NCBI GenBank assembly: GCA_048938025.1
Contig: JBHLMP010000006.1
Coordinates: 31,495-95,494 of the forward strand
DNA: 64,000 nt
Direction of reading: 5' to 3'
Source of the DNA: Promethearchaeota archaeon
GTDB lineage: Archaea > Asgardarchaeota > Lokiarchaeia > Sigyniarchaeales > SOKP01
Part shown: in pieces, positions 1-64,000 of the stretch
Layout: each line of letters starts with the position of its first letter
Position numbering within the stretch: position 1 is the first letter of the stretch
Made by a program: the position numbers and the translations under genes
Notes under the pieces: generated by a model
Databases searched by the model: none
What the model was told of the DNA's origin: nothing
Seen by the model: the letters and a program-made list of their open reading frames with translations, nothing else

Positions 1-141
1 GGATTACAATTATAGGTAAAAAAATTCGCGTTATATGAGTATGAAGATGTTATAAAAAAATATGAAAATATGGACTATACAAATATTAAATACAATTGAA
101 AAAATTGAATTAATAAGATTTTAAAAAATAGCTGATTTAAA

Positions 142-639
142 ATGAATAAAAAACGACATGAGGGTCATGAGAGGGAAATTCCAAATGCCCATATATTTCA
201 TGCCATATTACCAATAGGATTTGCAGCAATATGGATACTAGATTCAAGAATATTCCAATTCTCAACTTTTTTAAACAATTTTGTACCTTTTATAATTCGT
301 TTAATACTCTTTGTATTAGTTTTTGCGATTGCTATTACTTTTATAATACTGTCTCACCGTGCCCTATTTAAATCACATCACCCACCTAGTAGCTTGATTA
401 CTAATGGAATTCTTGGATATGTGAGAAATCCAATGTATTTTGGCATTTTATTAATTTATGTGGCATTAATATTCTTTTCCATTTCATTAATTTGTATTGG
501 TCTCTTTGTTATAGTATTTCTGGTTTATAATTGGATGGTAAATTTTGAAGAAAAAATTCTTCTGGATATGTTTAGTAATCAATTTTTAGAATATAAAAAA
601 AAAGTACCAAAATGGATTCCAAATCCCTTTAAAAAGTAA
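142..639 (+). CDS. Isoprenylcysteine carboxyl methyltransferase (ICMT/Ste14/PEMT) family membrane methyltransferase
   Basis: Four hydrophobic segments; L-ITNG-x3-VRNPMYFG motif and C-terminal EEKxL...YKKKVPKWIP typical of the family. Confidence 0.85.
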   Translation: MNKKRHEGHEREIPNAHIFHAILPIGFAAIWILDSRIFQFSTFLNNFVPFIIRLILFVLVFAIAITFIILSHRALFKSHHPPSSLITNGILGYVRNPMYFGILLIYVALIFFSISLICIGLFVIVFLVYNWMVNFEEKILLDMFSNQFLEYKKKVPKWIPNPFKK

Positions 640-658
640 AAAGAAAGGACCCGTAGTA

Positions 659-1057
659 ATGGTTTCTGAGCAAATATGGAAAAAAATATGGTTGATATTT
701 GGGATTATTTTTTTATTTATTTCAATTTTTATGTTATTTTTTGGCTCCTCACTAGCTTCAATAACAAGAACCAGACCGTTCTCAGATCGCGCTAGAGCTA
801 TGATAAGTTTCTTCTGGATTTGGATGTTTATATATAATGGAATAGGATTCATTTTACTTTATAAAAATACTGAAAAGTATAAAATTTTATTAATTTTAGC
901 GATTCCTGCGGGAATAATCTTTACAATTCTTCAAATAATCTATATCATAATAGGGCTTTTTGAATTTGTATTCTCAGAAATTATGTGGGCGGTAAGTTCC
1001 TTAATATGGTCAATAATAGCAATAGTATATTTTTTTGATAAAAAAAGGCATGCGTAA
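659..1057 (+). CDS. Hypothetical 4-TM membrane protein
   Basis: 132-aa ORF with four hydrophobic segments; AAGGA upstream; no recognised motif. Confidence 0.65.
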   Translation: MVSEQIWKKIWLIFGIIFLFISIFMLFFGSSLASITRTRPFSDRARAMISFFWIWMFIYNGIGFILLYKNTEKYKILLILAIPAGIIFTILQIIYIIIGLFEFVFSEIMWAVSSLIWSIIAIVYFFDKKRHA

Positions 1058-1093
1058 TGCATTTAATTAGTTGAAATTGTGAATTAGAATAAC

Positions 1094-1807
1094 ATGAAGA
1101 ATATGCATAAATTTGTAAAAGTAGGATTTACAAACTGCTATCTATTAGAATGTAATTCTGGATATCTACTGATCGATACTGGATATCCACATCATTATGA
1201 GAAATTTGTATCCAAACTAAAAAGAAAGTATAATATTCATATAACTGAAATAAGATATTTGCTTTTAACTCATCATCATGATGATCATGCTGGATTTGCA
1301 GCAGAATTACTGAAAAACTCTAAAGCAAAATTGTTACTCCATGAAAAAGCTCTGAAAAGATTAGAATTAGGAACCACTGAAGAAGAAGGCAAACCAGTTA
1401 ATTTTAGACTTAAAATTGTTCTTAAAATATTTAGTATATTTCACGAGTTTTCCTATCCTCCTATTATCACTTCTAAAAATCACATAATTTTAAAAGACTT
1501 TGAAGTCAATAAGGATCTTCTAAGAAATATTGGAATAGATGGAACTATTCTTTATACACCTGGACACACCAAAGATGGAATTTCAGTAATCTTAAAAGAT
1601 GGTTCCGTCTTTCCAGGAGATAATACTATGAATTCATGGTATTTTAATATATTTGGAATAAAAAAAAGACCTATTTATATCCAAGATATCGGGTTAATTT
1701 TCAATAGTTGGAAGAGATATATCGAATTTGGTGGAAAATTTGTATATCCAGCACATGGTAAACCTTTTGACATTAAATATCTAATAAAATATCTTAAAGA
1801 AAACTAG
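1094..1807 (+). CDS. Metallo-beta-lactamase-fold hydrolase
   Basis: LIDTG, THHHDDHAG (HxHxDH), TPGHT, GD and PAHG motifs. Confidence 0.92.
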   Translation: MKNMHKFVKVGFTNCYLLECNSGYLLIDTGYPHHYEKFVSKLKRKYNIHITEIRYLLLTHHHDDHAGFAAELLKNSKAKLLLHEKALKRLELGTTEEEGKPVNFRLKIVLKIFSIFHEFSYPPIITSKNHIILKDFEVNKDLLRNIGIDGTILYTPGHTKDGISVILKDGSVFPGDNTMNSWYFNIFGIKKRPIYIQDIGLIFNSWKRYIEFGGKFVYPAHGKPFDIKYLIKYLKEN

Positions 1808-1910
1808 GTTTTATTTTTGGATTTTAGCAAAACCTTATTACAAAAGAATACATACAATTCTTAATTGTTGCATTTTTAGCAAATGTACACAATTGTTTTA
1901 GGTTTTATCA

Positions 1911-2171
1911 ATGGCAAAAGCAAAAGGAACAGTAAAATGGTTTAATAGTAAAAAAGGCTATGGCTTTATTACTCCTGATGATGGTTCGAGTGATTTATTT
2001 GTTCACTATTCCACTATTCAAGCCGAAAGTGGCGATTTTAAGATAATTTATGAAGGGGATATAGTAGAATATGAAGTCACTCAAGGACAGAAAGGGCCAC
2101 AAGCCAGCAATGTCGTAGTTATTGAAAAAGGACCTCGACAGAGTTTTCATGGCCGGAAATCTTTTTATTAA
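1911..2171 (+). CDS. cspA: Cold-shock domain protein (CspA family)
   Basis: [15 protein letters not shown] (RNP1), DLFVHYS (RNP2), [10 protein letters not shown]. Confidence 0.95.
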
Positions 2172-2296
2172 TAAAATAGTTTATTAATTAAGAAAGAGAA
2201 TAGGTAATAAAAATAAGGAATTTTGGAAGATAGTAAATATGTGAGGAAAGATTTGTTAATTTCTTTTTAATATTTCTCTACGTCTGACAGGTTCCC

Positions 2297-2316
2297 TTTT
2301 TTTTTTTTATTTTTTT
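2297..2316 (+). terminator. Oligo-T tract, probable archaeal terminator downstream of csp
   Basis: About 20 nt of nearly pure T between csp and the next gene. Confidence 0.45.
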
Positions 2317-2397
2317 AACGCTCTAAATTGAAGCTAAGTAATAAAATTATTAAGAATAGTAGTGATTTATAATTAAAAATCATGATTTTTGTATAAA

Positions 2398-3063
2398 ATG
2401 AGCCAGTTGAATGAGAATAAGACATGGACGAGAGAACGAGTTGAAAGATATATCCAATCAACGGAGAAATTAATTAATTATAGATATAAACCATTTGCCA
2501 AGCAAGTACTGGATTCTATAAATGAGTTTGGTATAGAAGGGATTCCAAAAATTTTAGATATTGGATGTGGGCCAGGCATTCTCTTATTTGAAATTAAGAA
2601 AATTATTCCTGACGTAAAGTTAGTTGGGGTTGATTCCTCAGAACAAATGTTAAATTTTGCCAAAGAGAAAGCAGAACACAATAATATTGATGAGCTTGAA
2701 CTATTGAAAGGTTTGGCTGAAGATATTCCATTACCAAATGATGATATAGAGGTGGTTGTATGCCTAAATTGTCTTCATGATTTTAAGGATGCGAAACAGA
2801 CAATAGAACAAGTATACCGAGTATTGCGGAGTGGAGGGATTTTTATTTTGAAAGATAAAAATGGTGCTTATCCTCGATGGAAAATGCGTTTACATTTTAT
2901 TCCATTAATTCTTAGGACAGGTTTAAAGAGAGCTCGGGCTTATTTAAGAAGCGAGCCATTTTGGCTTGAACCGCATCAAGTATATGATTGGATGAGCCAA
3001 TTAGGGTTTCAAGAGATTAGTGTTTCAAATAAACCTGATTATGTTATTATAGGAAAAAAATGA
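2398..3063 (+). CDS. Class I SAM-dependent methyltransferase (UbiE/Methyltransf_11-like)
   Basis: ILDIGCGPG motif I, GVDSSEQML, GLAEDIPL, RVLRSGG; ATG at 2398 preferred over TTG at 2389. Confidence 0.9.
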   Translation: MSQLNENKTWTRERVERYIQSTEKLINYRYKPFAKQVLDSINEFGIEGIPKILDIGCGPGILLFEIKKIIPDVKLVGVDSSEQMLNFAKEKAEHNNIDELELLKGLAEDIPLPNDDIEVVVCLNCLHDFKDAKQTIEQVYRVLRSGGIFILKDKNGAYPRWKMRLHFIPLILRTGLKRARAYLRSEPFWLEPHQVYDWMSQLGFQEISVSNKPDYVIIGKK

Positions 3064-3065
3064 GT

Positions 3066-3536
3066 TTACAGTTTTAACTCAAAAAATTTAGCACCCTCAT
3101 AAGGATTATAACGATAAGGATCTATTTCTTCAAATCCTAAAGAAAGATATAAGGTTATTGCTTCTTTCATAAATGGAAGTGTGTCTAAACGCATATGTGT
3201 ATATCCCAATTTCCGAGCAGTATTAAATATTTGTTTTGCTAACGCTTTTCCTATGCCTTTTCCTCGATATCTTAATCGAACATAGAGCCTTTTCATCTCA
3301 CAGATGCCTTCATCAAAATTTCTTAGAGCTACACATCCTGCTAATTTATTTTTATAAAATGCTAAGAGAAGAGATCCCTCTGGTAATGAATAATCACCAG
3401 GTAAGGATTCTAGTTCCTCATTAAAATTTTGAAATTCTAAATCTATGTTTAAGTAGTTAGCATATTCTTTAAATAGCTCGGATGCTTGTTCTATTCGTTC
3501 TTTAGATGTTACCTGTTTAATCTCTAGCATGAGCAT
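3066..3536 (-). CDS. GNAT family N-acetyltransferase
   Basis: CEMKRLYV, RGKGIGKAL acetyl-CoA motif, RLDT...AITLYLSLGF. Confidence 0.92.
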   Translation of the reverse strand: MLMLEIKQVTSKERIEQASELFKEYANYLNIDLEFQNFNEELESLPGDYSLPEGSLLLAFYKNKLAGCVALRNFDEGICEMKRLYVRLRYRGKGIGKALAKQIFNTARKLGYTHMRLDTLPFMKEAITLYLSLGFEEIDPYRYNPYEGAKFFELKL

Positions 3537-3654
3537 CTAAGAAGAACATTTCTGTATAGTTTAAAAATAATTTGAATTTTGATCAAAGAATTTATATAAG
3601 ATTTAAAAGTATTTTTCTTAAATTAAATATAAACAATAGAGGTAGAAATAAAGA

Positions 3655-4107
3655 ATGGTAAAAGTAAAATATGGAACTCAAGAGTTTGCGGATGCTTATC
3701 GTGATGCCCTAAATAAAAATGAGAATTACAAGGACGCTGCTGCCGATTGGGAAGGTGACTTTGTCTGGGTAGCCACTCCAAGCGGAAATTTAGACCATGA
3801 ACAGAGAATGTGGATTGGACTTTATCATGGTAAATGTACAGGTTGTAAAGCATTGGATCCAGATGATAAAGTAAGACTTTTACAACCAGGAGAAAAACCG
3901 AGTGGAGAAGGGTATGAAGTTGAATATATATACACTACTGATTATGAAACATGGAAAAAAATCACTATTGGTGAAGCAGATTCTATTAGAATGATGTTAA
4001 GTGGAAAAGCAAAACTCGAAGGAGATATGGCTAAAGTTATGAAATATACTAGAGCAGCTGCTGAACTTACAGTTTCTGCTCAACAACTTGATATAGAATG
4101 GCTTTAA
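3655..4107 (+). CDS. SCP2 sterol/lipid-carrier domain protein
   Basis: ALNKNENYKDAAADWEGD N-terminus and MMLSGKAKLEGDMAKVMKY C-terminus typical of archaeal SCP2-like proteins; GAGGT SD. Confidence 0.8.
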   Translation: MVKVKYGTQEFADAYRDALNKNENYKDAAADWEGDFVWVATPSGNLDHEQRMWIGLYHGKCTGCKALDPDDKVRLLQPGEKPSGEGYEVEYIYTTDYETWKKITIGEADSIRMMLSGKAKLEGDMAKVMKYTRAAAELTVSAQQLDIEWL

Positions 4108-4202
4108 AAAATAAATAGGGAAGTTGATAAATATAAAGATTTTTAAAAAGAAACGTTGAACTAATAATATTTAAATTCAAATTCAATTTAAATAAAAAAT
4201 AA

Positions 4203-4727
4203 GTGAGAAATTTGGCTACTACAAAAGGTAAACTTACTCTTTTTTCCATCATATATATAATTGTAGGATTCTTACATATACTAATTCCCGTATGGGGTGT
4301 TGTTCTTGAGGAACCATTTAATTATGCAGAGTTTTATTGGTATTGGGGATTCTACTTTCATGCTAGTGAGGGAAACTTCGATACAGGGACCATTGGTAAT
4401 GAAGGTATCCTATTTGCTGGTAGAACTGCTATGATAATGATGATAATTTGCTTTATAATCCTACTAATAACTTTTATTTTAGCTAGAACATTAGACATTT
4501 TTAAAACTGAGAAAAATCTAAGTCTTTTTGGAGTTATATGGCTCATAATGGGCATTTTACTATTAATTGCTCCATCTATATATGTTGCAGAAGTAAGTGA
4601 TGACATATTTCATGATTATGTTTGGGGAGTCGGAATATATTTTTCATATATTCTAGCAATTGTGCCTTTATTACTAGGAATACTTATTCTCTATATGAAA
4701 TCGAAAGGACAAAAAATTGGGACTTAA
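4203..4727 (+). CDS. Hypothetical 4-TM membrane protein (tetraspan-like topology)
   Basis: TM1 ending in PVW, aromatic loop with YWYWGFY, three more TM segments, WGVGIY leading into TM4. Confidence 0.65.
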   Translation: MRNLATTKGKLTLFSIIYIIVGFLHILIPVWGVVLEEPFNYAEFYWYWGFYFHASEGNFDTGTIGNEGILFAGRTAMIMMIICFIILLITFILARTLDIFKTEKNLSLFGVIWLIMGILLLIAPSIYVAEVSDDIFHDYVWGVGIYFSYILAIVPLLLGILILYMKSKGQKIGT

Positions 4728-4812
4728 TTCATGTAAATAGTATCTTAATGGAGTTAAGATAATTTTTTTTTTATCTCTTTTTATTTTTTTTTAAATAACA
4801 AAAGATATCTAC

Positions 4813-6063
4813 TTATCGCCATTCAGTACCACAATGACCGCATTTATATTTATGACCATAAACTCGTGGATATGCAAATATTATATGAGTTTTATCAATT
4901 ATTTCCCGAATGAGATCTTTGTTAGCATTTCCACATTTAGGACATCTACGCCTTCCCTCAGAACTTCCCTCTAAAATTATTTGTCCTTCTTTTTCTAGTT
5001 CAGGAGAGATGATTGATTTCAATTCTTCTACCAAAGAATAAGAAGAAATAGCCTGTTCTGTTTCCTCAACATTTAGCTCTTGGGTATCTATTGTAATCTT
5101 TTCTTCCATCTTTAATGCAGGTTCCATTAATTGTTCAGTCTCAACTTTTAAAGGTTTTTGAGAGGGGACCTTAAGTTCTTCATGAGGTTGAGGAATTGCT
5201 ACTTCCACTACTTTTTTACCTTTTTCTTTAAACCTTTTATTTTCATCCTCGAGAGCGACTACTTGTTCTTGTAAAATAGCGATTTCTTTTTCTAATTGTG
5301 CAATATCCGGTTTTTGCATCTTTAAAAAGTCAATGTTATTTCTTAATAAATTGGTTTCGTTTACCAATTCATGGATTTTTTCATTTTTATTAAGAATTAA
5401 ATTTTCTAATCTATTAACTTCTTCCATCAAGTTTGCTATAGTATTACGAGTACTCTCAATGAACTCAACATCAGGTTTTTCTTTCTCTTTGAGTATCCTA
5501 TTATTATCCTCTAATTCAGCAATCATTGCTTCTAAATCTATAACTTCTTCCTCTAATTGTGCAATTGTAGCCAACTCAGTTTTTAAATCTCGGATATTAT
5601 TTTTTAACACTCTATTTTCATGTTCTAATTCAGAAGCTTGATTTTTTAATGGTTCAAGATTTTTCTCTAATCTATGGTACTCTTCTGTTAAATTTTCGAT
5701 TTTTTTAGTATACTCTTTTAAAATCAGGGGATCCACTGTTTCACCTAAATTTTCTTTTTGTTTCGAAAATTCAAGATTTAAATTTTCAATTTTTTTTTGT
5801 AAAATTTCACTTTCATAATCTTTCTGAGCTAACTCTTTTCGCTGTGAAGAAACCATATTTTTTAAAATTGTAATTTCTTCTGATTCATTTAAACTATCGG
5901 CGGTAACTTTGCCACTTAATAAGGTTCGTGAATTCTGTTCTTCTAATTGAGCATTTAACCTATTAATCTCATTATTCAATTTTTCTATAATCTTTTCCAA
6001 TTCTGCTCTGTTCCTTTCTTCTTCTTCAGCTTTATCAATTAAATCCTTTAAATTTTCGCTCAT
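4813..6063 (-). CDS. Long coiled-coil protein with C-terminal zinc ribbon
   Basis: About 280 aa of E/K/L heptads with an internal duplication; C-terminal CPKC...CGHC. Confidence 0.8.
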   Translation of the reverse strand: MSENLKDLIDKAEEEERNRAELEKIIEKLNNEINRLNAQLEEQNSRTLLSGKVTADSLNESEEITILKNMVSSQRKELAQKDYESEILQKKIENLNLEFSKQKENLGETVDPLILKEYTKKIENLTEEYHRLEKNLEPLKNQASELEHENRVLKNNIRDLKTELATIAQLEEEVIDLEAMIAELEDNNRILKEKEKPDVEFIESTRNTIANLMEEVNRLENLILNKNEKIHELVNETNLLRNNIDFLKMQKPDIAQLEKEIAILQEQVVALEDENKRFKEKGKKVVEVAIPQPHEELKVPSQKPLKVETEQLMEPALKMEEKITIDTQELNVEETEQAISSYSLVEELKSIISPELEKEGQIILEGSSEGRRRCPKCGNANKDLIREIIDKTHIIFAYPRVYGHKYKCGHCGTEWR

Positions 6064-6226
6064 CGTATTAAAATTTCCATAATTTTATTTAAACATTTCC
6101 AATTTTCTAGAAAGATAATGAAGTTCTAATTAAAAAATTTAAGGAGACTAGATTAAGAATAAAATAATATGAGCATTGCAGAAATCTAAAAAATAATTAA
6201 TTAAATGTCATATTAATTTGGATATC

Positions 6227-6262
6227 AAAGCTTTATAAATAATTAATTAAAGCTTTATAAAT
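6227..6262 (+). promoter_or_regulatory. Tandem 14-bp direct repeat AAAGCTTTATAAAT (two BRE/TATA-like boxes)
   Basis: Identical copies at 6227-6240 and 6249-6262 in a divergent intergenic region. Confidence 0.55.
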
Positions 6263-6338
6263 GTTTGAATATTTACTACTCTTACTTTAAGGTTAAATCT
6301 TACAATAAAAATAAAAAAATAAATGAAGGGTAATTAAA

Positions 6339-6926
6339 ATGGAAGATGTAAGTGATGAAATTTTCTGGAAAAATATAATTAAACAGTATTGGAAAATATT
6401 CGTCATTTGTATAATCGCAGTAATCGTATGTGCTATAGGAGTACTTCTAGTCCTTGTTTGGTTTATAGAAACCTCTACTCTTGGGGGGCAAGGTGAATGG
6501 ACTTTTAATCAGTGGACATTAAATTATGTTGTTGGCTTTATGATTTTGATAATTCTTTGGGAGTTATTACTTGTAGGAGTTCCAGCAGCCCTATTTTTTG
6601 GTGTAGGGGGATATCTATGGTGGAAGAAATTACCTGATGAAGAAAAACAAGTATTCAAAGGAAGAGAAAAGAGGGAAAAGAAAAAATACAAACATTCAAA
6701 AAACTGGGGTGGCGGTGGAGGATTTAATATATTTATGTTTATAGCCTACTGTATCGTTATCGCGATTGATGGAAACTATAATACTAGATTTGGACAATTA
6801 GATTACAGCTATTTCATTTATGCTTGGTTTTTTACTATTATGTGGCTTTTGATAATTTTTGGCATTCCTGTGGTTATTATACTTTTGATTGTTTATTTTA
6901 AAGTATGGAGAAAAAAATTAGAGTAA
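6339..6926 (+). CDS. Hypothetical multi-TM membrane protein
   Basis: Four hydrophobic segments, basic central loop ending in WGGGGGF. Confidence 0.7.
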   Translation: MEDVSDEIFWKNIIKQYWKIFVICIIAVIVCAIGVLLVLVWFIETSTLGGQGEWTFNQWTLNYVVGFMILIILWELLLVGVPAALFFGVGGYLWWKKLPDEEKQVFKGREKREKKKYKHSKNWGGGGGFNIFMFIAYCIVIAIDGNYNTRFGQLDYSYFIYAWFFTIMWLLIIFGIPVVIILLIVYFKVWRKKLE

Positions 6927-6989
6927 AATTTTTTTTATTATTATTTTTTTTGCATAAAACCTCTTAAATTCAAGAAAAAAAGATATAAA

Positions 6990-9266
6990 TTATTCTTTAG
7001 GTTGAAAGACTTTTTTCTTTATCAAATTAAGGATTGTTTCAGCCTCTTTTGCATCAAAACCCTTTCTTATTGATAATAGACTAGTAACAGTAAAATAATC
7101 CTTGTTTTGCTTTTTCATAATCACTTTAGCTCGACTTGCCATGGATTTTTCATCCGACTTAAGTTTAATATCTCGTTTAATTATTTCTAATGGATATATT
7201 AAAGCTGTTTGTAAATGTTGTTCAAGTAATTCACCGATTCCTTTAAGTGGTGTTATATTTCCATTAAAGCTTTCAATTATATTACCATATCTTTTATTAA
7301 TATCATAAGATAAAGCTCTAATTGATTCTAAAAAGTCATGTGAAGGATTTTCTTTCATAATAAGCAAAATTCTAAAAGTCTTAAATTCTGACATTAAGAT
7401 TTTTGAATCGTGATATTCCAATTTTATTGTCTGAGATTGTTCACTAGCTCCAGTTAATTCAATACCAAAGCTACGAATTGCTTCAAGAAATCCAGCAATT
7501 AATGAAGCATCAATAGATTTACCAGCATAAATCTGCTCGTATATATTTAACCCAGATTTCTTATGTGTAATAATCAAATAATCTAAATTTAAAACATCCA
7601 TATATTTATTAAAAATACTCTGTCTGTATACCTCATGTTTTCTCTTAGAGATTTTAACAAGTTTATATGTGGTAAAACTAGCAATAGATAAAATTGCTAC
7701 AGCAGATACTATTATAACAATTAGCATCGGATCTAAGACAAAAGGAATACTTACTTTAAATTCTTGAGTAATAACACCTGCATCCGTAGCATTATTCCAG
7801 AAAATGTAAGCCTTATAAATCCCTTCATTAGGACTAGATGGAAGTTGATAACTCAGTATGAGATCTTCTGTTCCGATTGAATCTATTATATAAACTTCAT
7901 CTGGCTGAGCGGGATAACCTAATGAATTAATTAACCTAAAAGTAATATTTCCTGGAGGAATTGGAGACAGAACAGAAAATTGTATTTCTTGACCTGCTCC
8001 AAACTTTGTTTTTTGTACATTTAAAGGAAGTTGTATATTTGGAGAATTTGCTGTTATTCTCCAGTCCGATCCCTCTATTATTGTATTATTCTGAAGAAAT
8101 ATAAAGTGATTTATTGGATCTTTTATAACATCTATGGTAATATTTTCCCATCCAAAACCTATATCTCTATATATAGTTAAATTATACCAATTGTTTGGAT
8201 ATATAAATTTAATAGAATAGTTACTATAACATCTATCAAACTGTTGAGTCATTATCCAAGTATTTTTCAAATTCTCTTTAATTAATAATTCCCACTCCGT
8301 ATCAAGAATATTTTGAAGTTTTATATGATAACTTAAATTGAATAATAACTCAGAGACTCGATTATTTACTATTGGTATATTATATATTTCAGATAAAGGA
8401 GAAATATCTTTACTGATATTTAATTGACCTGTTTCAGGTTCTGTTCCATTTAAGATGGGATAATAAATACCATCAATAATTGCACTCATATTAATTTCCT
8501 CTGGATCAAAAGATTTATCTACTCTTTGAATTAATTTATATAATAAAGGTTCTCCCTTAGCTTCCCAGTTCCATTTTGCTCCGTCATGTTTTGCTGTATT
8601 CAAATTAGCATTAATAGATCCACTATCATTGTAATACCAATTATATGCTGTTCTATCACCAGGAATATTCATTTCAGTTCCATTCATTACCAAATAATAT
8701 TGACCACTTGAAAGTGATATTGGATTTTCGAAAGTTTGGATATACCAATCAAAATTATTAGTCATATTTATTGGTACCGTTCCATAAATATTATCATCTG
8801 GTATGTTTTCTGCACCATTATATCCTTGTATTTGTATATATGCTGGAATTGATGGATCTTCACCACTACGAACTCCATATATATATACTCCAAAAATATC
8901 TGTAGGTACGGTAATATTAATTTGCACACCATATCCATATTCACCCTTAAAACCGACTGTTTTGGTTTCATCTCCCTCTTCTTCAATTGTTATAATTTCT
9001 TTTCCTAACTTTATATCAGTAAAATTAAGCTCCATATTTGTAATGTTCCAAGTTGCTGATGGTAAAGGAATATTTATTGAACTTATGTCTATACTTATAT
9101 TTATATTATCTGAATATTCAATCATAGGGACGTTTGAATTTATCTCAAGTGATTCATCATTATTTTGAGCATTAACAAAATTGGTGATATAAATTAAACT
9201 TACTAAGAAAAGAGTTATGATTGTGAATCCTATTATATAAGATCTTGATTTATATACCTCTTTCAA
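6990..9266 (-). CDS. Receptor-like protein: N-terminal signal/TM, large ectodomain, single TM, cytoplasmic longin-like domain (paralog 1)
   Basis: Hydrophobic N-terminus; beta-rich ectodomain with many NxS/T sequons; TM MLIVIIVSAVAILSIASFTTY; cytoplasmic NLDYLIITHKKSGLNIYEQ...LIAGFLEAIRSFGIEL...FNGNI. Confidence 0.75.
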   Translation of the reverse strand: MKEVYKSRSYIIGFTIITLFLVSLIYITNFVNAQNNDESLEINSNVPMIEYSDNINISIDISSINIPLPSATWNITNMELNFTDIKLGKEIITIEEEGDETKTVGFKGEYGYGVQINITVPTDIFGVYIYGVRSGEDPSIPAYIQIQGYNGAENIPDDNIYGTVPINMTNNFDWYIQTFENPISLSSGQYYLVMNGTEMNIPGDRTAYNWYYNDSGSINANLNTAKHDGAKWNWEAKGEPLLYKLIQRVDKSFDPEEINMSAIIDGIYYPILNGTEPETGQLNISKDISPLSEIYNIPIVNNRVSELLFNLSYHIKLQNILDTEWELLIKENLKNTWIMTQQFDRCYSNYSIKFIYPNNWYNLTIYRDIGFGWENITIDVIKDPINHFIFLQNNTIIEGSDWRITANSPNIQLPLNVQKTKFGAGQEIQFSVLSPIPPGNITFRLINSLGYPAQPDEVYIIDSIGTEDLILSYQLPSSPNEGIYKAYIFWNNATDAGVITQEFKVSIPFVLDPMLIVIIVSAVAILSIASFTTYKLVKISKRKHEVYRQSIFNKYMDVLNLDYLIITHKKSGLNIYEQIYAGKSIDASLIAGFLEAIRSFGIELTGASEQSQTIKLEYHDSKILMSEFKTFRILLIMKENPSHDFLESIRALSYDINKRYGNIIESFNGNITPLKGIGELLEQHLQTALIYPLEIIKRDIKLKSDEKSMASRAKVIMKKQNKDYFTVTSLLSIRKGFDAKEAETILNLIKKKVFQPKE

Positions 9267-9413
9267 ATATAAACCCCCGAAATATTAAAATCAAACTAAA
9301 ATGCTTAAGAATATAGTCTCAATTAGTCTATTTAAATTTTGATTTTATTGCTTATAGGATTCATAAATAATAATTAATAAGTATTCAAAATTAAAGATTT
9401 GAAGAATTTAAGA

Positions 9414-11726
9414 TTAAACAGCAACTTGAAAAATATTTTTCTCTATTAATTTAAGAATTATTTCAATATCTTTAGGGCTGCAAGTTGTTTCAGATATTAA
9501 ATCTTTAATATGAAAAAAATCTGTACCCTTTTTTTTCATAATTGATATTGCATCATCAATAAAATATTTCTCATTAGGGCTAATTCGAATTTTCTCTAAT
9601 TTATCTCCATTAACAAATTTTAGAGGATATACAATTGATACATTAAGATGTTTTACAAGTAAATCTTCTATAGTTTTAAATTTTCTAACATCTCCATCAA
9701 ATTGATCAATTAAATTCCCATAATTCTTATAGATATCATAAGCTAAATCTTCAAGTGAATAGAGTAAAAATTCTGATGGACTTTCTTTTAATATGAGAAT
9801 TAATCTAATATTTACAAATTCGCTCATTAATACAATTGAATTTCTATATTCTAATTTTATGGTCTGAGATTGATTTTCAACTTTCATTAATTCAATTCCA
9901 AATGAAGAAAGGGCTTGTAAAAACCCGGAAATTAAAGTACCATTTAAATCTTTACTTGTAAAACTTTGTTCATAAACACTTAATCCAGATCTCTTATTTG
10001 TCACAATAAGATAATCAAGGTTCATAATATCCATACATTTACTGAATTTTTTATGCTCTTCCTCAATCTTACTAGCTCGAATCTTTTTAATTGTTCGATA
10101 AGATATTAATCCCCCAACAATCCCTACTATTCCTAGTATAACACCAGTAACAATCCATATTGGATCTATAGTAAAGGGGATCGGAGGTTTAGCTACTTGA
10201 AAGTCTTGAGACTGAACACCTGCATCTGTGTTATTATTCCAATAAATTAAAATATAATATGAGCCTTCACGTGAATTTGATGGAATTGTATAAGAAAATA
10301 ACTGTTCTGTAGAACTAATTTCTCTTGTTTCTATTGGTTCTTCATAACCAAAACCTAATGAATTGATAAAAAAGAATGTTAGATTACCTTCGGGTGCTGG
10401 TGCAGAAACAGTAAATTGTAATTCTTGTCCTGGTTCCCAATCCAAGACAGGAAGGTTTAAGTCAAAAATTATATCTGGCGAATTTGCAGTGATTCTCCAT
10501 TCAGCACCACCAAGTATAATACTATTAGGAATGAGAATTGTATTTGTATTATTATCTATAATGGTACTAGATGTAAGGTTATCCCATGATAATCCTAATT
10601 TTCGAGATATTGTAAAGTTATACCAACTATCTGGATAATTAAACTTTACATAATAGTTAGAACCTACACTATTTAAAAGCGGAAATAGTGACCAACGATT
10701 ATTAGATTCTTCAACAATTGCAGAGGCTTTAGTTGAAAAGTTATTGTTTAGAGTAATTGAAAAATTATAATCATAATTTAATATCAGAGACTGATTAATC
10801 ATGATGGGAATATTTAAATCAATCTCCTCAGAAAAGTGAGTTAAATCGGATAAATTTAAGAACCCATCCCCTATAGTTAATCCATCAGTTATTTCATAAT
10901 TATCTCCATTAAATTGAGCAGTCATATTTAATTCTGAAGGAAAATATAGTTGATTTGGATCAGAAATTTTCAATTTGCATAAGAAACTTGAATTTACTGT
11001 ACCAATAGCCCAAGAAGTTATATAAGAGGAAGAATGCAAGAAAGGAATCTCAGGATCTAAATCATCTTTCTGCCAAAAATACTTTGCTTGATCATCTATA
11101 GGTAACCCAGTTCCGTTCATTACTAATGAATAATTTCCAATCGGTAATGTAATAGGATTTGTAATAAAATCTTGATAATACCAATCTAAATCAGTAGATA
11201 TATTTAAATTGATAGATCTATAAATTATACCATTAGGTATGGAATTAATTTCGTTAAATCCTTGAAGTTGGAATTTAATTGTCTCGTTTGCCTGTGGGGT
11301 TTTATATGCTTTGATGTACACACCTAGTAAATCGGTTTCCTCCAAAATTTCAATTTGAGTCGCTAGAGCAAAGGTTCGAAAATTAACATTTTTATTCCAT
11401 ACTTGCCCCAATGCAGTTTCACTTTCTTCAATAACTCTAACATCACTTCCTAAACTTATGTCAGAAAAATTAATTTGTATATTTGAAATTGTCCAATTTG
11501 GTTCTGGTAAATCGATTTGAATTGAACTAACATTCTCTTTCAATCCTTCAATTTGACAATATTCATAAAATCCAAATTTAGATGAAATTGTAAAAGGTTC
11601 ACCATTAGTTTGAGCATTTGAAAATCCTATGAAATTATTTAAAAATAAAAGAAAAAAGAATAGAACTAATATGATTCCTAAAACAGTTTTCGATTTAGAT
11701 ATACTTAGTCCCATAAAATTGATCAA
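9414..11726 (-). CDS. Receptor-like protein with cytoplasmic longin-like domain (paralog 2)
   Basis: Full-length paralog of 6990..9266 (WRITANSP, WNNxTDAGV, NLDYLI, QTIKLEY shared). Confidence 0.75.
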   Translation of the reverse strand: MINFMGLSISKSKTVLGIILVLFFFLLFLNNFIGFSNAQTNGEPFTISSKFGFYEYCQIEGLKENVSSIQIDLPEPNWTISNIQINFSDISLGSDVRVIEESETALGQVWNKNVNFRTFALATQIEILEETDLLGVYIKAYKTPQANETIKFQLQGFNEINSIPNGIIYRSINLNISTDLDWYYQDFITNPITLPIGNYSLVMNGTGLPIDDQAKYFWQKDDLDPEIPFLHSSSYITSWAIGTVNSSFLCKLKISDPNQLYFPSELNMTAQFNGDNYEITDGLTIGDGFLNLSDLTHFSEEIDLNIPIMINQSLILNYDYNFSITLNNNFSTKASAIVEESNNRWSLFPLLNSVGSNYYVKFNYPDSWYNFTISRKLGLSWDNLTSSTIIDNNTNTILIPNSIILGGAEWRITANSPDIIFDLNLPVLDWEPGQELQFTVSAPAPEGNLTFFFINSLGFGYEEPIETREISSTEQLFSYTIPSNSREGSYYILIYWNNNTDAGVQSQDFQVAKPPIPFTIDPIWIVTGVILGIVGIVGGLISYRTIKKIRASKIEEEHKKFSKCMDIMNLDYLIVTNKRSGLSVYEQSFTSKDLNGTLISGFLQALSSFGIELMKVENQSQTIKLEYRNSIVLMSEFVNIRLILILKESPSEFLLYSLEDLAYDIYKNYGNLIDQFDGDVRKFKTIEDLLVKHLNVSIVYPLKFVNGDKLEKIRISPNEKYFIDDAISIMKKKGTDFFHIKDLISETTCSPKDIEIILKLIEKNIFQVAV

Positions 11727-11886
11727 TATATATATTCTAATTGTGAAGATGCTTGATTAAATCTTAATAGCAAATCCCCGTATATAAAAAAATTCGTAAT
11801 ATTTTATAAATTTATGTTTGTTTTATTCACCTTTTTCAGCTAACTTTTTAGAATATCAAAATTTATTCTTTTCTACTCATCTTTTT

Positions 11887-12111
11887 CTAAGTAGCCGCTA
11901 TTCTTTTTGGATTTTTTGTCTGAGCTTTAATCGCTTCATGAAGTAATTTATTCACTAACTTAGATCGCTCTATTAGGCATACAGGTTGGATTTGTACAGA
12001 AATGATTTGTAAACCTTATACCTTCTTTTGCCAATCTATCAATATTTGGTGTCTTTATAATCGGATTTCCAGCAAATCCTAAATGATCTGTTCTTTTAAT
12101 TTTTCACTCAT
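11887..12111 (-). pseudogene. Collapsed sulfatase pseudogene (N- and C-terminal remnants)
   Basis: Minus strand reads MSEKL, then after a frame change [44 protein letters not shown] (sulfatase CxPxR signature), then in another frame KLVNKLLHEAIKAQTKNPKRIAAT*. Confidence 0.85.
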
Positions 12112-12161
12112 TTAATTTTACTTCGTTTTTTCAAAATATATTATTTTCTCATAATGTTGGT

Positions 12162-13337
12162 TCAACAGTCTTTCAGAGGAGTCATAAATCCACCAGCAGT
12201 TCTTTCTGTTAATGGACTCATTGAATTGCATTCCTTAATTTGAACATTTGTATCTAAATAAAATGTGCCAATCTTCTGAGCTTTATCATACAACTCGTTT
12301 TTTAAATTATCTTCGATTGAATTAAATAAATAAAACTTAAAAAGTGGTTCAGAATTTTCTTCAACATCCCAAATTCCGTTTATTTTTCCATTTATCAAAA
12401 TAGTAGCTGCAGCATTACCGGACCGATCAAAAACTCTGTCATAATTACTATAGTTAATATATCTTCCCCGTTCTTTATATCCCATAAGATAAGGATCGAG
12501 TTCAGGCAAAAAATTTAAGACTTTTTCCTTAGAATTATCAACATCTTTTAATTGATTCATATCAGACTTAAAGATAATAAAATCACCCTCAATATTCAAG
12601 ACTTTTATTCTCTCTAACTGTTCTTCGATAATTTTTAATGCTCCTCGTATCTTTGTCTTTGTTAAACCTGTCCACCAAGAAATATCACTTTCAGTTACTG
12701 GACCATATGATTTCACATATCTTTCGACTAGCTGCTTTATTGCATCTTTTTCATTAAATTCTGCTAAATGTATGGTTGGAAACTGTTCACTGAAGAGAAT
12801 ATATTTATTTCGTCTGTCTTTCCAATCTTTAATGGGTCTACCTCTAATTAATAAGCCATGATTACACATCAATTGAATAATTGCCGGTATATTTGATTCT
12901 GAATTCAAATCTTTCCGTATTTCAGATGCAGATAACTCTTTTCCTTTTAAAATTTTAATAATAGAATTTGATATCTCTTGGTAATCTTTTAAAGAAATTT
13001 TATGATACTCCATATATTTTTGGAAAGTTTTTTCAGAAAGTTTAAATGTTGCAGCATGTACAATAGGAATCATGTTTTTTGTTTGAATAAACAAAGTTCT
13101 GCGCATACCGCGAATTCTACCCATAGTTTTGTTTATGTAGAGTTCTTTTTCTAAATCAGCTTTTTTGAAATTTCGTGTTCTTATAAAAAGTGCCAAATAA
13201 GATGTTTTAAGGTCGGTAGAATGAAGGCCGCATAGATCTTCAGTTATTTGAATAATATCGTTAGTCTTATTATCTTCAGTTAAATGTTGTTTTTTTAAAA
13301 CTAATTTATTTACTTGGATTAAATCGAAAGTATTCAT
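12162..13337 (-). CDS. AlkZ/YcaQ-like (HTH_42) winged-helix DNA glycosylase family protein
   Basis: MRRTLF, LVERYVKSYGPVTESDISWWTGL, FLPELDPYLMGYKER, ILINGKINGIW. Confidence 0.85.
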   Translation of the reverse strand: MNTFDLIQVNKLVLKKQHLTEDNKTNDIIQITEDLCGLHSTDLKTSYLALFIRTRNFKKADLEKELYINKTMGRIRGMRRTLFIQTKNMIPIVHAATFKLSEKTFQKYMEYHKISLKDYQEISNSIIKILKGKELSASEIRKDLNSESNIPAIIQLMCNHGLLIRGRPIKDWKDRRNKYILFSEQFPTIHLAEFNEKDAIKQLVERYVKSYGPVTESDISWWTGLTKTKIRGALKIIEEQLERIKVLNIEGDFIIFKSDMNQLKDVDNSKEKVLNFLPELDPYLMGYKERGRYINYSNYDRVFDRSGNAAATILINGKINGIWDVEENSEPLFKFYLFNSIEDNLKNELYDKAQKIGTFYLDTNVQIKECNSMSPLTERTAGGFMTPLKDC

Positions 13338-13387
13338 ATAGTATCGACTAGTAATATTATCATTAAAAATAAAAAAATTGATTAAAA

Positions 13388-13954
13388 TTAAGATTTAATT
13401 TTTTTAAGCACAAAAGCAAAGTTTCTACCTAATCTCTCAAATGTTTGTATACCCTCTTCATCATTCAATACATCTCCCGGATCCTTACCCACTCCAAGGT
13501 TCCAATAGCTTGAGCCAACAACTATCATCTGCTTTATCAAGAAAAAATAGTTAATGCTAGAAAAGACATGAACCGCTCCTGCTCTTCTAACGGCAACCAC
13601 TGCAGCACCAACTTTATTTTTTAAATGTCTTCCTGTAGCATATCCAGCTCTTTCTATTAATGCTTTTGTACTTGTAGTTAGATTTGAGAAATAAGTTGGT
13701 GATCCAATGATGATTCCGTCTGCTTCAAGCATTTTTTGGATATATTCATTCATTTTATCATTTGGTAAAACACATTTTTGATCATCATTGTCTACACATT
13801 GTAAACAAGCGGTACATCCTTGTAATTTTTCCATTCCTATCCAATTATAATCACATTCGATTCCTGCAGCCTTTAATTCTTTCATAACAGTATTTAAGCA
13901 ATGATATGTATTTCCTTCCTTTCTTGGACTTCCATTAAATAATACGACTTTCAC
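13388..13954 (-). CDS. Iron-sulfur flavoprotein / NADPH-dependent FMN reductase (flavodoxin-like, Isf family)
   Basis: NGSPRKEGNT, CTACLQC-x7-C cluster motif, GSPTYF, RRAG; probable GTG start at 13954 behind AGGAG. Confidence 0.9.
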   Translation of the reverse strand: MKVVLFNGSPRKEGNTYHCLNTVMKELKAAGIECDYNWIGMEKLQGCTACLQCVDNDDQKCVLPNDKMNEYIQKMLEADGIIIGSPTYFSNLTTSTKALIERAGYATGRHLKNKVGAAVVAVRRAGAVHVFSSINYFFLIKQMIVVGSSYWNLGVGKDPGDVLNDEEGIQTFERLGRNFAFVLKKIKS

Positions 13955-14067
13955 TTTTAGTACTCCTAAATTATGATTATTTTTCAATAATTATTATTAT
14001 ACTATTAATTTTACCAATGATTACATTTTAAAAATTGGAAAAAAAGGAGATTTTGATAAATAAGTAT

Positions 14068-14811
14068 TTACTTTTTTTTTAGAAATAATCTTTCCATCCA
14101 TTTTGGGAGCATAAAGCCTCCGTAAAATTCGATTGAGCTCGAAATTAAGATCAACCTAGCTACTATTAGTATGATAATTGAAATTCCACTCAAAATTTCT
14201 AATACTGAGCCCAAAACAAAGGATGTAAAAGCAGCAAAAAGCAATTTTCCTTTTAATCTGATTTCAGGACTGCCAGATTTTAAGGATTGGCGAGCAAAAA
14301 AGAAACCAGTTATTAGTACCATCAAAACAAGGAAAAGTTGGTAAGCTGTAACAAAGAATTCATACTCAGCATCAACAGGACTAGTAACTTCTCCTATTAA
14401 TGTATGGTCAATTAGGAGTACTGTGAAAAATACCATTTCGAATATAATTCCAGTAATTGCAAAAATTAGTAAAATTGTTGTCTGTCTTTTTTTATAGAGA
14501 AGATCGGTGAAGGCAGTCATCCAAATATACGCGGTTATTGGTAATGGAACCACTCCAATTATAAAATAATACTGAGGTGCTGACATATAGCCATTACCAT
14601 CAGTTAATAATGCGACTAAAAATGAAGAAGAACTCGCATACCAACTCGAGACAATTCCAAGCCAAACAAGACCGACGAGTAATATTATTCTATTTTTTGA
14701 TTTAGGATATTTTGCGATAATGGTAATCCCAATTACTATTGATATCAGAACAAAGATTAAGCTAAAAATTCCATTTATAAACTCATCCGGAGTTAAAGTC
14801 ATAAATATCAC
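14068..14811 (-). CDS. Stand-alone 7-TM membrane protein (sensor-like)
   Basis: Seven hydrophobic helices, no soluble output domain; real start may be the ATG at 14802. Confidence 0.7.
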   Translation of the reverse strand: MIFMTLTPDEFINGIFSLIFVLISIVIGITIIAKYPKSKNRIILLVGLVWLGIVSSWYASSSSFLVALLTDGNGYMSAPQYYFIIGVVPLPITAYIWMTAFTDLLYKKRQTTILLIFAITGIIFEMVFFTVLLIDHTLIGEVTSPVDAEYEFFVTAYQLFLVLMVLITGFFFARQSLKSGSPEIRLKGKLLFAAFTSFVLGSVLEILSGISIIILIVARLILISSSIEFYGGFMLPKWMERLFLKKK

Positions 14812-14922
14812 TTTTTTCTAATTCATTAAAGATGTTATTCATTGATTTAATATGTGTAATAGTCCAATAAATAATATTATATCACAAATTTATTAATTTA
14901 TTATTAATCCATTAGAATCTCT

Positions 14923-15246
14923 CTATTCTAATCTTTCAATTCTAAAAATAACTGGTCTAAACCAATCAGTACATCCCGTAATTACGGTACCCTTTTGTTT
15001 CATGCCAATAATATTACCTCCTGATGCTATGGTCATTATATCTTTACGTATATCTGCCCAAGCCCAATCACAAAAACCTTCCGGTACACTTGCTAAATTC
15101 GGATCTATGATGAATTCTTGACCATCTTCAAAACGTTCACATAAATTTATATCATGATATCGGTCTATGATGTATTCTTCAATTAAATCTTTATTAATTG
15201 AACGTTTAAGTACAGTTATTTTACATTTTGGCATCTTAGAACCCAT
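14923..15246 (-). CDS. TIGR04076-family Cys-rich small protein
   Basis: CKITVLKR...C..FEDGQEF...PEGFCDWAWADI...CTDWFRPVIFRIER; ATG at 15246 behind GAGGA. Confidence 0.8.
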   Translation of the reverse strand: MGSKMPKCKITVLKRSINKDLIEEYIIDRYHDINLCERFEDGQEFIIDPNLASVPEGFCDWAWADIRKDIMTIASGGNIIGMKQKGTVITGCTDWFRPVIFRIERLE

Positions 15247-15352
15247 TTTGAAATCCTCTTTTTTAATTAAAATAAATTTTCGCTTTTTAACATAAATTAT
15301 TTTAGAGCTGTTTTTCATATATTTTCATATAATAAAGAATTTATTCAAATCC

Positions 15353-16600
15353 ATGAATTCTATCATACTTGAACGTCCTGAATTACTTGCTCCTTGTCAA
15401 GATTTTAATTCATTAAGGTTTGTTGTTGGGATAGCAGATGCTATATATTTTGGAGTAAGTAAGTATAGCATGCGCATAAAGGCAAAAGGTTTTAAAAGTG
15501 ACGATTTAAGAAAAATTGCAGAGTTTTGCCATAACCAGAATCCACCTATGAAAGCCTACTTAACTACAAATATTTTAATTTATGATTCTGAATTACAAGA
15601 TTTAGAAACTTTGATCTTAGAAGCTAAAGAAGCAAAGATTGATGCTATAATTGCTCATGATCTTGCTGTACTAAAATTTGCAAAACAAAATAAGATGGAT
15701 TTTCATATATCAACCCAAGCAAATGTGTCTAACATTGAAGCAGCAAAATTTTATGAAGAATTAGGGGCTGAAAGGATTATTTTAGCAAGAGAGCTCTCTT
15801 TAAAGCAAATAAAACTCATTAAACATCACCTCTCAAAAACTAAAATTGAATCTTTTGTTCACGGTTCGATGTGTACTTCAATTTCAGGAAGATGTTATTT
15901 GTCTGCTACTGTTTGTGATTCTGAGGAATATTCAGCAAACCGAGGAAATTGTGTTCAGCCATGTAGGAGAGAATGGCGAGTTATTGACGATGAGAATAAT
16001 GAATTTATCTATGATGGTCAAATGTTTTTGAACACGAAAGATTTGTGTATGATTGAATATATTCCTCATCTTATTGATGCGAACATAGATGCTTTTAAAA
16101 TAGAAGGTAGATTGAAGGATCCACTTTATATAAAAGTAGTAACAGAATGTTATAAAGAAGCTCTTGATAGTTTTTTTAATAGAACTTATACAAAAGAAAG
16201 AATTAAAAATTGGCTTCAAAGACTATCTAAAGTGTATAATCGGGGCTTTCATACTGGTTTTTATTTTAGAAGACCTACTATTGAAGATATTCAATTAGAG
16301 CAAAGAGGTAATATTTCGCCTTACAAAAAACATTATCTTGGGAAGATTATAGCTTTTGATAAGATGAGTAAAACAGCCAATGTTCTGCTTGAAAGTTTAG
16401 AAGTACCACTAAAATTAGGAGATGAAATTATAATCATTGGGAATAACACTTATTCAATAGAAACCATAAAAAAAATGATTTATAAAGGTGAGAAGATCAA
16501 GAGTATTGTAAGGAAAAGATATAGCGATCCAGTAAAAATTAATTTACGTATTGACAATTGCGAAACAAACGATAAAATTTATATCATTTCAAAAACATAA
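15353..16600 (+). CDS. U32 family (TrhP/RlhA-like) Fe-S hydroxylase, usually annotated as peptidase
   Basis: PELLAP, HISTQAN, ILARELSL, FVHGSMCTSISGRC, NRGNCVQPCRR, FKIEGR. Confidence 0.93.
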   Translation: MNSIILERPELLAPCQDFNSLRFVVGIADAIYFGVSKYSMRIKAKGFKSDDLRKIAEFCHNQNPPMKAYLTTNILIYDSELQDLETLILEAKEAKIDAIIAHDLAVLKFAKQNKMDFHISTQANVSNIEAAKFYEELGAERIILARELSLKQIKLIKHHLSKTKIESFVHGSMCTSISGRCYLSATVCDSEEYSANRGNCVQPCRREWRVIDDENNEFIYDGQMFLNTKDLCMIEYIPHLIDANIDAFKIEGRLKDPLYIKVVTECYKEALDSFFNRTYTKERIKNWLQRLSKVYNRGFHTGFYFRRPTIEDIQLEQRGNISPYKKHYLGKIIAFDKMSKTANVLLESLEVPLKLGDEIIIIGNNTYSIETIKKMIYKGEKIKSIVRKRYSDPVKINLRIDNCETNDKIYIISKT

Positions 16601-16657
16601 TCAAATGATTTTTGTCAGACTCCAATCTAATTATAGAAAATATTATCAGATACAATT

Positions 16658-17329
16658 ATGACCTTTGAGGAGAAAAGAAGAAGATTGGTTGAAAGTCTTA
16701 CAAGTCGAAAAATCTTAACAGATCCAAAAGTAGTTAGAGCAATGTTAATAGTTCCTAGACACAAATTTGTACCTGAAGAGGCTGTTTCTTCTGCTTATAT
16801 GGATTCTCCTCTATCAATTGGTCAAGGTCAAACAATAAGCGCACCTCATATGAACGCCATGATGTGTGAATATCTTGAACTTAAAGAGGGAGAAAAGGTT
16901 TTAGAAGTTGGAACAGGTTCGGGATATCATGCTGCTTTATGTGCAGAATTAGTTGCCCCAAAAGATTCAGAATCAAAAGGGCATGTATACACAATTGAAC
17001 GCATCAAACAGTTAGTTGAAGGAGCTAAACGTAATCTGAAAGATACAGGATATGAGAATATTGTAACGGTAATTCATGGTGATGGTACATTAGGATATCC
17101 AGAGGCAGCTCCATATGATAAGATTTTAGTAACTGCTGCTTCACCTAGCAAAATTCCTCAACCGCTAAAAGAACAATTAAAAAATGGTGGAGTATTGTGC
17201 GTTCCAGCAGGTTCGAAAAATTTTGCCCAAAACTTATATATTATTAAAAAAAGAGGAGAAAAATTCGAAACCAAACGTGTTTCTGGAGTAAGATTTGTTC
17301 CTCTAATTGGAAAATATGGATTTGATTAA
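16658..17329 (+). CDS. pcm: Protein-L-isoaspartate O-methyltransferase
   Basis: VPRHKFVP, GQTISAPHM, VLEVGTGSGYHAA, GDGTLGYPEAAPYDKILVTAA, VRFVPL. Confidence 0.96.
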   Translation: MTFEEKRRRLVESLTSRKILTDPKVVRAMLIVPRHKFVPEEAVSSAYMDSPLSIGQGQTISAPHMNAMMCEYLELKEGEKVLEVGTGSGYHAALCAELVAPKDSESKGHVYTIERIKQLVEGAKRNLKDTGYENIVTVIHGDGTLGYPEAAPYDKILVTAASPSKIPQPLKEQLKNGGVLCVPAGSKNFAQNLYIIKKRGEKFETKRVSGVRFVPLIGKYGFD

Positions 17330-17634
17330 ATTATAGAATATTAAATTATTCTTAAAATGAGTTTATTCAGAAAAATTATGTTTTAGCTTTTTTTCCATTA
17401 ATTTTTTACGAACACTTTTTACGTATTCGTTATTTTGTATTCTATCTTTTATAGATTTGTTATTATAGGCCCAGCCATTACGCTTTTCAAAGTTATTTCC
17501 TTTAATTGTAACTCATTCTCTTTTTTTAATGTTTCTTTACTTTTATTACTACATTAATATTTAAAAAGATAATCAAAACCGACAGAAGTCCTCCTAATCC
17601 TAACAAAATTGTAAAAGATATAAAAGTATAAATA

Positions 17635-19824
17635 TTAAAAAATCTTTATTTGGAGAGTAATTTCAAAATTTTTACCTATTTTAATGAGAGGAGTAACATT
17701 TATTCCTTGATAGATCTTTTTATATCCTTCTTCAGTGTAGGCATATGCAATTATTGGAAATTTATTAATTTTAACTGAATCTACTTTACTCAAAATAGTA
17801 AATTCGATATTTAAGTTGTAAGAATCATCATATGCTTTAAAATGGGATCCCTCATATTGGAAAGGCTCTAGTAGATCTTTTTCCTTATCATCCTTGAGTT
17901 CTACTTGAGCACTCTCCCATCGGAATTTATTTGTATCCCCATTAAAGAAAAAGGGAAGATCAATTGCTAGCTGTAAATTATTAACAATCCTCTCTAGTTC
18001 TTCTTCTTGACCAGGGATTTCCTCAAAATTAACTCTTAGTATTGCTTCAATTTGGTTCTCTTCAACATAAATATCTTTTGTAATCAAACACGGATTTCTA
18101 AAATTTGTTTTGGTATCTTTTACTGTTCCATGTTTTTCCATTTCTAAAATTGCGAGTTTAACATCTTTTTCACTACTTGTAACCTTAAAATTACCGTCAA
18201 TAAAATCACCAAACTCATAATATTGATCCGTATACAATTGTTCCAGATTATCATCTTTGTGTAAAAATCTTATCCGCAACATGCTCCGCCTAAATTTATC
18301 TACTAAAACCTCTTTATCTTTAAGTTTTTTACTTTCATGATAAGCTTCTTGCCATCTTGTTAATGTATTAAGTACATTATAAGATTTAGGTTTGTAATCT
18401 AATTCAAAAATCGTCCCACCGTTAGAGGGATTAATATAAAGATTAAGTAATTTTGATTCAATCAAATAATCTGTTTTACTATCTTTGTTAAAATCTAAAG
18501 GAGTTATATAAATATATGATTCTAAAGCTGGATTCATTAGAGTGTTTATCTCATCAATTAACTTCTCAGCATTAATTAAGTGAGAATATACTGAAAATCT
18601 TAAAAATTGTAAATAAACTCCTCCAAAAAGCCCATGCCAATAGCAGTCATTACACTGTGACTTATAAATCTCATCCCATGCTTCATTTATTTTATCTAGA
18701 ATTTTTGGAATTAAGACGTCATCATCGACTTCTATTAATCGTTCTTCTGCCTTAATAAGTTTTTCTCTTACATAAAGCATTTTTTTGTGCATATTATTAG
18801 ATTCAGGATATTTCACGAGAAAATATCGCCAAAATCCTCCCTTTAAAAACAAATACTCATCTTGTTTTTCAGGGTCATCTTTCAATGCTTTCCTAATTTT
18901 TTTAAAACGCTTTCGAATTGGTGTTAATAACACCCATTCTTCCATTTTATCATAACTTGCTGTGGGAAGATACACCAATCCTTTTGCTGCAAATTGCTCC
19001 ATATATTCAGATAATGTTAAAGATTTAATCCATTTATTATTTTTAATCTGTTCAAAAAAGGAAGGAATAAATGGCTTTCCATTATCACCATCCTTATGTC
19101 CTTGGCCTTCAACATAGCAGATTTCGTGGGTTGTACCCCACACTCCCATCTTTTCTGCATCTGAGATCAGTAATGCTACTCTATCACCTTGAAAATCTGC
19201 CATTTTCTTTAAATAATCAATTGAATAATAACTTGGCTTCCATGGTGTCAAATATCTCAGCTCTTCATTGATTGGAAAGACTCTTAACGTTTTTCCATCA
19301 TCTTCAGTAATATAAGTGTAAAATGTATTTTCTTCAGTTATCCCTGTTGATCGAAAATGATTGTCATCAACTATTACATATGTTAAACCAACATCATTTA
19401 GAAAGGAAGGATAATTGGGTTCCCAAACTCTTTCAGATAACCATGCACCTTTCACATCTAATCCAAATTCTGCTTGGATTAATTCTGATAACTTTTTTAT
19501 TTGAGCAATCTTATCACGGTATGGTATAATAGAAAAAATAGGCTCATAATAACCACCACCAATTATTTCAACTTGGTTTCTTCTTGCCATTTCCTTTAGC
19601 TTTTGAATGAATTCAGGTTTGTTTTCAATAAGCCATTCCAGCAAATTACCTGAAAAATGTAAAGTAAATTTAATTTCTGGAAATAGATATAAATTTTCTA
19701 CTAAAGGCTCATAAGACTTCTTATAAACATCCTCAATAACCCAAATGAAGTTATTAACTGGCTGGTGAAAGTGAAATACAATAGGGAGGTTTATAGTTTT
19801 TTCACTCATAATTCTAGATTGCAT
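17635..19824 (-). CDS. GH57 alpha-amylase / 4-alpha-glucanotransferase
   Basis: HFHQPV, GGYYEPI, WLSERVWEP nucleophile, DAEKMG acid/base, SQCNDCYWHGLFGGVY; C-terminal beta domain. Confidence 0.92.
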   Translation of the reverse strand: MQSRIMSEKTINLPIVFHFHQPVNNFIWVIEDVYKKSYEPLVENLYLFPEIKFTLHFSGNLLEWLIENKPEFIQKLKEMARRNQVEIIGGGYYEPIFSIIPYRDKIAQIKKLSELIQAEFGLDVKGAWLSERVWEPNYPSFLNDVGLTYVIVDDNHFRSTGITEENTFYTYITEDDGKTLRVFPINEELRYLTPWKPSYYSIDYLKKMADFQGDRVALLISDAEKMGVWGTTHEICYVEGQGHKDGDNGKPFIPSFFEQIKNNKWIKSLTLSEYMEQFAAKGLVYLPTASYDKMEEWVLLTPIRKRFKKIRKALKDDPEKQDEYLFLKGGFWRYFLVKYPESNNMHKKMLYVREKLIKAEERLIEVDDDVLIPKILDKINEAWDEIYKSQCNDCYWHGLFGGVYLQFLRFSVYSHLINAEKLIDEINTLMNPALESYIYITPLDFNKDSKTDYLIESKLLNLYINPSNGGTIFELDYKPKSYNVLNTLTRWQEAYHESKKLKDKEVLVDKFRRSMLRIRFLHKDDNLEQLYTDQYYEFGDFIDGNFKVTSSEKDVKLAILEMEKHGTVKDTKTNFRNPCLITKDIYVEENQIEAILRVNFEEIPGQEEELERIVNNLQLAIDLPFFFNGDTNKFRWESAQVELKDDKEKDLLEPFQYEGSHFKAYDDSYNLNIEFTILSKVDSVKINKFPIIAYAYTEEGYKKIYQGINVTPLIKIGKNFEITLQIKIF

Positions 19825-20045
19825 TTTTCCATTAGTTTAATATAAGTAAAAGAGGATTGCTTATAAAAAATAACATTATTAATATTAATTTTTTTTATTA
19901 TACTAAGGGAAACTGAGACGATAACTAAAATTCAAAAAAAAATACAAATTTTATTAATCTACAATAATTTAGTTGATCATTAAATTTTGTGGATTTGGTA
20001 TTTTTGAAAATCATAGATCTATACTTTATAATATTGAACTCTTAA

Positions 20046-21365
20046 ATGGATGGCTTACATATGTTCACTAAAATTAAACGTATGTATAATGAATACCCCA
20101 ATACATTTAAAGTGCTGACTCTTGCTAGTTTTATTGACCGCTTAGGAGGTTTTTTATTATTCCCTTTTTTTTCCTTGTATATAACCGATCATTTTGGAGT
20201 GGGGATGACCGAAGTAGGAATTCTATTTGCAATCTTAGCGGGAGGAAGTATAATCGGTAGTGCTATCGGAGGAGCATTAGCTGATAAATATGGTCGCCGT
20301 CTATTGCTCTTATTTGGTTTGGTTATAAGCGGGACAGGAAGTATATTGATGGGACTAGCCGATGAACTGTATATTTTTTACATACTCGCTGCATTTTTCG
20401 GCGTGATAGGTGATCTTGGAAATCCTGCACGACAAGCAATGGTAGTGGATTTACTTCCAACAGAGAAACAAGCAGAAGGATTTGGTATTTTACGAGTGGC
20501 AGTTAATCTTTCAGCAGTGATCGGTCCTAGTCTTGGTGGATTTTTAGCAACCCAATCCTATATGATCTTATTTATTGGAGATGCTGTGGGCAGCATAATT
20601 ACCGCATTTATTGTTTATAGTGTCATTCCTGAGACGAAACCTCAAAAACTTGATGACGCACCAGAAGAGACAGTAGCGAAAACTTTCATAGGATATAAAG
20701 ACGTGTTAAAGGATTGGGTATTTGTGTTATTTCTCAGTGTTTCTGCAATAACAGTATTAGTATATATGCAAATGAATAGCACCCTTTCAGTATTTTTACG
20801 GGACGTTCATGGATTCCCAGCACAGGGATTTGGTTTGTTATTAAGTATGAATGCGATTATGGTGGTATTGTTTCAATTCTGGATAACAAGAAAGATTTCA
20901 AAGTATGCTCCCATGAAGATGATATCTCTTGGAACGCTGTTATATATGATTGGATTTGGTATGTATGGTTTTGCCTCCACAGTATACATGTTTTTTATTG
21001 CCATGGCAATTCTCACGGTGGGAGAGATGATCGCAATGCCAATTGGTCAAACTGCAGCTGCATCTTTTGCATCTGAAGACAAAAGAGGACGGTATATGGC
21101 AGTGTACGGTTTCCATTGGGCGATTCCAACTTTATTTGGGGTTTATACCGCTGGATTAGTCATGGATAATATTAGTCCATACTGGGTGTGGTATTTGGCG
21201 GGGATTCTGTCTCTATTTTCAGCGGTAGGTTTTTGGCTACTCCATGGTCCTACAAAAAAGCGCTTTTCAGAAGTAATGGAAGTTTCAAAAGTAGTGGAAA
21301 CTCCAATAATAATGGAAGCTCCAAGAGTAATAGAACCCATAAAAGAAGATTTACATAAACCATGA
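20046..21365 (+). CDS. MFS transporter (drug:H+ antiporter-like)
   Basis: About 12 TM; motif A GALADKYGRR; RGRYMAVY. Confidence 0.92.
   Translation: MDGLHMFTKIKRMYNEYPNTFKVLTLASFIDRLGGFLLFPFFSLYITDHFGVGMTEVGILFAILAGGSIIGSAIGGALADKYGRRLLLLFGLVISGTGSILMGLADELYIFYILAAFFGVIGDLGNPARQAMVVDLLPTEKQAEGFGILRVAVNLSAVIGPSLGGFLATQSYMILFIGDAVGSIITAFIVYSVIPETKPQKLDDAPEETVAKTFIGYKDVLKDWVFVLFLSVSAITVLVYMQMNSTLSVFLRDVHGFPAQGFGLLLSMNAIMVVLFQFWITRKISKYAPMKMISLGTLLYMIGFGMYGFASTVYMFFIAMAILTVGEMIAMPIGQTAAASFASEDKRGRYMAVYGFHWAIPTLFGVYTAGLVMDNISPYWVWYLAGILSLFSAVGFWLLHGPTKKRFSEVMEVSKVVETPIIMEAPRVIEPIKEDLHKP
21273..21344 (+). repeat. Four imperfect 18-bp tandem repeats in the MFS C-terminal tail
   Basis: gtaatggaagtttcaaaa / gtagtggaaactccaata / ataatggaagctccaaga / gtaatagaacccataaaa. 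Confidence 0.7.
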
Positions 21366-21519
21366 TATTATTAGCGAATATATATTTCTTTATCATTTTA
21401 ATATAGTTTTATTGCAAATATTCCAAAATTTATGATGATTAAATTTAAATTATGGAGATATTAGTAAAAGATTTTTACTTATAAAAGATAACTAGTTATA
21501 ATACTGAAGATTGGATTAA

Positions 21520-23253
21520 ATGAATAGTATGTTAAGCTTTATTGATAACAATTTGGTACAAGATATCTTTAATTCTAATGAATTTAAAGGATGGCTTCTT
21601 TCAAAAAGATGGTTTGGAGATAAATCTGCATTATCTAATCTTGAGTTCAAGATTAACCTAAATTATTTTGAAATTCTTTCTGAAAGGATACTACTAACTG
21701 TAATAGATATTCAAAAACCGGAATATAAAAAATCTTATTTCTTGCCTTTAATTTATTACGAAAAGATTCAAGAAATTCTTGAGCTAAATGAAATAAGTAA
21801 TAAAAAAAAAATTCTGGCCCTTACAGTTAATACCTTTAGTAAGAAAATAGTCTTAAATATTGAAGGAGAACAAAAAATATTCACAGTAAATTTAGTAGAA
21901 GGTGAATATTGTCTTTTCTTCTGGAAAAAAATATTATTTGATAAAGAGATCTCTGAAAGCTTTCCATCTCGTTCTTTAGATTTAACACTTTATACTGAAC
22001 AGTTTCAAGATGAGGCTAATATGAAAAAGGTTCAAAATTTAATTGAAACTAGTTTATATCCTGATCGATATTCACTCTCATTGACACAATTAGGAGGGGG
22101 AAATACCACAAATACCTTATTTTTATTATCAATTTTAAATAACAGAATGCCTGATCAAGAACCAAATACATATGTGTTAAAATCATATAAAGAATATTTG
22201 GAAAGTTTAGAACCAGCTACTTTGTTTATTTTAGTACAAAATGAATTTCCAAATGCACCTAAAATATATGGTACAATTAAATTGAGGGATAAAGAAACAA
22301 TTGGTATCCTTGAAAACGTCCCTAATATAGGAAATTTGGGAGATATCTATTGGAGTGAACTTAATAACATGCTTAATAGGGAGTTTAAAGATTTTAACAA
22401 AGATTTCTCTCAATTAACCGAAAAATCTAACATTTCTCAAGTAATAAAGGAAACTTGTTATGAAACATTAAAAGTCTCTGATGAAATTGGATACTATATT
22501 AAAAGATTACATGAGTCTTTAATTTACCCAGAAAGAGAAGAATATAACTTAGAATCTGTAGAAAGTAATAAGTATCTTGCATCTTATACAGAGAAACTTA
22601 ATTCAATGATTACAGAATTACAAAATACAATGAACCTTCAAACTGATAATTCATTTTTTAATTTACCTAAAATTAATTCAATACTAATTGATATTAAAGA
22701 CATTATAGAGACTCTTAGAATTGATTTTAAAGAAATAAAAATTCAAATTCAACCTGTGCATCAAGATTTGCATATGGAACAAATTTTGTATAATAAAATA
22801 AATGATCAATATCAGTACTACTTTATAGATTTTGAAGGAGATCCACAATTAACTTTCACAGAAAAAAAAGGAAAATTTCCAATTGAAAAAGATTTAGCGT
22901 CCTTTTTAAGGGCATTAAGCTATATAAAATTCAATACATTTCTTAAATTCATAGAACAAAAAGTGATTAGGAAGGGTAAATATGAAGTTCCTGAAGAAAT
23001 TCTTTATAACATAATTTTTAGAAGAGCTGCTAGACCCATAAATAAAACACTTGATGTTGTTCTTAAGGTTTTAAACATCTGGGAATCAAAATTAATTGGA
23101 AAAATTTTAAAAAATTTAAATGTACATTATACGCTAATTACCTACTTTTACATCGAAAGAGCATTACATGAATTAAACTATGAAATGCTATTTAGACCAA
23201 GTAAAATAATTGTGCCAATTTTAGGACTAAAAGAAATAATTGATAAAAGTTAA
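21520..23253 (+). CDS. Maltokinase (Mak/Pep2)-like phosphotransferase
   Basis: WLLSKRWFGDK N-cap; HQDLHMEQIL catalytic loop; IDFEGDP; KDLASFLRALSY; RALHELNYE. Confidence 0.82.
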   Translation: MNSMLSFIDNNLVQDIFNSNEFKGWLLSKRWFGDKSALSNLEFKINLNYFEILSERILLTVIDIQKPEYKKSYFLPLIYYEKIQEILELNEISNKKKILALTVNTFSKKIVLNIEGEQKIFTVNLVEGEYCLFFWKKILFDKEISESFPSRSLDLTLYTEQFQDEANMKKVQNLIETSLYPDRYSLSLTQLGGGNTTNTLFLLSILNNRMPDQEPNTYVLKSYKEYLESLEPATLFILVQNEFPNAPKIYGTIKLRDKETIGILENVPNIGNLGDIYWSELNNMLNREFKDFNKDFSQLTEKSNISQVIKETCYETLKVSDEIGYYIKRLHESLIYPEREEYNLESVESNKYLASYTEKLNSMITELQNTMNLQTDNSFFNLPKINSILIDIKDIIETLRIDFKEIKIQIQPVHQDLHMEQILYNKINDQYQYYFIDFEGDPQLTFTEKKGKFPIEKDLASFLRALSYIKFNTFLKFIEQKVIRKGKYEVPEEILYNIIFRRAARPINKTLDVVLKVLNIWESKLIGKILKNLNVHYTLITYFYIERALHELNYEMLFRPSKIIVPILGLKEIIDKS

Positions 23254-23256
23254 AAT

Positions 23257-23844
23257 CTATTCTTCTTCTATTTCTGGCATTTTAGCGAATTCATATGAAT
23301 AGTGAGATGATGAACGATCTACAGGACCAATCTCTTTTTTGTATTGTGTCCTTAAACTTTTACTAGATTTCATTTCTTCATCAGTATAATCATAAATATC
23401 TTTAGGATCATAGTTGATTAATTTATAGATGAAAACTTCAACGAATTTTTTTGGTCCCAGTTTCTTTGAAATTAAAATATAATTCTCCTTATCAATGAAT
23501 TTAGGAAAAAGTCCTAAATGTTCACATAAATCTAATTTATATTCAATATTATCTATTTGGCCTTCTAATCTTGCTATATCGTTAATAAAGCGAGCTAATT
23601 TATTCCCTAATTCCATCTGTTTTGCTCCATCTAATGGTTCAAGTAGTTTTCTAAAAGTACTCTTTTTTAAAATAATAAAATCTCGATTATTCAACGATTT
23701 AATAGCATTATTTTGTATCACAAAATATTTTGACATGTCAAGATATTTACGAATGAAATCTGCTTTTGATAGACCTAGCTTAGAGCGCATTTTTTCAATG
23801 TTATTGTCCAAATCTTCTTCAATCCTTACCGTGATAACAGTAAT
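23257..23844 (-). CDS. Ribbon-helix-helix (CopG/MetJ-type) regulator with C-terminal domain; probable ATT start
   Basis: Extending the listed ORF by 11 codons gives ITVITVRIEEDLDNNIEKMRSKLGLSKADFIRKYL, a complete RHH; GGAGG at 23854-23858; in-frame TAA two codons upstream. Confidence 0.75.
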   Translation of the reverse strand: MTVITVRIEEDLDNNIEKMRSKLGLSKADFIRKYLDMSKYFVIQNNAIKSLNNRDFIILKKSTFRKLLEPLDGAKQMELGNKLARFINDIARLEGQIDNIEYKLDLCEHLGLFPKFIDKENYILISKKLGPKKFVEVFIYKLINYDPKDIYDYTDEEMKSSKSLRTQYKKEIGPVDRSSSHYSYEFAKMPEIEEE

Positions 23845-24645
23845 CTTTTATTTCCTCCAATATTTGTTCATGTAATATTTGTATGCATAATATATCATTA
23901 GTATTTAAAGTAATAATAGTATATAAATGATTGTTTTTTACAAAAATTACAAAAAATAATCTAAAATAGTATAGTCAGATAAAAGCCGTCTGATAATATT
24001 CTTATTCAAATCATTTCATCTGACGTTCCATATTGTCTATATTAAATATTAATTTGGTTTTATCCCCTTTTCGAAAGAATATTTGAGAAAAACAATTGAA
24101 ATATTATCAAGTTATAAATTTTTTAGAGTTTACCTTAAATGTAACTAATATTTTTCTCTTAAATGGGATAGGCTTAATTTTTTTATATTCACATATAACG
24201 ATATGTAAAAAAAAAATTCCAAAAAATCCCTTTAGGAACACAAAAATGTTGAAAACTCAATATGGTGGGATAATTATGGTATTTTTAATAAATTTTTATG
24301 AACTTTTTATTATTTTTTGAATTGAACATAAATGGTAATTTAGTTGAAATTAATAACTAATTTTATTGAAACTTACAAAATTTATGTGATTATAAGTAAG
24401 AAGATTCACTTTTAAAGCAGAGTAAGTTTTTGATTGTTTTATTTTTGTTAAATGTTTATTTTATTTAAATAACTAATTGATAGACTTAAACAAATTTTTA
24501 CATTTTTTGATATCAATTGTAATTATTGTAATCATACTATATCATTAGTCTACAAATAATACACGAGGTAAATATAAATACCCTCTAAAATATTGGTTTC
24601 ATGTAAATAACCATAAAAGAATTATTAAGGGTTGATTAACAAGTA

Positions 24646-24969
24646 ATGGAAATTACCGAAACAGGTATTTTGGAAGTAAATCTAAAAAATAAAACGGATT
24701 CACTAACAATCGAATCTGATGAATTAATTGAAAAAATAGTTAAAGCCTTATCTTCTCGTACAAGACGCCAAATTTTACATCATATTCAAATTGAACCAAT
24801 GGATGTTTCAAATATAGCTTCTAATTTAGAAATGACAGAAGCAAATATTTCAGCCCAGATAAAAAAACTTGAGGAGGCTGGGTTAATTTCATGTGATTAT
24901 GCGTCTGGCGAGCATGGGGTTAGAAAGATTAGTAAGGTAAAATATGACAAGGTTTTAATTAAATTTTAA
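24646..24969 (+). CDS. ArsR/SmtB-family winged-helix transcriptional regulator
   Basis: KALSSRTRRQIL...VSNIASNLEMTEANISAQIKKLEEAGLI. Confidence 0.9.
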   Translation: MEITETGILEVNLKNKTDSLTIESDELIEKIVKALSSRTRRQILHHIQIEPMDVSNIASNLEMTEANISAQIKKLEEAGLISCDYASGEHGVRKISKVKYDKVLIKF

Positions 24970-25123
24970 TTCATCAGAATTATTATTTATCTCTTTTTCT
25001 AAAGCATTGTGTAATTTCAACTGAAATCAATAAGTTTCATAATCAAATTGTGTTTTAATTACTTAATTTAAATTATTTTATTAATTATATTTATTTACGT
25101 CTTATACTAAAGCAACAATTCAA

Positions 25124-26068
25124 ATGAAAGAAAGAGTTTCTTTTAAAATTCCCGGTCGAATATGTATCCTTGGCGATAAAGTTGATTTATTAGGTAATCC
25201 AGTCATAGCCATGGCAATTAATTTAATGATGAAGATAAATTTTGTAGCAGAGAAAAATAATAGAGTAACCTTTTATAGCCATAATACCAAAGAAAAGACT
25301 GAATTTAGTTTAGGTGAATCTCCTCCTAAAAATATTGATCTAGGTTATTGGAGTGTTTTATATGAGCGCTTAAAGGAGAAGATCACTAGAGGTTTTTGTA
25401 TAGAAGTGGATTCTGATATTCCAATTGGATGCGGATTATCGACTTCCGCAGCAGTATCTGTTGGATTTCTGAGAACGCTAAATGAGGCATTTGACTTGAA
25501 TTTATCAAAACCTGAAATCGCTGAACTTGCATACTTAGGTGAGAATCATGATTTAGGAATTCAATGTGGGAGAATGGATCAATATAGTATAGCTTATGGA
25601 GGTGTGACTTTTATTTATACAGATGAAAATCCAAGAGTTGATATATTAGATATAAGTGAATTACCCATTGTTGTTGGAGATTCTATGGAAGAAAGAAAAT
25701 CAATATCTGTATTAAACAGAGTTAAAAAACAAATAAAAGAAAAAGATAAAGCAACTTTAGATGCATTTAAAGTCATTGAAGAAGGGGTTTATCAGGGGCG
25801 AGAAGCTTTACTTAAAAAAGATTTCAAAAAGTTAGGCAAACTAATGAATAGACAACAGGAACAAGAGATTATTCTAAAAGCGGAGACTGAAAAAATTCAT
25901 ACTTTATGCGAAGTATCTAAAAAGGCTGGAGCTTTAGGAGCTAAGCAAATGGGTGCTGGAGGGGGTGGATGTATGTTAGCAATATGTCCTGGGAAACAAC
26001 AGGAAGTCGCTAAGGCTATTGAAGATGCTGGTGGAAGATCGTGGATTTTTGATATTTTCAATTATTAA
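25124..26068 (+). CDS. GHMP-family kinase (galactokinase/mevalonate-kinase-like, probably a sugar kinase)
   Basis: PGRICILGDKVD, PIGCGLSTSAA, CGRMDQY, GAKQMGAGGGG. Confidence 0.88.
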   Translation: MKERVSFKIPGRICILGDKVDLLGNPVIAMAINLMMKINFVAEKNNRVTFYSHNTKEKTEFSLGESPPKNIDLGYWSVLYERLKEKITRGFCIEVDSDIPIGCGLSTSAAVSVGFLRTLNEAFDLNLSKPEIAELAYLGENHDLGIQCGRMDQYSIAYGGVTFIYTDENPRVDILDISELPIVVGDSMEERKSISVLNRVKKQIKEKDKATLDAFKVIEEGVYQGREALLKKDFKKLGKLMNRQQEQEIILKAETEKIHTLCEVSKKAGALGAKQMGAGGGGCMLAICPGKQQEVAKAIEDAGGRSWIFDIFNY

Positions 26069-26114
26069 ATTTTAGGAGATCTAAAGTAATAAGATAAAGT
26101 GGAGTAAAATCTAA

Positions 26115-26852
26115 TTGAAGGCTATTATTTTATGTGCTGGATATGGAACTCGTATGAAACCTTACACTGAAACATACCAGAAAACTATGATTCCTATTCA
26201 TGGCAAACCTTTACTCGAGTATCTTATAAAGGGCATTAAGTTAGCTGGTTTTAAAGATTTCATAATAGTAGTAGGATATAATAAAGAACAGATTATTGAT
26301 TACTTTCAAGAAGGGAAAAAATGGGATGTTAATATTGAATATATAGAACAACATGATTTAAATGGAACAGGAGGAGCATTATTATTATGTGAAGATTCAA
26401 TCACAGATCAGCATTTCTTTCTAACTTGGGGAGATACTTTAGTAGCTTATGATGTTTATAGAGAAGTCTATGAAGTGTTTAAAAATGAATCTCCGGATTT
26501 TATTTTAGTTACTAATTATGTTCATGATCCTTATAAAGGAGCTGCTGTTTATTGTGAAGGAAATTACTGTATAGATATTGTTGAGAAACCACGAAAAGGA
26601 AAATCAACTACAAATTTAAATAACGCAGGCATGTTTATTTTATCCAGAGATATATTTGATATATTAAAGATGCAAACTCCATCAAAACGAGGTGAAATAG
26701 AAGTACCTGATGCTATACAGCATGGAATAAAAGAAAAGCATTGGAAATTACGAGTTGTTAAAATAGAAAAAGATCAATTCTATGGAGATTTTGGGGATGT
26801 TAAGAAATACGAGAAACTTGTGAAGAATACTGATTGGCTTAATCTCTTATAA
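26115..26852 (+). CDS. Sugar-1-phosphate nucleotidyltransferase
   Basis: ILCAGYGTRMKP, GKPLLEY, GTGGAL, WGD, IVEKP, SKRGEIEVPDA; no LbH domain. Confidence 0.9.
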   Translation: MKAIILCAGYGTRMKPYTETYQKTMIPIHGKPLLEYLIKGIKLAGFKDFIIVVGYNKEQIIDYFQEGKKWDVNIEYIEQHDLNGTGGALLLCEDSITDQHFFLTWGDTLVAYDVYREVYEVFKNESPDFILVTNYVHDPYKGAAVYCEGNYCIDIVEKPRKGKSTTNLNNAGMFILSRDIFDILKMQTPSKRGEIEVPDAIQHGIKEKHWKLRVVKIEKDQFYGDFGDVKKYEKLVKNTDWLNLL

Positions 26853-26861
26853 TAATCATTT

Positions 26862-29018
26862 TCAAATTGTTACTAGAACTAAAATATAATTTACTATTCC
26901 ACCTATTAATAAAGCAAGACCTATTTCAAGAGCAGATATTTGTAAGGCATATTTCCAATTAGTTTCTTTTGCGATTAATACTATTGTTGCAAAACAAGGG
27001 ATATAAAGCATAGTAACTAAACTAAATACAACCATTTGGCTGGGTGATAATAATACTAAGAGACTTTTTCCCATAGAATTTGCTAAAACTGCTAGGAGTA
27101 CTAGGGTTAATTCTTTTCTTAAAATCCCATAAATCAAAAAAATTCCTGTAATAACTGGTAAACCTAGCCAAAATCTTGTTATTGGTGATAAAATAAAATT
27201 TATAGGATCTAACAAGCGAAACTTAAATACTATTTCTAAAATAATACCAGCTATAATTATAATAGGCAATGCTTTATAGACAAATTCTTTAGTTCTTATC
27301 CATGTTTGTTTTAAAATTACAGAGTAATTTGGTGCTCTGTATTCATGCATTTCCATAATTAATTCTGTACATTGACCTGGCATCACCTTATTCAGTATTT
27401 TTCCAACAATAATTATAACTGAAAAATTTATTGAAAATAATATTAAAACCCAAATGATGCCTAGATATCGTCCAATCAAGCCCAAAACTACTGTCATAAC
27501 CGCTGCACACGGGATTAGGGAGGTCAAAGCAATTGAAATCTTTTTCTCTCTTTCAGTTTCCATAATCCTACAACCAGCACAAGCAGGAACATTACATCCG
27601 AATCCTAAGATCATAGGAATGATAGTTTTACCATGAACACCTATAAAATGCATAAATCTATCCAGGAGAAATGCTGCTCTAGGCAAATAACCGGAATCCT
27701 GTAGAATCTCAATTATCAAGAAGAATGGAATAACATATACCAAAACACCACCAATAGCTCCAAAAAATCCACCAATACCACCATCCCAAAATATTAAAAC
27801 CAATAGATTTTGCTCACCATATGTCTGATAAATTTTATCACTCCACATAGTAAAAACCTCCTCAATCAATCCCCCGAAAAAGTTACCGATAAGAAAAGTA
27901 AATAGAAATATACCAATAAGTACTAATGCTAAAATTACATACCCCCAGAAATAATGAGTTGTTATATAATCAAATTTTTCAGTTAAAGAAATCTTCATTT
28001 TTTCTGAAGGCTTTACTATCATTGCTTTTTCAATAACTGTATGTATATTATTGTAGATTTCAGCCGAAATTATTGTGTTGATATCTTCACCATGATATTC
28101 CTCTAGTTCTTTACGATATTTATCAACTAATTCAAGAATACTGGATGTTTTTTCATTACTTTTGAATAATTTTTCTATTTCTTCATCGTTCTCTAAAATT
28201 TTAATCGCTAGAAATCGTGGAGGAAAATTATATTTTGAAAAGTATTCTTTATGAGTATCTATTTTCTTAATTAGGCTCTTAATTTTTATTTCAACTTCTT
28301 TTCCATATGAAAGTATAGAATTTAAATCTGGAAATTGAAATGTTTTTTTAGCTGAAATATTTTGTATACTTTCTTTTAGAGAATACCTTTTTAAATGTTC
28401 TTCGTGAGTCAGATGTTCATGGATTTCTTTTCCCCCTTGAATATAATGAAAGTGAGGATGATGATACACAACTAATTCTATAGCTTCTTCAAGTAATTGA
28501 TGTACACCTTTACCTTGAACTGCAATTATTGGAATAACAGGTAATTTAAAGATTCTTTCTAACTCTTCAAAATTAAGCTCAATATATCTTTTTCGTAAGA
28601 GATCCATTTGATTAATGGCTAATATCATTGGTATTTTTAATTCTAATAATTGGAAGGTAAAGAATAAGTTACGTTCAAGATTTGTAGCATCTATTACATT
28701 AATGATAATGTCCACTTCATCTGATACAAGATACTCTCTACTTACAATTTCTTCTAATGAATAAGTAGAAAGAGAATAAATTCCTGGTAAATCTACTATA
28801 TTAAAATGATAACCTAAAAAGCTTAAGTATCCTTCCATCTTCTCTACGGTTTTTCCTGGCCAATTTCCAATAGTTTGAGAGAGTCCCGTTAATTGATTAA
28901 ATATTACTGACTTTCCAACGTTCGCGTTACCAGCTAAAGCTATATTAATTGTATCCTTATACTTTTCTTTCTTTAACCCTAGTTTTTCTTCAGATTTATA
29001 ACTAATTGCTTTTCTCAC
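26862..29018 (-). CDS. feoB: Ferrous iron transporter FeoB
   Basis: GNANVGKS, GNWPGKTVE, DLPGIYSL, NQMD; DSGYLPRAAF, GFGCNVPA, LYIPCFAT. Confidence 0.96.
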   Translation of the reverse strand: MRKAISYKSEEKLGLKKEKYKDTINIALAGNANVGKSVIFNQLTGLSQTIGNWPGKTVEKMEGYLSFLGYHFNIVDLPGIYSLSTYSLEEIVSREYLVSDEVDIIINVIDATNLERNLFFTFQLLELKIPMILAINQMDLLRKRYIELNFEELERIFKLPVIPIIAVQGKGVHQLLEEAIELVVYHHPHFHYIQGGKEIHEHLTHEEHLKRYSLKESIQNISAKKTFQFPDLNSILSYGKEVEIKIKSLIKKIDTHKEYFSKYNFPPRFLAIKILENDEEIEKLFKSNEKTSSILELVDKYRKELEEYHGEDINTIISAEIYNNIHTVIEKAMIVKPSEKMKISLTEKFDYITTHYFWGYVILALVLIGIFLFTFLIGNFFGGLIEEVFTMWSDKIYQTYGEQNLLVLIFWDGGIGGFFGAIGGVLVYVIPFFLIIEILQDSGYLPRAAFLLDRFMHFIGVHGKTIIPMILGFGCNVPACAGCRIMETEREKKISIALTSLIPCAAVMTVVLGLIGRYLGIIWVLILFSINFSVIIIVGKILNKVMPGQCTELIMEMHEYRAPNYSVILKQTWIRTKEFVYKALPIIIIAGIILEIVFKFRLLDPINFILSPITRFWLGLPVITGIFLIYGILRKELTLVLLAVLANSMGKSLLVLLSPSQMVVFSLVTMLYIPCFATIVLIAKETNWKYALQISALEIGLALLIGGIVNYILVLVTI

Positions 29019-29098
29019 GATTTAATTTTTTGAAAAATATAATAAAATAACCTTTTATTTTGAAAATTTAAGGCGTATGCTCTATATTATTAAAGAGT

Positions 29099-29389
29099 TT
29101 AGGTCCTTTCTTTTTTTACCATAATTTTAGATGCTAAACCTCTACCAATAACTAAACAAGACCCTTTAACAATTATTTCTATAGGTCCTCTAAAAAGGGC
29201 TGATCTTTTTTTTATCATTTTTACTCCCGGGATAATTCCTAAATTAGCAAGTCGCTTCTTTGCCATATAACCGGCATGTACTCTTAATACTATTACTTCT
29301 TCACCATTTTGACAATTAGATAATCTATCAATTTGCCGGTATCTATGATGCCTTCTAGTAGAATAATTATTATGGATCAATTTCATCAT
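29099..29389 (-). CDS. feoA: Ferrous iron transport protein FeoA
   Basis: RLANLGIIPG...ALFRGPIEIIVKGSCLVIGRGLASKIMV; directly upstream of feoB. Confidence 0.92.
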   Translation of the reverse strand: MMKLIHNNYSTRRHHRYRQIDRLSNCQNGEEVIVLRVHAGYMAKKRLANLGIIPGVKMIKKRSALFRGPIEIIVKGSCLVIGRGLASKIMVKKERT

Positions 29390-29437
29390 TAATATGCTTT
29401 AAATCCCTAAATATAATATTGAAAATGAATATTTAAA

Positions 29438-29455
29438 TTTTAGGTTTAACTAAAA
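29438..29455. promoter_or_regulatory. Putative DtxR/MntR-family operator upstream of feoAB
   Basis: Inverted repeat TTTTAG-gtttaa-CTAAAA abutting a TTTAAA box (29432-29437) about 50 bp upstream of feoA. Confidence 0.6.
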
Positions 29456-29730
29456 GCATTACTAGTATCTTGTAAAGAGAGTTATTTATGATTGTATAGG
29501 ATAAGTAGTTTAACTTTTTAATAGAATTTAATTTTGTTTTAACACTGGAAATAATAAAATTATAATGAATTTAAAGATAAATAACTATACAAATATTAGA
29601 TTGAAGATCTCGAAATCACTCCCTTTTACTTAAAAATAAATGAAATCTTATTTTTGTTTATTTCTTATAAGAAGTATAAGCTTGAAAATTTTAACTTAAA
29701 ACAGTTAGACCTGAAGCAATATGAATTGAA

Positions 29731-30879
29731 TTAAAACTCTTTATAATAAGAGATTAATGTATTTTTTATTTTTTCAAAATGTCCTAAATGCACCTTTAAG
29801 AGATCATCTAATGTTTCTCGGAGTCCTGCCTCTTGTACTTTCTTTAAGATTTTAAAATATGGTGATTCTTTGAGATTTTTTTCTAAAGGTTGATTTATTT
29901 CTGTACCTTTTAAGAGAAATTCGAGAGAGTCAACTTCTTTTACATTTATATTTTTTTGAATAATTTCTAACAACATTGTGTCAAAAGTAATCCTTAAAAT
30001 AACTTCGTGATCAAAATCACCTGTTTTAGGCAATAGAACCTCCTTAAGAAGTGATATTGACTTTTGAAAGAGAGTAATTGAATCTTGTCCTAATTCTTTT
30101 ATCTTTTGTCCAAAAGACCGATTCTTAGTAAGAGTGAGACATAAAGTAGCTAGTGTTTGATATTCGGCTACAAAATGAATAAAGCGTGCTTTTGTGTTGA
30201 GAATTGTGTCTTTTGATTCTTCTTCACCTAAAAGTTCACCTAAATTATCAATAGATTTTCTGAAATATGTTGCTATTTCTAAGAATTTATTTGCTGAAGC
30301 TTCATAATCTTTGGCAGATAATAGAAGAAGTGCATTTTTTTCTTCTTGTTCATATAATTCATCAAATTTGTTAATTCTCATAACAGCTTTTAAAATCAAT
30401 CGTTTTCCTAAATCTTTTTTAATACGAGAACGCTCATAAGCTTGTCCTGCTTTCAGAAGAAGAAGAGAAGAAGGGCTATGAAAGTCTTCTGGATCAGCTT
30501 TGATCAAATACTCAGAAGCTTTTTCCCAGCTTTCTCCAGCGGATTCCCAATCATTCATTTTATAAGAGAGATTTGCTAATCGCATGAGTAATTTAGCTGA
30601 GATTTCATATAGCTTTAATTCTTCAGTCTTTCTAATTATTGATTTTAATCGATAAAGTGCTTGAATATTATTCTTAAATTGAGATATAATCTGAACAATT
30701 CTAATAAATAATTCATCTAATTTGATATAACTCCCTAAATCAATATAAATTTCAGCAGCTTTCTCATAAAGATCGATAGCTTCATCTCCTTTACCTTTAT
30801 CAGCAAGATTCTCCGCTCTATCAATTAATTGAATTGCTTCTAATTCTCTATCATCGTTATATGTATTACTAAACACCAT
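29731..30879 (-). CDS. Alpha-helical repeat protein, TPR/alpha-SNAP-like
   Basis: Repeated A-x3-(Y/W/F)-x-(K/E)-A helices: AIDLYEKAAEIY, AGESWEKASEYL, AGQAYE, SANKFLEIATYF. Confidence 0.65.
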   Translation of the reverse strand: MVFSNTYNDDRELEAIQLIDRAENLADKGKGDEAIDLYEKAAEIYIDLGSYIKLDELFIRIVQIISQFKNNIQALYRLKSIIRKTEELKLYEISAKLLMRLANLSYKMNDWESAGESWEKASEYLIKADPEDFHSPSSLLLLKAGQAYERSRIKKDLGKRLILKAVMRINKFDELYEQEEKNALLLLSAKDYEASANKFLEIATYFRKSIDNLGELLGEEESKDTILNTKARFIHFVAEYQTLATLCLTLTKNRSFGQKIKELGQDSITLFQKSISLLKEVLLPKTGDFDHEVILRITFDTMLLEIIQKNINVKEVDSLEFLLKGTEINQPLEKNLKESPYFKILKKVQEAGLRETLDDLLKVHLGHFEKIKNTLISYYKEF

Positions 30880-31048
30880 ACTTTTTCAGCTTAAAAAGAT
30901 AAAATGATATTTTGATATATTTAAACCAGAAATTTTCTTTATTATATTTATATCAAGTAATTATCTAGTATTTTAATTTATAGAATTTAAATAAATAAAC
31001 TCTTATTTATACTTATTTATACAAATAATTAGATGAAGGTTAGACTTT

Positions 31049-31936
31049 TTATTGATGATAAAAGAGCTTAATATTTCGATTTTTAACTATTTTTTTAAAT
31101 TCGAAGCTTTGGTAAGCAGATGAGAATGATTCTTTAGCATCTTCTATAGCTCCATAAAAAATGAAATTAGAAAACCATGTTGCAATAGACATTATACTAG
31201 CTCTTCTATAACGTGTATGGAATTTAATATTTAGACGCGGTGATGAATATTGAAATAAGAATAGATTAGGTGCTGTGCCAACTGGAAGTTCTAGTGATGA
31301 ACTAATTAAGCGTTGAGTTTCTAATATATGGGCTAAACTCTCCAAATTAATAACACCTCCATCAATCCAAATCTTTTTAACTCCTAAGTCTTTTAAACCT
31401 TCCAAGAGATTTACATTATTAGGTTGGTTTTTTTCCGTAATGTAAGCATATCTTTGAGTAGACGTCATATTTTCAGAGCTTATTATTAAAACCACTACTG
31501 AAAGTATTTTATATTTCTGAATTATTTTTAATTCTTTATCGTTCTTTAAATTCGAAATGGTATTATAAATATATTGGTCGGGTTTAATACCTCTTTCATT
31601 AAGATATTCGACTCCACAAATTCTAGACTCAAAATTTCCACCTAATACAAAAGGAGGATTAAAATGTTTCAAATAAAAAGCTAGATAACTAATCATAGCC
31701 TTGGGTGTAGATGCGGATATTTCAACTAAATTAGGTATTTTGTATTGATTTGATAATGAAATTTGTGTATTTATTGACTTTAAAGCTTTTCTCTCATCGA
31801 AAATTTCACTATTCTTACGATTAACAAACGATTGACCTTGATAAAAAAGTGTCCCTATTAATACAGGGGGTAAATCAAAACTCCCTCGACCTACTTTTAT
31901 GTGTCCGTAGGAATAAAATTTTGATTCTTTCATCAT
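31049..31936 (-). CDS. mtrH: MtrH-family (methyl-pterin:corrinoid methyltransferase) protein, divergent
   Basis: PPVLIGTLFYQGQ...FDERKA, IYNTIS, IWIDGG, FIFYGAIEDA match the MtrH/MtgA barrel pattern. Confidence 0.75.
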   Translation of the reverse strand: MMKESKFYSYGHIKVGRGSFDLPPVLIGTLFYQGQSFVNRKNSEIFDERKALKSINTQISLSNQYKIPNLVEISASTPKAMISYLAFYLKHFNPPFVLGGNFESRICGVEYLNERGIKPDQYIYNTISNLKNDKELKIIQKYKILSVVVLIISSENMTSTQRYAYITEKNQPNNVNLLEGLKDLGVKKIWIDGGVINLESLAHILETQRLISSSLELPVGTAPNLFLFQYSSPRLNIKFHTRYRRASIMSIATWFSNFIFYGAIEDAKESFSSAYQSFEFKKIVKNRNIKLFYHQ

Positions 31937-32073
31937 AAAACATCATTTTGGGTCTTGCCATTTTTCGGAGGATATAATTAGATATACTTCAATTAATTCA
32001 AATATTGCTTGAACATCTTTAAAACAAGATATAGCGGCTATTATCTTTAAAATTATAAAATTTATCTAAGCTA

Positions 32074-32361
32074 TTAAACAATTCTGTCTTTAGGTTTTCT
32101 TGTTTTTTTAATCTTTAACTTAATATCATGTTCTGAGATAAGCCAGACTAATACATCATAAGGTATCTTACGAAAATAGATTTCTGCCGCTTTTTCTCTG
32201 ACTCGCTCTTTGTTCGTTAACCTTGGATCTCGTTGAACAAGTAATTCTCGTTCGGCGAGCATCCAACATAAATTGTCATATGTGTAGTTCCTTTGTGAAA
32301 GATAATATGCAGCAACATTAATTTGATCTTCTAAATCTATTTCTTTTCCACTCATTTTCAC
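32074..32361 (-). CDS. Small protein with two DUF2934-like helical hairpins
   Basis: QINVAAYYLSQ...LCWMLAERE and RVREKAAEIYF...LVWLISEHD. Confidence 0.65.
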   Translation of the reverse strand: MKMSGKEIDLEDQINVAAYYLSQRNYTYDNLCWMLAERELLVQRDPRLTNKERVREKAAEIYFRKIPYDVLVWLISEHDIKLKIKKTRKPKDRIV

Positions 32362-32403
32362 TCATTTTTATAAAATTTAATTTTTACTATGATTGCATTT
32401 TTT

Positions 32404-33606
32404 TTATTGAAGGTCAAGTTTGACACCACATTTTTTACACTGAGAATCTAATAATTTAACAAAGCAATCTTCATGGTATAGTTGACCACATTCTGGGTTA
32501 CCACATTTAACTACTTTTTGACCTTTCTCAAAAATAAATTGGCATATAGGACAACTTAAATAGAGATCATCCTCTCTAAGCGCATCAATATTCATTAATT
32601 TTGCCGAAAATGTCTGTGGTTTCTGAAAACTAGTTTCTTTTTTACCTTTTGAAAGAACCCTTAATTTCTGTATTTGGGAAACTTCAGTTGGGATTTTTAA
32701 TAGATAAAAGCAGTGGGGACACCTTGCAGTTCCAGATTTTTTTAATATACTGCTTTGTTGAGAATCTGCCCATGCTGCTAAACAATGAATATGAAATGGA
32801 GTTTGACAATTAGGACAATATCTACCAGTAATATAAAATGATCCTTTAGTATATGGATTTTTATCAGAAAAGCAGATTGAGCATTTTTTAAAATCAGCTT
32901 CTCCTCTCAACTGTTTTATACGCTGTTCTTGATCTTTTGTTAAATCTTGAACTCTTAATAAATTTGCAGCTATTTTCCTAAGGAAAGCTGGATTTTCAAT
33001 ATCGATTTTCTTTACTCCATAATTTTTTACGTTAGCTTCAGCAAATTCATGAGCAGATTGTAATAAAGTTCCTCCATCATTATTAAAATAATATCTACCT
33101 CCTGTGAGATCACTTATTTTTTTTAAGATATTGACTTGGCTCGCGTCTCCAATTCTAAAAGTATCAATTTTTATATTTAATCCTTCTGCAAGACGAGCCA
33201 TTCTTAAAGGATCGATAGCTGTATTTTTTGAATAGTTTCCATCAGAAATAAGAAGTATTTTAGGATTTTTAGCAGCAATTTTTCTTAATTCAGCAATAAC
33301 AGTTTTAATTGATAAAGCTAGCCCTTCTCCCATATCAGAATTCCCTCCTAGTTTTATAGAATCCAATGCTGAAAAAAGGCTATTTATAAAAGTTGAAGTT
33401 GTAAAGTCTATAACCTTTTCTGCTATATCAGAAAATTTAATAATTGCAAACGCACTTGAAGTATCTAATTTAAATCTATCAGTTATTAATTTTTTAACAG
33501 CTTTAATACAACAAATTAATCGATTAGGAGTATAATCTGTTCTAAACATTGATCTTGATGTATCGATGCAAATAACGATATTTTCAGGGACTCTTTGCTC
33601 AGACAT
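32404..33606 (-). CDS. vWA domain (Rpn10/Ssl1-p44-like) plus two C4HC3 RING-type zinc fingers
   Basis: VICIDTSRSMFRTDYTPNRL (DxSxS), LLISDG, TGGRYY; CSIC..CPNC-x4-H-x2-C..W..CPHC and CPIC..CGNPEC-x4-H-x2-C..CKKC. Confidence 0.82.
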   Translation of the reverse strand: MSEQRVPENIVICIDTSRSMFRTDYTPNRLICCIKAVKKLITDRFKLDTSSAFAIIKFSDIAEKVIDFTTSTFINSLFSALDSIKLGGNSDMGEGLALSIKTVIAELRKIAAKNPKILLISDGNYSKNTAIDPLRMARLAEGLNIKIDTFRIGDASQVNILKKISDLTGGRYYFNNDGGTLLQSAHEFAEANVKNYGVKKIDIENPAFLRKIAANLLRVQDLTKDQEQRIKQLRGEADFKKCSICFSDKNPYTKGSFYITGRYCPNCQTPFHIHCLAAWADSQQSSILKKSGTARCPHCFYLLKIPTEVSQIQKLRVLSKGKKETSFQKPQTFSAKLMNIDALREDDLYLSCPICQFIFEKGQKVVKCGNPECGQLYHEDCFVKLLDSQCKKCGVKLDLQ

Positions 33607-33817
33607 CTTATTTTGAAAATCTTATTGAGAATTTTGTTAGACAAAATCTAATAAATCTATTTTATATATGTATATTAATTTATAAATAAATAACAGTCTT
33701 CAGAAAAATAAAGTTTTATTTTCAATTATACTAATATTTAATAAAACGTTTTACAACTATTAAAATAAAGAATATATTATAAAATTAAAAAGTAAATGTA
33801 ATTTAATCTGATGCATA

Positions 33818-35026
33818 ATGTCAGAGAATAGTGAAAAAGAGATTATTATTAAAGATTTTTTTAAAAGTAATGTAATTTTCTCAGAATTAGATGAAGTTTT
33901 AAGATTAAAGCCAGAAACTATGATTGGTATAGATAAAGTAAGTTCTGATAAATTAGTTGAACATAATATCAAAACTGTTGAAGATCTAGCCAATCTATCA
34001 GTTGATAATCTCCCTGAGATTGAAGATTTATTACCTAATATATTTAGTAAGTGGGTCAAAATAGCTCAAGTCATACAAAAAGCTGTAAAAGAACAGTTAA
34101 GACGTCATAAGAAGCTTTTAATGATCGGCTTAGATGCAGCGGGTAAAACATCAATCCTAGCAATAGTTCAAGATAAATTCTCGATTATAAAATCCTTGTT
34201 ACCAACTAGAGGTGTAAAAAGAGAGAAACTAGACTTTTTCGGTTACCCGATTATAAGCTGGGACCTCGGAGGCCAAATTCAATATCGTGAGAAGCTATAC
34301 TTCAATAGACCAGAATTATTTTTCACCGAGGCTGACCTTCTTTTATATGTTATTGACAGTCAAGATTTAGAAAGATTAACAGAATCAGCTAATTATTTTC
34401 GGGAAGTTCTAAATTCCTTAATAGATTTACATGAGCAACCAAAGATTTTAATAGTTCTTAGTAAAAGTGATCCAGACTTTCGTAAATCATTCCAATGGCA
34501 AAAAAATGTTGAAAGTATCAGAAATAAATTTGACAAAGTTGCCGATGAATATGAGCAATTCACTGTAGATTATTGTGATACATCAATATTTCAACCCACG
34601 ACCATCTGGCAAATGTTTAGTATTGCCTTGAAGAAAGTTTCTGAAACTTCTGAAATTATCGAAAATATTCTTGAAGATTTTACTAGTCAGGTTGAGGGGA
34701 AAGCATCAAGTTTAGTTTCGATGGACGGATTAATTTTTGGCAGTTATACCAAAACTAGTACTGATGAGATGTTAGTAAATAATACAGCACTTCTATTGCA
34801 AACACTTTCGAATTTTTATAATTCAATTGGTCTTATTAGAGAAAAAACAATAAGTCTTGATTTACCACTTAATGGGTTTACTATTCGGGGTGAAAAATTG
34901 TTTGAGTATTCAGAGCTTCAAATACCTGTATATTTATGGCTGCTTTCGGAAAACCCAGAATTATTACGAGGTAAAATTGATTATTTTAGAACACAATTAT
35001 TGCCTTTGATTAACTTGTTCATCTGA
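33818..35026 (+). CDS. Small GTPase (Arf/Rag-like) fused to an N-terminal helix-hairpin-helix and a C-terminal roadblock domain
   Basis: GIDKVSSDKLVEHNIKTVEDLA (HhH); GLDAAGKTS, PTRG, WDLGGQ, SKSD; ASSLVSMDGLIFGS roadblock-type hairpin. Confidence 0.85.
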   Translation: MSENSEKEIIIKDFFKSNVIFSELDEVLRLKPETMIGIDKVSSDKLVEHNIKTVEDLANLSVDNLPEIEDLLPNIFSKWVKIAQVIQKAVKEQLRRHKKLLMIGLDAAGKTSILAIVQDKFSIIKSLLPTRGVKREKLDFFGYPIISWDLGGQIQYREKLYFNRPELFFTEADLLLYVIDSQDLERLTESANYFREVLNSLIDLHEQPKILIVLSKSDPDFRKSFQWQKNVESIRNKFDKVADEYEQFTVDYCDTSIFQPTTIWQMFSIALKKVSETSEIIENILEDFTSQVEGKASSLVSMDGLIFGSYTKTSTDEMLVNNTALLLQTLSNFYNSIGLIREKTISLDLPLNGFTIRGEKLFEYSELQIPVYLWLLSENPELLRGKIDYFRTQLLPLINLFI

Positions 35027-35063
35027 TTTCAACTTTTTTTTAAAATTATCTTACCATTTTAAT

Positions 35064-35276
35064 TTATTCTAATTTCTTATTAGCTGTAAGTAAATATTCA
35101 TTGCACTTTTCCATCATCTCAATTGCTTTATTCAAATCATCAACAATTGAATCTAAACCTTTACTTTTTGCAATATCGCGCCATTTCAAAAATGATTCTT
35201 TGTGAGAATCATTGTGATCTGCCCAATGTTTCAATAATTTAGATAATTTTAAAATATCCTTATCTTGTTTATCCAA
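35064..35276 (-). CDS. CooJ-like helical nickel-binding protein
   Basis: HWADHNDSH matches H(W/F)x2Hx3H in a helical hairpin; directly downstream of cdhA on the same strand. Confidence 0.7.
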   Translation of the reverse strand: MDKQDKDILKLSKLLKHWADHNDSHKESFLKWRDIAKSKGLDSIVDDLNKAIEMMEKCNEYLLTANKKLE

Positions 35277-35424
35277 ACAATCTCACAATTTGAAAACTAA
35301 AAATAATATTATAAAAATATTATGTATTATACATTAAATTTTTGACTTAAACTTCCAAACTTAGATTAAACTCAATAAATAATGCAATTTTAAAAAAAAA
35401 AGAAATATAAAAATTAAAAATAAA

Positions 35425-37773
35425 TTATGTATGGCATAATCTCTGAAGGAGAGTTGGATCTATAATCTCTTTTGGTTTCCAGCCCCTTTCTTTTAGATAT
35501 TCTACGATATCATCTTTCATGCTAATAGGAATATCTGCCTCTACCCTAATGAATTTTTCTAAATCATTTGGGAATTTAACGCCCTTATATTTGCGTTCTA
35601 AGTCAATCCAATGAGAAAGCTTTATCATTCTTCCTTTCGAATTATCTGCTGGTCTTAAACACATTTTAGCAGTTAAACAAATAGCTTGTTCAATGGTTTC
35701 AGCTGTAGTTAATAAGTGTTCTGGACCAGGTCCAACTAAATGATCAGGAGTTCCATCTCTTGCATTCCATACCCTCCAGCTATCCTCATCGTCAGATCTA
35801 CCAATATACATTCTTCTATATTCTGCTGAATGTGGTCCAACAATTGCTGGTATACCCATACCATTTGCACTACTAGCAATACTAGCTGCTTTTTGGCTCA
35901 TTGCACCCCACGCAACCCCCACAGCTCCAACTCTGTTTAAAATATAATCAGAAATCTCTTCATAATTACCCCGGAGTGGTCTTCGGGCGAAAATGTTAGC
36001 TATTTTGATTGCAGCTCCATTAATGTGAGGATTTGAAACACATGAACCTACATTGACTAAGCCTCCTCTATCAAAATCACCAGGATATCGGTCATATAAT
36101 GTTTTACCTTCCTCATCTTTAACAAGCCCTATATCCATTGCTCCACAGCCTGATACAACTACAATATAATTACGTTTACAAAATTCTTCTGCCATTAATG
36201 CCAATTCCTGAATTTCTTTACCATAATTAGCACAGCCAATGATGGCAACAACTCCCGGAATTTCTCCTAAGACTACAGGAGCTCCAACATTCCTGATTTC
36301 AACATCTTGAATTGGTCCTCTCCCAACTCTTATATTAAACGTCTCATTTCTGATCTTTTCTCGTCCAGCATACATGAGCAGTGTGAGTGGGGATACGTTC
36401 TTCATACAATCGGCTTCACACCTACCACAATCTAAGCAATGATCAAAAGCATCAGCAAGAACAGAAAAATCTCCTTCCTTAACTAATCTAATTCCTTCAA
36501 CAAGAGGTAAATCATTTGGACAATTTCTCTGGCAATTTCCACATCCATTACAATGATAAGCCATTTCAATACAACCCTGCTCTTCTGGAACAGCGCTTTT
36601 TCCAGCTCTAATTGGTTTTACTTTAATAGCAGTTTCAACAGCAACTTGACCTGCTTTTATAGGATCAAGAATTAGTACTCCCTCTGCTTTTCCACTAACT
36701 AAATCATCTATAATCTCTTCTACTGGATCATCTGTTCTATCAGGCAAACCATTCATATTTTTTTCATTTGTCGCTATAAAAGGAGCATTAACCAGTTTTG
36801 CTTGCTCATAACTTCTTAGATTTACACATTGTTCATCAACCATAACAACATCTGCTAAACCTGAACGGATATAGTGCATTTGTCGAGAAAGTGAACCAAC
36901 AACTTTAGCTCCATCGTAATAACGAGTTAAATCTAGAGCTGTGCAGCAAATCGCACCAACATCTACTTTATCTGATAGATTTTTTTCTCTCATATAATCG
37001 ACGAGTTCTATTCCAGGTGCTACATTATGACCTATCATTAGGATTGTTGATTTGTTTTCAGTATCCATTGTCCCCATACCTAACTCTACAAGTGGGACAT
37101 CTGCTTCTCCCATTGGAAAACCATATGCTGCAATTTGTACAGCATCTGCAATTTCCATACCGACAGCATCAGCTAAACCTGCTAAAAACGATTTTGCCTC
37201 GTAATCCAAATAACTTGCTTCTTGACCGGTATGTCCTGCAGCTAATAAGTGTGTAATAGTATAATGTACCCATTCCATTGCGGTCTCTAAATCCTCTAAC
37301 GTTTCAGGTTTCATACCAACAATTAAACGTGTACATGGCATTTCAACTTCAATGTTAGTTCCATAATTAATAGGTACATTGCCATATTTTTCTTTTAACC
37401 AATGTAATAAGTGATCTCCATGAGCGCTATGACATGATGCTCCAATACAACAAGCAATTTCTACAATTCTCGATTGTTGAGTCTCCATATTGATTCCACA
37501 GGCTCCTGTTCTGCCTTTTGATAAGTTACATTTACCAAAAGTACAAAGACAACACATGTCACAAATGGGCATATAAAATGGCTTATACCTCTCCATTAAT
37601 TTGAAAAACCAACTACGCAGTGTAGGAATATGTGGTTCAGGAGTAGGGCCCATAGGTTCCCATTCTGTTTCGTCTCCGTATGAAACCTTTCCAGTAGTCA
37701 ACTCGAAACCTTTTATTGTACCCAAGGGTCCTTTATAAGAGTCTATTTTGAGTTTTGCGCCTTTTTTACTCAT
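35425..37773 (-). CDS. cdhA: Acetyl-CoA decarbonylase/synthase complex alpha subunit (Ni-CO dehydrogenase)
   Basis: CDMCCLCTFGKC-x8-C, GHN, ICCTA, DEQC, two CxxCxxCxxxC ferredoxin motifs, GCAN, GSCVSN, WGAMSQKA. Confidence 0.96.
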   Translation of the reverse strand: MSKKGAKLKIDSYKGPLGTIKGFELTTGKVSYGDETEWEPMGPTPEPHIPTLRSWFFKLMERYKPFYMPICDMCCLCTFGKCNLSKGRTGACGINMETQQSRIVEIACCIGASCHSAHGDHLLHWLKEKYGNVPINYGTNIEVEMPCTRLIVGMKPETLEDLETAMEWVHYTITHLLAAGHTGQEASYLDYEAKSFLAGLADAVGMEIADAVQIAAYGFPMGEADVPLVELGMGTMDTENKSTILMIGHNVAPGIELVDYMREKNLSDKVDVGAICCTALDLTRYYDGAKVVGSLSRQMHYIRSGLADVVMVDEQCVNLRSYEQAKLVNAPFIATNEKNMNGLPDRTDDPVEEIIDDLVSGKAEGVLILDPIKAGQVAVETAIKVKPIRAGKSAVPEEQGCIEMAYHCNGCGNCQRNCPNDLPLVEGIRLVKEGDFSVLADAFDHCLDCGRCEADCMKNVSPLTLLMYAGREKIRNETFNIRVGRGPIQDVEIRNVGAPVVLGEIPGVVAIIGCANYGKEIQELALMAEEFCKRNYIVVVSGCGAMDIGLVKDEEGKTLYDRYPGDFDRGGLVNVGSCVSNPHINGAAIKIANIFARRPLRGNYEEISDYILNRVGAVGVAWGAMSQKAASIASSANGMGIPAIVGPHSAEYRRMYIGRSDDEDSWRVWNARDGTPDHLVGPGPEHLLTTAETIEQAICLTAKMCLRPADNSKGRMIKLSHWIDLERKYKGVKFPNDLEKFIRVEADIPISMKDDIVEYLKERGWKPKEIIDPTLLQRLCHT

Positions 37774-37942
37774 ATTTTATCATTTTTATTTATATAATTT
37801 TTTTATTATTACATATTAAATCTAATAATTATTCAAATTATTGATTTTATTAAAGGTATTCTATGAAGAGAATAAAATTGTGAATTTAAAACCTATTTAT
37901 TATAATTTAAAGCAAAAGAGTGTAAACTTTGTATAATTTATG

Positions 37943-37960
37943 AGTGTGAAATTTCACACT
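37943..37960. promoter_or_regulatory. Perfect 18-bp palindrome AGTGTGAAATTTCACACT, putative operator
   Basis: Perfect inverted repeat in the divergent cdhA / Rab-like intergenic region. Confidence 0.6.
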
Positions 37961-38139
37961 ACGCCTACTTATATTAAAATTTCTTACATCTACGATATGT
38001 TTAAATTCAAAAATAATAATTATTAGAATTTAAAATGCAAATATATTAAAAGGAATTATTTTATTAATAGAGTTGAGGAATTCTAGAAAAATGAACCTAC
38101 CATTCTTAATTCCAAACATGAGTCAATATAATAGTAAAA

Positions 38140-38679
38140 ATGAGCAGAGCCAAAAGTCCTTTTTATAAAATATGTATAGTAGGAGACACTGGAGTTGGAA
38201 AAACTACATTAATGCATCAATATTTAGATTATAGATTTTTAGCAAATATCAGATCCACTATTGGTTCAGATTTTTTTATAAAACATCTTCAATTACCCGA
38301 AGATCATCAATCATTTACACTTCAAATTTGGGACTTAGCTGGGCAACAACATTATAAATGGGTAAGAAATGCTTTTTATAAAGGAGCGAAAGGAATTGTT
38401 TATGTATTTGATCTAACTCGAAGAGACACATTTGAAAATATTCCAAATTGGAAAAGTGAGGTTGAAGATGTTATTGGAGTTGTACCAAATATGTTTGTAG
38501 GTAATAAATTGGACCTTATTGAATCTATAGGGAGATTAGTAACAGATGAAGAAACACAGAAAATAAAAGGTGAATTAAATTCTATTAGATACGTAGAAAC
38601 AAGTGCAAAAAAGGGTTTTGGGGTAAAAGATATTTTTCTTAATTTAACAAGAGAAATTTACAGTTCATGTCGAAAATAG
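38140..38679 (+). CDS. Rab-like small GTPase
   Basis: GDTGVGKT, STIGSDF, LQIWDLAGQ, FYKGA, VFDLT, GNKLD, ETSAK; no long hypervariable tail. Confidence 0.92.
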   Translation: MSRAKSPFYKICIVGDTGVGKTTLMHQYLDYRFLANIRSTIGSDFFIKHLQLPEDHQSFTLQIWDLAGQQHYKWVRNAFYKGAKGIVYVFDLTRRDTFENIPNWKSEVEDVIGVVPNMFVGNKLDLIESIGRLVTDEETQKIKGELNSIRYVETSAKKGFGVKDIFLNLTREIYSSCRK

Positions 38680-38741
38680 AGTGTAAAAATTCTCAACAAT
38701 TGTCTAAACCATTCAATAGGTTTAAATTTATGAACATGACT

Positions 38742-39338
38742 TTAAAGGGTAGAGAGAAAATCAGAAACTGCTTCTTCTGACGGTTCTGGATCGACAACAG
38801 AACTATCTAGTTCTTCACCTATTATATCAAATGTATATGTGCATTTATCAGCACCTAATAGAACACATTCAGATTCCCTTCCATCAACATCAATTTTTAA
38901 GATTTCAAATACCCCTTGGAAGATGCCTAAGTAAAGTAAGCACAGGTTTTTAGCCATAATGTTATCTTCTTCTTGAGATGCTAGAGGATCATTTACACCT
39001 ATTTGGATTTTATTTTTTCCAAAGTGTGCTCTTAATTGTCCATAGCCCATTAATTCCATAGATTCAAGAATACCTAGAAAAACATCTTTTTTAGTAGCAA
39101 TATTTTCAAGAGCCCAATCTTTATTGTAAAAGAATTTTTCCATAAAAGATCTTCCCAGGGTTTTTCCTACCCAAGTTAATATATCATCAGCATTTGTACC
39201 AGCAAATTCAGTGAATTCGATTAAGTCAATAGGTCTTAACATTAATAAGCGCATATCTTTCTTTTTTTCGCCGAAAAATAGTTGTCCTAATTTCTCGTCA
39301 ATCATTAGTTGTAATTCTTTTTTCAATCTTTTTGACAT
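38742..39338 (-). CDS. V4R-domain protein (fold shared with TRAPP Bet3-like subunits)
   Basis: LTWVGKTLGRSF, MGYG, CLLYLGIFQGVF, ESECVLLGADKCTYTF; acidic tail. Confidence 0.82.
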   Translation of the reverse strand: MSKRLKKELQLMIDEKLGQLFFGEKKKDMRLLMLRPIDLIEFTEFAGTNADDILTWVGKTLGRSFMEKFFYNKDWALENIATKKDVFLGILESMELMGYGQLRAHFGKNKIQIGVNDPLASQEEDNIMAKNLCLLYLGIFQGVFEILKIDVDGRESECVLLGADKCTYTFDIIGEELDSSVVDPEPSEEAVSDFLSTL

Positions 39339-39463
39339 AGCTTTTCCCTATTTAAGTATTTCATTAAGATTATTAGGAATTTATATAATAGAAATTTAAG
39401 TGTCTAGATATTTAAATTTAATGTTAAAGTTAGTTGAAATCTAAAATTCAAATATTAGGATTA

Positions 39464-40519
39464 TTAAGAAGCGACCAAATTAAAAATTGTTTGGATTACA
39501 GCATCAAGATTATGTTTAGTCTTTACTGAAGTGAAAAGAAATGCCCAATCTCTATGTTTAATATCTTCAAAATTAAAAAAATCATATAATTCTTCTTTTA
39601 ATTTCTCTAGTTGATTTTCCCTGCTTTTTTCTGAAGATTTAATTAAATCTATTTTATTACCCACGATCAATAAAGGAATACCGAACAAATCATCTCTATT
39701 CACAATATTCCAGAATTCTTTTTTTGATTCTTCAAATCGTATTTGGTTAGCTATATCGATCATAAATACAACAATATTTGAGTCTTGTAAGCCAATCAAC
39801 CATTTTTTTCGAAAATTTTGTTGACCTGGCATATCCCAAAAAGCCAGTAACCCTTTTTCTTGTTTTTCAATATATTCAATATTGAATTTTCGAGTCGGAG
39901 CAAAGAAATTATCATTGAATTCACCTGTTTTTATTCTTCTTACAAGGGATGTCTTGCCAACTTCATCAATTCCAAATAAAAAGACTTTAATAAATAATTC
40001 TTGCTGGTAATGATAGACAATTTTAGGAGGTTTTTCAATAATTTCATCCCCATATCTTCTAATATCAATGAACATCGAAATTAGCAAATTTTCTATTTCA
40101 ATTTCATCATCAAAAGAATATACTGTTCCATTAATTAATAATTCACTCAATAATTCTTCAAAAATTTCTTTATAATCATAAGGATTATCTTCTTCATCAA
40201 AAATTAGACCAATAAGTATTTTTCCATTTATACAAGATGTGTATATATTTAAATCATTAACAATTTGTGCAACAGGCTTATCAATTTTATAATGATTTGA
40301 TTTTTCAGTTAAATCAGGGTTATAAATTGATAAATTATTATGGATATTATTCTTGTTATTTAGATTTGCCTGATCATGACCAGTAATAATCATATTAACA
40401 AGATTTTTGTCATTGATATTTATAATTTCATTTGGATAGCTATAGATATTAAGATCTTTTAAGTCTTGAAATTTTTTCCCTTTAAATAGAAAAATGTTAT
40501 GTAACAATGAAATTTCCAA
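39464..40519 (-). CDS. Small GTPase (Arf/Rag-like) with N-terminal longin/uDENN-like extension
   Basis: GIDEVGKTS, APT, WDMPGQ, GNKID, FTSVK; N-terminal about 170 aa with ILIGLIFDEEDNPYDY strand-helix pattern (longin call is inference). Confidence 0.8.
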   Translation of the reverse strand: MEISLLHNIFLFKGKKFQDLKDLNIYSYPNEIININDKNLVNMIITGHDQANLNNKNNIHNNLSIYNPDLTEKSNHYKIDKPVAQIVNDLNIYTSCINGKILIGLIFDEEDNPYDYKEIFEELLSELLINGTVYSFDDEIEIENLLISMFIDIRRYGDEIIEKPPKIVYHYQQELFIKVFLFGIDEVGKTSLVRRIKTGEFNDNFFAPTRKFNIEYIEKQEKGLLAFWDMPGQQNFRKKWLIGLQDSNIVVFMIDIANQIRFEESKKEFWNIVNRDDLFGIPLLIVGNKIDLIKSSEKSRENQLEKLKEELYDFFNFEDIKHRDWAFLFTSVKTKHNLDAVIQTIFNLVAS

Positions 40520-40690
40520 AAATTCTTAATTCCTATAAGTTTGAGAATAAAGCCTAATTAAAAAAAGTTTGGAATCTTGCCTAATTTATAACTTTTAAAG
40601 TTTTTGGCTTAATAATTCTAGGAAAGTGACTTAACTCCTTTAAAAAACCTTATTAATAGATGAATAAGAAAAATTCAATTTAGAATTGTC

Positions 40691-42112
40691 TTATTCTTTG
40701 CTATCTTCTTCAACATCTGGAGTTTCTTGTTTATTATCAGAAGTTTCTGTTTCTGATGGAACCTCCGATTGCGGAGTTGATTTTGATGCTACAGGTGTTC
40801 CACAAATAGGACATTTTGACCAACCTGGTCTTAAACCGTAACCGCATTTTGAGCATTCTTGCATATCCTCATCTGGTTTCCATTCTGGAATATCTAAACC
40901 ACCTTGTCTTTTACGAGCAAGTTCTTGTAATTCATCTTCTGTCCAAAACTCCATACCCTCAGGTAAACTGGAACCTCTCTCCTCGGCAAATTTGGTTAAT
41001 TCTTCTTCCGACCAAATGGGCATATCAGGTTGAGTAGCCATTCTTTTTTGTGCTTCTTTTGCTAAATCCTCAGCTGTCCATGCTTTAAGCTCTTGACCTC
41101 CTGGAGTTCTTACTACACCTGGTTGTTGAGGAGAAATTTGACTAGGTGCCTCAGTACCCATAACGCCTCCACTAATAGAAGGTGCACTACAACACTCAGC
41201 AGAAAACTTTAAAAGTGCTTCAAAACATTTTGAGAAGTTATTTGGATCTTTCCCTTCATCACTAACTAACATTAATGTAGTTTTATCAGCTGGTTGAGGA
41301 ATAGCAATACCACATATGGCAATATCTGATTTAAGTCGCCCTGATTCTATACCAGAAGTGAGCTTTTCCATTGATTTTGTCAAATCATCATCGTTCATCA
41401 AAAAATCACAGATTGGATCTCCGTGTCTCTGGAAACTATCATGATATTTAGCTAGTTGAGTTCTTGTTATCGTTGAGTTAAGAGATCTAATAATAGCATC
41501 TACATACGAAAAAATTTGAGACTTAGGACCTTTTTGAGATCCTTCTAGCTTATAACCACCTAAATCAAGAGCTCCCGTAATAGGAGCAAATAGAGATGTT
41601 TCATTCTTCATTTTACCATAGATTATTGGTCTTGAAATAACACATTTGATTTCTCCGTAATAGGCAATAGTATCATCAAAAAATTGAACTTTTCCATCAT
41701 AGGTAATTCGTGGAACACTTCGGAAAATGACATCAGCCCAAGGCATTTCTTTTACTGGAATTATTACATAACATGTTTTATCAATTAAATCGCGCAATTT
41801 TTTAATGAATTCTTTTAAATCTTTTTTAATATCTTGATAATCTTCTTCGTTTAACTCTTCTTCTGCATTTTTCTCAAATTCTTTAAATTTCTCTTCATTT
41901 TTCTTGAGATTTCCCCCAAATGATTTAACTTCTCCAACAGTATTACCTTGTAAGATAGATGTTGCATTTTCTATAATTTTTTTTTGAAAATCGGATAAAT
42001 CAGCCTCAGTTTCACTTGAAATAAGATAATCCTCGATATTGAATTGGATTTTATTAATAAAAACTTCAAACAATTTCTGTTCTGACAATTCCTTTACCTT
42101 TTTTCTATGCAA
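40691..42112 (-). CDS. Hypothetical protein with W(T/S)xE(E/D)L repeats and C-terminal zinc ribbon
   Basis: WTAEDLAKEA / WSEEELTKFA / WTEDELQELA; CSKC...CPIC; acidic disordered tail. Confidence 0.75.
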   Translation of the reverse strand: MHRKKVKELSEQKLFEVFINKIQFNIEDYLISSETEADLSDFQKKIIENATSILQGNTVGEVKSFGGNLKKNEEKFKEFEKNAEEELNEEDYQDIKKDLKEFIKKLRDLIDKTCYVIIPVKEMPWADVIFRSVPRITYDGKVQFFDDTIAYYGEIKCVISRPIIYGKMKNETSLFAPITGALDLGGYKLEGSQKGPKSQIFSYVDAIIRSLNSTITRTQLAKYHDSFQRHGDPICDFLMNDDDLTKSMEKLTSGIESGRLKSDIAICGIAIPQPADKTTLMLVSDEGKDPNNFSKCFEALLKFSAECCSAPSISGGVMGTEAPSQISPQQPGVVRTPGGQELKAWTAEDLAKEAQKRMATQPDMPIWSEEELTKFAEERGSSLPEGMEFWTEDELQELARKRQGGLDIPEWKPDEDMQECSKCGYGLRPGWSKCPICGTPVASKSTPQSEVPSETETSDNKQETPDVEEDSKE

Positions 42113-42265
42113 TTTTAGTTTCTTACTTATAAATATAGCAATGGAATGTATATAAAAATTTAATTGAATCTCGTTTTCTATATTTTGAGTAAAATTAAAT
42201 AAAACGCAGAAATAATAAATAAAAAATAAATTTAAAACTTAAATCTAAGACCCTTAGGACCAATG

Positions 42266-43462
42266 TTAGCCCGTATAACATAAATTCCATGTAGGTTCAT
42301 AATCATGAATAAGATTCATCATAATATTATATGCTGCTGGCGTATAATAGTTATCAAGAGGAGGATAATCTCCATTCTCTCTAATCGCGAAATGCACATG
42401 TCCTAAGGAATCAAATTGTTGAAAATCACCAATAGGCCAACCTAGCATGATCCACTCTCCTATATTATCTAAGATATCTATTTTAGATAATGAAGTATTA
42501 ACATCGTTCATATCACTTGTCCATAGCTCAAATATATATTCACATTGAATTATTTCATTAAATTGAATTGTTATATTTATAGCATAATTAGTTATAATTT
42601 CTAAACTATTTATTACTTGTATTGATTTAACAAGTCCAGGTGCAGCAGTATACACCCTTCTATTGTCTTTAAAATAAAAATCAAATCCTAAATGTACTGA
42701 CCCCCAAGGACAAGCAGTTGTATTAGAATAGGTACGCGTTACATTATGAATATTAAGTCTTGAGGTAAAAGTAGTATTTACGTAATCTAATGGTGAGTTC
42801 TCATCGTAGCATAAATGTGGCCATTCAGGATGCCACATATGAACTAAACCCATCATTCTCTCATAAGCTGCTGGAGAATAGTATCTGTCAAGACGAGTAC
42901 GTACATTATCCTCTATTACATCAAAATGTATATGAGCCCCAGGACCAATCTGTAAAAATCTACCAATTTCCTGCCCAATCTCGACCCATTCTCCTACGGA
43001 ACAATTTATTAATTGTTTTTGATGCTCATGTTGGCTACTTTCATTAGTCCAAGGCTCAAAATTGTAATTTACATATACACTATTATTAAATCTTATAGTT
43101 ACCTCAATCATATATCTATTTTCTGTAGTTTCGCCCCAATCTTTTTCTCGAATTATGCTTACTTGCCCAGGAGCTGCCGCCAAAACTTTTGAGTTGTTAA
43201 TCAATGCAAAATCAAACCCCTCATGGGCTCTTGCCCATGGGCAGCTATTTGTGGAAGCCCAAGCACCATTAACAGCATAATTGTCGGACTCATTTTCAAA
43301 AATAACATCCATGTAATCTAAACGATCCCATTCGTATCTTTCTCCAGGATCAAAAAACTCTTCTTCCCAAGGTGAATCTTCTAGAATTAGAGGTAATATG
43401 AAAAGTCCTGCCATAATTACTATGGCAACTATAATAAGTGAAATGATACCTATTTTTTTCAT
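42266..43462 (-). CDS. Exported/membrane-anchored protein with two tandem M23-like zinc metallopeptidase domains
   Basis: N-terminal TM; CPWARAHEGFDF...AAAPGQV...HIHF and CPWGSVHLGFDF...TAAPGLV...HVHF (HxxxD plus HxH, twice). Confidence 0.8.
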   Translation of the reverse strand: MKKIGIISLIIVAIVIMAGLFILPLILEDSPWEEEFFDPGERYEWDRLDYMDVIFENESDNYAVNGAWASTNSCPWARAHEGFDFALINNSKVLAAAPGQVSIIREKDWGETTENRYMIEVTIRFNNSVYVNYNFEPWTNESSQHEHQKQLINCSVGEWVEIGQEIGRFLQIGPGAHIHFDVIEDNVRTRLDRYYSPAAYERMMGLVHMWHPEWPHLCYDENSPLDYVNTTFTSRLNIHNVTRTYSNTTACPWGSVHLGFDFYFKDNRRVYTAAPGLVKSIQVINSLEIITNYAINITIQFNEIIQCEYIFELWTSDMNDVNTSLSKIDILDNIGEWIMLGWPIGDFQQFDSLGHVHFAIRENGDYPPLDNYYTPAAYNIMMNLIHDYEPTWNLCYTG

Positions 43463-43912
43463 AGATGAATGAAATAAAAAGAGATTTAAAAATATATCTG
43501 CTAAATTTAAATATTCTACTGATTAGAACCAATATCCGATACATTTCTTTTTCCCTTTTCTCATGAGAATAAAAGAAAAAGTTATTTAACTTCTGAAGAA
43601 AAAATCATATTAAGGTTATAATAATTTTTAATTATTATGAACAATATTTAGTTCTGTTCTAAGAAAATATAAAATTTTCATCCAAACTAATCTATTAATT
43701 TGAAAAAAAATTTGATATATTATAAAATTAATTAAAACTTTTTATACTCAAAAAGAACCTCATAATTAAGCACAAAAAATTGTTTTTAAAAGAGTAATGC
43801 TTAAATAAGCCATTTCGGTTTAATATATTAATCCGATAAAAAAAAATCTTTATATATTATCTTATCATTAAATGTTATATATAGAAAAAGTTAAGGATTA
43901 AGGCGATTCAAA

Positions 43913-44203
43913 TTGAAGATTGTCACAGTCAATATTCCGGATTCGTTTTTAGACTCAATTGAAAAATTAGTAGGAGAGGATGGTCTGTATCCCTCTAGGT
44001 CAGAACTAATTAGAGTTGCAGTTAGAGAATTTTTATTAAAAGAGTTAGCCTTAGCTAATAGGATGGCTAAGTATAAAGAAAGCGAAATTAAAGATTTTGA
44101 TGAAAAAAATTACGTGAGAGTACCTATTGAGACGACTGATGAAAATGATGAACCTGTAAGGGAGTTCAAAACGTACAAAATCGTAAGACGTTTAGAATAT
44201 TAG
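43913..44203 (+). CDS. Ribbon-helix-helix (CopG/Arc/NikR-N) transcriptional regulator
   Basis: MKIVTVNIP...YPSRSELIRVAVREFL. Confidence 0.9.
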   Translation: MKIVTVNIPDSFLDSIEKLVGEDGLYPSRSELIRVAVREFLLKELALANRMAKYKESEIKDFDEKNYVRVPIETTDENDEPVREFKTYKIVRRLEY

Positions 44204-44221
44204 AGGATTTGTTAGATCCTC
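44203..44221 (+). terminator. Short hairpin after the RHH stop, followed by an oligo-T tract near 44262-44283
   Basis: GAGGAT-ttgttag-ATCCTC inverted repeat. Confidence 0.4.
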
Positions 44222-44458
44222 AAAATATGAGTTAAAAAGGGATTAAATATCTTTCTCCTTATTCTTTTTATTTTTTTTTTTAATTTCAGTTGAAATAATA
44301 TTTAATTAAAAATTTTTCAATATTTTATCTAAGTTAATTCATAATGAAATACTATTTATAGAACTTCGGGTATATAAGAGATAGAATTAAAAGAAGAGGT
44401 TATATTTATTTCAGGAAAAAAAAGTTATGAAAAACAAGAAGTTTATGAGCCTAAATTC

Positions 44459-45691
44459 ATGGAATGGGGTATTATTAATAAAATTAATTTTAAAGATAAA
44501 ACTACATATGATATTCCGATTAAGAGATGGGATCCTTTATCGACAGTAAAAATTAAATCTAAGGATTTTGGTCTTGGAAAAAAGCGTGAAAGGCATTATG
44601 GGCATTATTCCTACTTAAGTCCTATTAGAGGCAAAAGACCAAAGGGTTATGATGAAGTAGAAAAAAAAAGTGAACTTGAGCATTGCCCAAAAAAGATTTT
44701 TGCAAGAGTAAAGGATGTTTTTATGGCAGTCACAGAGGGAAAACCTATTTTTGATGATTGGGGTTATCAACTCGGTGATGGTTTCACTATCATTATAAAT
44801 CAAGATGAAAAAAAGCTTGACAATCCTTTTTCAGATATTCCTCATCGAATTAAAAGACTTCCTGATTCTTGTAAAGCAGTTACTTTGATAAATCGATATC
44901 CATCAATGGCTCGGATAATAGATCCTAAAATAGAGGATTATATTGTTGAAAAATTACCTCCTCATCTAAAACTTGCGAGGGGTATAAATTTAGTAACCAT
45001 TTCGAGAAAATTTTATCCTTCATTATGTTTTAATTTAATCCCTGAAGAAATTATTGCTGCAATTTTTTTATCTATGAAAGCAGCAATCCTCTATTGTGTT
45101 CAAGAATCTATAGAACGTGATTATTACGATATCCCAATAAATCCTTTTTTTAATATAGGAATGAAAGTAGGAGGGTCACAACCTCGAATACATAGTCAGG
45201 TATATGTTGATTTGAATGGTGATGGTCATGGAGGTAGATTGGAAGGATATTTAAGGGCGTTTAAAGAGATGGGTAATAAGTGTCATCTATGTGAAACTAC
45301 ACATGGAAATACAGATCGTATTATTTTAAATACCGAATTTTGGACTTTTTATACAACAGGAAGTCCAGTGAGAAATTATCACATTCGTTTTCATCCAAAT
45401 GAGCACTTAAGAAGGTTTTCTCAATTGAAAATTAATCAATTAAATGATTTAGCAAAAGCTATAAGAATTATCTTTCAGGCACTTGATGATATAGAAATAG
45501 ATAAGAATAGAAACCTTTTATTTAATTGCTGTCCTTTTGGATATGATGATGATTTTCATTTATTTGGTGATATTATTCCACATGAGGTAATTGGTGGAGC
45601 AGAAATGGCAGATGACATGCGAGTTGCAAGGAAGTTACCCCATATAGCTGCAGCTGAAATCAGAAAGGCATTAATTAAGTATATTAATTAA
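44459..45691 (+). CDS. GalT/HIT-superfamily nucleotidyltransferase (Gal-1-P uridylyltransferase or NDP-glucose phosphorylase-like)
   Basis: INRYPS, FNIGMKVGGSQPRIHSQV (variant of GASxxHPHSQ), CHLC, second HIT-like half ending FHLFGDIIP..GGAE. Confidence 0.75.
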   Translation: MEWGIINKINFKDKTTYDIPIKRWDPLSTVKIKSKDFGLGKKRERHYGHYSYLSPIRGKRPKGYDEVEKKSELEHCPKKIFARVKDVFMAVTEGKPIFDDWGYQLGDGFTIIINQDEKKLDNPFSDIPHRIKRLPDSCKAVTLINRYPSMARIIDPKIEDYIVEKLPPHLKLARGINLVTISRKFYPSLCFNLIPEEIIAAIFLSMKAAILYCVQESIERDYYDIPINPFFNIGMKVGGSQPRIHSQVYVDLNGDGHGGRLEGYLRAFKEMGNKCHLCETTHGNTDRIILNTEFWTFYTTGSPVRNYHIRFHPNEHLRRFSQLKINQLNDLAKAIRIIFQALDDIEIDKNRNLLFNCCPFGYDDDFHLFGDIIPHEVIGGAEMADDMRVARKLPHIAAAEIRKALIKYIN

Positions 45692-45802
45692 TTTTTTCTA
45701 CCTTTTCTATACTTATTTAATAACTTTTAAATTTCAATTAAACTTAGATTTATATCTATTAATTGTTTAATAATTTGTGAGGATTTTTTTGAGGAAATCA
45801 TA

Positions 45803-46951
45803 TTGAGAGAATGGTCTGCGATAATTTTAGCAGGTGGAAAAGGTAAGAGGTTAATGCCATTAACTGCTTTGATTCCAAAACCACTTGTAAAAGTCACCAA
45901 TGTTCCTATGGTAGATTATGCAATCGCTCATTTAATATTTGCAGATATAAAGCACATTACGCTTGCGTTGGCTTATATGGGCGAGGATATAAAAGATTAT
46001 ATTAAGAAAACATGGACTCCAGATAAATTGGGAGATGTAGAATTAGAATTTGAAATACAAGACAGTAAGGGTACTGCTGATGCTTATAGGCTTTTAAATG
46101 AGCATATAGACTCAGAAAAGGTTGTTGTATCGATGGCAGATATAGTTACAAATCTTCCAATGAAAGATTTTATGAATTTCCACTCTGAAAAAGAAGGATT
46201 GGCAACAATTTCAATGAAAACAGTTGAAAGTCATATTTCTCAATATGGCGTTGTTTTATTAGATAAAAATAGGAAAATTTATCTATTTTTGGAAAAACCA
46301 GCTCCAATGGAATTATATTTGAGTAGTATGGCTCAAAGAACTGATTTGTTTTTACATACAAATATAATTAACACAGGGATTTATTGTTTTAATAAAAAAA
46401 TTGGAGATATTCTCCATGAAACTGGTTTAATGGATTTTGGGAGTGAAGTATTTCCATATCTCCTCGAAAACCAGTATGATTTGTATGGGTTTGTAAAAAA
46501 TTATTATTGGCTTGATTGTGGTAATAATCAAACCTATATGTGGGCAAATTGGGATTTATTGCGGCATTATGCCTGGCCAATCACACCTAATGGGAAAGAA
46601 TATGATGGAATTTATGTTATCGGAATTATCAATTCTGGTCAAAATATTACAATTGAAAAGCCAACGTGTTTTGGTGAGTTTGTTCAGTTAGCAAATCGAG
46701 TCAAAATTAAAGAACTTACATCTATAGGCAATAATGTTACAATTGGAGAGGATACTGTAATTGAAAAGAGTGTTATCTGGGATGAGGTGAAAATTGGAGC
46801 TGGTTGTATTATCACTGAAAGTATAATTTGTAATAATTGCGAAATAGGAGATAATGTGGTTTTAGAAAGAGCAATAATTGCTCCTAATTGCAAAATTAGT
46901 GATAATTACCAAATAAGAGAAAAAACTCTTGAAATTGGTCAACAAGTTTAA
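45803..46951 (+). CDS. NDP-sugar pyrophosphorylase with left-handed beta-helix (Man-1-P guanylyl-/Glc-1-P nucleotidyltransferase-like)
   Basis: ILAGGKGKRLMPLT-IPKPLV, GTADA, YGVV, FLEKP, INTGIY, DFGSEVFP, YWLDCG; hexapeptide repeats. Confidence 0.9.
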   Translation: MREWSAIILAGGKGKRLMPLTALIPKPLVKVTNVPMVDYAIAHLIFADIKHITLALAYMGEDIKDYIKKTWTPDKLGDVELEFEIQDSKGTADAYRLLNEHIDSEKVVVSMADIVTNLPMKDFMNFHSEKEGLATISMKTVESHISQYGVVLLDKNRKIYLFLEKPAPMELYLSSMAQRTDLFLHTNIINTGIYCFNKKIGDILHETGLMDFGSEVFPYLLENQYDLYGFVKNYYWLDCGNNQTYMWANWDLLRHYAWPITPNGKEYDGIYVIGIINSGQNITIEKPTCFGEFVQLANRVKIKELTSIGNNVTIGEDTVIEKSVIWDEVKIGAGCIITESIICNNCEIGDNVVLERAIIAPNCKISDNYQIREKTLEIGQQV

Positions 46952-48667
46952 CTATTTTTTAGCGAAAGGTTCAAGATCTAAAGCTTCAAATATTCCATCA
47001 TTAGCTTTAAGAGTTCCAAGAAAGTGCCACTCACCTTCTTCTACATTTTCCCCTTTACCATATGTCTCTGCCATATTGTAAAGTCTTTTAAAATTTTCAT
47101 AATGAAGTGCTACTCTATTTTCGGCATAGTCTCTCGCGCTCCACGTTGTTATGAGGAATTGCCAATCACTACTTTCTAATAATAATAGTTCTCTCGCCAT
47201 CTGTTTAAGAATTTTTATTAGATTTGGATCAGGAGTATCTTTATATTTTGCGATGATTTCTTCGCTTTTCGCTTCACATTCGTATATTCTTATCCACGTC
47301 CAAGTTGTCCATTCGTTTAACCACACCCAATGAGAACTTGCTTGCCCCCATGAACCTTCAATAATCTGTACAACCTTATTTGGAGGATTTTGTTCAACAT
47401 ACAACCTTGTATTTGTTAATTCAATTTCAGGATCATCTTCCATCCAACGAAGAACTCTTGCTAACCACCAGTTTCCCTCAAACCACCAATGTCCAAATAA
47501 TTCTGCATCATAAGGTGCTATAACTATTCCATTTCTCCCAAACTTATTTTTAAAATCTCTTAAGATATCTTTTGTTAGATTTAAATAATGACTAGCATTT
47601 TCATCTAGTTTTCCAGGAACATCTTCTGGCCAATATAACCATTTTTCTCCTAAATCCAATTTAGGACTGGTAACCTTCCAGTACCTCAATCCAGAGGGCC
47701 AAGACTTCTTATGAAAGTCTAAGTATTCAGCACATCCAGGATAACCATGTTCTCCGCTCCATACTACGATTCCTGTTTTCTCATCTCTCGTAAAAAATCC
47801 AACTGGAGAAGGTGTAGATGGATCAGTTGATACTAAATATACCTCATATTGAGACTTCTCAAAAGAAGTTGGAATTTCCTGATATTGTGATTCAAATTGC
47901 TTCCATAGTTCAGCAAGTAATGGAAATCGAGCAGCATAAACTCCTTGAGACTTTCCACCTAAAAGTAGTGTTGTATCTATAAAAAAATATTTCAATCCAT
48001 TTTTAGCGAGGAAATATTCTACACCAGGTCTTTCATATTCTTCTTCAGTAATAGGGTTTTTCCAGCGATAACCAGGGCGATAACCACACTCAGGTAACCA
48101 AGCACCAGTGGGGGTTCTTCCAAAATGCCTTTTATAATTGTCAACAGCAGTCTTAAATTGAGCATCGATGGATGTATCTTTTGAAAGAAGAGGCGCATAT
48201 CCATGGGTTGCGCCACAAGTAATTATATCAATTAGGTTCATGTCCTGAAGTGTTTTAAATGCTCCTACGATATCCTTATTATATCTATGAATAAAATTAT
48301 CTTTTACGCGTTCATAGAATTCTTGCCACCATTTAGTTAACTTTATTCTTCCTTCTTCATATTTATTTACGGTAAAGTCTTCATAATCATGAAGTGCAGC
48401 ATTATATTTTTCATCTATATACCCTAAAAATCCATTAATAAAGGATGGGTGACGTAACATTTCACATAGCACAGGTGTAATTCCAACAGTCAATTTTGGG
48501 TGATATCCATCATCAATTAACTTGTATAATTCTATTAATAAGGGAATATAAGTTTCAGCAGCTGCTTCATTTACCCAGTCCATTCCATGGGGCCAGATAC
48601 CATGCCCTAATACCCAAGGTAAATGTGAGTGTAATACTAATGAAAAAGATCCTAATGATTTAGTCAT
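46952..48667 (-). CDS. GH57 1,4-alpha-glucan branching enzyme
   Basis: LHSHLPWV, ETYIPLL, ATHGY, WLPECGY, PYDAELFGHWWFEG, RELLLLESSDWQF. Confidence 0.93.
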   Translation of the reverse strand: MTKSLGSFSLVLHSHLPWVLGHGIWPHGMDWVNEAAAETYIPLLIELYKLIDDGYHPKLTVGITPVLCEMLRHPSFINGFLGYIDEKYNAALHDYEDFTVNKYEEGRIKLTKWWQEFYERVKDNFIHRYNKDIVGAFKTLQDMNLIDIITCGATHGYAPLLSKDTSIDAQFKTAVDNYKRHFGRTPTGAWLPECGYRPGYRWKNPITEEEYERPGVEYFLAKNGLKYFFIDTTLLLGGKSQGVYAARFPLLAELWKQFESQYQEIPTSFEKSQYEVYLVSTDPSTPSPVGFFTRDEKTGIVVWSGEHGYPGCAEYLDFHKKSWPSGLRYWKVTSPKLDLGEKWLYWPEDVPGKLDENASHYLNLTKDILRDFKNKFGRNGIVIAPYDAELFGHWWFEGNWWLARVLRWMEDDPEIELTNTRLYVEQNPPNKVVQIIEGSWGQASSHWVWLNEWTTWTWIRIYECEAKSEEIIAKYKDTPDPNLIKILKQMARELLLLESSDWQFLITTWSARDYAENRVALHYENFKRLYNMAETYGKGENVEEGEWHFLGTLKANDGIFEALDLEPFAKK

Positions 48668-48839
48668 GTTTATTTAATTTTTGATTTATAATTATAAATT
48701 ATTTAATTGTGCATTTCTTAAATACTAATCATCATTCTAATATTCTTGAAAACACAAAAAATATATATAGTAGATTTAGTATCATATACATACTCTCTAT
48801 TTAACACATATTAAGAAATTCAAAAATTACTAGATCAAA

Positions 48840-50228
48840 ATGGTTGAAAATCTCAAGGACATGATCAAAGGAGGCAGAATTGTCGGTAGAGCTAATTATG
48901 TCTTTACTCCTGAGATATCAAGTTCTATTGGCTCTATACACGGTAGTTTATTTGGTCAAAATGAATCAATTGTAATTGGGAGAGATTATCATAATGATAG
49001 TAGAATGTTAAAAAGAGCATATACTTCAGGAATTATGTCTACCGGTATTGATCTTTTAAACTTATCAGATTGCACATTTCCTATGCTACAATTTACTATT
49101 CGCCGTTTTGGTGCAAGTGGAGGAGTTTACGTTTCTGGGGGACATCTATATAGTGAAGATGTGGGGATTAGATTTGTAAATGCCGGTGGAATTGAATTAG
49201 CACAAACAGAAATTCAAAAAATAGTTAAATCCTATAATAACTATCCAGAGAATGTAAGAAGAGTTGAACCGAACGAAATTGGACAGATTACAGCAATTCC
49301 GCAAACTGATGATATTTATATTAAGTCTCTACAGCAATTTGTTAATAAAAAAAGAATAAAAAAAGCGGATTTAAGAATTGTTGTTGACTGTTCTTACGGA
49401 CCTACGGGAAAAATTACTCCCCTTTTACTTAATGATATAGGAGTAGAAGTTATAGCTCTAAATACACATTATCGTGAGAGATCACAAAATCCAGTACCTA
49501 ATATCAACACAATAAGAAATACAGCAAATATAGTTAAAGCATCAAATAGTCATTTAGGTATTTGTTTTGATGTGGATGGGTCAAGAATTTTAGTAATTGA
49601 TGAAAATGGTTTAGAAGTTAATTTTGAAGAATTATTAATGCTTTTTGTATCATATGATGAAAGGATTCAAAAGTCAAAAGGAAATACAATTATAACAACA
49701 CCTTCCATTTCACCTATAGTAAAAAGATTTATTGAAGATAATGGATTTCCCGTAAAACAAGTTGAAAACCTTCCAGGAGAGATTTCTAGGCAAATAAGAG
49801 AAGAACGTGCGTGTTTTGCTGCCTCTGATACTTTAAAGTTTTATCTACCAGAATATTCTCCATTTTCAGATGGTAATTTCATTCTTATTAAGATTCTTGA
49901 GATAATGACTAATCAGAATGATTTGCTTAGCTCTCTAACAAGAGGTTTTCCTAAAGGGATAAAAATTAATAAATCAATCTCAATTTCACCTAGTTTGCTT
50001 GATACTTTTCATAATCAATTAATAGAAGTAACGGAAGAACATAGATTCAAATATATTGATATAATTAATGAATTAAAAATTATTGATAATGATGTTTTTA
50101 CTACAATAAAAGTTGCTCTTAATAGAAGCGCTGTATTATTATCAGCAGAATCTTGTGTCGAGGATACTAATGCGGCAAAAAAAATGATTCAAAACTTAGA
50201 AGGGATAATACAGAATATGCATGTTTAA
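48840..50228 (+). CDS. Phosphoglucomutase/phosphomannomutase-fold protein, catalytically degenerate
   Basis: IVGRAN..FTPE, IGRD, VVDCSYGPTG fold markers; SGGHLYSE in place of (T/S)ASHNP; FDVDGSR in place of DxDxDR. Confidence 0.8.
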   Translation: MVENLKDMIKGGRIVGRANYVFTPEISSSIGSIHGSLFGQNESIVIGRDYHNDSRMLKRAYTSGIMSTGIDLLNLSDCTFPMLQFTIRRFGASGGVYVSGGHLYSEDVGIRFVNAGGIELAQTEIQKIVKSYNNYPENVRRVEPNEIGQITAIPQTDDIYIKSLQQFVNKKRIKKADLRIVVDCSYGPTGKITPLLLNDIGVEVIALNTHYRERSQNPVPNINTIRNTANIVKASNSHLGICFDVDGSRILVIDENGLEVNFEELLMLFVSYDERIQKSKGNTIITTPSISPIVKRFIEDNGFPVKQVENLPGEISRQIREERACFAASDTLKFYLPEYSPFSDGNFILIKILEIMTNQNDLLSSLTRGFPKGIKINKSISISPSLLDTFHNQLIEVTEEHRFKYIDIINELKIIDNDVFTTIKVALNRSAVLLSAESCVEDTNAAKKMIQNLEGIIQNMHV

Positions 50229-50347
50229 AAAGTTTTATGATTATTCTTGTGTCTATCTTTTCTAAATGAGTTTAAAATTTAAAAAACATACAAATAATTA
50301 TATAATAATATAATATTTTAAAAATAAAATTATAGGATGATATAACC

Positions 50348-51019
50348 TTGGCAGTTGACGTATATCAAATAATAATATTAGTAACGTTATTCATTATTTA
50401 TGGGATCTTCTTAATGTTTGATTTATTTGGAAGAAACGAGAATTATGGCTATTTAGCATATGTTGTAGCAGTTATCCCCATTAATTATCTCTGGTCTATG
50501 GGCTCAGATTATGTAATAGCAGCATATTTTATACTCTTCATCTTATGGGATATTACATTAATACGCGATACATTTGGGGTTTATTTTAAAAAGAATAAAG
50601 AAATTAATGAGATATTATTATACTTGGTTCTTGGAATTATAATACAAATAATAATTTCAGCGATTTTACCTGAAGGAGATTCTGCTTTACAAGTTAATAC
50701 TGAACAATTATGGTTTTTTTGGTTGCCTAATATTCATTCAGCAGTTTTTGAGGGAGAATCGCTCATTTTAGGCTTTAAACTTGCAGCGAGTTTAATGGTT
50801 TTGCTTATAGTTTTACCATTAATTCTAGATATTAAAGATGAAGAAATCCCACTTCCTATGTTTATTATCATCATCGCAATTTTTATCATTCCTTTTCTCT
50901 ATATTAGTTATATTTGGCTTCCTGGTCCTGAAACATTAGGGGTTTTAACGTTCTTATTTTCAGTGATTCTATTTATAATCTTACTTCTAATAACTCGGAG
51001 TGGAAAAGAGACAAAATAA
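50348..51019 (+). CDS. Hypothetical multi-TM membrane protein
   Basis: About seven hydrophobic segments; AGGATGA upstream of a TTG start. Confidence 0.7.
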   Translation: MAVDVYQIIILVTLFIIYGIFLMFDLFGRNENYGYLAYVVAVIPINYLWSMGSDYVIAAYFILFILWDITLIRDTFGVYFKKNKEINEILLYLVLGIIIQIIISAILPEGDSALQVNTEQLWFFWLPNIHSAVFEGESLILGFKLAASLMVLLIVLPLILDIKDEEIPLPMFIIIIAIFIIPFLYISYIWLPGPETLGVLTFLFSVILFIILLLITRSGKETK

Positions 51020-51033
51020 CCATAAATTAATAA

Positions 51034-51078
51034 TTATTTATTACTGGGAGTGGTAAAGAAGTTAAATACAAAAATTAA
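51034..51078 (+). repeat. Degenerate copy of the last about 12 codons of the upstream gene
   Basis: Reads LFITGSGKEVK versus the gene end LLITRSGKETK*, with synonymous differences. Confidence 0.55.
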
Positions 51079-51187
51079 TATTTTTTGTTTTTTCTATTAA
51101 TTTTTTATTATTATTTTTATATTTATATAATGATAGAATATCAAATTTAGAGAAAATCTAAATTAAAATCAATAAAAAGAGAATATC

Positions 51188-52186
51188 ATGGCAAAAAAAG
51201 TAACCCAATCTGATGAAGAGAGCGACGATAAAAATAAAAACTCAAAAATTTCACACAGTCTCAAAGATCTTCCTGGTGTTGGAGATGCAACAATAAAGAA
51301 ATTAATTGATGCGGGCATTGTATCTATTAGAACTCTGGCAATGTATCCATTACAAAAATTAATGGATGAAGCAGGGATAGGGGAAAAGACAGCTGAAAAA
51401 ATAATTAGAGCAGCTCAGGATATCGAAAAAATGGGTTTTAAATCTGCAGATTTAATTTGGGAAAAGAGAAGAGCATTAAATAAATTAACTACGGGAAGCT
51501 CGAATTTAGATGAATTATTAATTGGAGGTATTGAACCAGGTGCGGTTACAGAACTTTTCGGTGAATATAGAACTGGGAAAACCCAATTAACACATCAACT
51601 TTGTGTTAATGTACAACTATCTTACGAACAGGGGGGTCTTGAAGGAGCGGCTTTATATATAGATTCTGAAGGAACTTTTAGACCAGAAAGAATAATCCAG
51701 ATGGCGTTAGCTAAAGATTTAGATCATAATAATATTTTAAAAAACATCATTATCGGACGAGCTTATAATAGCGATCATCAAATTCTCCTTGTGAAAGAAG
51801 CTCCGAAAATAATTTCAGAAAAAAATATAAAAATAATTGTAGTAGATTCATTAATAACGCATTTTCGAAGTGAATATATTGGAAGGGGGACTCTATCAGA
51901 ACGTCAACAAATTTTAAATACTCATATTCATGATTTATTAAGATTGACTGAAACCTATGATGAACTAGCTGTTGTTTTTACTAATCAGGTTTCAGCTAGA
52001 CCTAATGTGTTTTATGGTAATCCTTTAATACATACAGGTGGGAATATTGTTGCTCATGGAGCAACTATAAGAATCTTTTTAAGAAAAGGAAAAGGAGAAC
52101 AGAGAATAGCTAAGGTTGTTGATGCTCCTCATATACCTGAACAAGATACTGTTTTTTCAATAACTGAAAATGGAATTTCAGATTAA
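51188..52186 (+). CDS. radA: DNA repair and recombination protein RadA
   Basis: N-terminal HhH LPGVG, MGFKSA polymerisation motif, GEYRTGKTQ, IDSEGTFRPERI, HFRSEYIGRGTLSERQQ. Confidence 0.96.
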   Translation: MAKKVTQSDEESDDKNKNSKISHSLKDLPGVGDATIKKLIDAGIVSIRTLAMYPLQKLMDEAGIGEKTAEKIIRAAQDIEKMGFKSADLIWEKRRALNKLTTGSSNLDELLIGGIEPGAVTELFGEYRTGKTQLTHQLCVNVQLSYEQGGLEGAALYIDSEGTFRPERIIQMALAKDLDHNNILKNIIIGRAYNSDHQILLVKEAPKIISEKNIKIIVVDSLITHFRSEYIGRGTLSERQQILNTHIHDLLRLTETYDELAVVFTNQVSARPNVFYGNPLIHTGGNIVAHGATIRIFLRKGKGEQRIAKVVDAPHIPEQDTVFSITENGISD

Positions 52187-52241
52187 AATATAATCTCTTT
52201 TTAAAAGAAAATTATAAATAAAAGATTATAAATAAAAATTA

Positions 52242-52679
52242 CTAATAATTAAGATTTACCTCAACATCAATTCCTTCTCTCACAGCTTGGGTAACAGTAC
52301 AATATTGTTCGAACATTTTTCTACATTGATCTGCTCTTTTACGGGTTTCAGGATCATCAATTTTAGCAAAAATATCTACATCAATTTTCCTTACTCTCCA
52401 AAATCCTTTCTCATTTCGAGCAATAGTTACTTCAGCTTCAGCTTTAAGATCATTAATTTTAAAATCTTTTTTTTGTAAACAAAATATAAAACTCGCACTT
52501 AAGCAACCTAATACTGCCATTGCTAACATTCTGGAGGGATTGGGACCTAGCATATCCACCTCATCTTTATGAGCTTCATCAATATAGCAATCTTTAACTT
52601 TGATTTCTCCAAGATCGCATTTAAATATCATTTCTTCTTCTAAAGTCAATCCTACTTTAGTTTTCATTACTTCCGACAT
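52242..52679 (-). CDS. OsmC/Ohr family protein
   Basis: GPNPSRMLAMAVLGCL and FEQYCTVTQAV two-Cys pattern. Confidence 0.88.
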   Translation of the reverse strand: MSEVMKTKVGLTLEEEMIFKCDLGEIKVKDCYIDEAHKDEVDMLGPNPSRMLAMAVLGCLSASFIFCLQKKDFKINDLKAEAEVTIARNEKGFWRVRKIDVDIFAKIDDPETRKRADQCRKMFEQYCTVTQAVREGIDVEVNLNY

Positions 52680-52718
52680 TAAAATTTACCTCTATTACTA
52701 GATTTTTAGATTTTTTTC

Positions 52719-52746
52719 TAGTTCCATAATAATAATATAGGAACTA
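52719..52746. promoter_or_regulatory. Inverted repeat TAGTTCC-N14-GGAACTA upstream of the OsmC-family gene
   Basis: 7-bp arms 40-67 bp upstream of the start codon. Confidence 0.4.
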
Positions 52747-52811
52747 AGAATTTCTTAAATATTTTTTATATACTGTATAAATAAATTGAATTTATAACAA
52801 TTTTTTAATAA

Positions 52812-53402
52812 TTATTGTGATTCAATTTTCTTTAATTTAAAGTGACGATATAAATGGAATAGTATAAATGGAAAATAAAGTAATATGAGTAAGATATATG
52901 GAAATGCTAATATTGTTATAGATAAAATCATTAAAAAAAAAATTAGAACTTCTATTACCATACAAATTTTATTGTTATAATATTTTTCATCAAAAAAGGA
53001 AGCAGGATTTTTATATTTACTCAAATAGTCAGATATGTTCTCAAATTCTTCTTTTGAAATTAAAAATTTGGGACCTATCTGTTTTTTTTGAAAATAAAAA
53101 AAATTTGTACCCCAATCAAGGGTGTCAATTAATACATGAATTGAGTAACTGTAACCACTTAGATATAAAGCTGGCCAATCCATCATATACCCTAAAATTA
53201 TAAAAAATAAACTTGGAATTATTGAATGTGTGATTAACATTCGGTGGTTTTTATCTTTAGCATATTTGGAAAGTAAAACATCAAAATCACTAATAAATGC
53301 AAAAAAGATTATCATAGAAAATTCAAATAAATTAAAGTTAAAATAGTAATTAAGAATGGATGCTAAGATTACTCCTATTCCAAAATGAGTATTAATATGT
53401 AT
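52812..53402 (-). CDS. Membrane-bound metal-dependent hydrolase (YdjM-like); probable ATA start
   Basis: Extension gives (M)HINTHFGIGVILAS...SDFD...HRMLITHS...HVLIDTLD; GGTGA 6 nt upstream of ATA at 53402. Confidence 0.75.
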   Translation of the reverse strand: MHINTHFGIGVILASILNYYFNFNLFEFSMIIFFAFISDFDVLLSKYAKDKNHRMLITHSIIPSLFFIILGYMMDWPALYLSGYSYSIHVLIDTLDWGTNFFYFQKKQIGPKFLISKEEFENISDYLSKYKNPASFFDEKYYNNKICMVIEVLIFFLMILSITILAFPYILLILLYFPFILFHLYRHFKLKKIESQ

Positions 53403-53419
53403 TAAAATTCACCATAATT

Positions 53420-54403
53420 TTATATAATATATCTTCTTTGGTGTATTCTTTTTAAAACTTTTTCTTTTCTTTTAAAACCAGAAGGTCCTTTCTTTTCTAC
53501 TAAAAAAGAAGCAGCTGCAGAAGCTAAATGAGCAGAATTCTCAATTTCGTTCCATGATTTATCGGAATGTATAAATTCATATAAAAATATCGAAAAATAG
53601 ACATCTCCAGCTCCTGTTTCATCAATAACCTTTCTAGCTTTAAAAGCCGGAATTTTCAAGATTTTCTCTCCTTTTTTAATAAGCATTGAACCTCTCTCGC
53701 CCAAGGTCATAATGAAGATTGCATTATTATCGTATTTAAGAAAATGATTCATGACTTTATATATATCTTCATTCTCACCTGCTAATAATTTCATTTCTTC
53801 TTCTGAACCTTTAAGGATCAATTTATCTCCAATTAAATTTATTATTTCATCCATGTTTGAAATTATCTGTTCATCATATACATAAACAACTTCACCATCT
53901 TCTCTGATTTTTCTAAGAAAACCCTGAAGATCTACACCTAAATATATATTAGGAAATTGTTTCAATATTTGTGAAATATAATCAATTGAAATTTCATTAC
54001 ATAAGGGCACTAGTACAATAATATCAGGCGGGTTGTCAAGATACTCTACTGGAATATCATTAAATTTTAAATTAGGACTCCGAGATTTGAGAGTTAAGGT
54101 TCTAGAATGGTTATAATAGTCTAATACAAATTGAGTATTATTTACGTCTGAGTATTTTATTCCTTTTAAATCAATATTTTTATGATTAATTCCATCTAGC
54201 AATGAATAATCAAAATTTAATGTCCCTAGATGTGAAATTATACTAATATTAACATCTTGAGAATAAGTACTCAAGGCTAAAGAACAATATGATACACTTC
54301 CTCCCAAGCTTGGCTTACTTCTTCGTTTAAATCTTATAATTGTATCAATAGCAAAGTGTCCTGTGAAAATAATGGAGGAGGATTTTTTATTTTGAAAAGT
54401 CAT
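53420..54403 (-). CDS. PfkB/ribokinase-family carbohydrate kinase
   Basis: GHFAIDTI, LGGSVSY, DLQGFLR, TLGERGS, DETGAGDVY. Confidence 0.92.
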   Translation of the reverse strand: MTFQNKKSSSIIFTGHFAIDTIIRFKRRSKPSLGGSVSYCSLALSTYSQDVNISIISHLGTLNFDYSLLDGINHKNIDLKGIKYSDVNNTQFVLDYYNHSRTLTLKSRSPNLKFNDIPVEYLDNPPDIIVLVPLCNEISIDYISQILKQFPNIYLGVDLQGFLRKIREDGEVVYVYDEQIISNMDEIINLIGDKLILKGSEEEMKLLAGENEDIYKVMNHFLKYDNNAIFIMTLGERGSMLIKKGEKILKIPAFKARKVIDETGAGDVYFSIFLYEFIHSDKSWNEIENSAHLASAAASFLVEKKGPSGFKRKEKVLKRIHQRRYII

Positions 54404-55552
54404 TTATGATGATTTTAATTCTTCAATAATTTTATTCTTTTCTTCTATTGTCAACTTTAACTTATTTATTCTATTCTGCAAATCTTCAATTAAATCAGCC
54501 ATTGGACCACTAGGGACGGCTTTCTGAGCAGGTTTTAACGTTTGTAATTTTGTAATTAAAATATCCTTCTCTTTTATTTGTTCTTGAAGATCCTTTACTT
54601 TATTTTCAAGATTATTAACTAAAGTTGCTGGTTTAGTTTCTTCTGATTTTAATTTTAAAGAGTTTTGCAATTTCGAAATTTCATTTCTAAGATCTTCATT
54701 TTCATTCTTAAGTTCTTTTATCTCATTAGGTTCTAATCGAAAACCGCCTTTCGCTAAAGCTTGCTTTAATTCTGATTTTTCTTCGGTTAATTGCTTAATT
54801 ATTCCTTTAGTTCGATTTAAATCAGATTGTAAATCTTGGCAAAGCAGCTCAAGAGTGGTTGATGGAGATTGAGTTGATTGTGGCTTAATTTCTGGTTCTT
54901 TAGATATTTCGACAGGAACTACATAATCTATTGGTAGTGTTTTTAATTTTTCAAGTAATTGTTCATTAAGAGCTTCATTTTCTTGCATCAATTCATCAAT
55001 TTTTGTATCTTTAGTTTTGATTGATTCTTCATATTCTGCAATTAATAATTTCTTTTTCGATAATTCTGACTGTAAATCTTCAATTAAAGTGTTAGTTACT
55101 GTTAATTCTGAATCCGATTCAATACTAGGCTTAGGTTCTGGTTGCCTTGGTGTTGAATAACTTTCTATTCTTAATTCAGCAATCTCTCTTTCTTTTTCAT
55201 TTAATTCTTCGTCTTTTTCAAGAATTATTCTTTCTAATGTTTTTACTTTTTCCTTTAGTTTGATGCTTTCTTGTTTGATAATTTCAGTTGCAGCTCCACT
55301 TCCAATCTGTCTTGGTTTTAGTTGTTCTTTTAATCTTTCGTTTTCTTCAATAGTTTCTTTAATAACTTTTTCAGTTCTACTAAGTAAATCAATGTTTTGC
55401 TTGATTTTATTTCTTAAATCTTCGTTTTCTTTTTCTACATCTTTAATTCTCTCAAAGGTATCTCCTATTACACTAGGTTTTTTCATTTTATTTTCCATCT
55501 TTTGTTTCCACAAACCGATAAAATCTTCTACTTTTTCATTATCTTCTGGCAT
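54404..55552 (-). CDS. Segmented coiled-coil protein
   Basis: Heptad-rich blocks separated by P/S/T linkers; recurring L(I/C)(E/Q)DLQ. Confidence 0.75.
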   Translation of the reverse strand: MPEDNEKVEDFIGLWKQKMENKMKKPSVIGDTFERIKDVEKENEDLRNKIKQNIDLLSRTEKVIKETIEENERLKEQLKPRQIGSGAATEIIKQESIKLKEKVKTLERIILEKDEELNEKEREIAELRIESYSTPRQPEPKPSIESDSELTVTNTLIEDLQSELSKKKLLIAEYEESIKTKDTKIDELMQENEALNEQLLEKLKTLPIDYVVPVEISKEPEIKPQSTQSPSTTLELLCQDLQSDLNRTKGIIKQLTEEKSELKQALAKGGFRLEPNEIKELKNENEDLRNEISKLQNSLKLKSEETKPATLVNNLENKVKDLQEQIKEKDILITKLQTLKPAQKAVPSGPMADLIEDLQNRINKLKLTIEEKNKIIEELKSS

Positions 55553-55593
55553 TTTTCAAATTTTTTTTTCTTTTAATTATATAATTTATCTCT

Positions 55594-56481
55594 TTATTTT
55601 ATAATAATTCCAGAGAAATATCCAACACAATAACCAAGATTCTCTGTTATATCATAAGAAGTATAATATTGTAAAAATTTACCTTTTTTTGCATCTAAAT
55701 TTTTACAAGTTAGCATTAATGTAGTTATCGTGTGTTTACCACATACGCTTCTAAAAGCAGCTTCAAAAGCTTTTTTAGGATTTAATTCAACAAATGCATC
55801 TATTAAATTTTGATCTCTTTTCTTGAATTTTTCTATTTCATTCGTGTCATAAACATCCTCATGAGACATATCTGAGGATGCTATAATAACAATATCTTTA
55901 TTAAAAGAGTTTATCGATTTAGCAATATCATTTGAAATTTTTTCCAAGACTTCATAATTATCTCTGAATTTACTAGCAATTTTTATGGGAACTATTTTTA
56001 CATCTTTATCATTAGCGCAATATTTAATTAAAGGTAATTGAATTTCAATATTATGCTCTCTTCCAAATGGATATCCTATAAATGCTGAATTATCTAAGTT
56101 AATTATTTCACTATTATCTAAAATTTTTTGGGCTAATTCTGAATCTATTTTTAAATTTCCTAAAGGGGTTTCCCATTCACCCTCTTTCATTAACGCTATT
56201 TTATCATACCCAATATGATCAGTGCCTAATATTATAATTGTATCAGGGATTTTGTCTTTGAACAAATTCAGATACGAAAATGCAGCACATCTTCCAGAAT
56301 ATGCATAACCCGCATGAGGCGAGACTGCTCCTATTATTGTTCTTGTTTCTTGATTTAATGACTTTGGTTCTGTTCCAGGTCCAAATTTTTTATCTATAAA
56401 ATATTTACTTAAATCTTTGATTAAATCTGATTTATATCGAGGATACCAACTTCCTGCGTGTATTGCGCGTCTAACTTCCAT
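55594..56481 (-). CDS. MEMO1 family protein (AmmeMemoRadiSam protein B)
   Basis: RRAIHAGSWYP, PHAGYAYSG, GTDH, WETPLG, EHNIEIQLP, ASSDMSH, VCG, VGY. Confidence 0.94.
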   Translation of the reverse strand: MEVRRAIHAGSWYPRYKSDLIKDLSKYFIDKKFGPGTEPKSLNQETRTIIGAVSPHAGYAYSGRCAAFSYLNLFKDKIPDTIIILGTDHIGYDKIALMKEGEWETPLGNLKIDSELAQKILDNSEIINLDNSAFIGYPFGREHNIEIQLPLIKYCANDKDVKIVPIKIASKFRDNYEVLEKISNDIAKSINSFNKDIVIIASSDMSHEDVYDTNEIEKFKKRDQNLIDAFVELNPKKAFEAAFRSVCGKHTITTLMLTCKNLDAKKGKFLQYYTSYDITENLGYCVGYFSGIIIK

Positions 56482-56599
56482 TTTTAATCACAATTTTTTT
56501 GATTATTACCTATAAAATAATTAATATTGAAATTTATATAACTTCACCTAATCTTTAGAAATTTGAAAGATTTAATAAATTATTTTTAATAACTCTATA

Positions 56600-57205
56600 A
56601 TGATGAATGAAGAAAGGGAAGCTCAAATTTCGCTTGATAACATTAAAGAAGAAGATATCCCCAAAAAAATTCCTACTAAATTTATAAATTCAAGAGTAAT
56701 CGTTTTTAATCCTTTATATGCTTCTTATCTTTATGTTAAAAAAAATTTTTTTGGGAGTCCTCTTGGAATTAATAAACCACGCTTAGAATATTTCTCTAAG
56801 CCTTCAGAATTGTCATTAATAGAGGCGTACTATTTATTGAATAAGGATGAAATAACTATTTATCATGTTAAAGAAGATAAAGAATTAAACCCTAACGAAT
56901 TTCATAAAATTGCTAAAGAGATTCATCATAAATTTGAAGAAAAATATACTATATATAAAGATCTTAGAAAAAAAGGCTATATTCCTCGACCAGGGCTTAA
57001 ATTTGGAGCAGATTTCGTTGTGTATAAAAAGGGACCAGGATTAGAACATTCACCTTTTATTGTTCATGTATTACCTCATGATTCTAAAATCACAGCTATA
57101 GATATGGTGAGAGCTGGAAGATTAGCAACTTCTGTAAGAAAAAAATTTGTAATCGCAAACCCTCTAACAAACAGCTACTACTTTTTTGAGTGGTTTAAAC
57201 CCTAG
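56600..57205 (+). CDS. endA: tRNA-intron endonuclease, catalytic subunit
   Basis: LSLIEAYYL, YKDLRKKGY, GLKFGADFVVY, GPGLEHSPF, RLATSVRKK (Tyr-His-Lys triad). Confidence 0.95.
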   Translation: MMNEEREAQISLDNIKEEDIPKKIPTKFINSRVIVFNPLYASYLYVKKNFFGSPLGINKPRLEYFSKPSELSLIEAYYLLNKDEITIYHVKEDKELNPNEFHKIAKEIHHKFEEKYTIYKDLRKKGYIPRPGLKFGADFVVYKKGPGLEHSPFIVHVLPHDSKITAIDMVRAGRLATSVRKKFVIANPLTNSYYFFEWFKP

Positions 57206-57247
57206 CTCTTATTCTTTATCTTTAGAAGTCAAATTTATAATGAAATA

Positions 57248-58249
57248 TTGTTGATAACAATGAATGAAAAGATTGGAAAAATTAAACTCTCAAAATATTT
57301 AGAAAAATATGTATCTCAAAATATTCCTCATAAAAATGATTTAATTGAATTGATGAAGGTTATTGTTGAAGCTACTATCCCAATACGCGGATTGCTTGAG
57401 AGAGGAATAACATCCCGTGAAATTCGTTATAGAATGGAAATTCCTACACCTAATGGTGATTCAATAAATATATATGATGAACAACAAATTCATGAAGATG
57501 TTCTCACACATTCCATAATCTTGAAAGCTTTACAAGAAGGAGATGCAGATTTTGCGTTCGTTGCTTCTGAGGAGGCTGAGCCTGTTTTAGGTAATGGAAA
57601 ATTCGGAATAACAATTGATCCTGTAGACGGTTCTTCAAATGTTGCGGTTAATAGAACCGTAGGAACAATTGTAGGAATATATTATGAAGGAAGAATATTC
57701 TGTTCATTTTATATACTTTATGGAATCTTCACAAATCTCATTCTCGCTATAGATGAAAAAGTTTCAGAATTTATTTTAGATCTAACTCCATATAGTCCAA
57801 CGTTTTATCATTATGTATTTCATGGATGGTTATCATTACCTGACAGAAAAGAAGGAGGAATTCGTGCAATGGGAGGTGATTATACATATTGGTCTAGTAA
57901 GTGTAGGAATTATGAACAATTACTTATTGAAAACCGTTTCAAGGACAGATATAGTGGAAGTTTTGTCGGAGATTTCCATGCTATTTTATATTACGGAGGA
58001 ATCTATTCGTATTTCCCTTCCCCAAAAGGCAAGATACGTTTGTATTACGAATGGGTTCCTCTTGCGTTTATTGTAAGAACTTTAGGAGGGGATTTTTTAA
58101 TAATAGGTGAAGGTATTCATCTTGATGAGACTAAAAATATGGAAGATATTGAGCCTGTAACAAAAGAAAATATCATTAGTGTTCATAATTTAACATGTGG
58201 AGGGCTTATCGGGAGTAAAAAGGCAGTGAATTGGTTTAAACAAATATGA
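57248..58249 (+). CDS. fbp: Class I fructose-1,6-bisphosphatase
   Basis: ASEE, IDPVDGSSN, VGTIVGIY, RYSGSFVGDFH, GKIRLYYE..PLAF. Confidence 0.85.
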   Translation: MLITMNEKIGKIKLSKYLEKYVSQNIPHKNDLIELMKVIVEATIPIRGLLERGITSREIRYRMEIPTPNGDSINIYDEQQIHEDVLTHSIILKALQEGDADFAFVASEEAEPVLGNGKFGITIDPVDGSSNVAVNRTVGTIVGIYYEGRIFCSFYILYGIFTNLILAIDEKVSEFILDLTPYSPTFYHYVFHGWLSLPDRKEGGIRAMGGDYTYWSSKCRNYEQLLIENRFKDRYSGSFVGDFHAILYYGGIYSYFPSPKGKIRLYYEWVPLAFIVRTLGGDFLIIGEGIHLDETKNMEDIEPVTKENIISVHNLTCGGLIGSKKAVNWFKQI

Positions 58250-58626
58250 TCTTTACTCAATCTCGTTTTTAAACTGGAGATATTTTAGTTTTTAATTATA
58301 TCATTCCAAATTTATCACATTTTATGAAAGTTAAAAACCGTCTCAAATATGCCATTATAAATTTCTTTATACTTTTATTTGACTTTTTAACACATCGAAA
58401 TGATCTAAAAATCTGTACTATTTCAACACCTTCTAATGTCTTTGTATTTTTATTATAGCATGCAAAGGAAAATATCTTTTAATTACAATACAATATTGAA
58501 AAATTCTCCCGAGATTGATTAATCTTCTAATTAAAGAAAATATTATTAAAAGAGAGCTTAATTTCATAGAAATAATAAATTATTTTATTTAATAATTTAG
58601 AATAATAACAGATGGAGGTTTATAAT

Positions 58627-59079
58627 TTAAGGAACAATGAGAACAGGAACCTCTGATAAACGGATAACTCGATCTGTAACATGTCCTATGATATAATCCG
58701 TAATATGTTGCTTACCTCGTGCTGCTATTACAATAATATCGAAATTTGGAGCCATTTTTATTATTTCTTCAACTGGATCACCTAGAAGAATTTTACTCTC
58801 AATATTCTTATCATCGAATCCTATTATTTTAGCTTCTTGTTCTGCCCTTCTACAATATTTCTCTCCTTGTTCGATATATTTTTGTTCAAGTTGATCTATA
58901 TTTAATCCTTCGTACATTGAAATTTGCTTTATTTTGTCCTTATTTATTATATGACAAATTGTAATTGAACAGTCCCTAAAAAATAATGCTAACTTTAGAG
59001 CATATTTAACCGCATTAAAACTTTTGTTAGAACCATCAATTGGAACTAAAATTGAATTGTATCTAATTTCGTTAATCAT
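58627..59079 (-). CDS. Universal stress protein (UspA family)
   Basis: ILVPIDGS, GDPVEEII, DIIVIAARG, IGHVTDRVIRLSEVPVLIV. Confidence 0.93.
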   Translation of the reverse strand: MINEIRYNSILVPIDGSNKSFNAVKYALKLALFFRDCSITICHIINKDKIKQISMYEGLNIDQLEQKYIEQGEKYCRRAEQEAKIIGFDDKNIESKILLGDPVEEIIKMAPNFDIIVIAARGKQHITDYIIGHVTDRVIRLSEVPVLIVP

Positions 59080-59314
59080 ATTTAAATAATAATTTTTTTA
59101 TTTAACAATATTTTTTTTAAGATTAAAAAATTTAAAAAAAATTATCAAAATAAAAGAATTTAACATAAAAATTTTTTCTTGTACAACCATTTATGATTTT
59201 CTTTTAAAATATTTTTAAATCTGTGTAAATTAAAAATACTCTTCATTAAATTAAGCTTACTAAGTAAATAAAAAAAAATTAAATTTATCCCCTAATTAGG
59301 AGAAACTGCTTTTT

Positions 59315-61144
59315 TTAAGAGACAAACATTAACTTTAAAGAATCCTTTAAAGTTTGGTCTTTCATTTTTTCAATTTGATCAAAATCTTCATTAGGAATTA
59401 AATAATTAATGTTTTTAATAATTTTTATTACATTATCACCTTGACTTTCTTCAAATTTAAAACCTTGTTTTATGAGAGCCTTTCCCTCCTTGTAAATCAA
59501 AAGAATTAACTTAATTAGCGTCAATAATTTTTTATAATCTGTAAAAGCATCTATTTTGTCAAATGCATTTTGGATTAAAAAACTATTCCTGATTAATTTT
59601 GCCATAAAAAGTTCGAATCTTTGATTTTGTGTCAATTCAATCTCCCCTGTTAACTGTACTGCTAGTTTAAAATCATTTTCCTTAGACAAAATTTCATTAA
59701 TTTGCTTACGGCATTCATACCAATCAATATCTATATCCATCCATTTAATATCTTTTTCTCTCCACCAATTTAAAATATATTCAGAATAATTTGAATATGA
59801 ATTAAGCCAATCAATAGCAGGATAATGTTTCAAGTATGCTAATTTAGGATCTAATGCCCATAAACCTTGAACAATACGTTTAATAGAGGCAGTAACTGGT
59901 TCATTAAAATCACCTGCTGGAGGTGATATGGTGCCAATAATTGTTAAAGAGCCAATTCTAGCTTCCTTAGAAAGAGTTTGTTCATAATTTAATATAGATC
60001 CTGCTCGTTCATAAAAACTAGAGAGTTTTGATGGTAAATATGCAGGATATCCTTCCTCTGCTGGCATTTCTTCTAATAAACTTGAAATTTCTCTTAAAGC
60101 TTCTGCCCACCTTGAAATACTATCGGCAATAACTGCAACATCATATCCCATATCTCGATAATATTCCCCTATTGTAACTCCTGAAAAAAGACTCGCTTCT
60201 CGTGCTGAAACAGGCATATTTGAAGTATTTACGACAAGAACAATATGATCCAATAATGGTCGTCCAGTTTTAGAATCAAAATTTTCAGAAAATTCCTTCA
60301 TAAGATAGGCAATTTCATTTCCAGGTTCTCCGCAGCCTATAAAGATAATAACATCTGCGTTACAATATTTAGCAATACTTTCTTGAATTACTGTTTTACC
60401 TGTTCCAAAGCCTCCTGGAATAGCAAAAGTTCCTCCTTTCGCTATAGGAAATAACAAATCAATTGACCTTATCCCAGTGAGTAATGGTTTTGTTGGATTA
60501 ATTTTTTTTTTAAAGGGTCTTTTTATATTAATTGGACATTTTTGTAACATACAAAAAGATTTTTCATTACCATATTTTTTCACTCTATAAATCTCATTAA
60601 TAATAGTATAATCTCCTTCACTTGCTATAAAGGATAATTTACCTGAAACATTATAAGGTACTAAGATTTTGTGCTCGATAATTGGAGTCTCTTGGACAAC
60701 TCCTATTATATCCCCCCCTTTTATATTATCATTTGGCTTTTTCTGTGGTATAAAATTCCATTTTTTCGTTCTTGATAAGGATTGGAATTCAAATCCACGT
60801 TTTAATTCTCCTCCTTTGAATGTTTCAAAAGATGTTTCTAATGGTCTTTGAATACCATCAAATACATGCGATAATAATCCTGGAGCTAGTTCCATTGATA
60901 ATGGTTGTTGTAAATTTATAACTTCTTCATTTAACTTTAAATTAGTAGTATTATCAAAACATTGTGCAATTACATGATCTTCATAAATTTGTATAATCTC
61001 ACTTAAAATATTAATATCGGAAATTTTAATTAAATCATAAAGACGTGTTTGATTTCCTAATCCTTTTACTTCAATTAAGGAACCATAAATTGCAGATATA
61101 TATCCACGATTAGATTCTATATTAGACTCGACCATTTTTTTCAA
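59315..61144 (-). CDS. atpA: V/A-type ATP synthase subunit A (divergent)
   Basis: FDGIQRPL, PGGFGTGKT, GCGEPGNE, NTSNMPVSAREAS, EEMPAEEGYPAYL, YERAG, HYPAIDW. Confidence 0.93.
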   Translation of the reverse strand: MKKMVESNIESNRGYISAIYGSLIEVKGLGNQTRLYDLIKISDINILSEIIQIYEDHVIAQCFDNTTNLKLNEEVINLQQPLSMELAPGLLSHVFDGIQRPLETSFETFKGGELKRGFEFQSLSRTKKWNFIPQKKPNDNIKGGDIIGVVQETPIIEHKILVPYNVSGKLSFIASEGDYTIINEIYRVKKYGNEKSFCMLQKCPINIKRPFKKKINPTKPLLTGIRSIDLLFPIAKGGTFAIPGGFGTGKTVIQESIAKYCNADVIIFIGCGEPGNEIAYLMKEFSENFDSKTGRPLLDHIVLVVNTSNMPVSAREASLFSGVTIGEYYRDMGYDVAVIADSISRWAEALREISSLLEEMPAEEGYPAYLPSKLSSFYERAGSILNYEQTLSKEARIGSLTIIGTISPPAGDFNEPVTASIKRIVQGLWALDPKLAYLKHYPAIDWLNSYSNYSEYILNWWREKDIKWMDIDIDWYECRKQINEILSKENDFKLAVQLTGEIELTQNQRFELFMAKLIRNSFLIQNAFDKIDAFTDYKKLLTLIKLILLIYKEGKALIKQGFKFEESQGDNVIKIIKNINYLIPNEDFDQIEKMKDQTLKDSLKLMFVS

Positions 61145-61182
61145 TTATATTATATGAATATGTTTTGAATTTCATTCATTTC

Positions 61183-61614
61183 TTAAGAAACAATTCTTTC
61201 ACCGCAATTAGGACATTTTTTTACAAAACTTGCCAACATAATTCCACAATTAGGACATTTATTTATAATTTTTTTACGATATTTCAAATTAAGATTAATA
61301 TAATCAACTCTCCTAGAGTATGGATGATATTTTTCATACTCTTCTAAAAATTTATCTTTTTTTCCAAGATATTTATTTTTTTTCCGTTTAGATTTAAAAA
61401 GAAGAGATATATCTTTAGCTTTAAATAATACCCCCAAAAAAATTAAAAAAGCAAAAATGAGAATTAAAATAGCAAGAGGAAAAGAACTTCCTAATTTTCT
61501 TAAAATTTTATAAAGCTGAAAAAGAAAAATTACATAAACTATTATTGAAATTAGTACAAAACCATAATATTTCCAAGAATGTTTTCTTTCACCTTTTTGA
61601 TTCTTGAGTGTCAT
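61183..61614 (-). CDS. 2-TM membrane protein with C-terminal zinc ribbon, inside the V-ATPase operon
   Basis: Two hydrophobic helices, basic linker, CPNCG-x8-KCPNCG. Confidence 0.72.
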   Translation of the reverse strand: MTLKNQKGERKHSWKYYGFVLISIIVYVIFLFQLYKILRKLGSSFPLAILILIFAFLIFLGVLFKAKDISLLFKSKRKKNKYLGKKDKFLEEYEKYHPYSRRVDYINLNLKYRKKIINKCPNCGIMLASFVKKCPNCGERIVS

Positions 61615-61641
61615 TATATCCTTAATTAAGTAAATTAGGTC

Positions 61642-63912
61642 TCAAAAAAATTTATTATATATAAAATTTCTTGCTTTTTCAATAATTTCTTTAGTTTTTT
61701 CAGTTTCGATTTCTTTTTCTATTTCTGTTGAGATTATGTCTTTTTCAGCCTCGATTTTGAATATAATTTCTGAGAAATTATCCTTTAAGATGAATGGAAT
61801 AAAGTCTGTACCTCTACCTCCAAAAAATTTGAAAAAAAACTCATAGAAATGAAGCCTTAATGCATTCAAAAATACAAGTACTCCTTCTAAGAGAATTACT
61901 ATTAAATTCCCAAAAACTATAGATATCGTAATTAAAATTTGTACGAATATGCCTTCTCCTGGAATTGTCGATACCATTGCAGTAATTGCAAGCATTAAAG
62001 ATATATGGGCTAAAGCTAATGCTAATAACCTTATATATGAAAGAACGTTACTCGGTACCGATAAAACTGTTTCAAATGTATCCATTGTCCCTTCTCCTAT
62101 TAATTGCGCATATGAGGATTTTTTTAAATATGATACTCCAACTATTTTCCCTATCGGTTTAAGAATTACTAATAAGAGACCCGGTATTAAAGGAAACAGA
62201 ATAGGTGGAAATGGAGCAGCAAACCATGAGTTAAGATTTAATCCCCATCGAACAAGTAAAAATATAAAACCATCTAGAAATAAAATTTTCATTAAAGATC
62301 CGCTAAATGCTTCATATTTTTTAGATTCCTTCCAAAAATTTATAAATTGAAGTATCCAACCTAAATTAATATGAATAATTCCGATAAATATTGTTAAAAT
62401 TAAAATCGTTACTACATTATCTAAAGGATCATAAAGAGTTACTGTTCCTATGAAAGGGAGAGGTATTGGAATTGGTTCAATGTGATATCCTAGTATTTCT
62501 TCAGATCCAAAAAATTCACCATAGAATAAACCTCCTAACATAGCCCATAGACCACACCAGAAAATTATCCAACAAAAATTATGAAAATCTCTTCCTTTTT
62601 TTTTATAGATTAAAGAACCAATTATTCCAGAAATTACTAATACCAATCCATGTCCTATATCTCCAAACATAATTCCAAATAATAAAGGGAATGTAATAAA
62701 TAAAAATGGAGTTGGATCGATTTCAGAATATGAGGGTGTACCATACATCTTTGTTAAAGTTTCGAAAGGTCTTATTATCCGATTATGAGTCATCATCGTC
62801 GGAGTTTCTTCACTCAATTTTTCCCAATTTTCTTTTATTTCGCTTGTAGAATCTTCTTTCATAATTTTTTTAGTCGGCGATTTTTTTATTGTCCTATCTT
62901 TTATTAGTTCTCCTCTTTTTCCAATATTAGTTATTTCAATTTTAATCTTGTCGTGAAAAACTTCAGTTAATTTTTGTTTTATTTCTTCCTTTTTCGCTTG
63001 AATAACAAAAAATTTATAACTTAACTTGTTCAATGATAATTCTTCGAATTGATTCTCCGCCCAATTGTATTCCTCTAGATTTGAGGTAACTTCATTAATT
63101 GCTGCAAATTTTAATAAATTATGTTCTTTAATTCCTCTTATTTCTTTTTCATATTTTAGCAAATAATTTTCTACTAGTTCAATTTCTTTATTGATTCTAT
63201 CAAAGTTGATTCCCTTTGAAGTCAAATATTTTTTTAATATTGGCACTTCTTCAGCATGAATAATGCTAAGCTTATCTTTAAAAATACTTTCTTCATCTTT
63301 AGGATAAATTATAAAGAAGGTTGTTCTATCACTTGATATAGGTTGTGTTTGAATAATATTGGGTAATTCAGAAAATTCAAAAAGAGAATCTAAAATCGCT
63401 AAATTTTTTGAAAAAGTTGTATATGCTTTAAAATTAAATTGAGATAAATAATTGAAATTATCTCGAGACAAATCAAATTTTTCTAGAAATTGATATGTTT
63501 TATTTAAATTATTTATTTTTTCTAATTCTATTTTTGTATTTATGATATACTTTTCTAATTCATTGAATCTATTTGTATAAAAATTTATTTCTTCTAAAAG
63601 ATAATTAATTAACTCATGTGAGTCCTTTGCAACGTAGTTTAATTTATCATCTACTTTGCCTTTTAATACATTAAAATCAGATTCATTAATTTCAAGTTTT
63701 TTAAATAAAATATCTAAATTTAACCTTAAATTCTTGATTTTTTCTTTAAAAAGCTCTTCTTCTTCTGTATTTCTTTTTACGTCATATTCTATTCGTGATT
63801 TTATATGAGTTATCTTAAATTTTGCGAGATTTAGTAACAGTATATCTTTATAGTTCCTATCTATTGTTACTTTAAATAGACTCATCTTATTATCTAATTT
63901 CATTTTTATCAA
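61642..63912 (-). CDS. atpI: V/A-type ATP synthase subunit I (a)
   Basis: PFETLTKMYGTPSYSEIDPT, MFGDIGHG, SNVLSYIRLLAL (essential Arg), LRLHFYEFF; start may be the ATG at 63903. Confidence 0.94.
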   Translation of the reverse strand: MIKMKLDNKMSLFKVTIDRNYKDILLLNLAKFKITHIKSRIEYDVKRNTEEEELFKEKIKNLRLNLDILFKKLEINESDFNVLKGKVDDKLNYVAKDSHELINYLLEEINFYTNRFNELEKYIINTKIELEKINNLNKTYQFLEKFDLSRDNFNYLSQFNFKAYTTFSKNLAILDSLFEFSELPNIIQTQPISSDRTTFFIIYPKDEESIFKDKLSIIHAEEVPILKKYLTSKGINFDRINKEIELVENYLLKYEKEIRGIKEHNLLKFAAINEVTSNLEEYNWAENQFEELSLNKLSYKFFVIQAKKEEIKQKLTEVFHDKIKIEITNIGKRGELIKDRTIKKSPTKKIMKEDSTSEIKENWEKLSEETPTMMTHNRIIRPFETLTKMYGTPSYSEIDPTPFLFITFPLLFGIMFGDIGHGLVLVISGIIGSLIYKKKGRDFHNFCWIIFWCGLWAMLGGLFYGEFFGSEEILGYHIEPIPIPLPFIGTVTLYDPLDNVVTILILTIFIGIIHINLGWILQFINFWKESKKYEAFSGSLMKILFLDGFIFLLVRWGLNLNSWFAAPFPPILFPLIPGLLLVILKPIGKIVGVSYLKKSSYAQLIGEGTMDTFETVLSVPSNVLSYIRLLALALAHISLMLAITAMVSTIPGEGIFVQILITISIVFGNLIVILLEGVLVFLNALRLHFYEFFFKFFGGRGTDFIPFILKDNFSEIIFKIEAEKDIISTEIEKEIETEKTKEIIEKARNFIYNKFF

Positions 63913-63917
63913 TTTCC

Positions 63918-64000
63918 TTATAATTTAATCAAACTTTTTGTTTTTTTTAATCTTACAAAATTTTCTCGATCAAGTTCTTCTAAAAGCTCTTTAATTGTTT
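63918..64000 (-). CDS. atpD: V/A-type ATP synthase subunit D, 3' end only (truncated by the window edge)
   Basis: Reads TIKELLEELDRENFVRLKKTKSLIKL*, matching the subunit D C-terminal LEE-x-(E/D)RE-x-F-x-RLKK motif. Confidence 0.8.
   Translation of the reverse strand, partial: TIKELLEELDRENFVRLKKTKSLIKL

Follow-up and report, generated by a model that had tools for sequence, protein, structure and literature searches.

The gene at 32404..33606 on the minus strand of the window (the whole stretch of DNA that was analysed, 64,000 nucleotides) encodes a real, conserved multi-domain RING protein, paralog A, which combines a vWA domain with two RING-type fingers. We give about even odds (a probability of roughly 0.5) to the reading that paralog A is a ubiquitin E3-ligase adaptor, co-regulated with a Rag-like GTPase encoded head-to-head with it, an assessment drawn from sequence comparison and structural models. 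In its layout it resembles p44, and its predicted mode of action is closest to that of FANCL-type RING ligases; the family to which it belongs falls outside p44, Rpn10 and BatA. Finger 1 would recruit a ubiquitin-loaded E2, the vWA domain would grip an acidic residue of the target through Mg2+, and finger 2 might serve for contacts with other proteins, like the p44 RING. The Rag-like GTPase, whose transcription would start in the gap between the two genes, is the foremost candidate for a target or regulator, and a second full-length copy, paralog B, may do the same job for other targets.

Domains, distribution and neighbourhood of paralog A

The features to which the text refers are the following.

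32404..33606, minus strand: vWA-RING-RING protein, paralog A (P0001), an ORF of 400 aa
33031..33594, minus strand: vWA domain, about aa 5-192 (Pfam VWA, VWA_2 and Ssl1)
32956..32976, minus strand: linker motif K211-I212-A213-x2-L216, ahead of finger 1 (alignment and model)
32710..32883, minus strand: finger 1, a C4HC3 RING variant, C242-C299 (fold, profile and conservation)
32428..32616, minus strand: finger 2, a short C4HC3 RING, C352-C393, together with the strand ahead of it (starting near aa 331)
33818..35026, plus strand: Rag/Arf-like GTPase of 402 aa, divergent neighbour (Pfam Gtr1_RagA 78.6 bits, Arf 69.3)
29731..30879, minus strand: TPR/SNAP-like solenoid gene (Pfam TPR_12 31.3 bits)
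C75:7606-8787: paralog B, full-length, 30% identical to paralog A
C76:76329, C33:116972 and C33:118412: three degenerate paralogs (degenerate vWA, finger 1, terminal Cys-pair ribbon)

The initial annotation of this DNA had described a vWA domain with two RING-type fingers, and this architecture is borne out by Pfam, by the conservation of the ligands and by models. Pfam assigns VWA at 55.3 bits, VWA_2 at 52.7 bits, Ssl1 (PF04056) at 37.5 bits against a cut-off of 27, and zf-RING_2 at 32.7 bits in two stretches; paralog B scores 47.6 bits with Ssl1. All 16 predicted zinc ligands are invariant in the 22 aligned homologs, which are 23-69% identical to the query, and with a mean column identity of 43% the finger pattern is therefore not due to chance. 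Both fingers are predicted to bind zinc through eight ligands each in cross-brace order. The AlphaFold2 model of paralog A has a mean pLDDT of 83.6, and the C-terminal half folded separately (pLDDT 81.2) resembles RING folds. Between the vWA domain and finger 1, the linker forms a helix and then short strands in the model; its residues I212 and A213 are invariant and L216 is nearly invariant in the 22-row alignment.

At E<=1e-3, 358 homologs were found, and the 120 among the matches listed are 62-95% identical over 95-100% of the length. Named homologs among these are mostly from Promethearchaeota/Lokiarchaeota, and eight of the 120 are labelled, as recorded, Hod-, Thor-, Odin- or Hermodarchaeota (65-67% identity), labels which count against a range limited to Loki-type archaea. 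Within the same class, a profile search gave full-length matches in 76 of 77 other genomes. Matches at E<=1e-99 occur in 68/68 genomes of its own family (f1), in 7/7 of a second family of its order (f2) and in the one of f4, and the best E in the single f3 genome of the class is only 6.7e-6. No full-length match was obtained in 223 Asgard genomes of other classes (best E 6.4e-13), and when 26 genomes with weak matches were searched again, either the vWA part or the finger part was found each time, never both; as the genomes are incomplete and sampled, this range is to be read as "not found" rather than "absent". Of 201 Asgard genomes searched with Pfam Ssl1, 43 are positive, namely the host genome, 39/40 f1 and 3/3 f2 genomes, and 32 of these have two matches; the other 157 Asgard genomes and 14 controls are all negative.

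The GTPase (E 4.7e-33 against PDB 8yl2) and paralog A are separated by an intergenic gap of 211 bp. Of 41 f1 genomes in which upstream DNA is available, a set that omits one locus with a flank of 189 bp, 40 retain the head-to-head arrangement at a distance of no more than 830 bp, and in the remaining genome the GTPase lies at 2.7 kb. Four of seven f2 loci show it too, and a fifth has a homolog 2.2 kb downstream. Against a partnership of the two proteins it must be said that divergent neighbours need not interact. A sigma-70 promoter scan returned 13 sites versus 10.2 expected, with a model that is unsuited to archaea. The TPR/SNAP-like gene, whose RPN7 and SNAP matches in Pfam are weak and below cut-off, is found near paralog A in f1 and f2, is 26% identical to its f2 counterpart and escaped detection in three f1 loci whose flanks exceed 5 kb. 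Paralog B mostly lies between what we take, from our own reading, to be an M20-peptidase-like gene and a gene for methionyl-tRNA synthetase.

The vWA-RING-RING family is apparently undescribed: no description was found in the open-access literature covered, although orthologue tables in supplements, such as those of a 2020 preprint, may list it. The available text of PMC13734099 has no mention of vWA, von Willebrand, TFIIH or Rpn10, and that of bioRxiv 10.1101/2020.10.19.343400 none of vWA, von Willebrand, TFIIH, Ssl1 or RING. Similarly, Ssl1, TFIIH, vWA and Willebrand do not occur in the main text of PMC12962969 as far as available, nor Ssl1, TFIIH, GTF2H2, Rpn10, PSMD4 or TF2H2 in the accessible portions of three of its supplement files.

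The two fingers and the ubiquitin system

Finger 1 has the pattern C242-x2-C245-x18-C264-x2-C267-x4-H272-x2-C275-x20-C296-x2-C299, and finger 2 the pattern C352-x2-C355-x12-C368-x4-C373-x4-H378-x2-C381-x8-C390-x2-C393. The C-x2-C-x4-H-x2-C type core that had been proposed for both is thus correct in its spacing for finger 1 and not for finger 2, in which ligands 3 and 4 are x4 apart (x4 in 49/65, x2 in 14/65 paralog-A rows, two unmatched); H378 is invariant in the 22-row alignment. The L-x2-W helix ascribed to the first finger is present as L276-x2-W279, with Leu at position 276 in 53/65 A rows and Trp at position 279 in 61/65 A rows (Tyr in the other four) and in 31/31 B rows.

The residues of finger 1 that would form an E2-binding face are I244, F246, W279 and P297. 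I244 and F246 are conserved in 65/65 A rows and P297 in 59/65, and finger 1 of paralog B has the Ile, Trp and Pro of this face in 31/31 rows. Opposite these residues FANCL aligns with Ile, Tyr, Trp and Pro. Finger 2 lacks the Trp and Pro of the E2 face, having Leu/Val and Lys/Arg there in 65/65 A rows, and no Pro lies within its last Cys pair. In the archaeal E3 srfp, mutation of an Ile abolished and mutation of a Trp impaired ubiquitylation, according to the accessible text of PMC5654768, and these two residues presumably correspond to the Ile and Trp of finger 1. According to the same text, RING E3s conserve a basic residue behind the last Cys; such a "linchpin" Arg or Lys never occurs in finger 1 (Phe, Leu or Tyr), and finger 2 mostly has Gly or Asp. 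In FANCL (4ccg), a Ser occupies this place, so that a basic linchpin is not universal.

Structural comparison places finger 1 next to FANCL (4ccg_Y, from an E2-E3 complex; Z 6.6, rmsd 1.9, 64/67 aligned) and then listerin (Z 5.3), and finger 2 with its leading strand next to RNF165/Ark2C (Z 6.9), RNF12 (6.7) and RNF38 (6.2), with the p44 RING 8ebs_E slightly behind Ark2C and RNF38 (Z 5.8, rmsd 2.6, 59 aligned); all these Z values are below 8, a level at which, by the warning of the tool, the likeness may be merely a common arrangement. Foldseek with the finger half found nothing at E<=0.001. The first matches of the finger-1 profile are FANCL (E 0.0013) and Nse1 (E 0.0033). Finger 1 resembles FANCL, listerin/Ltn1 and Nse1 in ligand order, fold and E2-face residues, but it is joined to a vWA domain instead of RWD repeats or winged helices and is followed by a second RING. 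It should be kept in mind that comparable fingers occur in Nse1 and Slx1, where their role is that of a scaffold or otherwise not that of a ligase.

The genome encodes the partners that a ligase would need. Contig C8 carries a ubiquitin-E1-E2-JAB (JAMM) gene run with two ubiquitin-like genes (ubiquitin at C8:18583, E1 at C8:18995, E2 at C8:20335), and C20 a second E2, paired with a gene which we take by our own reading to encode an E1; the gene for paralog A lies outside the ubiquitin operon. An srfp-like RING-H2 protein is encoded at C87:4548-5132. On another contig (C47:186-1565), an RWD-like domain, with a score at the cut-off, is joined to a RING of the same type, and this predicted protein shows that the lineage fuses finger-1-type RINGs in a FANCL-like fashion. 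The E3-ligase reading of the initial annotation thus gains ground for finger 1, whose FANCL-like fold and E2-face residues, together with the ubiquitin operon, would fit E2 recruitment, and it loses ground for finger 2. A predicted complex of paralog A with paralog B scored 0.01 against a mark of 0.32 and is informative neither way.

Similar C4HC3 fingers occur in other proteins of the host genome, so that their fusion to the vWA domain need not be old. The fingers were also considered as specifically p44-like by profile, and this was rejected: in HHalign they reach a probability of 5% with the p44 eZnF (12 columns) and 40% with the p44 RING, whereas other RINGs of the host genome reach 59-61% with the p44 RING and 96-98% with finger 2. 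An actin-like protein (C41:21502) was seen to carry two Cys-pair zinc ribbons, not a RING insert.

A known archaeal E3 is a small stand-alone RING protein (PMC5654768, available text). If paralog A is a ligase, one Asgard lineage would already have built substrate-selecting ligases, possibly acting on the Rag-like GTPase, in a family that is near-universal in its class, duplicated, multi-domain and equipped with its own docking domain. Since ubiquitin, E1 and E2 are encoded in the same genome, the ligase reading is directly testable.

Kinship of the vWA domain and a possible ancestry of p44

The MIDAS set is complete in paralog A, consisting of D15, S17, S19, S90 and D122, with S90 presumably the fourth residue by its position in the motif. 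D15, S17 and S19 are kept in 64/65 A rows, Ser or Thr at position 90 in 64/65 and D122 in 65/65. Paralog B retains D, S/T, S and D and lacks the fourth-place Ser/Thr, and in the alignments printed p44 and Rpn10 are without a complete metal site. The best fold match of the vWA domain is the Ssl1 vWA (4wfq; Z 24.3, rmsd 2.0, 183 aligned), with 8ebs_E and the bacterial Mfa5 within 1 Z. The start of the domain quoted in the initial annotation corresponds to residues 12-30, and its D-x-S-x-x-M...P-x-R motif had been taken as a link to Rpn10 and p44. This does not hold, as D, S, M, D and R are invariant in 22/22 BatA rows and P nearly so; the motif is common to BatA and therefore not diagnostic. Four extra residues after helix 1 are common to the Loki family, p44, Rpn10 and a family of stand-alone vWA proteins and missing from BatA, and a long insertion in BatA is found in none of the Loki family, p44 and Rpn10.

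A motif scan of metagenomes supplied the p44 sequences (80 loci among at least 117), of which 22 frames were aligned and their identity confirmed. Scores in bits of four profiles against human Rpn10 (5vfp), fission-yeast Rpn10 (2x5n), human p44 (5o85) and a BatA-like protein (4rck), in this order, were:

Loki family profile: 69, 76, 62, 53
Stand-alone family profile: 77, 63, 42, 109
BatA profile: 39, 29, 30, 219
p44 profile: 39, 27, self, 20

The best PDB matches of the Loki family profile are accordingly the Rpn10 chains (75.6 bits, E 3.6e-20, and 69.2 bits), the alignment beginning at residue 2 with few gaps. HHalign scores are 284.9 for Loki with stand-alone, 245.6 for Loki with BatA, 128.0 for Loki with p44, 98.8 for stand-alone with p44 and 94.7 for BatA with p44. 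The vWA domain of the Loki family is thus closest to prokaryotic vWAs, yet of the three prokaryotic families it is the nearest to p44. In the reverse direction, a p44 profile built from 20 of the 22 rows, after removal of one frame-broken and one duplicate row, gives a median of 32.8 bits on 22 Loki rows, from a pool rich in Loki sequences, compared with 21.1 bits for 111 BatA-type proteins (max 39.7), 19.4 for 14 stand-alone proteins and only 15.6 for a further 24 divergent Loki-type proteins. Some BatA-type proteins exceed the Pfam Ssl1 cut-off (28-32 bits). The ESM Atlas, queried with the whole protein, lists p44 clusters ahead of all others outside Loki (0.90, with 152-154 features in common, where family members typically share 170), and queried with the vWA domain alone it lists bacterial and archaeal vWA clusters first. 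Viral contigs scanned for the Rpn10 motif and the p44 motif gave no match to either. Rpn10-likeness as an Asgard-specific trait was rejected, because the scattered stand-alone family outside Loki scores human Rpn10 higher (77 versus 69 bits); of the Rpn10 link drawn in the initial annotation, the similarity is real and the exclusivity is not.

Phylogenetic trees of p44, Loki, stand-alone and BatA-type rows, none of which contains Rpn10 or p34 sequences, place p44 inconsistently. A quick tree of 77 rows sets p44 beside a long BatA branch, and a careful tree of the same rows joins it to the Loki clade with a support of 34/94. After 25 long or redundant rows had been removed, six added and the set re-aligned, the stand-alone family is sister to the Loki clade (support 89/87) in a careful tree of 58 rows, and p44 falls outside. 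The p44 stem measures about 3 changes per site. In AU tests, neither a clade of Loki and p44 (p=0.41) nor one of Loki and stand-alone proteins without p44 (p=0.19) is rejected, and a clade of Loki and BatA (17 Loki-type and 11 BatA rows), a grouping that the initial annotation had set against its own proposal, is rejected only marginally (p=0.033). The trees do not settle where p44 falls, and descent of p44 from the Loki family is unproven. The p44 link is nevertheless the best-supported part of the evolutionary claim and more specific than the Rpn10 link: domain order and a vWA nearest to p44 speak for it, and the disagreement of the trees and the fingers, which are not p44-specific, speak against it.

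It is conceivable, though we regard it as doubtful, that p44 and p34 of TFIIH go back to a gene whose sister survives in archaea as the Loki family, with a vWA-RING-RING ubiquitin ligase as ancestor. Eukaryotes would then have lost the metal site, the helix of RING 1 would have been excised to give the interlocking eZnF, RING 2 would have been retained (still a ligase in yeast Ssl1), the protein would have been recruited to the XPB/XPD helicases, and Rpn10 may have branched off from this vWA class without fingers. One point in favour of this reading is that the p44 eZnF seems to behave as an interleaved finger with two zinc ions, since its CxCH motif goes together with a Cys at RING position 5: 9/20 p44 rows have both and 11/20 have neither, although the rows are kin and few independent events lie behind this co-occurrence. 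E3 activity has been reported for yeast Ssl1 (available text of PMC5737387, citing Takagi 2005). If the p44 link is true, a non-helicase core subunit of TFIIH would derive from a prokaryotic member of the ubiquitin system, and the possession of a RING by Ssl1 would be explained. Heimdallarchaeia are held to be the closest relatives of eukaryotes, and the link is weakened by the restriction of the family to Loki-type genomes in the sample.

Less probable roles: scaffold, proteasome adaptor, reader or BatA-type adaptor

Instead of being a ligase, paralog A might be a non-catalytic scaffold like p44, whose vWA domain would bind and stimulate a helicase such as XPD and whose fingers would contact a second vWA protein, paralog B corresponding to p34. 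We consider this unlikely. The order of vWA, zinc module and terminal RING is that of p44/Ssl1 (GTF2H2) as described in the accessible parts of PMC6422496 and PMC5737387, and the top 18 Foldseek rows for the whole model are all p44/Ssl1 chains, but with rmsd values of 17-22 A these matches show domain order and not a shared three-dimensional arrangement. Ark2C and RNF38, both among the matches of finger 2, are given as the best matches of the p44 RING in the available text of PMC5737387. Pfam Ssl1 being confined to the vWA-RING-RING family among the Asgard genomes is in favour, and so is the binding of p34 by the E2-like face of the p44 RING. An XPD-type helicase is present in the host genome, but XPD is also positive in 5/14 control prokaryotes; no p34 over cut-off and no p52 were found in the host genome (the p52 search was positive nowhere and hence weighs little), and a Pfam scan of 11 window neighbours detected no helicase. 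Paralog A further differs from p44 in its intact metal site, in having no N-terminal extension and in having a full RING with helix in the place of the eZnF. The fifth ligand of the last finger is His in paralog A and Cys in p44 (C4HC3 versus C4C4), and the last Cys pair is preceded by 8 residues (9 in one case), where p44 has 10; paralog B is like p44 in this respect, with 10 residues in 31/31 B rows versus 19/22 p44 rows.

A role as an Rpn10-like adaptor, in which the vWA domain would dock on the proteasome or on its ATPase while the fingers would deliver or tag substrates, seems quite improbable to us. Like Rpn10/S5a (PSMD4), paralog A has its vWA domain at the N-terminus, aligns nearly without gaps and has Rpn10 chains as best PDB matches, compared with 39 bits from the p44 profile, but it carries two RINGs instead of UIMs (the 16 Pfam families that match at E<=0.1 include no UIM) and an intact metal site, and the similarity is common to the stand-alone family. 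Among the best 150 representatives (down to 92 bits; 47 Pfam-scanned), no Rpn10-like match was recognised, while BatA proteins were present. In 4/4 f2 loci with more than 5 kb of downstream DNA, a gene for a proteasome alpha subunit is found 1.2-3.7 kb away from paralog A, but on the opposite strand, and it was seen in none of the f1 loci. The RPN7 match of the TPR neighbour would point in the same direction but is below cut-off, and a PCI search gave six partial matches and was also positive in 4/14 controls.

The fingers could also be PHD-like readers of peptide, lipid or nucleic acid, unrelated to any E2, for which we see little probability. C4HC3 is the ligand order of PHD fingers as well, Pfam finds weak PHD matches in 15 of 24 finger-1 rows (best E 1e-4; zf-RING_2 in 14), and PHD_NSD scores finger 2 above cut-off at 26.8 bits. 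The top eight structural matches of the fingers are, however, RING E3s, the first PHD-containing chain appears at rank 12, and in the models a long Trp-bearing helix follows the sixth ligand of finger 1.

Least probable of all is an adaptor of the BatA/MoxR type that would pass clients bridged by the metal to an AAA+ ATPase, the fingers being accessories, for although the start motif, the intact metal site, the HHalign score far above that of p44, the best NCBIfam matches (BatA-type models, far below cut-off) and MoxR-type ATPases in the host genome recall BatA/BatB, there is no membrane N-terminus (the vWA starts at residue 9, without PF07584), BatA has no fingers and is set apart from the Loki family, p44 and Rpn10 by the two indels, the Loki and BatA clade is marginally rejected, and no MoxR gene lies near paralog A, all 5/5 AAA_3 matches being on other contigs and the best MoxR match (C48:100307) having a vWA neighbour of its own (C48:98482-99708).

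The stand-alone vWA family (P0222, P0225, P0227, P0235, P0246, P0254, P0255, P0263 and P0274-P0279) contains the nearest relatives outside Loki by score and is the sister group in one tree. It is apparently undescribed, so that no function can be borrowed from it. A genome scan with P0235 gave 114 pattern matches, none of which was confirmed, and a scan with alignment A7 yielded, besides a single close member, only generic vWA loci (79). Its members differ from paralog A in being rare, scattered and mostly finger-less, although P0222 carries a Prok-RING_1 finger, and the one member with a taxon label belongs to Patescibacteria, where a J-domain gene precedes it.

Genes surrounding paralog A and its GTPase neighbour

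Besides the Rag/Arf-like GTPase, which is arranged head-to-head with paralog A, the following genes of the window are situated close to this vWA-RING-RING protein:

31049-31936, same orientation as paralog A and downstream of it: MtrH-like gene
38140-40519, at a distance of 4-7 kb from paralog A: genes for a Rab-like GTPase, a V4R protein, and an Arf-like GTPase with an N-terminal extension

A co-oriented MtrH-like gene follows paralog A in most genomes of its own family (f1), and none was seen in the loci of the second family of the same order (f2). In two genera, an extra paralog is encoded beyond the far side of the GTPase (L236:8352-9650 and L237:2-772) and, therefore, members of the family occur on both sides of this GTPase.

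Degenerate, rearranged, and stand-alone vWA proteins

The genome of the same organism (G000) encodes three degenerate family members (L329-L331 set):

C76:76329-77483
C33:116972-118261
C33:118412-119722, in tandem with the preceding gene

In their products, a degenerate vWA domain that lacks the metal-site motif is combined with finger 1 and with a ribbon of Cys pairs at the C-terminus, and in most of their relatives no vWA domain was found by Pfam. A rearranged form of 693 amino acids (L037:3551-5629, from genome G294) begins with vWA and finger 1, continues with a middle region of unrelated sequence, and has a double zinc ribbon where paralog A has finger 2. Two unlabelled metagenome proteins, P0177 and P0185, comprise a vWA domain and a single short finger without the fifth ligand, and are placed in trees either basally in the Loki clade or next to the stand-alone family.

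This rare stand-alone prokaryotic vWA family has the following members:

P0222, P0225, P0227, P0235, P0246, P0254, P0255, P0263, P0274-P0279, and L249:4265-5699

Its Rpn10 score is as good as that of the Loki family. One member, in a Patescibacteria record, is preceded by a J-domain gene, and another carries a Prok-RING_1 finger.

Other finger proteins encoded in the genome

Further finger proteins of G000 are:

C47:186-1565 (L203): protein with a RING of the finger 1 type behind RWD/E2-like repeats
C13:8782-17656, C22:2498, C35:1-1374, C52:60310, C76:23547, C5:40174: expanded family with a terminal C4C4 finger
C8:21709-22878, immediately following the ubiquitin-E1-E2-JAB run: membrane protein that ends in a RING-like finger

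The first resembles FANCL in its layout, with RWD/E2-like repeats before the RING, its RWD score just reaching the cut-off. In the expanded family the spacing of the C4C4 finger is p44-like, although HHalign of this set against the p44 RING gives only 59%. Weak E2-like genes (C13:14412, C22:622, C76:25489) adjoin three of its loci. The membrane protein is a candidate membrane E3. The open frame of the second E2 (C20:19990-20505) spans 171 codons, with a late first standard start codon. Judged by its sequence, C41:21502-23031 encodes an actin-like protein, and a double zinc ribbon is inserted near its C-terminus.
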